DNA of 50,768 nucleotides, filler included, from Basidioascus undulatus (taxonomy: Eukaryota), in assembly GCA_000826855.1 (NCBI GenBank). It is 3 parts of 3 records of this genome, joined end to end, with 100 filler letters (N's around TTAATTAATTAA, not from the genome) between each part and the next. Parts side by side here need not be neighbours in the genome. Positions count along the whole stretch, not along the records: positions 33,929 to 50,768 come from JTLS01000561.1; 2 more parts are not named here. One strand, written 5' to 3'. The notes under the pieces are model-generated. The model made no database searches, was not told the origin of the DNA, and saw only the letters and a program-made list of their open reading frames with translations. The translations under genes were made by a program, and so were the position numbers. Shown here one piece after another: positions 1 to 50,768 of this stretch. Position 1 is the first letter of the stretch; each line of letters opens with the position of its first letter.

Positions 1-355
1 GGATGCACCAGGCGAACTGAGGGATGGGAGGAAGCGGACGGGTGGGTCAGCGCTCGGAGTGGTTGAGGGCGGCCTGGGGCAAGATGCAGTCCAGTGGATC
101 CAATGTCGACCCCTCCTGCAGTTCCTCGGATGTCCTCCCGATCCATCGAACCTCTCGCACTCCCTCACCCCTCACTCAACTCACCTCCATCTCGTCCCTC
201 CACCTTCCCAAGCTACTCCTCCTATCCGCCCCCATCCCCATCCCCTCCGCCCCAGCGCCAGCGGCACCCTTGCTCTTGTTCTTCCCCTTGCTCTTGTTCT
301 TGCCCGCGTTGGACTTGCCCTTCCCTTTGGACAGCGATGCGGCGGTGAACGACAT
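1..355 (-). CDS. Hypothetical protein, 5' part only (runs off the contig start)
   Basis: ATG at 355 in ACAATG context gives MSFTAASLSKGKGK...WRDEME. A GTGAGT donor follows, and a GCTGAC...CTCAG acceptor near 18 continues as FAWCI. No family recognised. Confidence 0.45.
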
Positions 356-1247
356 TGTGTAGAGGGAGGCGAGGTGTTGTGTTTGTGGATTTAGAGGTGG
401 AAGTGGTGAGCGGACGCAGATTGCGGTGACTCCTCGCATGGCGTTTAGAATTACACGTGTTCCGTCGGTTCGAGAACGGCATGACTGCGGAGCAAGTGGC
501 TCGCATATCTATGGTACGTAAACAGTCCCTCCTCTGAAATTTTGGTGGATGAGGTGAGATAAAAGAGGCAGAAGTCGATGGATTGAAGTGAGAAGACGTA
601 CTGCAGCGAGGACAGTGGTCTGCGATAAGAAGAGTGTGTCTTCATGTGTCAATGCATCGTCGTTGTATGGTCTGCAGCTGCCTGCACACCATACACAGTC
701 AACATGCTGAGCTCCAAAAGATTCTATCAATCTGTCATATACACGACCCAGCTTGCCCCGTGTAGATGTGTTCCGGGTCTGCCTGAGGTCGAGCACAGCA
801 ACGTCTGCCGTATGTCGTTTCACCTTTCAGATTCGCGTCTGAGTTGCGCTCGTAGGTTAGTATCTGTTAGGAACCGAAGCTAATATACCCGACTGAATTA
901 ATTGAAGGACGGGTAAAGTACATCGAGCATCGAGAGCCAGCCAAACGAATCTGCTGCCGTTGCGTGCAGCGTGCCAGCCTGTGTGCAGCCTGTGCTAGAC
1001 TGCCATTGGCATGGGAGCGATCGCACGACCCACCCTGGTGCAGCATCCTACCTTCGAACTAATTTGTCATCTCCTCATTTACCTTTTCATCTTATAGTCT
1101 CCCGACACTTCGAAAAAATCAGACGCACCCTCATAAAGCGCGAGAAAACCTCTCCAACCCTCCTGTCCGGGGAAATTCCCCTCCCTCGCCGCCTTGGCTT
1201 CCCGCTTCGTCTCTGCTCTCACCACACTCCCCGCCACATCCCACACC

Positions 1248-3510
1248 ATGTCTCCCGCACCGGACTCACCGTCCTCGGAATCCTCCTTCGAGCGCGCCCC
1301 TCTCCTCGACCCAGCCTCTGAGAAGCGTCTCCCCGAGCGGCGCAGCAGGCGCGCGGCCGTCCTCGGCGGGCTCGTCCTCTTCGCGCTCGCGGCGTTCCTG
1401 TTTGGCGCGGCGACGGCTGTGGAGTTTAATTCGGGCCGTCGTGCGTCCAAGTGTGTGGAAAAGAGAGAGAGAGGAAGAGAGGGCTGATCAGCACGGTGGG
1501 GGCAAGACAGCCGACGACGTCCCCGACAAAGAGCGCCCGGGTCTCTCCCAGTTCCGGCTGCTCGACACGCTGAGCGACGAGCAGCTTCGGCTGGACTCCG
1601 GGGGGCGGCTCATTGTAGTGGGCGATATTCACGGAATGTCTGCGCCTTTCGAGTATGTCTTCCGTCTCCCTAGTCCCTCTCTGCGTGGAAGGCGTGGGAC
1701 TGATGGGCTGTGGTGCGCAGGGAGCTCTTGGACCTCGTCCGCTACCGGGCGAGGAACGATACAGTTGTTCTGTCGGGGGACATGGTCGCGAAGGGCTCGT
1801 CATCGCTTCCTGTTTTGAGGCACGCCATCTCGCATGGCGCTCTGGCGGTGAGGGGGAACCATGACCAGAAGGTGCGTTCCTAATCCAACTTTTCCTCCTC
1901 CCGTCCTCCATGCCTCCTATTCCGACATTCCACCTCCCACTCCATACCTTCTACCTCTATTGCACTCCCCACCTGTTACATTCCACCTCCGCCTTCCGCC
2001 TTCCGCCTTCCTTCTTCCCCTGTTTCCCATCTCCCCTCCCACAGTCCCTTTCCTGTTCCCGACTTGCCCAGACAAGATGCTGAGGACCACGGCGCCCGCA
2101 GGTGATCGAGTGGCGCGCGTGGATGGACGCCGTGCGCGCCGTCCCGGGCGGGAAGGAGTGGATTAAGTCCGGCGCGCGGGAGAAGGACCGCCCGCGCGGG
2201 GCGCTCAAGGTGCCCGACGAGTGGGAGTGGGAGAGCGAGCACTGGGAGATGGCCAAGTGCGTTTGTGTTTCTCTTCCCCCTTTGTTATTGGGGAAACTGA
2301 CTGTCAGTGTCCACAGGGACATGGACAAAGAGCGTTACGAATGGCTCCTCTCCCTCCCGGTGGTGATTCGGATCCCGCTGCTCGACCTCTGTGCGTTCCT
2401 ATTCCCTGCCCCCACCTTTCCCCCCTCCCTCTCCGCTGACACTGGCTTCCCCCTTTCTCTGCCCTCTCTGCCTCTATCCCTCCCCTCCTCTCACCCACCG
2501 GTCCTCCCCCTGCTCGGATCTCGCCCTCGACAGTCATCGTCCACGCGGGGATGCTGCCCTCGGACCCGCAGTCGAAGCGCACGTACGCTGACCCGCCGTA
2601 CGACAAGGGCGCGCTCCGGGTCCTGGACGTCCCGCAGAACAAGCCTTGGAATGTTCGTCTTCTGTTCCTTCCCCTACAATCTTCCCTTCCCTCCTTCCTC
2701 CCAGCATTCCTTTTTCCCTCCTTCTCTCTTTCGCTCCATGCCTCCTTGCTTTCTTGCCTCCTCTCATTCTCTCCTTGCTTCCTCTCCTCCTCTCCTTGCT
2801 TCCTTGCCTCCTCCCTTTCTCTTCGTGCTTCCCTTCCCCTTCCCTTCCCTTTCCCCTCCCTCCCCACTCTCCTCACCTGTTGCCCCTTTTTTCTGCGCCG
2901 TCTCTCGTCTACAAGCGCCTGAGTCTGATAATGCTGCATTTGGGTGGGTGTAGATGATCGAGATGCGCTCCGTCACGAAGCGGGGCGAGCCCACGCCCGA
3001 CGCGGACGCGGGCCACCCTTGGTACTACCTCTGGAACGGCGAGATGGACGCGTGCGCGGCGGTCGGCGCCGAGCGCGGGTGCATACCGCAGTTCATCACG
3101 TACGGGCATGCGGCGGGGCGGGGGCTGAATTGTGCGTTGCGCTTCTCCTTCTCCCTTTTCTCCTCCCATTTTCCTCTGCCTGTCTTCTCGTCATCTTCGC
3201 CTTAGCTCTTCCGTGTCCTTTGTGCGGCGATGCGACCGGTCGAGCTGATTACAATGTTGGTGGGACAGTGGAAGCCCACACGTTCGGCCTCGACACCGGC
3301 TGCGTCCGCGGCGGGCGTCTCACAGCGCTCATCGTCTCCTCGCCCTCTACTCCCTCTCCCTCCGACTCCGACGAGGAGCAAACCACCAAGCGCCGCAAAG
3401 GCAAGGGCCGCGGAAGGACGCGCAAGCTCCGCAAGGACGCGGACGTGCAGGTCGGCGGCGCAGAGAGGTGGAAGGCGGAGGTGTGGAGTGTGGGGTGCGA
3501 GGCCGCTTGA
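1248..3510 (+). CDS. Calcineurin-like metallophosphoesterase with N-terminal membrane anchor (Ppn2/YNL217W-like), multi-exon
   Basis: Spliced exons give a TM segment (AVLGGLVLFALAAFLFGA) and the motifs VGDIHG, GDMVAKG, GNHDQK, VHAG, YGHAA and GLDTGCV. Stop TGA at 3508-3510. Confidence 0.85.
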
Positions 3511-3966
3511 GGTTAAAGGCTGGCCCGGGATGGGCCGGGCCTGCAAGGTTAAGAGGAGAGCAGGGAGCGGATGGGGAAAGGACGGTTCCTTTGTGACGAC
3601 GTGTAGTGATATGCATCTTTCCTTTTGTCTTCTTGTTTATTGCTTCGCTTGTTCGATTTTTCTTGATTTGTAGCGCTCGCATTATTTCGCACTTCGCATT
3701 GGGTAGTCGTCGCGGTGATACATACATGGCCGTGGGGCGCCTACCTCAACAACACAGGCTGTATGCATGGGAATAATATTTCTGAATGTGGGCAGCCAGC
3801 GAAGATTTTTGAGAATCTAAGGGAAACTGTATCGCCTCCGTCGCATGGCGCTGTGCAAATACGGAGTTTGTTCAGGCGCGACTGCGAGTCTCTCTCCCTG
3901 TTTTTTAATGCACATCAAACCGTCCTAAGTGTTCTCCAGAGGGGGCAGATAATGAATGGCAACCCC

Positions 3967-5224
<1,258 letters not shown>

Positions 5225-6068
5225 GGTGCTTTGATTGGGGTTGAGGAAGGAGGCGGAGAGGGGTTCGGTGTGAAGGGAAGGTGCAAGGGGAAGGACGGAG
5301 ATCGGCAGGCAAGTTGTGCATGAACAGGGTTACGTAAGGAAAGACTGCAGCATCTGCATCAAGTTCTTTATCGTCGTGAAATCTCCGCCATATAACAGAT
5401 GTCTGCCTTGCATTTTCTAAAATAGGCTCCCTAAATGTCTTTTGAGCGCCAGCTGTATGTTGTATGCGGCGAGCCTGAGTATCCCGGGCCTGATGCAGTG
5501 ATCCTGGCTTGGCAGGCATCAATCATCCAGCGCTGCTTCCTCCTTTCAAAAGCTGTTTGAAAAGCAGGAGGGATACTGAGCAGCTGAAAGTCTCGAAAAT
5601 AAATGCATCCCTGGCGCAGGTCGGCGGACCGGATATCGGTCGTCGACAGGCAGTGATCCATGTGTGTCCACCGGCGCATGTCCGCCGCAGATGCCAGGCA
5701 GCTTTCAGGTACACATTCTCGATTCTAATTCATTTATAAGGGAGCATACAATACAAATCAGAGTAAAACTTTGCTTAAACAAGAGGACCTGGCAGACACA
5801 ATCAGGCTTGATTGTTTGGCAACCTTTCAAAGCAGGATTTACTTGCCTGCCTCCTCCCCCGCTCTCAGGGACTGCGCCATCATCGAGGTCGGGTGAGCAC
5901 CGCTCTATCTGACTCCCACCCTCACCCGCCGCAGCGCAATCCCAACCCCACAGCGCACACACACCAACAGACAGCGACCCATCCTTCCCCCATACATCTT
6001 ACTGCTCCCCCTTACACTCCACCATCATCACGCCCGATCCCCCAATCTCCCCCCGATAGCGCTCCACC

Positions 6069-7108
6069 ATGATAAGTGTCCCCACCCCACAAGAAACAGA
6101 ATCGCCCTCCTAAGCTCATACCCCCGCGATCCCCCACAGCTCCCCCAAGCGCCGGATCGAGACGGACGTGATGAAGCTGTGCGTTCCCCTCCCATCTCCT
6201 CCATCCGGCTCACCGGGCCGCGGCTTATCCGAGCCCGCCCATCTTCCCTCTCCAGCCTCATGAGCGACTACGAGGTGACGCTCGTCAACGACAACATGCA
6301 GGAGTTCTACGTCCGCTTCCACGGGCCGAAGGAGAGTGCGTGTGGCTCGCGCTGCCCGGACTCGGACGTCTGGGGCTGACTGGGGTGCTTGGGGGGATGC
6401 GATGGGATGGGTCAGCGCCGTACGAGGGAGGCGTGTGGAAGATCCATGTCGAGCTCCCTGATCAGTACCCGTACAAGAGCCCTTCTATTGGGTTCATGAA
6501 CAAGGTGCGCTACCCTTCCAGCCCTTTTGGGGATCAATTCCGAGCTCACCGGAGCGTCCCCTAGGTGTTCCACCCCAACATCGACGAGCTGTGAGCGCCT
6601 GCTCTCGTCGCACGCCGCATCTCATCGCCCGAACTGACTCCTGTCCCGCAGCTCCGGATCTGTCTGCCTGGACGTAATCAACCAGACCTGGTCGCCCATG
6701 TTCGGTACGCCCGCAGCGCCGCCGCCCGTCCCCATGCGCTTACACCCCTCCTGCCCTCCGCGGGTCAGACATGATCAACATCTTCGAAGTCTTCCTCCCC
6801 CAACTACTGCGGTACCCGAACCCCGCCGACCCGCTGAACGGAGAGGCTGCCGCGCTGCTCATGCGCGAACCGAAAGCCTACGAGGCTAAGATCCGGGGTG
6901 CATCCCCCTCTCTCCCCCTCTCTCTCTCTGGCATGTCGGGAGTGAGGCTCATGGAGGAGGGTGGTGGGACGGGGTAGACTACGTGGCGCGGTATGCGACG
7001 AAGGAGGCGGCCGACGATGCGGAGGAGGAGGAGGAGAGCTCGGACGAGGAGATGAGCGATCAGGGCAGCCTGAGCGACGAGGAGCCCGCGGGGGGGATGG
7101 ACCTCTAG
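6069..7108 (+). CDS. UBC8: Ubiquitin-conjugating enzyme E2 (Ubc8/UBE2H family), multi-exon
   Basis: [63 protein letters not shown] and an acidic tail. Stop TAG at 7106-7108. The first intron is non-canonical (see findings). Confidence 0.95.
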
Positions 7109-7621
7109 CCGATGCGTCTATCCCTCTACTTTACTTTACCCTTTCGCTCCACTGCATCACTCCCACTCCCACTTGCATGCGGACGGATCGTCGTCCTTAG
7201 CCAGCGCTCTCCTTTCCTCCTTCATCTCCCCCCCCCTTCTTGAATGCCATTACATGTTGTACCTTAGCTTCTTCCAACCGTTTTTGACAGCCCTCGTTCC
7301 TGACATATCACAAAGCATTGCGGCAGAATGCAAGATAAGGATGCCTCTGTGAAGCCATCGGGCGCTATTTCGCTGCTGCTGGTTGGAAGGCATGCCGCTT
7401 GGGGTGCGTGCTGTATTGTTGGCCTTGCGAGTCGGATACGGAGTTATGATCCATTCTGCAGTTATCATGCGAAGGACTGCACGCCCTGTATGGCCTTCGC
7501 TGGCTGGCCGAGACTTTGCTTCCTGCGTCTCTCCACTGTTCGAGCCGCCATGGGCACGCTCCACCATGCACAGAGGCAGCACAGTCTGTCAAGCAAGCGA
7601 ACCCCATGCATCCCCCGCCCA

Positions 7622-9897
7622 CTAGTCCACCATAGTCTGCCTGAGCCTGCGGAGCAACGCGACGGCCTCCTCCCGTTCCGTTGCGTTCGTCGCGACGAGC
7701 TTCTCGAGGTACTGTCCCGCGAGCGAGCCGTTCCCGCGCCGCATCTCGTACGCCGCGAGGTACATGTACGACCCGGCGTAGTCTGCGACGCCGAGCCGGC
7801 CCTCGGAGCGCTCGACAAGGTCGTACACCCGCCGGTGCTGCGTCGCGGCTGCGTCTGCCTCGCCGTTCCGCTCGTATAGCCGTGCGAGCTTGAGCAGCGG
7901 CTGCGCGTCGGACGCGTCGCCTGAGAGGGAGAGGCAGCGCTGGTTGCACTTGATCGCGTCGGGGATACTGTGTGGGAGTGCAAGGGGTCAGCGCTTGCGG
8001 TGGGGGACGGAGGAGGGAGATGACGCACCGGTTCAGCTTCTCGTAGTTTGATGCGAGCGCTTGCCACATTCGGGTGTCGTACGGGCTGTGTTCGAGATAG
8101 ATACAACTCAGCGGTGGTCCCGTCTGAGAACAGAGGCACATACCGAAGAGCAGCCGCGCGCTGATAGTAGTGCAGCGCATACCTCGGCATGTCGAGGAGC
8201 TCGTACGTCTGCCCAAGGCCGTACCACGCGCGGTAGTCCTTGCGATTGACATCTTCAGCACCACGGCCCGCACATGTCAGCTCAGTTCCACGCATTGGCT
8301 TGGTCACGGCTGCGCGGGCAACACACCTATCGCGCGCCGGTACGCCTCAATCGCGGCGTGCGTGTTCTTGAGCTCGACGTACTCGTGCCCCATAAGCGTC
8401 CACGCCGAGAGGTACGACTTGTCGAGGCGCAGCGCGCGGCGGAAGTAGACGATCGCGCGCTCGTGCTCCTGGCGCAGCGAGTAGTAGTTGCCTGCCATCC
8501 CGCTGTCAGCGCTCATTCTTCGGCGTAAAGGGAAGGAAAGACACACCGATAAGACAGCAGACTTCTGGCCGGTTCTTGTTGACGCGGATGAAGCTGTGCG
8601 CGAGCGAGGACAGCTTCGCGCGGTTCTCCATCACGTAGAGGATGTTGCTGTAGAGGTCGAGGTCTTCAGTCCGATACGGATCCGCGGCGAAGATCTCTTC
8701 AAAGATGCGCTCCGCCTCGTCGAGCTCTGCACCCACTTCCCATCAGCGTCCGTAACGCCGCCGCTGAGAGAAGAGAGCTGGGAGACGCACGTCGGAGATT
8801 GTAGTGCACCAGCGCGCACTGGCCGCGGAGGTACAGACTATGAGGGAAAATGATCGCGAGCTCGTCGATCACGGCGTGCAGCTCCTCGGTCGCCGCGTGC
8901 AGGTCGACCATGACGTGCAGAGAAAAGAAGCGGAGCATGACACCCTGAGGCAGGTGCGGTTCGATTGCAGTGAGCTGTATTGCGGCCGGCCTCATAAGCG
9001 GACAGGAACCATAGGGAGACACGAGGGGAAGGGCGGACCTCGTCGGTGTCCTCTACGCAAGAGGCGAGCAGGAGCCAGGCGGACCAATTGTAGGGATAGG
9101 CGGAGACGGAGCGGATGAGGACATCCATCGCTTCGATGCGCTTTTTCAGCTTGTCGAGAATAATGCCCTTCCTGTAGAACAAATATCGAGTGTGTTTGAG
9201 CGTCAAGCAGAAACGAGTGGATTAGCGCGGACGCGAGACGTACAGATAAAGGAGGAACGGATCTGAAGGCTCGCCGAGCTCTTCGAGGATGGGGCGAAGC
9301 TCCGTATTTCGAGAAACACCACGCATGTCCTTGGTGCCTTTAAATACCCATATCAGAAAGACTATAAGGTGAAGCGGCAAGCCCTACCTACCCATGATCG
9401 GCTCGACCTCTTCTTGACACCTCCGCTCGCTCGCCTGGAGAGCTCAAGCTCAGCTCGCGAGACATTCCAGTGCTGAATGCATGGGTGCTCACCAGATATC
9501 TGGAATAGAGTCTCAAAAACCTCCCCGTCGGCCCAACACACCCCGCCAGCGCATTCGCACAGCGCTCGAGCTCCTTCCCATCAAAGTAGGCCTTGCCCAC
9601 CCGGAAGCGGTCCTCCTCCGCCGCGTCAGCCGGGTCCACGCCGGCCCCAGGCTCGGGGAGGAACTCGATCTGTTCTGGATCGAGATCGAGCGATTGGCGG
9701 GGGTGGGAGGTCGAGCGGGCGGGAGTGGACGTTTGGAAGAGTGGCACGTCGGGAGACGAAGGGCGGGACGGAAGCGAGGCGAGCAGCTCGGCCGCCCAGC
9801 GGGAGGCGACGAGGAGCCCGCGCGACGAGCAGTCTGAGACGGCGCGTCTGAGAGAACGCGCTATTTGCGATGGATTTTCGGGTGAGGCTGGTGGCAT
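7622..9897 (-). CDS. CDC23: Anaphase-promoting complex subunit 8 (TPR protein), multi-exon
   Basis: [15 protein letters not shown]-terminus, [71 protein letters not shown]. Confidence 0.93.
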
Positions 9898-10676
9898 CGG
9901 AGTGAGATTGAGGGATGTGTAGGTTGGGAAGGTGGAAAGGAGGACGCGTCGAGCCCGCGTCTGCCTTTCGGTCCCTGAATTCGCAGATGACAACGCGTTG
10001 CCCGACAGCTGCGACAGACTGCCTGCATTTCAACAGCGATCGAATGGTTCGGGTGTCCATTCATCTCATCAATTTCATGTTATTATTTTTCCCTGTAGTC
10101 TATAAACTCGGTAAATGAGCTGGGGGGAGCAGCTCTACGTAGTCTGCGCCGATGTGAGCCAACGTGAGTCGGTCACTGAAAACTTGTCGAAGGGTCGAGC
10201 GAGAGCGGCACCAGCAAGCAGAGCGAGGTTCGAAAGATGCAAATGGTTCGAGGGAAACGAGATACAACTGATTCGCTCCAGGCTTAAGTGAAAGAGAATG
10301 TCCCCTGAGTCGGGCGATGAACGATGCGGCGAAAGGAAGAGAAAGAGAGGCAGCCACAGGGGCGCAAGAGGCTGGCGAAAGATGAAGACAAAGGGGAAGG
10401 AAGGGGTCTCGCGCGTTGACGCGCCAGCGAGGCATCCCCGAGCTCGAGACAGCCGCCGTCCGGTCTTGACGTTCCTGTCGCGTTACAGCCGAGGACACGA
10501 TCCGTCGTGCATGGGACCTCGCCGCAGACATGCAGTAAGAGCGGAGCGCCTCTTCGCATTGTCGCTGTTACAGTTGCGAAGAAGAGAGTGCTACCAAAAT
10601 ACAGGTATTATGATTGGAAAGAGGTATCATGCTGAATATGCTGCGCCATCAACCCGAACACCACAATCGCCCCTCG

Positions 10677-12107
10677 TCACCACATCTTCTCGCTCATGGA
10701 CTCCTTACTTGGGCTGACAGGCGACCGAGAGGACGACGAAGACCACTCGACATCACCGCGCCAAGAGCGTCGACGACGGTGGCGCATGCGTTGTCTCCGC
10801 GCGATGACTGCGAAGGTAGCCGCGGCGAGGACCAAGAGGGAGAGTGGCGCGAGGAGGGCGAAGTACGGTTTGAGGAACTCGATAGACTGTGAAGAAGGGT
10901 AATATGTTTAGCTTCAGGTTGATATGAAGGAACACCAACCGTATTCAGCAGACGCACCTTGCCCATCTGCAAGATCAACTTCGCGTCATTTCGGTGCCAG
11001 GAGGATGCGCCGAGGTGTTCGAAAAGCGGAGTGGTGACATGTCCGTTTCTGCAGACCGATCACATTAGTAACTTTGTCAAATCATATCGATAAAACCTTT
11101 CACGTACAGACGATATTCCCAAGGTAGGACTTTCAGCTCGTTGTGCCGCGGGAAAGTGGCGTGCATAGTTGAAAAGAAGTGACAGCCTGCCACAAAAAAT
11201 CGCACACAATCAGCTCCGTGCGGTCTGACAACGCAGTTGAGGAACTCACCAGTCTTGAACATGTTAGTGATATATGCTGACCCGAACCATCCGAGATTAA
11301 AGCGTGACAGGTGGTGGACGACATGTTGGAAGAACGGGTGGTGCGGCTTTGCGACGATCTGCGGGGCCATTCGGCAGCTCTTGAGTACACTCTTCCGGAA
11401 ACACCGCCAGGTACTGTCTGAATCACAAACGCATTATTGACTCCGGTCGGCTGAGCCGGAGGAGTGACGAAGGATTGGGTGAGGAAGGGATCCAGAGGAA
11501 CCTGTCTGAAGGTCAGTGACGCACTGGACAGCCTCATAAAACCAACCTGAAACTCACCCGGCATGCCAAATCCAAATCCATATAAATTCCCCCAAACGTA
11601 TGCAGAACAAGGTATCGCAACACATTCGAGCGCATTATCTCTACAAAAACGCAGCTCCTTTAACGCCTCCTCGATGCCCAATGCGTGATCGATTCACTCA
11701 CCTTGCTCGTAGCCCCGGTACAGCGCGAACATCTCCTCTCCATAATACTCCCTCACAAACGCATCCCCAGTCTTGTCGGTCCAGAGCCGAAACTCCCAGT
11801 CCGGATGAAGCTCGACGCAGCTGTTGCGCGCGACCTCCCACGAGGGGCGCATAGCGAAGCCGGGTCCGAGCCGGACTTGGTGGATGATGCGCGGAACGAC
11901 CTCGGTGGCATTGGGTGCGGCGCGAACGTGCGCAAGGTTGAAGCCGTCGTGATCTCCTAGTATCGGAGAGCGGAGGAAAGGGAAAACGATGTAGGTCCCT
12001 CCGAGGAGGACGGTCGCGATGAGGCGGTCTCGGAAGACGAGGAGGGAGAGGCTGAGGAGGAAGAGGAGGGAGACGAGGAGATGTCGCCGTTTCGACTCTG
12101 ACTGCAT
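10677..12107 (-). CDS. Glycosyltransferase family 32 (MIPC synthase Sur1/Csh1-like mannosyltransferase), multi-exon
   Basis: N-terminal TM, VPRIIHQ, HPDWEFRLWTD, MRSNVLRYLVLHTFGGIYMDLD (DxD), KPHHPFF, FEHLGASSWH and a C-terminal TM, ending SEKMW*. Confidence 0.85.
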
Positions 12108-13492
12108 GGTAGACCAGATGCGGCTGTGACTTGGTTTATAACGGTCTTGGGGACGAACAGGAGGTAGATAAGGTCGACCGAGGTCGTGGCAGGTCAGTCA
12201 GAGGTGGATAGGCAAACAAGGCGGAACGGAGCGGGGGTTGACGCCGTGCTGAATGCACAGCCAGTCTTATGGAAGAGGCCTGCATGTGTCCACGCATGAT
12301 GTGTGTAGACCATAAAATCTCGGACGCCGAGCGAAAGGCAAGCCATCGGCGTATACGGTGCAGGCCGACGCAAGCTGCAAAAGAACGTTGCGCAACGGCG
12401 TCCGAAGTCCGGCTGTGCTGAGCCGAGCCCAGCACCGAGAGTTGGCTCCGTTTTGCCGTGCGGCTAACAGAAGCTCGTCAATAATGGAAGTTGACCTTCT
12501 TGAATGGAAATCGAAGCCTTAGAGAACATTTTCCACAGCAGAACATGTTCCTTCTCTTATTGCGCAACTCAAGGTTATCTTATCTGCCACGCAAGAAGGT
12601 CAATCAAGAGCACTCTCACAACTTATCCCAACCCTCACCTCCCAAGCATCATGAGGCTCGGACTCAAGCCCGGGCTGCTTGTCAGCATGAATGACAAGAA
12701 CCTGTTCGGTGCCGCTCACTCGGCGCCCGCATCATCCTTTGGCATGTTTGTGGACCGCGCGGCCGCCAGGCGCGTTGCAGGTTGCTCTGCAGTTTTTATG
12801 CATGTTGAAGACCTGGATGGCGAAATTCGCCAGCGTTCGAGGCGGCTCTCAAGGATTGGTTACCGCACATGCCAACCGTAGACTTCCTGCACTAACAAAA
12901 CATATGAACATCACCTTTTATCACCTTCCAGAGGAAGTTGAGGGGGAAATAGAAATGTCATGCAAAACCTGGATCGCACCAAATATCGCATCGATCAAAA
13001 AGACGGGCGAGGCAGTCACGCTGCACTCGACGTTGCGGCGAGAACATCAGACAGGTCGACTGCAAGAATTCGCTCGGACAGCAACACAGCACCTAATGCT
13101 TCCATGACTCCAAAGAATTTATGTTTCTTTTGGCGTCTACTCTGGGCCCTTCGCAGCCCAAGCCCCATTGCTCTGCCTGTTGAAGGTGACACCGTGAAAC
13201 CTTGAGGTATACTGCCAGTATGGCAGCGTGGGCACCAGGCGCGTTCCTCATTTGTATCTTCTGCGAGCTCAACAAGTAGAAGAACTGCAAAACTTTCATT
13301 GTCCTCAGTATATCCATGATCGTGCCATCAAGTAAAAGAGAGCATGCCTATCGACGCCACGTCTAGCGGTCCAGCGGAATACTAACTCCGAAAGGCGGTG
13401 TCAGAGCCACAGCGACAAATACCCTTTCTTGTTTCGCAGTCCACTCGCTCCCAAACAAACCTCCCATCTTCCACAAGTGTCAGGAAAGCAAG

Positions 13493-15397
13493 ATGACCGC
13501 CGTCCAACCTCTGAAACGGTCACGCTTAGGCTGTGTGACTTGTCGTCGCCGTGAGCCGATCCCAGAGCGTTGACGTCTAACGCACCACGCTGACACGTAT
13601 ACGCTGCGACTAGGACACAAGAAATGCGATGAGGTGTTCGAGGATGGGAGCTGCCAGCGTTGGTAAGCCTCTTTAAAAATCTATCCCAAAGCCTCTGCGG
13701 CGCTGAAGACCCAATCTGAGCAGTCACCAATCCGGCTACGAATGCGTCTTCCCTCCGGCAGAGCTGCGGACGCGCTATAGCGGGAGGACGTACGCGCCCG
13801 CGAAGCGTGCGCGGAAGGACGCTGAGAGCGCTTCAAGTCCGCCAGAGACATCGTTGAGCGCTCGAAGAGCCTCCAGTCCGGCCGAAGTCCTGTTCCCACC
13901 GGGTTTCGCGATGGCCTGGCCGCTCGGTCCGGCCGGCTCGTTGGACGAAGCGATGAGGCTCGACGGAAGCCTCCAATTGATGCTGGGGAGCTTCGGGACG
14001 GGCCGAACTAATGTGAGTGGGCTGCGGGTGGAGCTCACCTGGGACTGGAACGACCCAAAAGCGGTCTGTGAGTCGGGTCTTCTCTCGTGCTCCAGTAACC
14101 CGTCGCATCGACTGACGATGATTCCTTGTAGACGACCGAATCCAAGGTGCATTGGCATTCACGGTTTATATGAACCTGTACTGACCATGGAGAATGTCCC
14201 GCAGATACTTGGCTCTCGGGCGGTTCCATTCAATACCGCGTCTCCATGGCGCCAGCACTTCGAGATCTTTCGTCCCGCAGCGTTCTGACGCTCGCCTCTC
14301 GGGATGCCGTCGTCCACGCATTCCGCTCTCGGATAATGGAGGACGGTGCGAAGGATTCGGAACTCGCTGCTGCTGCGGAGTACGACCTTGCCGTTTGCCT
14401 GCTCAACTCCGTTGCGTCTCAATGTACGCTCGAGGTACAGCTGCACACCATCTGCGACCTCCGTAAGCATGCAGTTCTCATCTCCTCGACATAGAGCTTA
14501 CGCACGCCGCAATTGACTCCCCCAGAACTATACAACTTCACCGTCTCTGGCGCGGCCCTCTGCTACGCTGCACTCGACCTCGGCGCAAGTCTTGTCCGGG
14601 CGGTGTACGGTGCCACGCCCACGCTCGACCTCGCTAGCCTGCGTGGGCCGGAGACCGCCAGTCTGAGGCTGTACGCGCTCGCCGATCTGTGCAGGTGCAT
14701 GTGCACGCGGGGGCGCCTTCCAGTGTAAGCGTTACACCTCATTGCCACACGTGTCCTCGCAACCGAAGTTGACGCCACTCCTGCGCTGAGATTCCATCTC
14801 ACCGCAATCGACCCTCCATCTCCCCGCTCTACATCGTCCCTATCCTCCCCCGAACCTCAACCTGCCGAATCCGATCTTTCCACCCTCCTGCTCGTTCCCG
14901 TCGAGCTCGGTGCCATCCTCTGCCAGATCTGCTTCCTCTCCTCCGCGTCGCCGGCCCTCCCACCGGACGACCTGCTCTCGCGGGCCGCGGCGCTCGAGCG
15001 CGCCACGACGGCCTTCACGCCGTCGATGCACAGCCCGACGGCGGACGAGCTCTGGCGACAAGCGACGCTCATTACGCTCTACCAGCGCCTGCACCGCGTC
15101 GGACCACTGCACCCGGCGCTCCGCGCTTCGCGTAAGATGATCCTCGGCCTGATGCAGGCGCACGTGGGCCCCGCGCCCAAGGGCTACGCCTTCCCGCTCT
15201 TCCTTGCCGGCACGCTATCGATCGAGGAGGACGACCGCGCGGCCATAAGGGCGCGGTGGGTCGCATCGGTCGAGAAGGGGTGGGATGAGGCGATGGAAAA
15301 TTTGGAGGGCATTTGGAGGGAGATGGATGAGGGCGGGCACACGCTCGACTGGTGCGAGGTCCTCGAGAGGCAAGGTCGAGCGGTGGCGTTTTTCTAG
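13493..15397 (+). CDS. Zn(II)2Cys6 transcription factor with fungal-specific C-terminal domain, multi-exon
   Basis: Three spliced exons rebuild KRSRLGCVTCRRRHKKCDEVFEDGSCQRCHQSGYEC (six Cys). The C-terminus FPLFLAG...LEGIWREMD...DWCEVL is typical of the Fungal_trans_2 type. Confidence 0.85.
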
Positions 15398-16882
15398 GTC
15401 TTTATGTATTGCATACTTGCATCTTGACTGCATTGTTGCCCGGAAAGGCCAGGTCGCTCGAATTCTGGAAGGGCGGACTGCTCACAGTCAAATATTGCCG
15501 TCCCATTAGGGGATATCATGCGAACAGGAGAGTCGTGCAAGTTGAAAGGGCAGTCGTCCAGCGCGGCTTGGCCGCCAGTGTCACTCTCTCGAATTGCCTT
15601 CATACAATGGGACTTAAACTGCACCAATACCGTGAAAAAGAATGCGAAGGAGCCCCAGTCCCAGTCTGGTCTCAGTCCGCGTTTGGCACATTCCAGTCCC
15701 ACCCGCGCCCGACCGTCTCGCTAGCTCGCTACTCTCTCTCTTCCCCCCTCCCCCAATTTCATCTCCTTACCAAATCGTAGCAGTCCACCTCCCACACAAA
15801 CAGGGACTTCAGCTCCATGGAGCTCCCACTAACACGTGCCACCGCGCACTACGCTCTACGGAGCGGACTGCCTCTGCAGATCGCCAGCCTCATGTCGACA
15901 GCTCGCTCAAAACGCTCAAGGACGTTCCAAAAATCTTCAGGCCTAGGTACTGCGTTTATTCGTTGTCCTCGCACGCGGCTGTGTTCTTGGGATCACACAC
16001 GCTCCAGTCCCAAAGCCTCTTCCAAACATCCTCCACCCGCCTCAGCACACGCTGCTCCTCAACCAATACGAAACCAATAATCATCCGATATGCGCTCTAC
16101 GACATACACGCCCCTCCGCAGGAGTTGTACCCTCAAGCCCGCACGGCGACCCGACGCGCTCAAGCCGCTCGTCCGAGCTTTCATTCGTCCCCAAGCTAAT
16201 AGCGCGAAGCTAATAGCGCGCCCGTGCGTCCTCAAGATCACACGGCCGCGCGATCGTGTGTGCGCTATGAACTTGTGTCGGCGTGTGTCCGTCGTTCTTT
16301 CCACTTGGAGAATGTGAGCGAGAGTGAGAGAGAAGTCAAGGAGCGACGTATGCACATGAATGCAGGACCGGGAGTGCGAGGCGGGGTGAGAGGACGGAGG
16401 GCGGACGTGCGATTCGAGTGGGCGTGGGGAGGTGACTGTCGAAAGGAAAAAGCGATTGAACAGTGCGACAGTGGGCAGAGCAAGATCCGGCGCGTTGCAT
16501 CCAGCCCCATAGTGTCCGTCCCGCAAGATATGCTCGGGGCGAAGAGCGAGGAAAGTGGACGGCTTGTTGGATGGTCGCAGGACAGGATGCGGGTACTGCG
16601 CGGAGAGTGGGAAGCGGGTGTCGTGCGTGAGGGAGATGTCGAGGATGTGCCGGAGGTCGGGCATGGGCGATCGAAGGAAGGGATGCAAATCAAGTGAGCC
16701 GGGAGAGCAGAAGCGAAGGCGCTTCGTGCCGAGATCACGGTTAGTGTGCGTAATGCCCACTCGAGCGTGAAGATCAGTGAGCGTGAGCTTCTCTCCTCAT
16801 CCCCGCAGCCCTCGCAGCCTCACCGTCCTCATCTTCAGGAACTATCTTTCTCACCGCCCTCTCCCTGTCCCTCCTCCCTCCC

Positions 16883-16982
16883 NNNNNNNNNNNNNNNNNN
16901 NNNNNNNNNNNNNNNNNNNNNNNNNNTTAATTAATTAANNNNNNNNNNNNNNNNNNNNNNNNNNNNNNNNNNNNNNNNNNNN
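16883..16982. other. Artificial contig linker (44 N + TTAATTAATTAA + 44 N)
   Basis: Six-frame stop spacer flanked by equal N runs, 100 bp in total. Confidence 0.97.
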
Positions 16983-19900
16983 CTCGAAGACGCTCTCGCG
17001 AAGGAGCAGGGGGCCGAAGACGTGATTCGCGATCTCCGCCAGCGCGTTACTGAGGCCGAAGCGGCGCTCGACGACGCGCGGAGAGCCGCGGAGAAGACCC
17101 AGTCGACCATGCTCGCGTCTCGGGCGGCTCACGAGTGCGACGTAGCGGCCTCACAGCGGTCGATCGCCGACTTGCGCGAACGCATCGCTGAGCTCGAGGG
17201 TAGCGCGCGCCACTCTGCCCAGGAGGCGATCGAGCTGCGCCGGGCGCTCGCCAGGTCGGAGGAGCTGCTCGTCGAGGAGCGCTCACAGGTCGCGGTGCTC
17301 CAGGCGCACATCGAGGTCAAGGACGCACAGCTTACCGCGCAGCAATCCACGATTGCGTCCCTCCAGCTGTCGAGGGAGCAGTCGCCTTCGCCCACGCCGC
17401 GCAAGACTACCAGAAACACCTCGCGGTCGTTCTCCACGCACGGCGCGAGCTTGGCGGAGCAAGAAGCCTTCATTCTCTCGCTCGAGAACAAGCTCGAGGA
17501 CGCGCACGCCGAGATCGCACGACTTCGGCACGACCTCGTCGACTCGCCCGCACGCAGATCCGTCATCGAGGCCAAGGACCGCAGGATCGAGCTCCTCGAG
17601 GGCCAGAAGGCGGAGCTCGAGAAGCGTGTCGCCAGCTTGCGCGACCAGAGCCGCAGTGCGATGTTCACGCCTATGCAAACGCCGGGCGGACGGGAGTCGA
17701 ACGCCTCGGTGCTCGTGCACAGGAGCGTGCTCGCGCTCAAGACACCGAAGACTCCGGGAACGATCGGCAACGTGAGTCCATTTCACCTCTAGATGCGCTT
17801 GAATCGTCGCACGACAAACAAGTACTCAACGTCTCGAGGGGGGTGGAACAGGACTCTTGGCTCAATCAGACGACGTTGGGACCTGAAGCGGGCCCGCTCC
17901 TTGCCCAGATCGACGCGCTGAGGGAGCAGCTCGAGGGCGCCAACGTAGAGATCGACGCCAAGCTCGAGCAACTGGACGCTGCGGGGCTCGACAGCGTGAC
18001 CCTCGCGACGCGCCTCGCCGAGGCACACGAGCGCATCGCGTTCCTCGAGGCGGAGCTCGAGCGCGTTCTCGGGGACGACGGACTCGTAGCTCGCGCAAGG
18101 TCGCGCCTGGCACGGATCAAGTGTCCCGACTGCCAGGTCCGGTTCGACGGTACTCGGATCATCAAGCTGGACGTTGCTGCCTCGACGAGCGCGGATCTTT
18201 CGTACATGTGCGTGGTAGTCTCCATTCCAGTTGTCACTGAAAGCTTATCTCAGACTTGACCCGTTCCCACCTGTAGTTCGACCTCTACCGTCGGCGACAC
18301 TCTCCGCGGCGCGAAGAAAATCGAAGCTCTCACCGTCGCGCTATCCACCGTCCGCGGACAGCTTTCGTCTTTGCAGACCAAGTGGACGCACGAGCGGGAC
18401 GCGCTTCAGCGCGAGAACGCTGTGCTCAAGGATACCGCTGCGCGGCAGACGAAGGAACGTACGACCAGCGTGCAGCGGGCGCAACAAGAGCTTGACATCG
18501 CGAGCAAGCAACACGCGCAATTGCGGTTGGTACGTTGTTCACGGCCTCGGATGGAATGTGGAATCGTATTGACAAGTTGTCTTCCGCTCGCAGGAGCTCA
18601 TTGCTGCGCGCTCAGTCGTCGCTGATCTGGAGGGCGAGCTCCGCGACGAGCGCACTCGTCTCCGCGAGCTCACGACCGAGCAATCGCGGCTCGCTGAAGA
18701 CAAAACGTCGCTTCGCTCGCGCCTTTCGGACTCGGAATCTGTGCGTCCGTTTCCTCTGTCGAAATGGCGTATTGCTGAAGTAGTATGAGCGCTGTAGGAG
18801 CTGAACGCAGTCCGCTCACGCCTTAAGCAAGCGACTCAGTTGCACGAGGACCTCGCTCGGCAGCTCAAGGGTATGGTCCCTTGTTCACGCGGATACACGC
18901 GATTGATGTTGACTCGCGAGAGGCTCAGCAGATACCACGTCTTCCAATCAAGCAACGACGCAGCTCACTCGGTCGCTGGAGCGCACAATCGCGTCTAACA
19001 AGCAGACGATCGATAGATTGCGCGAGGAGAAGACCACTCTGTTCGCGGAGCGCCAGAACATGCAGGCTCGCCTGACGGAACTTGCGCAGGTGCGTCTTGC
19101 TGATAACGGATCGCCAAGCCGCACACCAGGCTTACGACTGCGTATCCAGCATGCCGACGCCGTCCGCGACGAGCTGGCGACTTCCCAAGCCGCGCAAGCA
19201 GAAGCTCGCAAGCGGCTCGAGGATCAGATCGCCGAGGTCTCGCAGTTGCGAAGCTCGCTCGACAGCAAAAACTCCGAGCTTCGGCGCGTTCAAGGCCAGA
19301 AGGATCGCCTCGCCTCCGAGCGCGCCGAAATCCTCAAGAACGTCGCTAGTCTCGAGGACGACCTGCGTCGTGTCCGCCAGGACTCGGTTCAGTTCGGCTG
19401 CGACCTCGCAGTTCTCCGCCGCGAGCGGGACGACCTCGAGTCTCGCCGTGCCGCGGAGAAGGCTCAAGTCGAGAATGCGATGCAACGCTCTAAAGACCGC
19501 ATCGCCTCGCTTACACGCGAATTGGAAACGGTTCGGCTCCATCTACAGCGCGTGGAGGAATCTCAGGCGAACGGGTGAGCCCTCTTGCGGCTGTGTTGTG
19601 CGAAGTTTCACTCACCTGTGATGAGCGCAGCGACGCCGCCACATTGGCGGTCGAGCGTGCGCGGCACTCCAAGGAATGCAAGGGACTTTTGGTCGAGATC
19701 CGCTACCTTAAAGCGAAGTTCAGCCGCGAGTCGGCCTTGCGCTCAGACCTCACGCACCAGAAGGCGTATTTGCTGCTCCTCGTCGGAGGCCTTCGTCTCA
19801 CGTATGTCTTTCCGGCGTTCTCCATCGAACTCACAGCTTTTACAGCCCTTGTTCACTTCATTACCCTTGCACTTTATCAGGCAGAAAGCGACTATCGCAG

Positions 19901-20136
19901 CCATCGCGCGGACTGGCTTTTTGCAGGACGCACGACCTCGTCCACCAACCAACAAGCTCAAGAGTGCGGTGCTGGGCGTTATCGCAATCATTCGTATGCG
20001 GTGAATGATGCCCGTTTTCCATACTGATGCGATGTGACTTGCTTGCTAAAGCCGACTTCCCTGCAGCGCTCTGTCCCGGCGATGGCAGGAGCAGCGCGTG
20101 GACCACGACAGGCTCGCCGCTGCACGCCGTCGCTGA
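16983..20136 (+). CDS. Spindle-pole-body coiled-coil protein with C-terminal PACT domain (Pcp1/Spc110/pericentrin-like), 5'-truncated
   Basis: Long heptad-rich exons, then LKAKFSRESALRSDLTHQKAYLLLL and the calmodulin-binding-like KLKSAVLGVIAIIRMRALSRRW. Stop at 20134-20136. Confidence 0.8.
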
Positions 20137-20495
20137 ACAGTTTATCGCCGCAGTTTTGCTTCGTTACATCCTTTCTTTCTCGTTATGCTGTGTTGTTCTA
20201 CTTGTACTTCCCAATGCATCATCCCCTTCGACCGCCGCGACAGACACGATCAAAGCGGAAGAGAGCAGTGTCACGCATCCTTAACGATGCTGACCACTAT
20301 GCATAGACGCTGCGGGGTGGTTCAAAGAATGCGTGCATTGCTGAGTTATGGTAATTACATGCGTGCCAAGGAAAAGATACGATGCGCGAAGAATAGCCGT
20401 GCGCAACGCACGACCAAATAAATGCAAGAACGGAAGAAGGAACGTAATCAAATGGTAACGCGTTGCACCGGCAAGCGCCTCCGAATGCGACCAGC

Positions 20496-22947
20496 TCACC
20501 GCTTGAAAGGTTGTTGGACCTCTGTGAAGTCCGTCGGTCGCGCGCGTTTGACGCCGGCCATCGGTCGTCGTGCGCCGTTGACGGGGAGGCGGTCGTAGGG
20601 GGAGTCCTGCCCAGGCGGCTGTTGCATTGGGAAGGGGTTCTGTGAGGCGTTCTAAGTACAACGTTGCGGGTTGAACTGGAAGAATGGAAGTCAAGCGCAC
20701 GATGGCCGGAGGTCGGTAACCGGGCTGGAAGCCACCGCGGAAGCCTGCGACAACAGACGGCTCGGTGTTTAGAATAACAGAGTACTAACGGCTTGACAAC
20801 ATCAGAACGCACCGTTGGCCATCATCGGGTTCATATTACCCATACCCATACCGCCCATGCCCATGCCGTAGCCGCTCATGATCGGGTTCATCGCGCCGTA
20901 CTGCATCATCATCTGGTGCTGCTGTTGAGCTTGCTGCATTTGCTGTACGAAAGGCTACTGCATCAGTATCTACGAGCAATCAGTAAAGCACCCAGTCTCC
21001 GACACGCACGTTAAGCTGGAGAAGCTGCTGCTGAAGCATCATTCGTTGAGGCGGCGGGAGCTGCGAGGAACAACATGCGTGTTCAGCGACAATCAACTGA
21101 GCTCACACCGACTGAAAACCGTACGTTCGGGTTTTGCAGCATCTGCATGAGGCCGATGGCGGTAAGTTGGGCTTCGGAGACGGCTGGACCAGTCGGAGGT
21201 TGGGGACCGGAGAAGGTCTGCGGCTCGGGCGTGGCGTTCTTCGGACCGGTGGGTGGGGTGGCGGCGGACGGGCCAGTGGGCGGAGTGCCCTTCGCAGGCG
21301 GTGTCTGTTGCATCGTTAGCGACATGCGTAGCGGACATCGTCGAGAAACAATGAGAAACGAACCGGTTCCTGCGTGGCCTCCTTCCCCGAGCCATCATCC
21401 GCGCTCTCGGCAATCTTGGTCTCGATATAGTCCTTGACGCGCGTGTTCGCCTCGGTGTCGGGAAGGAGCTTGTCGAGCGAGCCGATCTTCTCAGCGCACT
21501 GCGGGCAAACGAAGTCGTTCTCGAGGAGATGGCTCTGGATGTGCTCCTCCGAGTAGCTCGTCCCGCAGCACGGCGTCTTGACGGGCTCGCGGAGAAGCTT
21601 GTTCGACAGCGGGTCGACGAGCGACGGATCGTCGGGAATCGTCTCTCGCACGTCTGCGGCGGTGAGCGCCTTCGGGCGAGTGCGATGGCGCTCCCAGGAA
21701 GCCCTAACAGAAAGAATGGCAGATCAGCGAATGGCAGCAGTGAGGGTGTAAACGAACACGAAGAAACGTACGAGTCGGGCTGCGCAATGACATGGCTACC
21801 GTCGGGCGTGATCATGACGCCTCGCCCGGCCGAGCCCGCGCTGTCCACCGTCTTCAGGAAGCTCTTGGGAATACCGGTCGTTCGCTTGAACCGCGGCTTG
21901 TTCTCGAAGTCGGGATTGCCGTTCGTGGGGCAGTCTTGGATCCAGTGGCCTATACGCCGAACGGCCGTGAGCACAGAAGTAAACATTGAACCAGAGCGAA
22001 ACCGACACACCCTTCTCTCCGCAACGGTAGCAAATGTAGCCCGGCGGCGTCGGCGTGACCTTCTCCGGCTCGCGCGGAGCGTACGGCTTCCGGGTCTGGG
22101 GGCGAGGATTGTTGTAGATGGGAGTGGCGCTGAAACGACAATCACGCCGTCGATCAGCATTAGGGACGGCACGACATTGCCTTGGAAAGTAACGCACTGA
22201 GACATGTGCTCTTGGGTCTCCTGCCATTGCTGCTCGGAAGCGGCGAACATGGCAGCAATCGCGTCTTGCTCGTTACCGGGGGACACAGAGGAAGGGGGGG
22301 CAGAGGAGCTCTGGAAGGGGGTCAGTACGGCCGCCTTGATTGGCGAGAAAAAGGCCGGCGAAACAGCACGGCTTAGAGAGACGAACGTAAGAAGGCTTCG
22401 CAGGAGGGGCAACATCGTCTTTTCCATCGAACCGACGCGACATCGAGGCCCGCCCAGAATGCGCGTTCCACCCACCACCACCGCCGCCGCCACCACCCCC
22501 CGCGCTCCCCGGTCCCCCTTCCCGTCCTCGAAAGCCCGGCTCGACGCGGCTGTCGGTGCCGCTGCCGGCGGCGTTGGTGTCGGCGACGTATCTGGCAGCG
22601 GTGCCTCTGCCGGGCTGGCGAGGCGGTGCGCGGCGTACGAGGACAGACGTCGAGCGGGGGATCATCTCCTTGTCGTCCTTGTACTCTGTTCAGCAAGAGA
22701 AATAAACGCAAGAGTCGGCCCACGTTGACGAGCAATCATGCGCAAGGGCACAGGACGGGGAAGGATGGGACTGACCTTCCTGGCCGGGTGAGTCGTGCTG
22801 GAGGACTAAATCGAAGTCGGTGCCCTTTCCCATCTTGTTCTGGATGATGATCTCGCGCTTGAGGTCAAAGACACTCATGGTCGTGCCGTCGAAGTTGACT
22901 CGCGCGGGGGTCTTTGAGCTTTTGAAGCGATAGTAAATCGAGCCCAT
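20496..22947 (-). CDS. MPE1: Cleavage/polyadenylation factor Mpe1/RBBP6 (DWNN + zinc knuckle + RING/U-box-like)
   Basis: IYYRFKSSK...FDLKREII (DWNN), PPPGYICYRCGEKGHWIQDCP, KRTTGIPKSFL, VKTPCC...FVCPQC. The 3' end is approximate. Confidence 0.9.
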
Positions 22948-23489
22948 CACGATACGACAGGGGAGAGTGGGCAAGAAAGCAAGAAACAGTGGATTGAGGG
23001 GAAGGATTAAGAGGAAAGGACAGGGCAAATAGGCCGAAGAGGGACGTCGCTGAACAGGTGCAAGGAGGAAACGCTTGCGCCAGGGTGGGCGCGTTCTCGG
23101 GGCGTGGCGGGTGGAGCGAGACAAAGAGGGGGCGGAAATGGAGGGAAAGACGGAGACGCGGTGGCTGCGCCAAAATCCTAGCTTTACGCTGTGAATGTGG
23201 TCGTCGGCGTGCTACGATGAGTAGAATAGCGAAATCAAAGGTGAGGGCGATGTTTTTGGTCGAGATCAGAGTGCAGACTCGAGCAGAACGGCCTTGAAGC
23301 GTGCGCCGTCGACCGACCGTAACCGCGACCCGCGTTGGCACGCTGCTTGCGCTCGCCCTCGTCCCATCGACCACCCGCCTTGCCTTGTCGGGCTCCTTCT
23401 CGCCTCATTCTTTCGCCTCCGTTACTGATCTTCGGCTGCACAATTTCGTTTGCTATTGCGGTTTCGCTGTCGTCCCCCTCTCGATCAAC

Positions 23490-24542
23490 ATGACCCGCTT
23501 GCTCTCGCTCTCGCTCCTCCTCGTCGCGGCGCACACCGCGTCCGCGCTGCACTTTTACATGCAAAGCGACGAGAGAAGGGTGCGTTTCACGCAGCGCATT
23601 CGTTGTCGTCGTCAGACTGCTCACAAGGTGTTGACCTCCCTGTCGCTCCTGCAGTGCTTTCTGGAAGAGCTCCCGAACCACACGATGGTCGTCGGTAGGT
23701 CGTGCACATCTTGTGCTGTTCCACGCTGCGCTGCTGTGTCTGTACAACGGAGGACTGTGATCGAAGATAGCGCTGGGTGGGAGGTGGGAGATGGGAGCAA
23801 GTGGACACATGCGCCGGGAGTCTCCGGGCGTCTTTGGGCACCACGGACGCTGAGGGGCGAAAGCTGACCCGAGAGGGCTCGCGCTGGCAGGACGCTACAA
23901 GGCGGAAGACTTCAACCGCGAGGAGCAGAAGTGGTACGTCAACCCAGAAATCGGCATCCAAGTACAAGTCGAGGTCTGTCCTTTTCTCTTTACGCTCCTC
24001 GACTTCCCGTCATCTTGGTGCTCACACCGATCCGGCTGCGCGCTGCAGGAAGTTGCCGATTCGCACGTCGTCGTCAACACGCGTGGGCCGGCCGAGGGCT
24101 CCTTCACCTTCACTTCGCACGAACCAGGCGACCACTCCATCTGCCTGTCGTCGAACGCGACTTCGGGCTGGTTCGAGGGCGCGCACGCTCTCCGCGTGCA
24201 CCTCGACATCGCCGTTGGCAATGTCAAGCGGGACGATTCCGTGGACAAGGACCACATCAACTCCTTGACAACTCGTGTAAGCAACTATTCTATCGGGTTA
24301 AGTGATTGTGCTTACCTTGTTTGTCATCGGCACAGATCCGCGACCTCAACCAGAAGCTGGACGATATCCGCAAGGAGCAACAATTCCAGCGCGAGCGCGA
24401 GGTCGAGTTCCGCAATCTCTCCGAGCAAACCAACAGCCGCGCCATATGGTGGTCGCTCATTCAAATGGCCGTCCTTGCCGCAACGTGCTACTGGCAGGCT
24501 ACCCACCTCCGCCGCTTCTTCAGCGCGAAGAAGCTCCGGTAA
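23490..24542 (+). CDS. p24/emp24/gp25L family cargo receptor (p24-alpha, Erp1-like)
   Basis: Signal peptide, LHFYM...CFLEELP, GSFTFTSHEPGDHSICL (GOLD domain), QREREVEFRNLSEQTNSR, TM, and C-terminal FFSAKKLR. Confidence 0.92.
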
Positions 24543-25032
24543 CGATCTCGGGGACTTTGTATTTCAACATCCGGGGGTTCATTTGCTTTCGATATCTAGC
24601 TGGCTGCATTTCGTCTCATCTGTTTCACGCACGCATCGCATACCCATTGCTTCTTGGTCGCCTGCAAGAGGAGGTCAGAGTACAAGTTCAACTGGGTTCA
24701 GCGCATCACACAATTGCAGGCTCCCACGTTAGTTTGCTAAGATTGCAACCATTGTGTTATTCGCTTGCTTCAGAATTGCATGTACCCTGCAATACTATGC
24801 TTCACGATTGCTTCGCGGTGTGGGTGATGGAACGAGGCAACGAGGGTTAACGTTCAGAAAGGCCAATCCACGGATGCGACGCGTCGCGCTCATTAAACGC
24901 GCTTCGACTGCCCAGGCTCGGAGTTCGCCCTCAAGTTCGTTCGTTCCACCTTCCCCCTGCTCTCCCTGCTCCTCCTACTCGTCCCAAAGCGACTACATCT
25001 TTCTCTATACAATCGCACGGTTTTCCGACAGA

Positions 25033-26624
25033 ATGGTGCTGGTCGACCTCGGTCGGCGCGTCGAAGCAGGCCTCCAACGCTTCTTCCAGCCGGGCTTCAT
25101 GGACGACGTTGAAAGGGTCCGTCCGTTACCGAATTGCCGTTCATGCGTTCTAATTTTCTTCCGCATTGCACAGGCTGTTGATGGGCTTCTGAAGGAGATA
25201 TATTCCGGTCTTCTCGAAGCTGGCCTGAATACGAAGCTCGCGGGCCAGCTCCGGACCAAGATCCGCGCGCAGGCGCTCGCTCGTCTGAACGACGTGGCCC
25301 CGGAACGATCACCGGTCGAGGCGGTGGAGATCGTGTACAAAGTACGTAAACTAATTCGGGGTTTCGACGCGGCCGGGGCTGAACACGGTCGAGCAGGTCG
25401 TGCTTGACGAGCTTGCCGCCGTGCTGGAGGGCGGGCGAGGGGCGTACAAGCCGAAGACGGGCGTCGTCACCGTCGTCCTGCTCACCGGCTTGCAAGGATC
25501 AGGCAAGACGGCTACGTCCCTCAAGGTAAGTTCTTCTCCGACTGGGATCCACGGCGCGAAGACGGGTTGACACTGTCATGCGCGGGCAGCTCGCTGCTTA
25601 TTACCAACAGCAAGGCTACAAGACAAGCTTGGTCTATGCGCATACTGCCCGCGCCGCCCGATCGGATAAGATAAAGCAGAACGCGGAGAAGGCCAATGTA
25701 CCGATTTATTTCGGGTAAGTTTGAGCACTCCATCAACCTCTCGTAAAGCTCAAGTCGAGCCCTCGTGTTCTCTCGCAGCGATGCGGAAGCGGACTCCGTG
25801 AAGATCGCGTCGGCGGGTGTGGCGCAGTTCCGAAAAGCTCGTTCTGAAGTGATCATCGTCGATGCCGTCGGGCGGAGCGCGCAGGAAACTGCCATGCTCG
25901 AGGAGGCGACCCGAGTCGGCAAGGCCGTTAAGTCAACGGCGACTATGCTGGTGGTAGACGGTACCTCCGGTGCGTTTAGCTTTATGCGCTGTTTGTCCCT
26001 TCAAGAGTGATGCCTGAACAAAGTGAGCAGGTTCACCGGTGAGGGGTCATGTCAAGACCTTCAAGAGAACCTGGGAGCACGGCGCGGTCATCGTCACCAA
26101 GCTTGACGCTCAGGCCAAAGGTGTCGGTACAGTCTTTGCGTAAGTTGTGTCGTTTGCGACCTTCTTTTTCGCCGGCTCACTTTTCTCCACATAGCGTCGC
26201 CGATTCTCGAACGCCGATACTCTTCACGGGAACGGGCGAGCAACTTGACGACCTCGACCTGTTCTCTCCGCGACCCTTCCTCGAGAGCGCGCTGGGCATG
26301 CGTGAGGTCTCCGGCGTCAACTTCGGCGTCACGGTCGGCAGCTCAAACCCGCGGAAGGTGTCATCCGAGGAGTCTCCGAGAGGGCCGCCCAGCGCTGGAG
26401 AGCAGATCGATGAGAACAGGAACACAATCAACACGTGCGTTGTTGTTGCCTGTTCTTTCTGCCTTGTGCGCTGGGCTCACGAAGGTTTTCTGTTCCCACA
26501 GGACCATCCTCGGTTCAGGTACAGATTCTCTCGGCCGCGCGTGCCGCACGTCGTTCTGACAGCCTATACTGACACAGCACTTTCTTCAGACGACGGCCAT
26601 GAAAAGGCATCTCGGCGATTCAAG
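25033..26624 (+). CDS. Divergent SRP54-like NG domain with no M domain; frame continues into RIF1
   Basis: Seven in-frame exons give MVLVDLGRR, LLKEIYSGLLEA, GLQGSGKT, LAAYYQQQG, KQNAEKANVP, IIVDAVGR, VIVTKLD and ILFTGTGE...PFLESALGM, colinear with the SRP54 N and G domains. Similarity stops at LGM (26298-26300). Confidence 0.85.
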
Positions 26625-29600
26625 GTGCGTCAGGCGCTCTTGCACCAACGATTGCGAGCGCTGACCGCGTCCTGTCTTGCCCTCTTCCTCGACCTCCCTT
26701 CGTTTATTTGGACATACAGGGGCTGCTCGGTCCAGCTCGCTCCTCAAGAGGCGTCTGCTTCTCGCCGGCGTTGCACACTTTCCACCCTTACGACCCCGCT
26801 CAACGCGTCGGCAGCAGCTCGCCCGCGCTTGGCGCAGCGCCGAGCGCCGTCAAGCGCGCGAAGAGCATTCTCAAGAACATCGCCGAGCCCAGCATCGTCG
26901 GGCGCGATTGGGAGGAGGGAACCCGCTTCAACGCCCGCGCAGGTCGGCCAGACGACAACCACGCGTCGGGCAATGGGGGACGGCGAGTGAGCGGCGCGAG
27001 CGGCATGCCCGGACAGGCGAAGAGTGGCCCGTCGACGGAGGCGGGAACGATCTCCGACCTCGCCGACCCGCTGAAGGTGCTCGTCACGTCGCTCTCCTCG
27101 CTCGTCGCGCCCGACATCCAGGACATCGAGGAGGCGTACGTCACGCTCGCAGTGAACGTCAAGAACCAGTTCCTTCTAGCTCCAACCCCGTCGTCGGGCA
27201 TATCTGCCACCTCCGCCATCATACTCAAGACTCACGCCTCCGATCTCGCACGCTGCATCCAGCGTGACGTCCATCGCATTCTCGCTGCCCGGTCTCAGCC
27301 AGCTAGCTCGCCGACGCCGACGCCGATGCCAACGCGGTCACCAAGGCCGACAGAGTCTCGCGACCCTCTCGGCCAGGAGCTCAGCAAGCGCGGCGCCACG
27401 AGCGCGCCCGCTGCGCCGCCGCCGGGGACCACAGCAGAAGAGGTCAAGAAGCGCAAGAGCGAGATTGCGGCGGGCATGGCGGCGCTCAGAGTGCTGGGCA
27501 TCATTTGGTTCTTAGAAGCGCCTGGGGAAGGGAGACAGGGTATCCGACTCTTTTCCGGTCAGTCAACCACGTTCCATGCCCGACAAGGCCGTCGTATCTA
27601 ATCTTCTGCTCAAATGGCAGACGATCACTCCCTTTCACTCATATCCACTATCCTCGACGCTCACGCGAACCCTTCCCTTCCGCTACACCCCTCCTCGATT
27701 AAGCGCCTACACGCTCTGACACTCTGGGCTCTCTCCTCCTCTCGCCTTCCTCACGCGCTTTACACACCTTCGGCAGACCGCATCGCCGCCGCCGTCTCGC
27801 GCGCTTTTTCCTCCCAGCATGGATCGGTCCGTGCCGAAGCCGCGGCGCTGATCGGCGTCCTCCTTCGGCGCGACGCTGAGGATGGCACTGGAGTATGGGT
27901 CGAGCGATGGACAGGCTTTCTTCGACCTGTCGTGCGAGCCACGTACGACCCGGCGATCGGCGTACGCGGCAAAGCCGTGGGCGCTCTCGGCGCTCTCGTC
28001 AAGGCTGGCCTTCAGTGGGCGGACGGAGATCTCGAGCGCGGCAGAACGATCGACAGGATGGGCGAGACTGTCGTGGTATGTGGTCGCGTTTAGCTGAAGC
28101 GGAATGTGGGCTGAGGTGAATTATTGCAGAGCATGCTGCGAAGGCGGAGAGCGGGGGCGGCGGGGAAGGAGATCGACAATCTCGATGCGGCTTGGAAAGG
28201 TGTCCTTGATACTTCAAGTACGTCCTTCCGATACTTGCTTTAAACTGCCCGAGATTAATGGCTGGCACGTCGTGCAGGTCCCTACATCATTTCGTCGTGG
28301 GCGGTTTTGATCGCGATCATTGGCCGCTCGATCAGCTCGATGGAGGATATTGGCGTTCTTCTCAAAGCTATGGAGGTATGTCTTGTCCCTCTTCATGGTC
28401 TTCACTCGGCCGGCCGATGGTCCTGATTACGCTCGCTCCCCAAGGCATGCCTCCGACATAATCATCCGGCCGCTCGCGCGCTGATCTCCCTCGCCTGGTC
28501 GCACCTGACCTTTGCCTTCCTCTGCGTACGCGTTCCCGGCGCGCACGCTCCCGACGCGCCTTACGTGCTCCGGCCAAAACGCCTGAAACTCATGGCGCAG
28601 ATCGTCGGGTGCATGATGGCGCAAATCGACGAGCCGCGGCTGGACGAGTCGACAGGGAGATGGAGCCAGCGGACAGCCCCGCAGGCAAGCCTTCTCGCAA
28701 GCCTCGCGAGGGCAATCATCAGCCTCATCTACGCGTTCTCCGGCGCTGCGCTCGCTGCCTGTGCGGAGGGGGGCGCTGCGCACGTACGGACGACCGCGTC
28801 GTCGCCCGCCGTCCTGGATGCAGTTCCGCCCAACGTTCCGGATTCTGATGTGGACGCCCTTGGCCGCACTCGCTCAGCCGCAGCGGTCCTCGTCCCCGCA
28901 TCCCCTTCACCTTCTTCGTCCGACCCACCGCCGCCGCCGCACCTGACGACACTCGACACGGTCTTCGACTCGGTCGTCATGCCTCACCTCCCCTATCTTC
29001 TCCGCATCAATTCCGCCGACTCTGTCAAAGCCGATGGCTGGACGGCGCTCGCGTCGATTCTCTCTCCCACCGCCGAGAACGCCTGGCGTCTTGACCGCAT
29101 CCTCTGCCCCGACTACCTGAACGGCAAGTTCGCCAACCCTCCGTTCGCAGCGCCGTGGTCCACCCCGGATAGCGTGCGATCACTCCACGAAGCTGTCGAG
29201 GCGTCTGCGGCCACCGCCGTTGGCGCGGCGGAGCTGCCGCCATGGGGGACGGAGTGGGTGCTTCGGCGGTTCGGGGATTGCTTGAAGCTCGTTCGTGAAG
29301 CTTTGGAAGGGCTGCGCGGCCTGACTTCCACGGAGGGCGAGTGGGAGAAGGATGTCGGCGGAGGATTGCTCCTTCCGGTAAGAGCTCGACGTCGACTACC
29401 TTCAAATGATCTGCTGCGACTAACGCGCCCGTTGCCGTCACTAGTCCCCCGTTTCCAACGCCTTCCGCTCCCTCCTCGTCCACCTGTCCTCTCGGCCGTC
29501 CTCGACTCATCTTTCATCCCTCACCTCCTTCTTCCTATCCTACCTCCACGCCGACGCGTCCACCTTCCTTGCGCCAGAGCAAGCGCGGAAACTCGGTCCA

Positions 29601-32345
29601 GCTCAGATCGAGACAGCGCATCTCGGCATTCTCGCGCACCTCGTCGATGTCGCGCAGGACGTGCTGGGGCCGGCGACGTTGGCGACGGTGAAGATCGATG
29701 TCGACGGCAAGACCGAGAACTCCGTGGTCGCCGCCTTCCTAGACGCCACGCTCCGTTACGCATCCTCGCTCCCCGTCGAGCTGTTTGCGTGCAACACCGG
29801 CGGCGCCGGCGGTGCGGACGGCGCACGCAGCGGGAGCGTATCGACAACGCTTTCGCGCCTGGCAGCCCGCCTGCTGCGACTGAGCATGGTGGGCAACGAG
29901 GGTGTCGCGCTCCTGGCCGACGTCTCGAAATGGCTGAGCCGAGCGCTACCCCAGTCCGAGCTGGAAGGTCTGCACGCACAGATCTGGAACGCCGCCGGTA
30001 TGGACATTCACTGTGCTCCACAGCGATGTCGCGCACTGACATGACTTCTTCGCAGCGTCCGAGTGGATCGAGCGCCTGTCGCTGGGCCTCCCGCAGCCAG
30101 CGGCGACATCCGAAAGCTCGCGGAGGCTCGAGCTCCTCCAGGAGCTGCTCAGTGTCCCGCTTCGGCGGCCATCGACGCCGCCGGACAAGGATACGCTGGC
30201 GCTCTGGGAGCTCCTCCTGAACCGTTCGGTCACGCTGGCTGCCGACAAGCGTCTCAACCCGACTTCGGAAGTTCTCGAGCCAGTCGCGAAGGCCATGCTC
30301 CTGAACGAGTCGCTTGAGCAACATTCGACGTAAGAGCTGACGATTTGATCGGTTCCTTTTCTTTCTCACATGGAGGCTGTCGCAACAGCAACGGCAAGAC
30401 CATTGCGTACTACCTCGCGCTCCTCCTTCCGCACGTCGAGATCAGCACGGTCAGCACGGTCGCGAACGACGAGCACCTGCAGGAGCAGCTCCCACGCGAG
30501 CTCTTGGCCAAAGTCGGCCAGACGCTGGACGGCCTTTACGCGATGCGTCTCCCCGCGCCCGCGGTCGAACTGCTCGGGGCTGTGGCCACCTTGCTGCAGC
30601 GGCAGGTTCCGAGTTCGCTCCAGCTCGCCGCTTTGCACGAGCTTGAGGTCGGCGTGGCCCGCTGGTTGCGAGACGAGGAGGCGTTGCTATCCCGCGAACA
30701 GTTCGATGTTGTATGACTGCTCTTGTGTCGTGATTGCTCCGCCTATGCTGAACTCTAGTTCTCTCCGCAGGTGGTGTCTTTCTTCGAGCAAACTCTCGAA
30801 CGGCTCACCCACTCGTTCGCTCCCGACACCGCTACGCTGGAGCGGCTTTCCGACTTCATCGTCGCCGGCTGCGCCCGCGTGGATCCCGACCTGGGCGCGG
30901 ACGGCCTACGCAGCGTTCGTGCGTTCACGAAGTTCTGGCAAGCGACATACGCGCGCGCCGAGAACGTTGAGTACCCGGAGGCGGTCGCGCGACTCCTCCG
31001 CGAGATACTGCATCACGACTCGTCGCTCGTCAATGCACCGGCGCTAGTCATGGCGAGTCGACATGACAAACTCTTTGCTGGGCCACCGTACTGATCACGC
31101 CCGAATTTGGGAGCAGGACACTCAAGATTCGCTTTACAACCCCCATCACGAGCCGAGCACGCCAGATGATGCGTCGTCTCGCGTGTCCTGCGCGTCGGGC
31201 AAGAAGGCTCGCAAGAACAAGCGGAAGCAGAGTGCAGCCGCTGCAACGGTGGAGACGGGCACGGCAACCACGTCGCTTCACGCGGCGCCGGAGGAGTCGA
31301 TGCAGGTGGATGCAGCGGAGCAGGGCAAGGGCAAGACGAAGAAAAGACGCAAGTCGGGGGGAGTTGGTACGCTGCTTTGCTTCTCCGCCAGTCTTCATTT
31401 TCTCAAAAATTGAGGAAACAGGGTCTCGCCAGAAGCGCAGGACGACCAAGTCGAACGGCGCTGGAGCGGACATGCCGCGCGAGGAGAACGACGACGATAT
31501 CGACGACCGTCTTGTTGTCGAGTCCCAGCTCAGTCAGACCACGCCCGAGCACGAGCTCGCGTGCGACGATCAAACACGCGCCGGCTCCGTCAGGAGCACG
31601 CCGCAGCACGACTCGTCCGAGCGAGCGCCAGAGGCGCACCTCAGCAATTCGGTGCTAGGCCTGGTCGGGCGGGCAGCGGTCGGCTTCGGCGCGTTGCTCA
31701 GCCCTCGCAGGTCGCGCAGTGCAGCGCACGAGTCCTCAATGTCGCCGGCACTCAAGCTTGATGCACCGACATTTTCCGGCCGCGAGTGCAGTCAGTCCGC
31801 GCTCACTTTCTTTGCGCTGGTGATTGGCTAACTCAGCCTTTACTCGACAGTGCGAACCTCCTCGTCACCCTCTCTTGGCGCTCCGCTCGCTTCCGGCAGT
31901 CAGCGGATCTCGTCGCCCGTCGACTTGCCTGATCTCGCCCCGTCTCAAGCCGCCACAGCATCCAAGCGGGTCAAGCGGTCATTGCGGGGGGCCGAGCTGC
32001 CTTACAGCGGTCGGTTGTCTTCCTGGAGTTACCTATGTCATGGCTGATGAGTATACTCCTTCAGACGATCTCGCTGGTGAGGAGCCTTCGAGCCCAGCGG
32101 ACGAAGCTCTCAAGCGCCGCTCGCAGTGTCCAACACCCGGCCAACGTCCTCCCACCAGCGCGGCGACCAGGCTCCCTGCCAAGACCGACTCCTCCTCTCT
32201 CCTTCTTGACGCGATCCGTTCTTTCGAAGATAAGAAGCGCTCCGGCTCACTTACGCCGCGACAGCTACTCAGGTTACAGCGGCAGTTGCAGTGGCTTCAA
32301 GCGGAGGTATCGGAAGAGCTGGAAGGCTTGCTGTCGGGGGAGTAG
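26298..32345 (+). CDS. RIF1: Rif1 telomere/replication-timing regulator (HEAT-repeat Rif1_N, PP1-docking motifs); true start uncertain, possibly fused to the upstream SRP54-like domain
   Basis: RGVCFSP (RVxF-type, 26747-26767) then KSILK (26861-26875), the fungal Rif1 order. Long helical-repeat exons, a disordered basic/acidic region and a short helical C-terminus follow. Stop at 32343-32345. Confidence 0.75.
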
Positions 32346-32639
32346 TAGCTTGGGAGGACATCTAGTTATCTGCAATTTCTTACATTTCATGTTCCATTTC
32401 ACTGTACTGTCATCACCTGATTCGGTCCGTGCATCCTCTTTCTCACACATTGAGCACATTTTCGGATGTTGATGGACCAGCCTGCTGCTCACACTTTTTG
32501 GGAAACGGACCGCTTTCTAGCAGTGTTTTGTTCATTGCAGCCTTGACTTGTTTGCAGCGCGGCCGTGGAAGTTGACCAGTACCCGCGCATACCCGCATAC
32601 TGAACAGATGGGATCTGCGTGAGTCTACCTGAGTTGGAA

Positions 32640-33828
32640 CTCAGACCTTTTGAAAAAAAGGGATATGTATAGTTGAGGATCTATCCTTTAATTTGTTGCC
32701 TGGATTTGAATAGTTCAGGTTGCAGTGCAAGCCTGCCTGTGTGGACCAGAATTATGTCGTAAGTGTGAAACAAATTCAGAATATTACTGAAATGATCCTC
32801 ATCTTCACTTTCTCACAAGCTGTGGGGGTTGACAAGAGCATGGAGTCCACTGGATGCCGTACAAAGCCACCTCATGGTGGTTTCTGTTTTGTGTCCGTGT
32901 GCAGAAGTACATCAACATTTGGCACCTCAATCCTTTATGTCTCGGGACTGTTAGTGCCCTCATCTCCAATATTGTCACCTGTTCAAATGGCCAGCCATCC
33001 ATCACAGTGTGACTGGGTACTCACACCATCTCCAAATGGGCATTTGATTGTGCTGCCTGTTCTGCAGTGACATGCCCTGCAGTGACCCCTGGAGGGGGTA
33101 TATCTTTGCCAGCATGTCCAGTCACAGTGTTCTCATGTGATGAAGAGAAACACTGACCAAAGGATGAGCCAGGGAATCAAGCTTCCAGCTGCCTAATAAA
33201 GCTGGATCAACAGGGGGCACCCAAACTAGTGCCCCTTCTCTACCCCAGTGGACATGCAGGAAAGAGGTGTTGTTGGAGGTCTCTGGATTGTTGTGGGATG
33301 AAGAAGTGAAGGCAAGGATGGGTAGGAGGGATGTTGGTTGATTGGGAAGTTGGTGGAAGGTGAGGAGTTCACAGGTGAACTCTGACCATTTGGGTAGGTG
33401 ATTCCACAGTGGCAGGTGCCTCCTCGCAGAATGATAGATGTTTTTGAAGTAGATGTTGCAATCCAGATGATGTGATGGTTAAGTGGGTTGTAGAGTCAGA
33501 ACACCTTGGACTGTATTAATCAACAAAGGCGCACTTCCTGTGAGGGATGAGTTTTTGGCATGGTTTTGTCACAACATGCCTCTGGCAGCCATTCAATGCG
33601 AGGCAGTCCCAGGTGCAGAGGTGCATGATGTGCAGTGCCTGACTGCTCCAGACACCCTCAGGCATGCTGCCCTTGAGCACCTTGTGCAGCAAGCAGTTCT
33701 TGACATGGACAAATGCACTGCATGAGCCTCGTGCAGAGTGAGAGAGTGTCAAGAATCCGACTGGGCAGGGCAGACCACAGCGGGGGCTACCAGCTGACAG
33801 GGCTTTATGGTGGCAGGGATAGATTATG
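32640..33828 (-). mobile_element. Degenerate Ty1/copia LTR-retrotransposon relic (integrase C-terminal region at about 33440-33716), CpG-depleted
   Basis: Minus strand reads VKNCLLHKVLKGSMPEGVWSSQALHIMHLCTWDCLA...KCAFVD*...KVF*LYNP, matching the copia pattern KNRLPHxALxGxTPxExWxGxxPxxxHLRxWGCLA...KCxFxGY...KxYRLYDP. Stops and frameshifts are present and boundaries are approximate. Confidence 0.75.
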
Positions 33829-33928
33829 NNNNNNNNNNNNNNNNNNNNNNNNNNNNNNNNNNNNNNNNNNNNTTAATTAATTAANNNNNNNNNNNNNNNN
33901 NNNNNNNNNNNNNNNNNNNNNNNNNNNN
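33829..33928. other. Artificial contig linker (44 N + TTAATTAATTAA + 44 N)
   Basis: Identical structure to 16883-16982. Confidence 0.97.
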
Positions 33929-34675
<747 letters not shown>

Positions 34676-36440
34676 TGTGTACGATTTCGACAGTGATTTG
34701 TGTAGGTGCGTTGAGGGACGGAGCGAAGAAGGCGGAGATGGAAGACGGGTCTGTGGAGCACGTGATAGTGATTGTGGGAAGTTGATCAGCACACACTTTG
34801 GGCACACGAGCGAGCAGATTGGAGATTCTAACTACACGCCTGACTGCAGATTGCCATTCCGGTGAAGATCGACGTGCGCAAGACGTAACCGAGGCGTGAG
34901 GCTCTCCATCGCGAGGCTCCCCATCATCACACCCACCCGGATCCCACCCCAGTCCATTCCAGCCGAACACGCACCCTCGCCCATGCCATGGCCGACCTAC
35001 ACCGCATGCGATGCACATCCCCCATCCTATTTCTTCTCCCACCGAGGTCCCGCATCATCCCCATCTGCCCGTCCGCCCGGCGCCTCTCGTCCGCCCATCC
35101 CAGCCCCATACTCGCACGGCCCACCAGTCACCCGGAGCCTCAGCTCGATTGACAGGCTCACCTCTCCAGATTAAGCGCTCAATCCGCCTCAACAACAAGC
35201 CCTACGTTTGAGTATCAATCGTATTGTGTCGTCTGAACCACCTCGCCGAGTCTCGGCCTGGCGTCAGTCGACGGCGGCGGGACGGATGCAACTGCTTTTT
35301 GTTCTCGTGACGTTGCAGCTGGTCCTCCTGTCGCTCGCTCACGTATCGCTCGAAGTTCGACCAGATATAGCGTGATTGAGGAGTTGTAGAGCGGTGTCGA
35401 TTGAGATAAAAGCGTATGATGTGATGTGAGGTGATCAGTTTGAGGTGAGTTGTCGACTCGGGACCCGAAAGCGGGCAAGTCGGACGGTGAGCGTTGAGGA
35501 GAGCTCGGGAAGCTGGCCGAACTCGAGTCTGCCTTGCGACGCCGGCGTGTGCGCCAAAATAAAGTGTTTTGTCTTGCTTTTGAAAGTTTACAAAACCAGT
35601 CTTGTAAACACATTTACTACTGCAACGTAACGAAAAACACAGTGCCCATGCCACTTGGCAGGGCAATGCACTAACTATGCTCAGGACGATTCCCTGCTCC
35701 AAGAACGCTGCCCGCGAATATTTCTTGCCGACGCGCGATCCGCATGCATCAGAAATGGTCAATGCTAACTGATTTCCATTTACAATAAACAGATTTTGGG
35801 TGAGTTAGTATAATATGAGCCTCTTCTGTCGGACCGCTGGTGGCAGTGCTGCTGCAACTTTCCAAGTCGTGTCCGTCGCCCATGTTCGAGTGACAGACAG
35901 TAATGAGCCTTGCTGACCGGGTCCACGGTTGTACATTGTTTCATAAAGTGGAGTAAAATAACTTGGACTAGAGCTAGGTCACTGTAGAAGTAAACCAACA
36001 AAGTGCTGACTCTCGATCGCCGCTCGACCTTTGCTGTGGCAGCGCATTGCCCGACCATGTATAGCCACTCTGCCATCTTCAGGAGAGGATGATCTTGAAC
36101 TTCGACTTGCTCCTCTTCAAGAGAAAGACGCTGTGCGCATGCTCGAGGGTTTTGAGAGTCGCGACGAAGGGAGCACAGCGTGTCCACCTGCCTTTCTCCA
36201 AATCCCTCTCCTTGCGCTCGCTGGGATTCAACACCCCATTCCATCCCCAGTTTATTCAAATAGAGCGCGACTCTACAGAAGTAACTACGGCGTAAAGCGT
36301 CACTCTACCAAGGGTGCGCAGCGTGAGCACTTTCACTTCTCCCTCTCTTTCACTCGGCCGGCAGCAGCATTGCATCCCGTATCCCTCAGCAATTTTTTGT
36401 TGGAAAACCCATGCTGGCATTCTCCTCGTCCTCACCCCCC

Positions 36441-37063
36441 TCAGAAATCCCGGAGCTTCCGCTGCCCAACATAAAACGCCTTGCCAAACGTCGGGGAGGA
36501 GAACGTGATCGTCGAGCCCGCCTCGATGTAGACGACGTCGCCGGGGGTGCCCTGCTCTCCACACCACAATTAGCCTACCCGCCTGTGGATAAGATCAAAA
36601 GAGGATAAAGGGAAGGGGTAAGAAGAAAACTCAGACGCACCTTCAAAACGTTCCCGGACTCGTCCTGCAGCCAGAGCTCGCCCTCGAGAATGATCTTGTG
36701 CTCGTGGTACTGTTGTATGCCAATACCACCACAATAAACAATCTTAATGTATCGTATCCGGAGGTGAATGGGGCGGGAGGAATAAGCGTACCTTGTAAGT
36801 GTACACGAACGGCTCGTCCGCCTTCTCGACGGTGAAGATCCCGCTCGACATGGGTGCGGCCTCGTCCTTCGTCACATAGATGTCGTCTGTTTTTCCCCAC
36901 CCATTATCTTCCTCGTAAGCCTTGTTATTCGTCCACTCTGAGGAAGTTTTTCGGGAAGGTGAGGCATGAAAGGGAGCGCACCGATCGCGGACCCCTTCCC
37001 GAGGTCGATGAGCTTCGTCACGGCGGGGACGGCCTGCGCGTTCTTGGTGAAGGTGATAGGCAT
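36441..37063 (-). CDS. Small cupin, EutQ (ethanolamine utilisation)-like, 4 exons
   Basis: Spliced product contains [11 protein letters not shown]...[16 protein letters not shown]...[17 protein letters not shown]...KAFYVGQR, the EutQ/cupin_3 pattern. Confidence 0.8.
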
Positions 37064-37672
37064 GATGAGAGGCGGTTTGGTATGAAAAGTGTGTGGGTTG
37101 TTTTTGGTTGGATAATGTAGAACGAACACAGGAAACGGTCGGTTGAGAAGGTGAAAAAGCTCGCTGGCCCAGCAGCGCTTTTATTCTCCTCGCAGGAGCT
37201 CCGCCGTCCTATCGTGTCCGCACCCCGCAACATCTCTGTTCAGGCTTGACTCAGAAATTACTGAATCATCCCCAGTCCACAAACCCGCGACAGCCGTGCA
37301 TTGAACCAGAACCACCACCCACCGGAAGGCGCGCGGGTAACGTAACAGCAGACTGGCAGCGGGGGCGCGCTATCTCAATGACGCCCCCGAACTTTACGTA
37401 CAACGAATCAGCTGCCGGCTCTGTCCATCTCCACCTTGCAGTAACCGTTGACTTCCGCTCGTTGTCCGGCATACACTGCATAGATACGCTCAGCGTGTAG
37501 GGCTCACCCGCGCGGAAGGTTACCTCCAGCCGAGCCGGCGAAGCGGCGGTTCTCCCCAGGGTATTTGAACCGCTGACCCCGGCATCTTCTTCCTTCCTTC
37601 GTCCTTTCGCCAACATCACTGATACGAATCAATCATACCTCACTTCGCTTTGAACAGTACATCAATCGCACA

Positions 37673-40600
37673 ATGTCCACCACCGTTTCGACCGCCATCC
37701 CCGCGCACATCTCGCCCCTCGCGCAGTCCGGGCCCGCGCACTTCCACCCGCTCGACCCGCTCACGCCTGCAGAGGCAAATCTTGCCGCGCGAGAATACGC
37801 AATACTGGAAACCACTCTAATCTGCACTTTTATCCGCCCCTTGACAGATCACCCTCGCGAGCGACATCGTTCGCAGGCACGTTGCCGAGAACACGCCGAT
37901 CAAGGCGCTCAAGTTCGTCGCGTCCTTCACTGTCGAGCCGCCCAAACTAGATGGTACGCTTCCTGTCCTTCTTTATTCCCTCCACCATGCGCTGAAGACT
38001 CTGTGCAGTCCTCGCCTTCCTTGGAATTCCCACCGCACCCGGTGCGGCGCCGGCACCCAAGCCCGCGAAGCTCGACCGCAAGGCGGAGGTGCACTATATT
38101 GGTCTGGTGGAAGGGTGAGTTTGGCAAGCAGAGATTTAAAAGAAAGCATTGAAAGAGGCTGATAGGAAGGTGACGGAATAAAATTACAGAACCGCCTTCA
38201 CTTCAACTGTCCTCCTCTCCTCGCCCACCTCTGGTTCTGTTTTGGAGACGACCCAGCTCCCCGAGGGCACCCAGCCTGCCCTGACGATCGAGGAGCTCGT
38301 GGTCGCTGAGGAGGCGCTGCGGAAGCACCCGGAGGTGGTGAAGCTCGCGCGCGAAGTTGGTACGTTTTCCTCCCTTCCTTCCTTCCTTCCTTCCCTTTTC
38401 TCGCACAGCATCCTCATCATCCTCCCGGTTCCAGGTGTTGACGCGCACCAGCTCTACGCGGACGGGTGGTCGATCGGGTACGACGACCGGTTCCCGTCCT
38501 CGCTGCGCGTGCAGCAGTGCCTGCTCTACGCGCGCTTCGGCCCGGACGACAACCAGTACGCGCACCCGATGGATTTCTTCCCTGTCCTTAACTCGAACAC
38601 GTACGAGGTCCTCGCGATCGATTTTGCCGCGCACCGCACCACCCCCAAAGGCGCCCTGTCTTCGTCGTCCACCCGCCCAGCGGCGCTCGGCGAGGATGGC
38701 TTGAAGCAGAGCGGGCGTGAACGCATCCCCCCGCCGTTGGAGCCGTTCGGTGCGTTCTTTCTAAGTTTTCTTCAATGGATTAGAGCATAATTTTTCTTGC
38801 GTCTGGGCTGGAAAATTGTGATAGACTATCTGCCCGACCTCATGGCGCAGAAGAAGACCGGCACCGGCGCCGGGTGGAAAGAACGCGACGACCTCAAGCC
38901 GCTCAACATCACCCAGCCGGAGGGGGTGTCATTCACGATGGAGGGCAACCAGATCTCTTGGCAGAAGTGGAAGCTCCACATCGGGTATGTCTCCACTCCT
39001 CACTTCCCTTCCTGGGCACTCGTGCATCTCACTCGCCCACCAGATTCCACTACCGCGAGGGGATTGTCCTTTCCACCGTAACAGTACGCTCTCCTCTAAG
39101 AAATTTCATGTTTGGTTCAAAACGCTCTGCTAAGGCGAATACGTGTTGGGGGAACACAGTACAACGACGATGGCAATGTCCGTCCTGTTTTCTACCGCAT
39201 GGGGCTCGCGGAGATGGTTGTTCCTTACGGTGAGCCTCAGCGATAGATCTGAAGTCTGAGGCACGCAGCTTGAACAGTCGTTCCCGGTGGAAACAATGTG
39301 CAGGCGCGCCCGAGTACCCGCACCCCCGCAAGTTCGCATTCGACGTTGGCGAATACGGGTTGGGCGTGCTTGCGAACGAGTTGTCGCTCGGTTGCGACTG
39401 CAAGGGTGTCATCCAGTTTGTCATTTCTGTTCCTTCAACCTTTAAGCGGGGAAATAGGGCAGTGCTTAACCTATAGACTCGCATGAACAGTTACCTTCCT
39501 GGCGCTTTTGTTGGGCACGACGGAAAGCCGACCATTGTGAAGCAGGCCATCTGCATTCATGAGGAGGACGCCGGACTGTTGTACAAGGTGCGTGCTCGTC
39601 CTTTCACAGCTCCTCCGTTGGAGGCTCTGAAATCAATCATCTGGTACCATAGCACGCCGACTACCGTCCCGGCGGTCGTGCGGTCTCGGTCCGCAGCCGC
39701 AAGCTCGTCATTTCGCAGATCTGCACTGTGAGTTTCAGGCGCTGCATCCGTGCGGGCTGCGACTGACTTTTGTACGGCTGCGCTAGGTTGCGAACTACGA
39801 GTATGCGATCTACTGGAGTGCGCAAACCCGTCGTTTAGCTACTCCTTGCGCGTTGTTGTTTTCTGACACGCAGACACTGTAGACTTCTACCAGGACGGGA
39901 ACGTGGAGCTCGAGATCCGTCTGACGGGAATCCTGAACCTCTACGTGCGTCCCATATTGTTCGGGCTTTTTTGTCCTACCTAAAATGCACCACTAACCTA
40001 CCCCCGTCCCCGCACCCCTCCAACGCAGGTCCTCGGCCAGGGCGAGAAGCCGAACGGCTTTGGCACGGAAGTCGCGCCCCGCATCAACGCACACTACCAC
40101 CAACACCTCTTCTCCCTGCGCGTGGACCCCATGATCGACGGTGTGCGCAACACGATCGTCGAGACGGACGTGGTGCCTGTCGAGGCGCCCACCGGCTCCG
40201 CCGAGAACTTCGCTGGCAACGCCTTCACGACGCGCAAGACCGTCTTGAGCACGACTGCGCAGGGTGCGCGGGAGTTCGACGGACACCGCATCTGGAGCAT
40301 TGTAAATGAGAACAAGCTCCATTATGCGTCGGGCCAGCCGATCGGGTACGTTATTCCGCATCGAACCCCTTGCTCCTATTTCCGTCCGCTGGCGGCACAG
40401 TCGATACTCACGGTTTGGCTTGTGTTCACAGGTACAAGGTGATGTGCAAGGACATGCCCCCTCTGCTTGCGAAGCCCGACTCGTGGGTGGCTACCCGCGC
40501 TCCGTTCGCGACCAAACAGCTGTGGGTTGCGCCGTCGAAGCCGGACCAGCTCTGTGCGGCTCAATTTTTTCTCCCAGCTTCACCACTTCCTTCCTGGCTG

Positions 40601-41140
40601 ACCTCGGACCAATATGTGTCTCTCTTTTTCGACAGACCCCGCTGGCAAATACGTCCCGCAGACGCGCTCGACTCCAAAGGACTCGATCCTCGCCTTCACG
40701 GCCGGCAACCAGAGCATCCGCAACGAGGACATCGCAGCCTGGTTCACGTTTGGTGTGACTCGTACGTCTCTTCTTCGTATCTCTCCTTGCTCATCATGCT
40801 CACACTTTGTCATTTCGCACGAAGACATCCCTCGACCCGAGGACTTCCCTGTGTGCGTTTCCTTTCATTCTGCTTTCCACCGTTTGAAATTGCAGTACTG
40901 ACTTTCAGCTTAATAAACAGCATGCCTGTGTAAGCTCTCGCTTCCCTCCCACCTATTTCTCCGCCGCGGCGATCAGCTAACTTCCAACCGAACCGAAACA
41001 GCGAGCACTGCCGCCTTATGTTCAAGCCCGCGGGCTTCTTCGACCAGAACCCTGCGCTGGACGTGCCCTCTTCGGCCGACCTTCGCTCGCAATACGCTGT
41101 TTCGAGTGCGAGCTGCTGCACGCCACAGTCGCGTATCTGA
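37673..41140 (+). CDS. Copper/TPQ-containing primary amine oxidase with many introns; C-terminal SRI is PTS1-like
   Basis: HPLDPLT..EI, AFDVGEYGLG, NELSLGCDCKG, ICIHEEDAG, TVANYEY (TPQ precursor), HYHQHLF, and THIPRPEDFPVMP (third Cu His). Confidence 0.95.
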
Positions 41141-41474
41141 GCAAACCTTCGGGAAGATGATGACTGCGGTTTAATCTTTTTGGGCCTGGGCCTGGGCTCG
41201 CTTGCTGCTATATTTGATGACTGCTTTGAATGATTGTACTAGAACAGAACGTGGCACGCTTTTCTGATATTGGCGCTCAACGCGTGAGCGTGGGGAACTC
41301 CGTATCTAAATGCACAGGAACGGTCAAATGGCAGACTGCCCATCACTCGTCGCAGCTTTCGTTCTCATTGACCGATCTTGAATGAATCATCGCGGGTAAT
41401 ACATAGATACGTGCACTGTAGCTGCGCAAGAATTGTAACGAGAGGTATGAAACGAGGGCGGGAGAAAGAGGAAA

Positions 41475-44400
41475 CTAGCCGGGCACCACGATCGAAGGAG
41501 ACATCCACGACTCGTCTGGCGAAATTGCGCCGCTCAGGTCGCGGTACTTCGCACAGCTCGGTGTCTGCGCACTCATACTGTTCAAGAACGGTTCGATCGC
41601 CTGTGATTTTCAGCGCTCGAAGAAGCAGGCGATACTGCCAGCGCGACTGAGCATCATAAGTCAGCTCAAACTGTGAGGAAATAAGAGAGGAACCGATCCA
41701 ACCTCGTCGGCCTGAACCCTCGTGCCATTACCGTAGACGCCCTGGCACGGCATCGCGAGCAGTGACTGGCCATCGTCAACCGGCGTGCGAGGTATCTGCA
41801 GGTTGTTTTCAGCATTCAGTGTCCGCCCATGAAACGAGAGAAAAGAGACGGTTCGGCGGACCTCAAACTCCTGGTCGATGACGCCGACAGTCGAAATAGC
41901 GCCAGCGTGGAGGCTCTGGGTGAAGGACGAGGCCGAGTTGGGGAACGTCCCATACCCGAGGCTCGAGATTACGGAGCTCGTCGAGGCCGGACACGGCTCT
42001 TCTCAGGATGCCCTTGCTCCAGCGTGCAGGGGTGGCCGGAATTGACGGAGAGGCAGGATAGGTCGCAGTGAAGTCGAGGTCGGCCTGCACGAGATCCAAT
42101 CTCAAATAGGGCGTGCCTTCTGCCAGTCTGTTTCCACCGGACGGAGGTTCCACGCAGATTTCAGGTCGGTCAAACGATACCCGAACAGAAAGAGTCTAGC
42201 AGCTCACTGGCATACAGCGTCGGCTATGTAACAGTCTCACAGTCAGCAAATGCGCAGACTTTCCCCAGTGAACTGTCGACGCACGTAGTCAGTCGCGTTG
42301 AAACTGTAAGACTGCCAGTCCGAGACGATGTTCCCGAGCGCGTCCACGAGAGCAGGGGTGCTCTGACCGAGCCGCTCGCTCGAGTCTTCGAATGACTTGA
42401 AGATCCCTCATCCGAGCAGCGATGCCTTTCAATGCGCACATAGTCAGCTGCTTCGTTTGATGGAGAAGGTATCGTTCAAGCAAGAAATCCTACCCAAGAA
42501 CGGGAGGCTGAAGCGTTCTGAGCTGTTGTCAGATTCGATCTGTCGATTTCATATAGAGTGTCAGTGACAGCGCATGCTAGAGGTATGGAACGCAAACACT
42601 GACCTGAATGAACCCAGAGTAGAACGGCAGCTGCGTGCTGTCGAGCGCGGTCGGCGGCGACACACTGAGCGGTACAGGTACGGTAGCACCAGCCGGAACC
42701 CAGACTTTCGAGAGCGAGAGCCTGACCTCCGCGGAGGCAGCGCTGAGCGAAACGGTATGGACGAAGGGAACGAGGCTTCCCTGGAGCCCGAAAATTTTCA
42801 TCAGCCTCAGACGGATAGAATAGTGGACAGCAGATGGTCCCTAGCGCACCGCCGGGTATGTTGTGCCTGTGCATACAGGAATGTGAGAGAGCATGTACAG
42901 CTTTGGCTCGCTGCTGGTGTTGGGTATCACTGCATGAAGTAGGCATGTTCCGTCAGGACGTGGAACTGGGAAGGACAGACGGCTGTCGCGTACTGATCGT
43001 TCGCATGCGTGTCGGAGAGACGGTGTCGTTGAGCTCGAGCTTCGACGGCGTAATCAGCGTTGTGGCGCGGACGGCCGAGTCTGAAACAAAACCGGTCAGT
43101 GGGTTGTGCTTGGAGGAGCCACGGTCAAATGAAATAAACGAACAGACGTCGATATTCCCGGAGCCCTGTTTCGCAACCGTCTCCAGCGGCGCGACGCCGT
43201 CAATGTCGCGAGTGATTCGCACTGATGTCGTCGAGAGTCGAGCGCGGACGTCGGAGGCTGTGAGATTTTTCCCAAAGCGCTCATGGCGGCGCCACCGATC
43301 CAGCCACTCTGTAAAGAGGCAAAGTGATCAGCAGTCGCGAGAAATAAAAAGGAAGAGCGACATGCAGCGGCGACGCCATACTCGTGCCTGCCAGCAAAAC
43401 TCGCATTGGCTATATCGAAATCTTGGACGAAGAAATTGATGATGCACCAGAAGTGATGTTGTAGCGTCCAAGCGCAAGAGGCTGAGGAAGCAAAGCATGA
43501 GCGAGACGAGCAAGGACGAACGCTGCACAACCGAACTTACCCAAGTACTCCGAACTTGCCCTCCAGGTGCCGAAACATTCGGCTTCATCAGAGCGTCCCA
43601 GGTTGTCGCAAGGCTGCGAGCAACAGAAATAAAGGTCAGACGCCTGGTCCGGGCGGAAAGCAGCTGCGCCTACTTGCCTCGAGTAGTTGACATCAATCCA
43701 CCCGTCGCAAGATTCGGAACCTCGCCGGCAGCGTCGTTCGGAAACGGGATGGAGGCGCCGTTCGAGGCAGCAAGCTGACTGACGAGCTGTCCGGATCGAT
43801 TTGTAAGCATCGAAAGACTTCTCCCGGCCAGGAATAGCGGGCACGCACGAAATTGCCGTGTTCACGCGAGATCGCCGCTGCGAGCATACCCGCCGGTGCC
43901 GACGTCTGGACGTATGGTGGGTCACAGGGCGCATTGTCTGAAATTTAGCTGAACGTGAGCCGGTATCTCGCAGGCAGTACAACATGGAATCACGCACTCA
44001 TTGCGAGGACGACTCGCACCCTTCGCAGCGACGTTCTCGAACATGGCCGAGAAGTGCAGTTGCCCCGGCGAACGAGGACGCAGAAGCTGGAAAGGTCGGG
44101 CGTGCTCGCAGGCGCGCTGTGCAGGCGTCCATCGGGGGGTTGAGGTTCGTCGTCGTGGCGTACAGCGGTAGCGGGCCGATATTGAACGAGTTGAGGTTGA
44201 AGTAGGTCTGCGTGCCAGGTGGGGTGCGAGTTGCCTTCAGCGAAATGACATTGACTGGTTGACCAAGAAGAAGTTGACTTCACGATGTCGCATCCCATGT
44301 TCTGAGCGACGTGCACGGGAGTCGAACCGCTGTGGGCAGCAAGATCAGGCCGCAGCGAAGAATAAACGATGAGAGACGGCGCACCTTTCCATGCTACCGA

Positions 44401-46036
44401 CAGCAATCACGTCCACGCCCGAGCTTATAGATGAGCCGTAGAAGGCGCCGTCGGCCCCGGAATTCCCGGCGCTGGACTGTGAAGCGCAAACAGGATGATG
44501 AACATTTCATGCGGAAAAGTAAGCATCAGGCTGGACACGCACCGACTAGTCTCCCCATCTGCACAATGCGATTTGCAACCAGCGCACTCTCGTCATTTGC
44601 CCATCTGTACGAGCCGCCGAGGGACAAATTCAAAACGTCGCATCCGTCCCCGTACGCCGCGATGAGCGCTTTCACCAGGACGTCGTTCTCGGCCCCGCCT
44701 GAGAGATGATCAAGTGCCGCGTTAACGTCGAACGATGCGAAGGCGAAGTCATTGAAAGCGCTCACCTTGCATCCGAAAACTCTGTACATGCGAATACTCG
44801 CTTGCAGCGCCACGCCCAGCAGGCCGTACTGGCTCGAGTTGGCAGCAACGATGCCGGCAACTGGAATGCGGTGGCACAGTGTTGTTAGCTACGCAGCCGG
44901 TTGAGAGGATGTTGTTCCACTTGCCCTGCGTGCCGTGACCCTCGCACTCGTCTGAAAGAATGACGGTTTCAGTATCGACCCCTCACGGGAGAGCCTAGCA
45001 TGGCAGGCGCACCAAGCGGGTCGTCGTCCGGGACTGGGGCGCTTTCAGGATCCCCCTGTACGCATCACCAAGTAAGTCAGTGCCCCCGGTAACCTTGAAG
45101 CCTGGACCGAAGCCTCGCCTGCGAATGAAGGATGAGTACCATTGAGAGCATGTCCGTACGGCCCGGAAAGCCCTACCGAGGTTGGGATAGTTGTAGTCGA
45201 TGCCCTATCAAGTAATTTCAGCCTTCCCATTTCGTAACGCTGTGCTCGCCCCGCCGAGGAAGCCTCACCCGAGTCGATGATGCCCACGGTGATCCCTGAG
45301 GAAGCAAGGGTGGGGTCAGCCCTTTGACCGACTGCGCAGCCAGATCGCCAACCACCAGCTCATTGACTGTAGCAAACGGGACGCTTACCTTGACCCAAAA
45401 CACCCTCCGCATGCAGTTCATCGGCGCGCGTCTGACGGTGCGTGATGTACGCCTTGCCCGCGGCGGCTGAGAGGTCCGTTGCGAGCTGCGCGTTGAAGAG
45501 CTCTGGGTGCGGGATGTACCGGACGGGCGAGACGCGCTTGACGCCTTCGATGCCGGAGAGGTCATTGACGTCCTAGGTAGAAGTGTGTGTTTTCAGTCGA
45601 GGTGGGTTTGGGGGAGGGAGGGATAGGGAAAGCAGGCCGACTTACCGCTGCGTCCTGGAGACAGCCAAGTCGAGAGGATTCAGTCGGGACCCGAGAGCAC
45701 GGAGGAAGTTGAATACGCGCGACCAGCTTCATGCGAGACCCCGACATACAGGTCCTCATTCTCGAACCGCTCCCTGACAGCGAAGCCGACACTCCTGGCG
45801 CGAAGCTCACTGTCAAAGCGCTCATGCGGGTGCGAAGTGAAACGGGCTGTCAGGGCTCCCAGACGCTGTCGGGACCTCTCATCTCGCAATGAAGAGACGT
45901 ACCGAGATGGAGCGTTTGGTGAGAGATCCACGGTTGTCTTATTCTCGAGCTCGACAATCCATGTCAAGTTGACGGTCGCGGCGGACGCTGCGGCGACACA
46001 GGCGCTCGCTGCGGCGATGAGATGAAAGAGCTGCAT
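41475..46036 (-). pseudogene. Secreted S8 subtilase with PA and C-terminal Fn3-like domains, frameshifted
   Basis: Signal peptide, VGIIDSG, HGTQVAG, NLSLGG, SAGN, VLVRRGNC, KPNVSAPGG, GTSMASP and KQGSG are all present. The frame breaks within exons near 44113, 44051, 44014 and 43287. Confidence 0.75.
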
Positions 46037-46635
46037 CGCTTTCGACCGGCGAGAACTATGGGGTTCTAGAATAAGGATGATAGTGGGGATGATAGTGGGG
46101 AAGAGGGATCCTGGACGAAGAAGACCATCGCCCACCCGATCCGAGCTGCGACGCGGAGGAGCTGATCGCTCAAGATCGCCGTTGCTAAGGAACTGATATG
46201 GCGCATACCGTATGATGAAAACTCGACGGCATGTCTGGTGCACGTTTCAGTTGAAACAAATAGTTGCATGTGCGGCTGGATGTGCAGCACACTTCAGCAG
46301 AGACGCACGAAGCCCAGTTGTGAGGAGACGACGAACAGCAGACCACAGAACTTCCATGCACCGTAACTGCCATCGTGCGCTCGTGGTGTTGGTGTTGGCT
46401 GGTCAGTAGGGGGATAAAAATACTTGCAACTTGACTGCTACCGACGTAGGCTGCGGCGAACTGTCTGTCGACAACTCAACTTAGGTGCTGGCCTGACTTC
46501 AACTGGGCAGAGCAAACGTCGAAAAGAACCACCACACCCTACGCACAGCAATCCGCGCAAACAAGCAATGATCATGGCAGCATGATATAATGGACGGCAT
46601 ACTCATACTCCCGAGCCCAGCGACTCTGTGCCCGC

Positions 46636-47226
46636 TTAAGCACCGAGGGTGGAGAGGAGCTTTCCGAACAACGCCCAGGCAACAAAGTCAGTCACTTCCG
46701 CCATGAATCAAGCAACATCGAGGATCAAATAACGCACGTCAGAGTCACCAGCGTCCGAGATGGTCATGACACCGACGCGGAAGAGCTTGCCGGCGGCGGT
46801 GCCGAGGGCGACGTTGGTGCCGGCGTAGTGGTGCACGGCCGTCTTGGACAACATGGCGTAGTACTCGAGCTCCGACTTGCGCAGCGGCGGGCAGTTGCCG
46901 GAGATGAGGACAAGCTTGGCTGTTTGCACCGTAGTGCCACAGCGAAAGAGGAAGGAAGAGAGGGAAGGCGGAGCGTCAGCGAATCAGTGGACCTTCTCAG
47001 CCGCGCACGGCTCCAGTCCGGTCGTCCCTCCCGCTGTCCATAGACCCCTGTCCCCACCGAGAGGGAACCCAGCCTGGAAGTTTAAAGAAAGAAGGGGCTC
47101 ACCCTTGCCGGAGCGGAGCTGCTTGAGCGCGCTCTTGTAGCCGAGGGTGTACTTGCCCGACTTGACAACAAGCTGGAGCTTGCTGTTGATGTTGTCGGAC
47201 GTCTTGGTCTTCTTAGCGGGGGCCAT
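46636..47226 (-). CDS. RPL30: 60S ribosomal protein L30 (eL30); exons 47226-47103, 46919-46738, 46659-46636
   Basis: [62 protein letters not shown]. Confidence 0.97.
46989..47019 (-). promoter_or_regulatory. Predicted kink-turn RNA element (eL30-binding type) in RPL30 intron 2
   Basis: Transcript GGACU-GGA-GCCG-UGCG-CGGC-UGA-GA-A-GGUCC forms a canonical stem, 3-nt bulge, tandem G.A/A.G pairs, an A.G third pair and a 5-bp closing stem. Confidence 0.7.
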
Positions 47227-47971
47227 CTGCGGGCGATGGGCAGTATCGTCAGCGTCAATGTAGACGAGCGTGTAAACCGCGATGCGACAGCCACGCACTG
47301 CTGCTTGCTTGCTGCGTCGGAGGGAGTGAGCGTCGCTGGACAAGACCAGAACTGCGAAGACGAAAAGCTGATGAGGCGGAGGAGCGCGTGGGAATTGATA
47401 TCTGTGCAGCTGCAAGGAAGTCAGCTCCGCCAATCTAAAGTCCGTCGCCGTCAAAGGACCTCTTGTTTTGAAAAGTCCAGCGGCGTGCCTTTTCGATTGG
47501 TATATGAAAGCTTACCTGTTAGATCTGAGCTGACGCGAACGGAAGTGAAGCACTAAGAGCGAAAGACAAGACAAGACAAGACCAAGTTGATGAGGCCATG
47601 CTACTGCACCACTCCAGAATACAAGCCCGCCTTAACACCGACACGCGTCCCAGCGACCCATATCCTCGCAGCCTAGCAGTCACTATATGTTCTACTCCCC
47701 CACGCCAGGGGGGACGGCTGGAAGAAAAGCAAGCTGGCCCTCCACACTCTATCGCACTGCGCTTGCTACCTGAGTCCCCTCCCTGCGTGTCGCACCCTTA
47801 GGCGTGTGATAAAAGAGCCCCCAAACCCTCTTAGGGAACAAAATTGGCCCCGTCTATGGTTGTTCCTCCCGACAGACAAAACTCTCAAACGCGGCTGCGC
47901 TGGCGTGCAGTCTCCTTACCCCTTGTCTTCCGAGCCACTGTCTCCTGAGTTTTAAGCCCTTCTTCACCTCA

Positions 47972-48198
47972 ACTGTAACCGCATGATGATTTACAGCCGG
48001 CACGTGACTGCCAAATGACGTGACACTAGTAATTTACTAAACCTAACAATCACTAGTAAGTTACTGTTTAGTAAGTTACTGTTTAGTAAGTTACTGTTTA
48101 GTAATTTACTAGTATCACGTGACAAATCACTAGTAAGTTAGTAGGGTCCGGCACCCCCGTGTGACGCGTGACGTTGTAAATGATCATGCGGGTACAGT
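47972..48198. mobile_element. MITE-like non-autonomous element, about 227 bp, with 24-bp terminal inverted repeats
   Basis: Left ACTGTAACCGCATGATGATTTACA vs reverse complement of the right end ACTGTACCCGCATGATCATTTACA (22/24). AT-rich non-coding interior; TA at the right edge, AA at the left. Confidence 0.7.
48054..48113. repeat. 15-bp tandem repeat TAGTAAGTTACTGTT x3 plus one variant copy
   Basis: Three exact units at 48054-48098, then TAGTAATTTACTAGT. Confidence 0.9.
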
Positions 48199-49922
48199 AT
48201 AGCTCGAAATATCTACATAAATTCACAAGCGTACTTTTACGTCAGAGTTAGATGCTTACCTCGAGCCGACTTTGCAGCAACCTGCACCTCGCGGGCACAG
48301 ACCAGCAAGACGGCCGCGCCGACGTGCACGTTGATCCGTATAGCCTGCCAAGAACCACATAATCTCAACGGCAGTCCCAGAATCTCAGAACCATCATGGA
48401 ATGTGGGAGCATGAGCAGCCGTGCTGAGTTTGTGGTGCGGCTCTCGCCAACTGCTCTGACGTACCATTTCTTCTCTAATCTGAGTCGGCGCTGCAGTGCC
48501 ACATTCCTCTGTTTGCGCAGATTTGAATTAAAGTACCATTGTGAGATATACGTGTGAGATAGCAGCGTGTTCTGGAACGAGGCTTCCTGCATTGTTAGGA
48601 GATTGCCTGTCTCTGTCAGTACTACAGCTTGAATTAATCCAGCCGTAATCAGTAGGGCAACCTTACGTTTACAGAACATCCGCGATCAGATGTTGACCAG
48701 CGAACAAGAACAAGAACATACGCCAAGTACCGTACTGCTGGCGAGAAACACGCCCAGTTGCTCCCATTGGTGGCATGGAAGGGGTGACAGCCTCAATCGC
48801 AAGAATAAAATAAAAAAAAACACATTTGCCTGGGCGCAACCAGCTGTTTGGGAGCTTTTCGCGCAAGGAGGGTGCGTGGGTGGCGGTGACCACGACAACG
48901 TTCTTCTTCTTCCCGATTAATCCATTCCACACATCCAGATTGATGAAACCTCTAAATACCTGATTTAACACGTAGGAGTTCCACATGGGCGGGCTTACGA
49001 GGCTCGCGGGGCAATCGCAGGCTGGGACGACCGTTTTGTACGCCCTCACTGTGGAGATTCACCCCCCGATTCCGCCGTGTCAACCATTACTTACAAACCG
49101 TGTCGAAAGATGTACTACACATCGTCCGATTCATACCCAAGGACCCTGCTAGGAAGCGCACGACAACGCCTTCTCCTGTTGGCTCTTTTGCGCCCGAGGA
49201 GCTCACGGACGGCGAGATCTTGCACGCGGTGCACATAGCTCCTGTACATTACTCCACCAACCCTTACAAAAGCTGTACCATTTACCTCCCGACACTTCCA
49301 ACTTGTCGCGAAGATCGGGCGGAGCACCGTCTCGCCGAATGTGCTAGTCGCGGCCACCGGAACGGACCTTGCGATGGTCCGGCGAACTGGGCGCTGACAG
49401 AGCGTCTTCGGAAGGAAGGATGACTGGTAAAGCTCCTGAAGACGACATCGCCAGCCGAGAATCTCGAGGCCGCTGGATACAAGTTAGGGGGGCTGGACGA
49501 GGCGGACAAGCGCAACCTCGAGACTGTGTCGAAGATCGGGCAGCTGTACAAGGACGTATCGCGGCTGTAGTGCACCGTAACGTGTAAAGAGAACGAACAT
49601 AATAACTTTCTTGTGACGACTGTCTTGACGCAACTACTGTGGGCCATCCGCAGGCGTCATCGCAGCAGGCATGTTCTCACATCGCCCAAAATTGCCCAGC
49701 TTGTTGGAATTTGGAACCGAAGGCTCACAGCACCAAATAATAGGGTACCTTCCAAAAGCCCGGAAAAGCACGGCTGCTGCATGGATGTTGCTGGGCCCCG
49801 ACCATCATTGCTGGAACAGGCATAGCACCCTTACAGGACATGAGGTTGCGAGAAGGAATAATTTGAGCATTTGTGAACATCCCTGATGCTGCATGCTGCC
49901 ACTCTAACTAGATCCGGCTGAT

Positions 49923-50768
49923 TCAGCCACAGATGTTCGGGTACTGGCGCTCACTTGGGTTCTGAGGGATGAAACCCAGCTGCAGGCCGCGGCTGTAGCT
50001 CCACTGCGAAAGGAAGAGCAATGTGAGAATCTGAAGGAGAGTGGTATGCAAGACAGCGTTCGATGACTGACATCGGCAGCTTCCTCGTTCTTCCAAGTCC
50101 AGCTGCAAGGGGGAAGAACGTCAGCTCTGGGGACTGCGTAACAGTCTTGGTTGATGACCCACTAGAACCAGCCGCGGCCCTGCTCCCAGGTGCTTGTCTG
50201 GGCCTCGAAATACTGGCGCAAGAAATCCTTGTAGCTGTCGCTGAAGTTGTCCCCGTTGCCGGTCCAGGCATTGCAGGAGTCGATGTAGTAGGAGCCGCTG
50301 TACGAGCCGTCCTGTTGAAGTGACGCGTGTCAAGATACTTACCGCCATGAAGCAGACTTGCATGAACTCACCCAACGCGCGCCGATGCCGCGGCCGTTGA
50401 GGTACCTCGCACAGTCGGTCTTAGCCAGAGTGAACTGCAAAGAAAAGATGGTGCCATCAAGACTCAGGTAGAGCCCCGAACTTCTGCGGGCAAAAAGACG
50501 CACCTCGCCAACGACGACCCAATGTTGGTTGTTGGAGTGCCACGCGAGGTCTCCCGCTTCCGAACAGGCGGTCTGAGTGGCACACACGTGAGATACCATT
50601 TACCTCAGTATTGGAGATTAACTCACCTGGAAGTGCTCCTGGTCCGAGCGGGCGAGCTCCGGCGAAGAAAATACTTGGTAGCGGTGCGCGTCGAGGTAGA
50701 CGTTCTCGTACTGCGGCGCGGTCATGAAGCCGTTGAAGCTGCTGACCTGCCGGCCCCCTCGGGTGGGG
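49923..50768 (-). CDS. Glycoside hydrolase family 5 exo-1,3-beta-glucanase-like, 3' part only
   Basis: VYLDAHRYQVF, WVVVGE (nucleophile), TDCARYLNGRGIGARW, FLRQYFEAQ, GWFYWTWKNE, WSY...YPNICG*. Confidence 0.9.

Follow-up and report, generated by a model that had tools for sequence, protein, structure and literature searches.

Rif1 brings PP1 to sites that include replication origins, telomeres and DNA breaks; the nuclear positioning of Rif1 is an active question. SRP54-type N+G folds are found outside classic co-translational targeting in chloroplast SRP54 and in FlhF, a third paralogue. These proteins are bacterial or organellar and have kept their catalytic motifs, and to our knowledge neither is linked with a protein of chromatin or telomeres. 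A full-text literature search for Rif1 together with SRP54, judged from titles and abstract openings, yielded no link between the two, and a second search, judged in the same way, yielded no SRP54 paralogue that is a pseudo-GTPase or lacks the M domain. In fungal Rif1 the PP1 motifs are located at the N-terminus, according to excerpts of one report (PMC3410773).

Here we describe a locus in which an SRP54-like N+G module directly precedes a Rif1 gene on the same strand. It lies in a window of 50,768 nucleotides, the whole stretch of Basidioascus undulatus DNA that was analysed. A preliminary description had proposed that the two form one protein. We tentatively favour this SRP54(NG)-Rif1 fusion, a reading that we consider quite possible, if short of probable. 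The features of the locus are listed in Table 1.

Table 1. Features of the SRP54-like/Rif1 locus (positions count along the window)
Feature	Position	Strand	Remarks
SRP54-derived N+G module	25033-26300	+	7 exons, ATG at 25033
N+G module exons	25033-25116, 25174-25341, 25397-25525, 25590-25714, 25779-25969, 26031-26139, 26195-26300	+	
Tail/linker	26301-26434	+	continuous with exon 7, coding in the SRP54 frame
Intron, 67 nt	26435-26501	+	donor cacGTGCGT (7/9), CTCAC branch-like site, acceptor CACAG
Micro-exon, 17 nt	26502-26518	+	required by the fusion reading only
Candidate intron, 59 nt	26519-26577	+	donor cagGTACAG, two CTGAC branch-like sites, acceptor ACAG
47-nt exon of the fusion reading	26578-26624	+	holds ATG 26599-26601 in a different frame
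Intron, 95 nt	26625-26719	+	strong donor aagGTGCGT (7/9), GCTGAC...ACAG, phase 0 with the SRP54 frame
First large Rif1 exon	26720-27557	+	RGVCF 26747-26761, SILK 26864-26875, then start of helical repeats
Rif1 body	27621-31046	+	signal-weighted exon chaining
Rif1 body exons	27621-28075, 28130-28217, 28278-28375, 28445-29377, 29445-29997, 30056-30329, 30389-30710, 30771-31046	+	
Rif1 C-terminal disordered part	31117-32345	+	GC3 frame plot; rough model only; stop 32343-32345

The SRP54 origin of the upstream module, as claimed before, is borne out by Pfam and PDB alignments. Its seven exons are translated without a stop and end in ...ALGM (Met at 26298-26300), the six introns are 55-64 nt long and all phase-consistent, and the P-loop GLQGSGKT is encoded at about 25487-25510. 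The Pfam SRP54 GTPase profile (PF00448) matches exons 3, 4, 5 and 7 at the colinear profile positions 2-20, 21-60, 65-124 and 165-195 of 196, and two of these four exon-piece matches (24.4 and 40.9 bits) exceed the cut-off of 22.7 bits. SRP54_N is matched by the 56-aa piece of exon 2 at E 0.0042 (17.7 bits, under the 22.4-bit cut-off), while the read-through piece 25033-25341 had no match in the Pfam scan. The best PDB matches of the module are eukaryotic SRP54 chains, and its identity to solved SRP54, counted on two PDB alignments, is about 34% (20/59) and 44% (18/41). The M domain (SRP_SPB) had no Pfam match in the frame pieces scanned across 26043-27601. A search for relatives of exon 5 among longer proteins gave no hit at E ≤10 among 105 candidates. 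An origin of the module as a diverged, M-less descendant of the eukaryotic SRP54 N+G region is supported by these sequence comparisons. Moreover, the frame is intact over seven exons and six introns at only about 34-44% identity and shows a coding-type GC periodicity (0.67/0.44/0.72 by codon position), which argues for a translated module rather than a decaying copy.

Aligned to human and fungal SRP54, the module retains the P-loop, TKLD and GTGE, and for this reason guanine nucleotide binding has probably been preserved. Three further motifs are altered: ADTFRAGA has become AHTARAAR, with His in the place of the aligned human Asp, DTSGR has become DAVGR, and DGHA(K/R)GGG has become DAQAKGVG. 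Going by the mechanism of SRP GTPases, these replacements would be expected to impair hydrolysis and to alter SRP-receptor-type pairing. Whether fused to Rif1 or encoded separately, an SRP54 paralogue that lacks the M domain and has changed catalytic motifs is unusual.

The downstream gene was previously assigned to Rif1, with RVxF and SILK motifs at the N-terminus, and this assignment stands on profile, phmmer and motif comparison, by which the gene is a diverged Rif1. The spliced model matches a local profile built from 45 agaricomycete Rif1 sequences with 75.0 bits (E 1.4e-25, one target) in three colinear domains (hmm 94-292, 429-483 and 849-1092), which cover the N-terminal repeats and the C-proximal region; the alignment to the first large exon starts at residue 125. 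With phmmer, a Rif1-named protein of Amanita was matched at E 2.1e-4 over the whole library. A 151-aa core exon has a single match at E ≤0.001 among 1.84 billion representatives, with 27% identity. The preliminary description had named a missing Rif1_N match as an outcome that would speak against the fusion; seven exon pieces indeed show no match to Pfam Rif1_N (PF12231) at E ≤0.1, yet this is uninformative because only one of 20 scanned agaricomycete Rif1 proteins reaches Rif1_N (24.7 bits, cut-off 23 bits). Among 8,000 candidates, no relative of the first Rif1 exon was found in longer proteins at E ≤0.001, and a metagenome locus matching this exon was discarded as spurious, the match consisting of 22 low-complexity residues. 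A profile of 25 agaricomycete Rif1 proteins retrieved no Rif1 chain from the solved structures and gave two weak importin-4 matches. When a profile of 96 agaricomycete Rif1 N-termini was run against all frames of 25900-27200, it found the SILK stretch alone (E 0.1-0.3). Scans for Rfam families and tRNAs across the window gave no match.

The 3' part of the gene is modelled less sharply: the frame changes near 31047-31116, 31367-31421, about 31791-31850 and about 32010-32064, and 170 stop-free exon combinations exist. Four alternative models nevertheless give 1,623-1,632 aa, and the Rif1 part alone, at about 1,630 aa, has the length of a complete Rif1. GC3 is 0.79 for 26720-27004, so that the exon with RVxF and SILK must be translated from a start lying upstream of it.

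The segment 26301-26719 lies between the two modules. Several earlier observations on it were confirmed. The SRP54 frame has no stop before 26624, be 26435-26501 and 26519-26577 both removed or both kept (67 + 59 nt), the intron 26625-26719 links it in phase 0 to the RVxF/SILK exon, and the modules leave no spare space between them. A terminator-like AT-rich stretch is absent as well. Frame continuity between SRP54 and Rif1 as such is not beyond chance. At 11,275 of the 100,888 frame positions in the window (11.2%) the frame is open for at least 108 codons, and 10,365 stop-free GT-AG paths lead from exon 7 to the Rif1 frame if up to three introns of 45-150 nt each are allowed. The GC-rich DNA of the window readily offers open frames and stop-free splice paths, and we caution that in GC-rich, intron-rich DNA they are insufficient on their own to claim a fusion. 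A single gene from 25033 to 31831, obtained by exon chaining without splice-signal weights, was rejected for its many implausible introns and the bias of this procedure to fusions.

Unlike frame continuity, the coding signal of 26301-26434 exceeds chance: GC3 in the SRP54 frame is 0.80, compared to 0.53 at each of the other two codon positions. Past LGM, the similarity to SRP54 is lost gradually after about six residues, and the PDB alignment reaches residue 41 of exon 7. In the frame plot, coding signal is absent from every frame of 26435-26720. A PP-x7-ENR look-alike at 26376, considered as the agaricomycete LPTPP...KENR start, was dismissed, as 64 of 300 shuffles and 38 of the 126 remaining chunks of the window contained an equally good one. 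No relevant repeats are found at the junction.

The donors were scored as matches out of nine to CAG|GTRAGT, on which scale 13 scored reference donors span 4-8. The other 14 introns of the locus are 54-69 nt long; introns of 67 and 59 nt fit this range, whereas a single intron of 143 nt would not. The donor at 26519 has six matches and carries A at +5, while all 14 reference donors of the locus have G at this position. If the intron 26519-26577 stays and 26435-26501 is removed, the SRP54-like frame terminates at TGA 26557-26559. Splicing of 26519-26577 is thus the deciding step between fusion and stop. A second donor, tgcGTCAGG at 26629 (4/9, intron of 91 nt), puts ATG 26599 in the Rif1 frame; a GTCAG-type donor also occurs elsewhere in Rif1, at 27558 (GTCAGT), where it is backed by the profile alignment. 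The previous statement that the LGM Met is the nearest in-frame Met upstream of the motifs therefore holds with donor 26625 and fails with donor 26629, when ATG 26599 is in frame with RVxF.

As a single fused protein, the locus would be one transcription unit with a promoter upstream of 25033, from which 26435-26501, 26519-26577 and 26625-26719 would all have to be removed. The predicted product of about 2,000 aa would consist of a diverged SRP54 N+G module of some 300 residues, a disordered linker of about 70 residues and a complete Rif1 starting just before RVxF/SILK. Since the middle donor is weak, the same pre-mRNA would probably also give an isoform that ends at TGA 26557-26559 and comprises N+G alone. 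The fusion is favoured by the coding signal, which runs past the G domain up to the strong donor 26435, by the lack of any in-frame ATG between 26301 and the RVxF exon when donor 26625 is used, by the lengths of the 67-nt and 59-nt introns, by the lack of AT-rich stretches between the modules, and by donor 26519 falling within the reference range, with the rival donor 26629 scoring only 4/9 at 4 nt past a strong competitor. It is disfavoured by the missing +5 G of donor 26519, by the unusual 17-nt exon, by the absence of coding signal from 26435-26720, by the abundance of stop-free paths and by the full length that the Rif1 part has on its own. An SRP54 Pfam domain is likewise missing from all 120 agaricomycete Rif1 proteins listed and from all 20 scanned. 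The N+G part may, speculatively, serve as a nucleotide-dependent docking or dimerisation module beside the PP1 site of Rif1. A fully specified version of this idea we consider distinctly unlikely; in it, a hydrolysis-impaired, nucleotide-binding N+G module sits on a Rif1 protein of about 2,000 aa and is also made alone through the weak donor 26519, and N+G would take either an SRP-receptor-type GTPase or a second N+G as its partner for GTP-dependent tethering or dimerisation of Rif1-PP1, e.g. at ER and nuclear envelope.

A serious alternative, only slightly less likely in our view, is that the locus holds two reading frames, one for an independent N+G protein (about 350-390 aa) and one for a Rif1 with a normal short N-terminus that begins at ATG 26599 and is spliced at donor 26629. 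The N+G frame would end at TGA 26557-26559 (26435-26501 removed) or at TGA 26598-26600 (26435-26577 removed). Expression could proceed through overlapping transcripts, with the Rif1 promoter in the last exon or intron of the upstream gene, or through a read-through bicistronic RNA with re-initiation. Such a layout accounts for the succession of a stop, 13 codons and an ATG in one frame that runs on into Rif1, and it would place RVxF from residue 20, within the range of 20-100 (median 26) seen across the 100 agaricomycete Rif1 proteins that have both motifs. It also dispenses with a donor lacking an otherwise invariant +5 G and with the 47-nt exon, whose GC3 of 0.44 (7/16 codons; binomial P = 0.0075 vs 0.75) suits the fusion frame badly. 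By eye, the stretch of about 26440-26500 is pyrimidine-rich, like the CT-rich tract upstream of ATG 25033. Precedents exist, as far as the accessible parts of two reports go: in one agaricomycete, 717 of the 9,073 loci that are transcribed take part in read-through polycistronic RNAs (PMC4503453), and fungal re-initiation can be supported by short intergenic sequences (PMC10352335). However, donor 26629 lies 4 nt downstream of a 7/9 donor whose use would frameshift such a Rif1, and this competitor could be removed by a synonymous change, yet it is present. The gap from stop to ATG would be 39 nt, compared with 490 nt from the stop of the upstream emp24 gene to ATG 25033. An AT-rich stretch resembling a 3' end is absent: no 60-nt window of ≤45% GC lies between 26195 and 27580, and stretches of ≤45% GC do occur past the stops of emp24 and Rif1. 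Finally, the two CTGAC branch-like sites and the ACAG at 26577 would be purposeless if no intron ended there.

That neither the fusion nor the two separate frames describe the locus correctly is unlikely. Very unlikely is an internal start site at about 26052-26297, from which Rif1 alone would be translated, beginning at the LGM Met 26298 and spliced as for the fusion, while the N+G exons would be joined to it occasionally or never. For start sites in this interval ATG 26298 is the first ATG, the coding signal of 26301-26434 fits equally well, and intron 6 (26140-26194) is pyrimidine-rich. Yet an intact, codon-biased and phase-consistent N+G frame would then lack its own stop, transcripts made from the 25033 promoter would in every case still code for either the fusion or the stop isoform, and RVxF would come at about residue 79, further in than in any of the 100 agaricomycete proteins except the longest cases. 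An assembly artefact, or a dead fragment of an SRP54 duplicate in the Rif1 upstream region from which no protein is made, would agree with the altered catalytic motifs and with there being only one genome to draw on, but is highly improbable, as a misjoin would have brought the canonical SRP54 of the organism and not a copy of about 34-44% identity with altered motifs, a neutral copy so diverged would hardly have escaped stops, frameshifts and splice-site loss over about 298 codons and six introns or have kept a GC3 of 0.72 with a GC2 of 0.44, and the junction is unmarked by repeats.

If the fusion is real, Rif1 combined with a GTPase-type switch from the protein-targeting machinery would be an unreported domain combination and would suggest nucleotide-gated placement of Rif1-PP1. 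If the frames are separate, what is left is an SRP54 paralogue without M domain and with changed catalytic motifs in an unusually tight gene pair, whose outcome would hinge on one weak donor and on a pair of donors 4 nt apart.

Compared to eukaryotic cytosolic SRP54, the module has the same start (MVL.DLGR), a putative N-domain helical bundle and a G domain with identical P-loop, TKLD and GTGE. It differs by the lack of a downstream M domain in the frames tested, which would rule out the usual mode of binding to SRP RNA and to signal peptides. Relative to human SRP54, LICADTFRAGAFD reads LVYAHTARAARSD, VDTSGRH reads VDAVGRS and the DGHA(K/R)GGG motif is changed as given above. The Rif1 part resembles the agaricomycete proteins annotated as 'Telomere-associated protein Rif1 N-terminal domain-containing' in its length of about 1,630 aa and in having RVx[FW] first and SILK second, an order found with similar spacing in 100 of 120 agaricomycete Rif1 proteins; the gap between the motifs is 39 residues here and 15-37 residues in that set. 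Unlike these proteins, it lacks their near-invariant LPTPP...KEN start and, with the strong donor, an in-frame ATG just upstream of RVxF. With fungal read-through polycistronic and re-initiation bicistronic RNAs, as described in parts of the respective reports (PMC4503453, PMC10352335), the locus shares same-strand frames, almost no spacer and no obvious terminator. The published polycistrons, in the part of that report available (PMC4503453), have multiple stops in all frames between their ORFs, whereas here there is a single TGA, which one weak intron removes.

The stretch upstream of the Rif1 gene had been described as derived from the N and G domains of SRP54 (N+G module), and this ancestry is supported by colinear Pfam matches and by solved structures, eukaryotic SRP54 chains being the top matches for every exon tested. 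The module starts with an ATG at 25033. Translation of its seven exons gives an SRP54-like beginning and a G domain ending in ...ALGM, with the methionine at 26298-26300. The profile check proposed in the preliminary description held for the GTPase part. The Pfam SRP54 GTPase model matched exons 3, 4, 5 and 7 at profile positions 2-20, 21-60, 65-124 and 165-195 of 196, with two exon pieces exceeding the curated cut-off. SRP54_N matched exon 2 under its cut-off (E 0.0042), this piece being very short in the exon-by-exon scan, and Rif1_N had no match on any exon piece scanned.

Coordinates of the main features (plus, forward strand)
Feature	Position	Strand	Basis
emp24/gp25L/p24 (GOLD) family gene	23854-24542	plus	Pfam E 5.5e-23 and 2.6e-10, two exon pieces
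N+G module exons	25033-25116, 25174-25341, 25397-25525, 25590-25714, 25779-25969, 26031-26139, 26195 onward	plus	stop-free translation
RGVCF (RVxF), Rif1	26747-26761	plus	same exon as SILK
SILK, Rif1	26864-26875	plus	same exon as RGVCF

In alignments to solved structures the P-loop GLQGSGKT is identical to that of SRP54, and TKLD and GTGE are kept. Human SRP54 LICADTFRAGAFD corresponds to LVYAHTARAARSD in the module, VDTSGRH to VDAVGRS and DGHA(K/R)GGG to DAQAKGVG. Counted on the printed alignments, exon 5 shares 20 of 59 residues with solved SRP54, and the end of the G domain shares 18 of 41. The similarity dies out about six residues beyond LGM, and a Pfam scan detected no M domain in any downstream frame piece. 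GC content of the N+G exons by codon position is 0.67/0.44/0.72. A module so diverged that nonetheless keeps six phase-consistent introns and is free of stops is, judging from its sequence, translated and under selection; we infer that it is neither a decaying fragment nor a misjoined piece of the working SRP54 of this organism.

The downstream gene is accepted as a diverged Rif1. Signal-weighted exon chaining from 26720 yields a long multi-exon frame of 1,623-1,632 aa in total, its 3' third modelled roughly. When a core exon of 151 aa was compared by phmmer with 1.84 billion representatives, a single protein passed E 0.001: P0001 (E 2.1e-4, 27% identity), an Amanita protein whose UniRef name states that it contains the Rif1 N-terminal domain. 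Used as query, P0001 found 220 relatives; among the best 120 of the 220, which were listed, 117 are named from mushroom-forming genera and three are unnamed. The Rif1 identity assigned in the preliminary description is further supported by a local profile of 45 agaricomycete Rif1 proteins, which matched the spliced model with 75 bits (E 1.4e-25, one target) in three colinear stretches. The absent Pfam Rif1_N match says little, since only one of 20 agaricomycete Rif1 proteins scanned reaches this model.

GC content of the window is high (0.49-0.64 in 2-kb steps) and short GT-AG introns are numerous, which fits a fungus; the closest detectable Rif1 relatives are agaricomycete. The emp24 gene immediately precedes the N+G module, 490 nt separating its end from the SRP54-like ATG. 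On the minus strand, 21093-22661 holds an open frame of 522 aa with a weak zinc-knuckle hint (Pfam E 0.0042, under cut-off). Right after the Rif1 stop, at 32346-34000, GC falls to 0.49 (2-kb step) and 0.32-0.45 (60-nt windows) and the frames are non-coding in appearance; this region may comprise a 3' UTR together with AT-richer intergenic or repeat sequence. The runs of N at 16883-16926, 16939-16982, 33829-33872 and 33885-33928, 44 nt each, are paired, 12 bases separating the two runs of each of the two pairs, and were taken as either masked or withheld stretches.

At the junction, the coordinates and arithmetic first reported proved correct. With the candidate introns 26435-26501 (67 nt) and 26519-26577 (59 nt) either both spliced out or both retained, the SRP54 frame is open to 26624, and a 95-nt phase-0 intron (26625-26719) joins it to the exon with the PP1-docking motifs RVxF and SILK. 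GC3 in 26301-26434 is 0.80 in the SRP54 frame versus 0.53 at the other two codon positions, so translation runs beyond the G domain as far as the strong donor 26435. Between 26435 and 26720 no coding signal was found in any frame; from about 26790 on it is present in the Rif1 frame. An open frame or an in-frame path by itself is weak evidence, since both are abundant. At least 108 codons are open at 11.2% of all frame positions of the window and at least 230 codons at 1.8%, and 10,365 stop-free GT-AG paths connect exon 7 to the Rif1 frame when up to three introns of 45-150 nt each are allowed. The case for a fusion depends on signal quality and on there being too little space to fit a terminator and promoter.

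We tentatively favour, at somewhat less than an even chance, one fused SRP54(N+G)-Rif1 protein, probably beside an isoform consisting of the N+G module only. With the introns of 67, 59 and 95 nt removed and exons of 17 and 47 nt retained, a single frame runs from 25033 into Rif1. Scored by matches to CAG/GTRAGT over nine positions, where 13 reference donors from other introns of the locus scored 4 to 8, donor 26625 reaches 7 and donor 26519 reaches 6; the rival donor 26629 reaches 4 and competes with a strong donor lying 4 nt before it. At 67 and 59 nt, the first two introns are within the local range of 54-69 nt, and acceptor 26577 has two CTGAC branch-like sites ahead of it. Between 26195 and 27580, GC stays above 45% in every 60-nt stretch, while it drops to 45% or lower in such stretches after the emp24 stop and after the Rif1 stop. 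The fusion would also stay in frame without the 17-nt micro-exon through acceptors 26518 or 26524, each of which, however, is preceded by another AG downstream of the branch-like site.

Two separate reading frames, SRP54-like and Rif1, are a serious possibility, only slightly less likely than the fusion. Splicing of the first intron alone brings the SRP54-like frame to a stop at TGA 26557-26559. ATG 26599, which follows in that frame after thirteen codons, joins the Rif1 frame via a second donor at 26629 (GTCAGG), 4 nt past the strong one. This places the start of RVxF at residue 20 and gives Rif1 a normal N-terminus, whose length agrees with the agaricomycete family. Removal of 26435-26577 as one 143-nt intron ends the SRP54-like frame at a TGA overlapping ATG 26599 (ATGA, 26597-26601). 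This reading is favoured by the A at +5 of donor 26519, where 14 of 14 reference donors have G, by use of a GTCAG-type donor (27558) elsewhere in the Rif1 gene, as the profile alignment supports, and by GC3 of the 47-nt exon in the fusion frame (0.44, 7/16; P = 0.0075 against 0.75). Passages of PMC4503453 and PMC10352335 document, respectively, read-through polycistronic RNAs and re-initiation bicistrons in fungi, so two frames on one or overlapping transcripts would not be exotic. At 26625-26634 two donors are offset by 4 nt (GTGCGTCAGG): the first suits the SRP54 frame, the second ATG 26599, and their alternative use would toggle between fusion and stand-alone Rif1. All remaining readings, taken together, are unlikely.

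If the two parts are fused, the kept and altered motifs suggest that the N+G module would most likely bind nucleotide with impaired hydrolysis, and would most likely be a switch for docking or dimerisation next to the PP1 site.

The Rif1 part by itself is full length already. None of 20 agaricomycete Rif1 proteins scanned matched the SRP54 model, nor did any of the 120 best listed in the precomputed Pfam column, and database searches with Rif1 and SRP54-like exons found no relative close enough for a linker comparison. The PP1 motifs of fungal Rif1 are N-terminal according to a portion of PMC3410773. P0001-P0120, agaricomycete proteins named for the Rif1 N-terminal domain, have a common, almost invariant N-terminal start, LPTPP...(K)EN(R), directly ahead of RVxW, in which we read a KEN-like triplet along with a TP site. 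SILK is present in 117 of the 120 listed agaricomycete proteins, starting at median residue 58; in 100 of the 120, RVx[FW] precedes it, at residues 20-100 (median 26), the gap between the two motifs being 15-37 residues. The Rif1 of the window has the same motif order, with a gap of 39 residues.

Follow-up and report, generated by a model that had tools for sequence, protein, structure and literature searches.

A conserved kink-turn beside the branch site of an RPL30 intron in Basidioascus undulatus and Agaricomycetes, a candidate eL30 autoregulatory element

The RPL30 gene of Basidioascus undulatus harbors, in its second intron and immediately upstream of two branch-like motifs, a 31-nt hairpin that at the level of sequence is a match to the consensus kink-turn. 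The hairpin is conserved in the homologous intron of Agaricomycetes of several orders, again next to a branch-like motif. It probably represents an autoregulatory kink-turn for eL30, the product of the gene itself, which would bind it and block recognition of the branch site by U2, in a relocated variant of the circuit known from yeast. The window, that is, the whole stretch of DNA that was analyzed, comprises 50,768 nt (filler included) of assembly GCA_000826855.1, and all coordinates refer to it.

The host gene was identified as eL30 by translation and by matches to PDB eL30 chains, and the element lies on its coding strand. The parts of the gene are as follows.

47227..47298, minus strand: intron 1, 72 nt, in the 5′UTR directly before the ATG, placed by the spliced contig
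47103..47226, minus strand: exon 2, coding, from the ATG at 47226 through the first base of codon 42
46920..47102, minus strand: intron 2, 183 nt, phase 1, between Lys41 and Ala42, GT..AG, skipped exactly by the X3 contig
46738..46919, minus strand: exon 3, core of the L7Ae-type RNA-binding domain
46636..46737, minus strand: intron 3 (46737-46660, 78 nt) and last coding exon (46659-46636, LLSTLGA and stop), both placed by reading frame only

Introns 1 and 2 are fixed by a contig of run X3 that joins 46919 to 47103 and 47226 to 47299. Two features suggest that this contig is transcript sequence, namely its depth (~4069, where genomic contigs have 18–45) and the exactness with which both introns are missing; the run is recorded as 'DNA?'. 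Intron 2 itself is uncovered by X3 contigs, which would not reveal minor retained forms. The second intron is therefore delimited exactly as the original prediction had it (47102-46920, 183 nt), and the description of it as much longer than its neighbors also held, since 183 nt is more than twice the 72 nt of intron 1 and the ~78 nt of the frame-inferred intron 3. Upon retention of intron 2, an in-frame TGA is met at 46986-46984, as had been claimed. An in-frame stop is likewise present in 54 of 59 element-bearing introns, and four of the 59 have a length that is a multiple of three and no in-frame stop.

Exon 3 aligns gap-free to residues 40–99 of the yeast L30 chain 1t0k_B (E 2.8e-21) and keeps a phenylalanine where yeast has F85, which PMC3706390 names as the foremost contact of L30 with RNA. 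By this alignment, the host gene codes for a member of a kink-turn–binding protein family, which counts for the autoregulatory reading. Several Agaricomycetes eL30 proteins in the databases are 130–180 residues long against ~115, and mis-called introns are suspected as the source of the excess. Elsewhere in the window, six long ORFs matched no Pfam family, one long ORF matched only unrelated repeat proteins, and an amine-oxidase exon matched all three subphyla of basidiomycetes at 53–63% identity, the top matches being from Ustilaginomycotina.

The minus strand at 47019-46989, inside intron 2, reads GGACUGGAGCCGUGCGCGGCUGAGAAGGUCC (31 nt). In isolation, it folds into an outer stem of 5 bp and a GCCG/CGGC stem with UGCG as its cap, separated by an asymmetric internal loop, with an energy of -13.4 kcal/mol (z = -2.28; 5 of 200 shuffles fold equally well). 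Both the sequence and the fold are those described in the original prediction, according to which the element would also align position by position with a yeast L30e-binding model RNA. The hairpin and the motifs that follow it are composed of the parts listed below.

46989..47019, minus strand: kink-turn hairpin, whole element, matched at exactly these coordinates by covariance model R2
47015..47019, minus strand: NC-helix 5′ strand GGACU, from the fold, pairing with GGUCC 46993-46989, the last pair being a U.G beside the G.A pairs
47012..47014, minus strand: non-bulged strand G(3n) G(2n) A(1n), partners of the sheared A.G, A.G and G.A pairs
47000..47011, minus strand: C helix GCCG/CGGC with UGCG tetraloop, from fold and alignment
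46994..46999, minus strand: bulged strand, with the UGA bulge 46999-46997, G(1b) A(2b) 46996-46995 and A(3b) 46994, from alignment A1
46989..46993, minus strand: NC-helix 3′ strand GGUCC, from fold and alignment
46983..46988, minus strand: first branch-like motif ACUGAU, its A 5 nt past the last NC pair, including the TGA 46986-46984
46975..46980, minus strand: second branch-like motif GCUGAC, which MAFFT pairs with CUGAC/CUGAU of other loci

A standard kink-turn consists of a bulge of three nucleotides that leads, on its 3′ side, into G.A and A.G pairs and is flanked by C and NC helices, according to PMC5061560, whose position naming is used here. The same layout is present in the window element, with the UGA bulge, then G.A and A.G, a C helix and an NC helix. 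Among 53 distinct sequences from carriers, the non-bulged GGA is invariant (53/53), the bulged strand (columns 31–36 of alignment A1) is 96–100% identical, and 94% of cells are paired in the columns homologous to the NC-helix 5′ strand. Position -1b,-1n is C-G and 3b,3n is A.G in 53/53, with G at 3n, which permits folding in Mg2+ (Huang & Lilley 2016, PMC5061560). The G-C and C-G pairs of the C helix beside the kink are conserved and the remainder is variable among relatives; this stem has 4 bp in the window, and among the 59 carriers its length is 2 bp in 46, 3 bp in 10 and 1 bp in two; the short C helix of most carriers brings them nearer to a K-loop.

The comparison set consisted of 80 metagenomic RPL30 loci, 199 kb in all. 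An intron is present at the same site in 66 of the 80, and the original prediction had named absence of conservation in relatives as a point that would count against it; instead, a block GGGACUGGAGC-loop-GCUGAGAAGGUCCC is common to 58 of the 66 loci having the homologous intron. For all 58, the best eL30 match is from Agaricomycetes (84–100% identity), and these matches fall in several orders, represented by the genera Trametes, Russula, Leucoagaricus, Mycena, Termitomyces and Coprinellus, as well as Amanita, Pisolithus, Suillus, Sphaerobolus and Athelia. Because the carriers are Agaricomycetes of several orders and the eL30 of the window is only 80–90% identical to that of any named basidiomycete, the element spans distinct lineages.

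A covariance model, R2, was built from 24 distinct elements of other loci with the window left out. It matches the window at 46989-47019 on the minus strand with 31.1 bits (E 1.6e-6), and the next match in the window scores 9.5 bits. In the comparison set, R2 gives one full match in 58 of 80 loci, plus L041, where the element is cut by the contig end; every locus match has sense orientation and falls within the homologous intron, the rest of the 199 kb being free of matches. Conservation is concentrated in the kink: mean pairwise column identity is 0.89–0.98 in both kink strands but drops to 0.44 in the loop and to 0.38 and 0.32 in the flanking intron sequence.

The covariation analysis that had been proposed for this intron gave no statistically supported covariation, the sequences being too alike. 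RNAalifold found two-sided change in none of nine predicted pairs, and when pairs were counted against shuffles, 87% of cells were paired and 2 of 11 pairs had two-sided change compared to a shuffled mean of 1.3; none of five measures rose above the shuffles, 312 of 500 of which reached the observed percentage paired. The few changes that do occur alter one side and retain pairing: 12 of 53 sequences have G.U for A-U, and one has C-G for U.G. The helices are therefore backed by conservation and compatibility rather than by compensatory change. In minimum-energy folds of the whole intron, the NC helix is absent from the window and from eight of eight other introns (9/9); its strands pair there with the pyrimidine-rich flanks, and z-scores are near 0. 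Searched against Rfam, the region matched no family with an E-value of 10 or less, and in 20 loci no family reached its gathering score.

With a strict kink-turn descriptor (NC stem of at least 5 bp, C stem of at least 4 bp), the single match in the window on both strands is this element. The same descriptor gave a mean of 1.1 matches per window in 40 dinucleotide shuffles (about once per 101 kb), so hairpins of this kind are not rare genome-wide; in the ~400 nt of RPL30 non-coding transcript, ~0.004 matches are expected.

The abutment on the branch site that had been described for the window is a property of every carrier. In 59 of 59 introns, the A of a YTNAY motif follows the final NC pair at a distance of 2–10 nt, most often 8 nt (38 introns), and in the window the two motifs named in the original prediction, ACUGAU and GCUGAC, were located at 46988-46983 and 46980-46975. 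This adjacent motif is the sole YTNAY before the 3′ splice site in 42 of the 59 introns, and additional ones lie nearer the 3′ end in 17. Because the motifs of the window are 56–64 nt from the 3′ splice site and 17 of 59 introns have more than one, we infer rather than observe that the adjacent motif serves as the branch point, and it may not always be the one used. The distance from the 5′ splice site to the element is 21–31 nt in 55 of 59 carriers; for the window element in intron 2 it is 83 nt. Of the original interpretation, the consensus kink-turn, its sense orientation in the eL30 pre-mRNA and its adjacency to the branch site stood, and statistically supported covariation did not emerge.

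On this arrangement, a mechanism can be proposed. Free eL30 above the need of ribosome assembly would bind the kink-turn on the nascent transcript, and the bound protein together with the sharply bent RNA would cover the RNA immediately upstream of the branch point, a stretch needed by BBP/SF1 and by the U2 snRNP for the 'anchoring' contacts of SF3a/SF3b. This stretch would be occupied because the kink-turn ends 2–10 nt before the branch-site adenine, and the element seems placed for direct occlusion of the branch site. Stable recruitment of U2 would then fail and intron 2 would be retained, so that the premature stop at 46986-46984 would leave no eL30 to be made from the transcript, which would probably be degraded.

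Other fungal RPL30 loci have eL30-type kink-turns at different places, namely at the AUG/5′ splice site, in the 5′UTR and in the 3′UTR, which fits the suggestion in the original prediction that the element is a relocated one. Pucciniomycotina-like loci are among those with the kink-turn in the 3′UTR. These kink-turns share with the intronic element a core of GGAG opposite C-NNN-GA-[A/U]-G. Compact matches to the core in 21 non-carrier loci number 14 in sense against two in antisense, for a signature chosen post hoc. Loose kink-turn descriptors showed no sense enrichment, either in upstream regions (36 sense vs 33 antisense, with the rows of L009 unreliable owing to a misplaced ATG) or in whole non-carrier loci (31 sense vs 27 antisense). 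Since similar kink-turns are present at the start codon, in the 5′UTR and in the 3′UTR of other loci, the eL30 element seems to move within RPL30 transcripts. In a separate observation, L037 contains three putative tandem 3′UTR introns with branch-adjacent kink-turns of the opposite hairpin topology.

It is possible, and put forward here tentatively as one joint reading, that eL30 feedback is ancient and general in fungi while its cis-element is mobile. The element would then have been re-created at, or moved between, no fewer than four sites of RPL30 transcripts (the AUG with the 5′ splice site; a 5′UTR hairpin just before the AUG; the 3′UTR; a branch-adjacent intron), and the branch-site design would have at least two origins, one in the ancient phase-1 intron of Agaricomycetes and the window lineage and the other in the 3′UTR introns of L037. 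If the element is indeed mobile in this way, branch-site occlusion by a ribosomal protein would be a recurrent form of splicing control.

Four other explanations were weighed against an eL30 autoregulatory kink-turn. The hairpin could be a real kink-turn with another ligand of the L7Ae family (Snu13/15.5K, Nhp2, eL8 or eS12) and thus a general intronic kink element, which we consider unlikely. Kink-turn recognition is common to L7Ae-family proteins (PMC5061560), the 2-bp C helix of most carriers is K-loop-like, and a 2026 preprint (10.64898/2026.08.03.742641) reports that mammals have thousands of intronic K-loop RNAs that are bound by 15.5K and suppress removal of the introns in which they lie. 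However, the element is found only in the RPL30 intron, with no second match above 9.5 bits in the 50.8 kb of the window and one per locus in the 199 kb, and it has neither a box C (UGAUGA) nor U.U at 3b,3n. In addition, its core resembles the kink-turns at other sites of RPL30 transcripts in other fungi, which points to the gene's own product as the ligand. A box C/D (Snu13-type) kink-turn or snoRNA was rejected separately, on the missing UGAUGA, the A.G at 3b,3n and a loop of 3–9 nt that leaves no room for a guide; Rfam gave no snoRNA match in the region or in 20 loci.

The constant spacing of the element, 21–31 nt (55/59) from the 5′ splice site and 8 nt (38/59) to the branch A, would also suit a structural splicing element that acts independently of protein, by presenting the branch site or by shortening the effective distance between the 5′ splice site and the branch site; such structural enhancers are described for yeast RPL7B (PMC12311795). 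Compensatory changes would be tolerated in such an element, yet the unpaired or non-Watson-Crick GGA, UGA and GAA are the most invariant positions (96–100%) and the loop is variable. The hairpin is moreover unfavored in whole-intron folds, and we regard a protein-independent role as improbable.

Conservation without covariation cannot alone separate constraint on DNA from constraint on RNA, and the block might act in DNA, for instance by binding a transcription factor within the intron of this ribosomal-protein gene, in which case its kink-turn look would be incidental. We judge this very improbable: all kink-turn positions are present, and in the gene of a kink-turn binder; the 12 A-U to G.U changes keep RNA pairing and would be meaningless in DNA; the fixed distance to the branch motif is a feature of RNA processing; and the same core occurs with different sequence in the RPL30 UTRs of other lineages. 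Finally, a chance hairpin in a GC-rich intron, for which the z-score of only -2.28 and the frequency of strict-descriptor matches in shuffled sequence would speak, is refuted by the R2 match to the window and the locus survey, and these comparative sequence data (58 of 66 homologous introns and an independent model at E 1.6e-6) settle the question of chance and leave next to no probability for it.

An eL30-binding kink-turn at a branch site would bear on a familiar system. Yeast RPL30 is the textbook ribosomal protein gene whose product controls the splicing of its own pre-mRNA, and the Saccharomyces site, although it overlaps the 5′ splice site, blocks U2, a step on which it acts at a distance. 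To our knowledge, RPL30 autoregulation has been studied almost only in Saccharomyces. With the same protein–RNA pair at the branch site, one could test cleanly how branch recognition is blocked by a small RNA-binding protein. The pair would further provide evidence that eL30 feedback long predates budding yeast and extends far beyond it, and an example of a regulatory RNA element that shifts within a gene with its protein partner fixed. No description of the intronic element of basidiomycetes came up in the literature covered, a body with few subscription journals.

The closest known system is that of S. cerevisiae, where exon 1 and the start of the gene's single intron together make up the RPL30 site, which persists in the mRNA and hence also controls translation (PMC3706390), and where L30 binding leads to failed U2 recruitment and an unproductive transcript (PMC11585973). 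As in the yeast L30e-mRNA complex (PDB 1T0K), the window element is a kink-turn on the sense strand of the transcript of its own gene, with G at 3n and a protein of the same family, and the expected outcome, failure of U2 recruitment, is the same. Unlike the yeast site, it is a compact hairpin wholly within an internal coding-region intron and beside the branch site, with A.G at 3b,3n where PMC5061560 gives U.G for yeast. The yeast arrangement, in which the site includes the first exon or 5′UTR and the 5′ splice site and is retained in the mRNA, is not that of the window element, which cannot act on translation because it is spliced out. Binding and regulation are established in yeast, whereas the window element is known from sequence, and by analogy it would at most work like the yeast site.

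Among fungi, the 'rpl30 motif' (Li & Breaker 2017, BMC Genomics 18:785, PMC5640933) comprises 47 examples from 26 species, all those listed being Pezizomycotina, and is a large hairpin with a purine-rich internal loop that lies mostly in the 5′UTR and is proposed as an autoregulatory binding site of L30. Like it, the window element is a conserved candidate RNA structure from a fungal RPL30 gene, and both have a purine-rich internal loop; neither is present in Rfam 15. The basidiomycete element differs from the motif as published in being intronic, 31–35 nt long and next to the branch site. The rpl30 motif probably corresponds to the kink-turns seen in L070, L077 and L026, in which the AUG lies inside the kink-turn.

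The ribosomal site of eL30 is the kink-turn of helix 58 of large-subunit rRNA, which the autoregulatory sites are thought to mimic (PMC3706390); unlike the window element, helix 58 belongs to rRNA and is no regulatory site. Archaeal L7Ae, proposed to regulate its own mRNA via a 5′UTR kink-turn (Daume et al. 2017, PMC5539422), is likewise a case of L7Ae-family self-regulation through a kink-turn, but it is translational and involves no splicing. The 15.5K klRNAs (bioRxiv 10.64898/2026.08.03.742641) resemble the window element in being intronic and of the kink or K-loop type, and they suppress removal of the intron in which they lie. According to that preprint, however, the klRNAs are found in mammals, carry C/D motifs at their ends, give rise to stable small RNAs and are bound by 15.5K, whereas the window element is without box C/D and specific to the RPL30 gene.

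The element can be read from the minus strand as a hairpin kink-turn with the following parts, in standard kink-turn position names.

47019-47015 and 46993-46989, minus strand: NC helix, GGACU/GGUCC
47014-47012, minus strand: 3n, 2n and 1n, G, G and A
47011-47000, minus strand: C helix GCCG/CGGC with a UGCG loop
46999-46997, minus strand: bulge, UGA
46996-46995, minus strand: 1b and 2b, G and A
46994, minus strand: 3b, A

In PMC5061560, a kink-turn is defined by a bulge of three nucleotides and, on its 3' side, G.A and A.G pairs, and at the sequence level the window element has this arrangement. According to the same paper, its C-G at -1b,-1n is shared with HmKt-7 as well as the U4 kink-turn, its A.G at 3b,3n is that of HmKt-7, and G at 3n is the rule for kink-turn folding in Mg2+. 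Rfam returned no family match for the element.

The element lies in intron 2 of RPL30, the eL30 gene, whose parts are as follows.

46636-47326, minus strand: eL30 gene, 109-residue product
47298-47227, minus strand: intron 1, 72 nt, GT..AG, exactly absent from the X3 contig; in the 5'UTR, abutting the ATG at 47226
47102-46920, minus strand: intron 2, 183 nt, GT..AG, exactly absent from the X3 contig; phase 1, between Lys41 and Ala42
46737-46660, minus strand: putative intron 3, placed by frame only

The sequencing run X3 is recorded as "DNA?", and its contig has a depth of ~4069 versus 18-45 for genomic contigs. Because of this depth and the precise absence of both introns, the contig was read as transcript sequence, and the missing stretches fix the borders of introns 1 and 2. 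Re-reading of the window, and of the X3 contig for the intron, showed that the original prediction had the sequence and coordinates of the element, the branch-like motifs and the intron length all correct, and read-through translation confirmed the stop codon that it expected upon intron 2 retention. The spliced contig carries 30 extra 5' letters without a match to the window upstream of 47326, and the break at 47326-47327 is not at an AG; this overhang might come from one more exon further up, from a chimeric contig or from an artefact of the start site. Named basidiomycete proteins from several classes are 80-90% identical to the product, none of them standing out as closer. Exon 3 of the eL30 gene aligns without gaps to yeast L30 residues 40-99 (1t0k_B, L30e-mRNA complex; E 2.8e-21) and retains the Phe that corresponds to F85, which in yeast L30 makes the most prominent contact with RNA (PMC3706390).

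The neighboring sequence contains pieces of fungal genes that are split into many short exons.

3970-4539, 9391-10029, 14729-15394, 21319-23211, 23854-24729 and 38182-40930: ORF pieces with fungal family matches

The families are cap guanine-N2 methyltransferase, Cdc23/ANAPC8, the Fungal_trans_2 transcription factor, DWNN with U-box (Mpe1/RBBP6-like), emp24 and copper amine oxidase; the amine-oxidase exon shows 53-63% identity to basidiomycete proteins, with Ustilaginomycotina on top. By its protein matches the source organism is a basidiomycete. The stretch at 47562-47650, upstream of the eL30 gene, has matches in further contigs from runs X1 and X2 that show 5-6 differences and leave a gap of 6 nt in a cttgt repeat region, which hints at a short repeat, either dispersed or allelic.

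The case for the element from the window sequence by itself is only moderate. The isolated hairpin has a z of -2.28 in shuffled folding, and a strict kink-turn descriptor gave one match in the window versus a mean of 1.1 in 40 dinucleotide shuffles, with ~0.004 matches expected by chance in the ~400 nt of RPL30 non-coding transcript.

Scanning exon 3 against metagenome contigs yielded 80 RPL30 loci, and in 66 of them an intron interrupts the gene at the same codon position. Of these 66 homologous introns, 58 contain the block GGGACUGGAGC-loop-GCUGAGAAGGUCCC, and locus L041 starts within this block, cut by the contig end. A covariance model, R2, built from 24 distinct versions with the window excluded, matched the window at exactly 46989-47019 (minus strand; 31.1 bits, E 1.6e-6), the next matches reaching 9.5 bits. 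It gave a single full-length match of 40-56 bits in each of the 58 loci, always on the sense strand, and none outside the element in 199 kb of loci. The carriers have their best eL30 matches, 84-100% identical, in several orders of Agaricomycetes. The eight loci with the intron and without the element have best matches outside Agaricomycetes; L035, L052, L055 and L063, left out of the main comparison for stops in a rough exon translation, are labelled from other comparisons.

L008 and L035: Rhodotorula-like
L040 and L061: Mucoromycota-like
L075: chytrid-like
L052, L055 and L063: near one unnamed JGI protein and Saitoella

Since these element-less introns are in loci matching other groups, the distribution indicates that the intron position is old and that the element was gained within Basidiomycota. 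An intron-less, cDNA-like agaricomycete copy (L001) lacks the element, as expected for an element that is spliced out. Seven agaricomycete database entries for eL30 (P0001, P0004, P0016, P0034, P0039, P0042 and P0049) have 130-183 residues versus the usual ~115; we suspect gene models running into introns, the kink-turn intron perhaps among them.

Across the 59 carriers (the window included), mean pairwise identity is 0.89 in the kink 5' strand (NC strand, GGA and C helix start) and 0.98 in the 3' strand (C helix end, UGA, GAA and NC strand). The loop is at 0.44, the two flanks are at 0.38 and 0.32, and the branch motif is at 0.82. The NC helix has 5-9 bp (7 bp in 35 carriers) and the C helix 2 bp in 46, 3 bp in 10, 1 bp in 2 and 4 bp in the window; judged by this short C helix, many versions come near a K-loop. 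In 55 of the 59 introns the element begins 21-31 nt downstream of the 5' splice site; in the window this distance is 83 nt. All 59 then have a YTNAY motif whose A is 2-10 nt past the last NC pair (8 nt in 38), and in 42 no second one occurs before the 3' splice site. An in-frame stop is present in 54 of the introns, and four are multiples of three without a stop. The covariation proposed as a check was not significant, no measure exceeding shuffles; changes in helix pairs were one-sided, A-U to G.U 12 times, G-C to G.U, and U.G to C-G once.

The most economical reading, which we consider probable, is feedback by eL30 through branch-site occlusion and intron 2 retention. Within the ~20 nt that precede the branch point, U2 snRNP depends on contacts that are independent of sequence. 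Free eL30 would bind the kink-turn just upstream of the intron 2 branch site, the bound protein would occlude BBP/SF1 and U2, intron 2 would stay in the transcript, and the retained transcript would be unproductive because of its premature stop. The more modest statement, namely that RPL30 carries a conserved and functional RNA element here, is almost certain. The binder could instead be another L7Ae-family protein, which is unlikely. Similarly improbable is a structural element independent of protein. In whole-intron nearest-neighbor folds, the NC helix was unformed in nine of nine introns (the window and eight others), the purine-rich element strand being paired with pyrimidine tracts. These models count against a hairpin that is folded constitutively and are compatible with a kink-turn captured by protein or Mg2+ (PMC5061560). 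A site acting at the DNA level is very improbable. A chance hairpin, beside the recurrence of the block in relatives, is practically excluded.

Kink-turns whose core is the same, GGAG opposite C-NNN-GA-[A/U]-G, stand at other RPL30 places in loci without the intronic element (coordinates local to each locus).

L075:333-363, chytrid-like: compact 5'UTR hairpin ending 8 nt before the ATG
L021:1345-1372, group uncertain: compact 5'UTR hairpin of opposite topology, 2 nt before the ATG
L070:478-530, L077:367-420 and L026:1-56, Pezizomycotina-like: long-range kink-turn (GA-U-GG) with the eL30 AUG in its bulged strand
L048:1226-1267, group uncertain, ascomycete-like: bulged strand spanning the AUG and 5' splice site, GUAUGG directly after
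L035:1875-1901 and L002:1237-1268, Pucciniomycotina-like: conserved kink-turn in the 3'UTR
L008:854-910, Rhodotorula-like: kink-turn in the 3'UTR
L037:1763-2056, Pezizomycotina-like: three tandem putative 3'UTR introns after the eL30 stop, each with a kink-turn

The NC helix of L075 (ACUCU/GGAGU) is wholly unlike the basidiomycete one, whereas the kink core is identical. L070 and L077 have the C helix GCGC/GCGC, for which L026 has GCUC/GAGC, and this difference is compensatory. The core UCUGAGAAGAGUC-loop-GACUUGGAGA is common to L035 and L002 and their flanks match, whereas their loops differ (GCAA versus ACCUUCGGG); together with that of L008, these kink-turns lie ~120-140 nt into the 3'UTR of loci in which the intronic element is absent. 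The putative introns of L037 start with GTAGGT, GTACGT or GTATGT and end with YAG; their kink-turns (1763-1791, 1850-1888 and 2023-2056) have a common C helix, GUCC/GGAC, and end 8-9 nt before a branch hexamer (GCTAAC, CCTAAC or ACTGAC); their hairpin topology is the opposite of the window element's. By eye, L061:780-960 may form a long-range kink-turn from CCUCUGGAGCCG, ~170 nt ahead of the ATG at 959, and CCGGUUAAGAAGGAGG, 5 nt ahead of it, with an apparent 5'UTR intron between them. In the chytrid-like L004 (114-174 and 448-506), two eL30 coding copies stand in opposite orientation, and the kink-turn descriptor matches the antisense of both. Compact matches with the shared core in 21 non-carrier loci were 14 sense versus 2 antisense (binomial p 0.004, a value limited by a signature picked after seeing examples and by matches that are not independent), and the same signature had 9 matches on both strands of the 50.8-kb window. 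The pattern of kink-turns at varied RPL30 places is a lead, not a result.

Feedback by eL30 via a kink-turn is a textbook principle for yeast. The yeast L30 target is a structure of the first exon and intron start, at which U1 binding is allowed and U2 is blocked (PMC11585973), and the protein also binds mature mRNA and helix 58 of rRNA (PMC3706390). The AUG-containing kink-turns of the ascomycete-like loci (L070, L077, L026 and L048) are yeast-like, and the form in L070, L077 and L026 is probably the "rpl30 motif" that Li & Breaker 2017 (PMC5640933), with 47 examples in 26 species, proposed as a conserved 5'UTR motif of Pezizomycotina. Rfam has no entry for that motif, and in the open-access literature we found no report of a branch-site-adjacent kink-turn in an RPL30 coding-region intron or in Basidiomycota. 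The yeast-type placement at the 5' splice site/5'UTR, kept in mRNA, is not that of the window element, and for this reason the latter is best called one that would work like the yeast site and not that site itself: an RNA of the same type, but here immediately upstream of the branch site.
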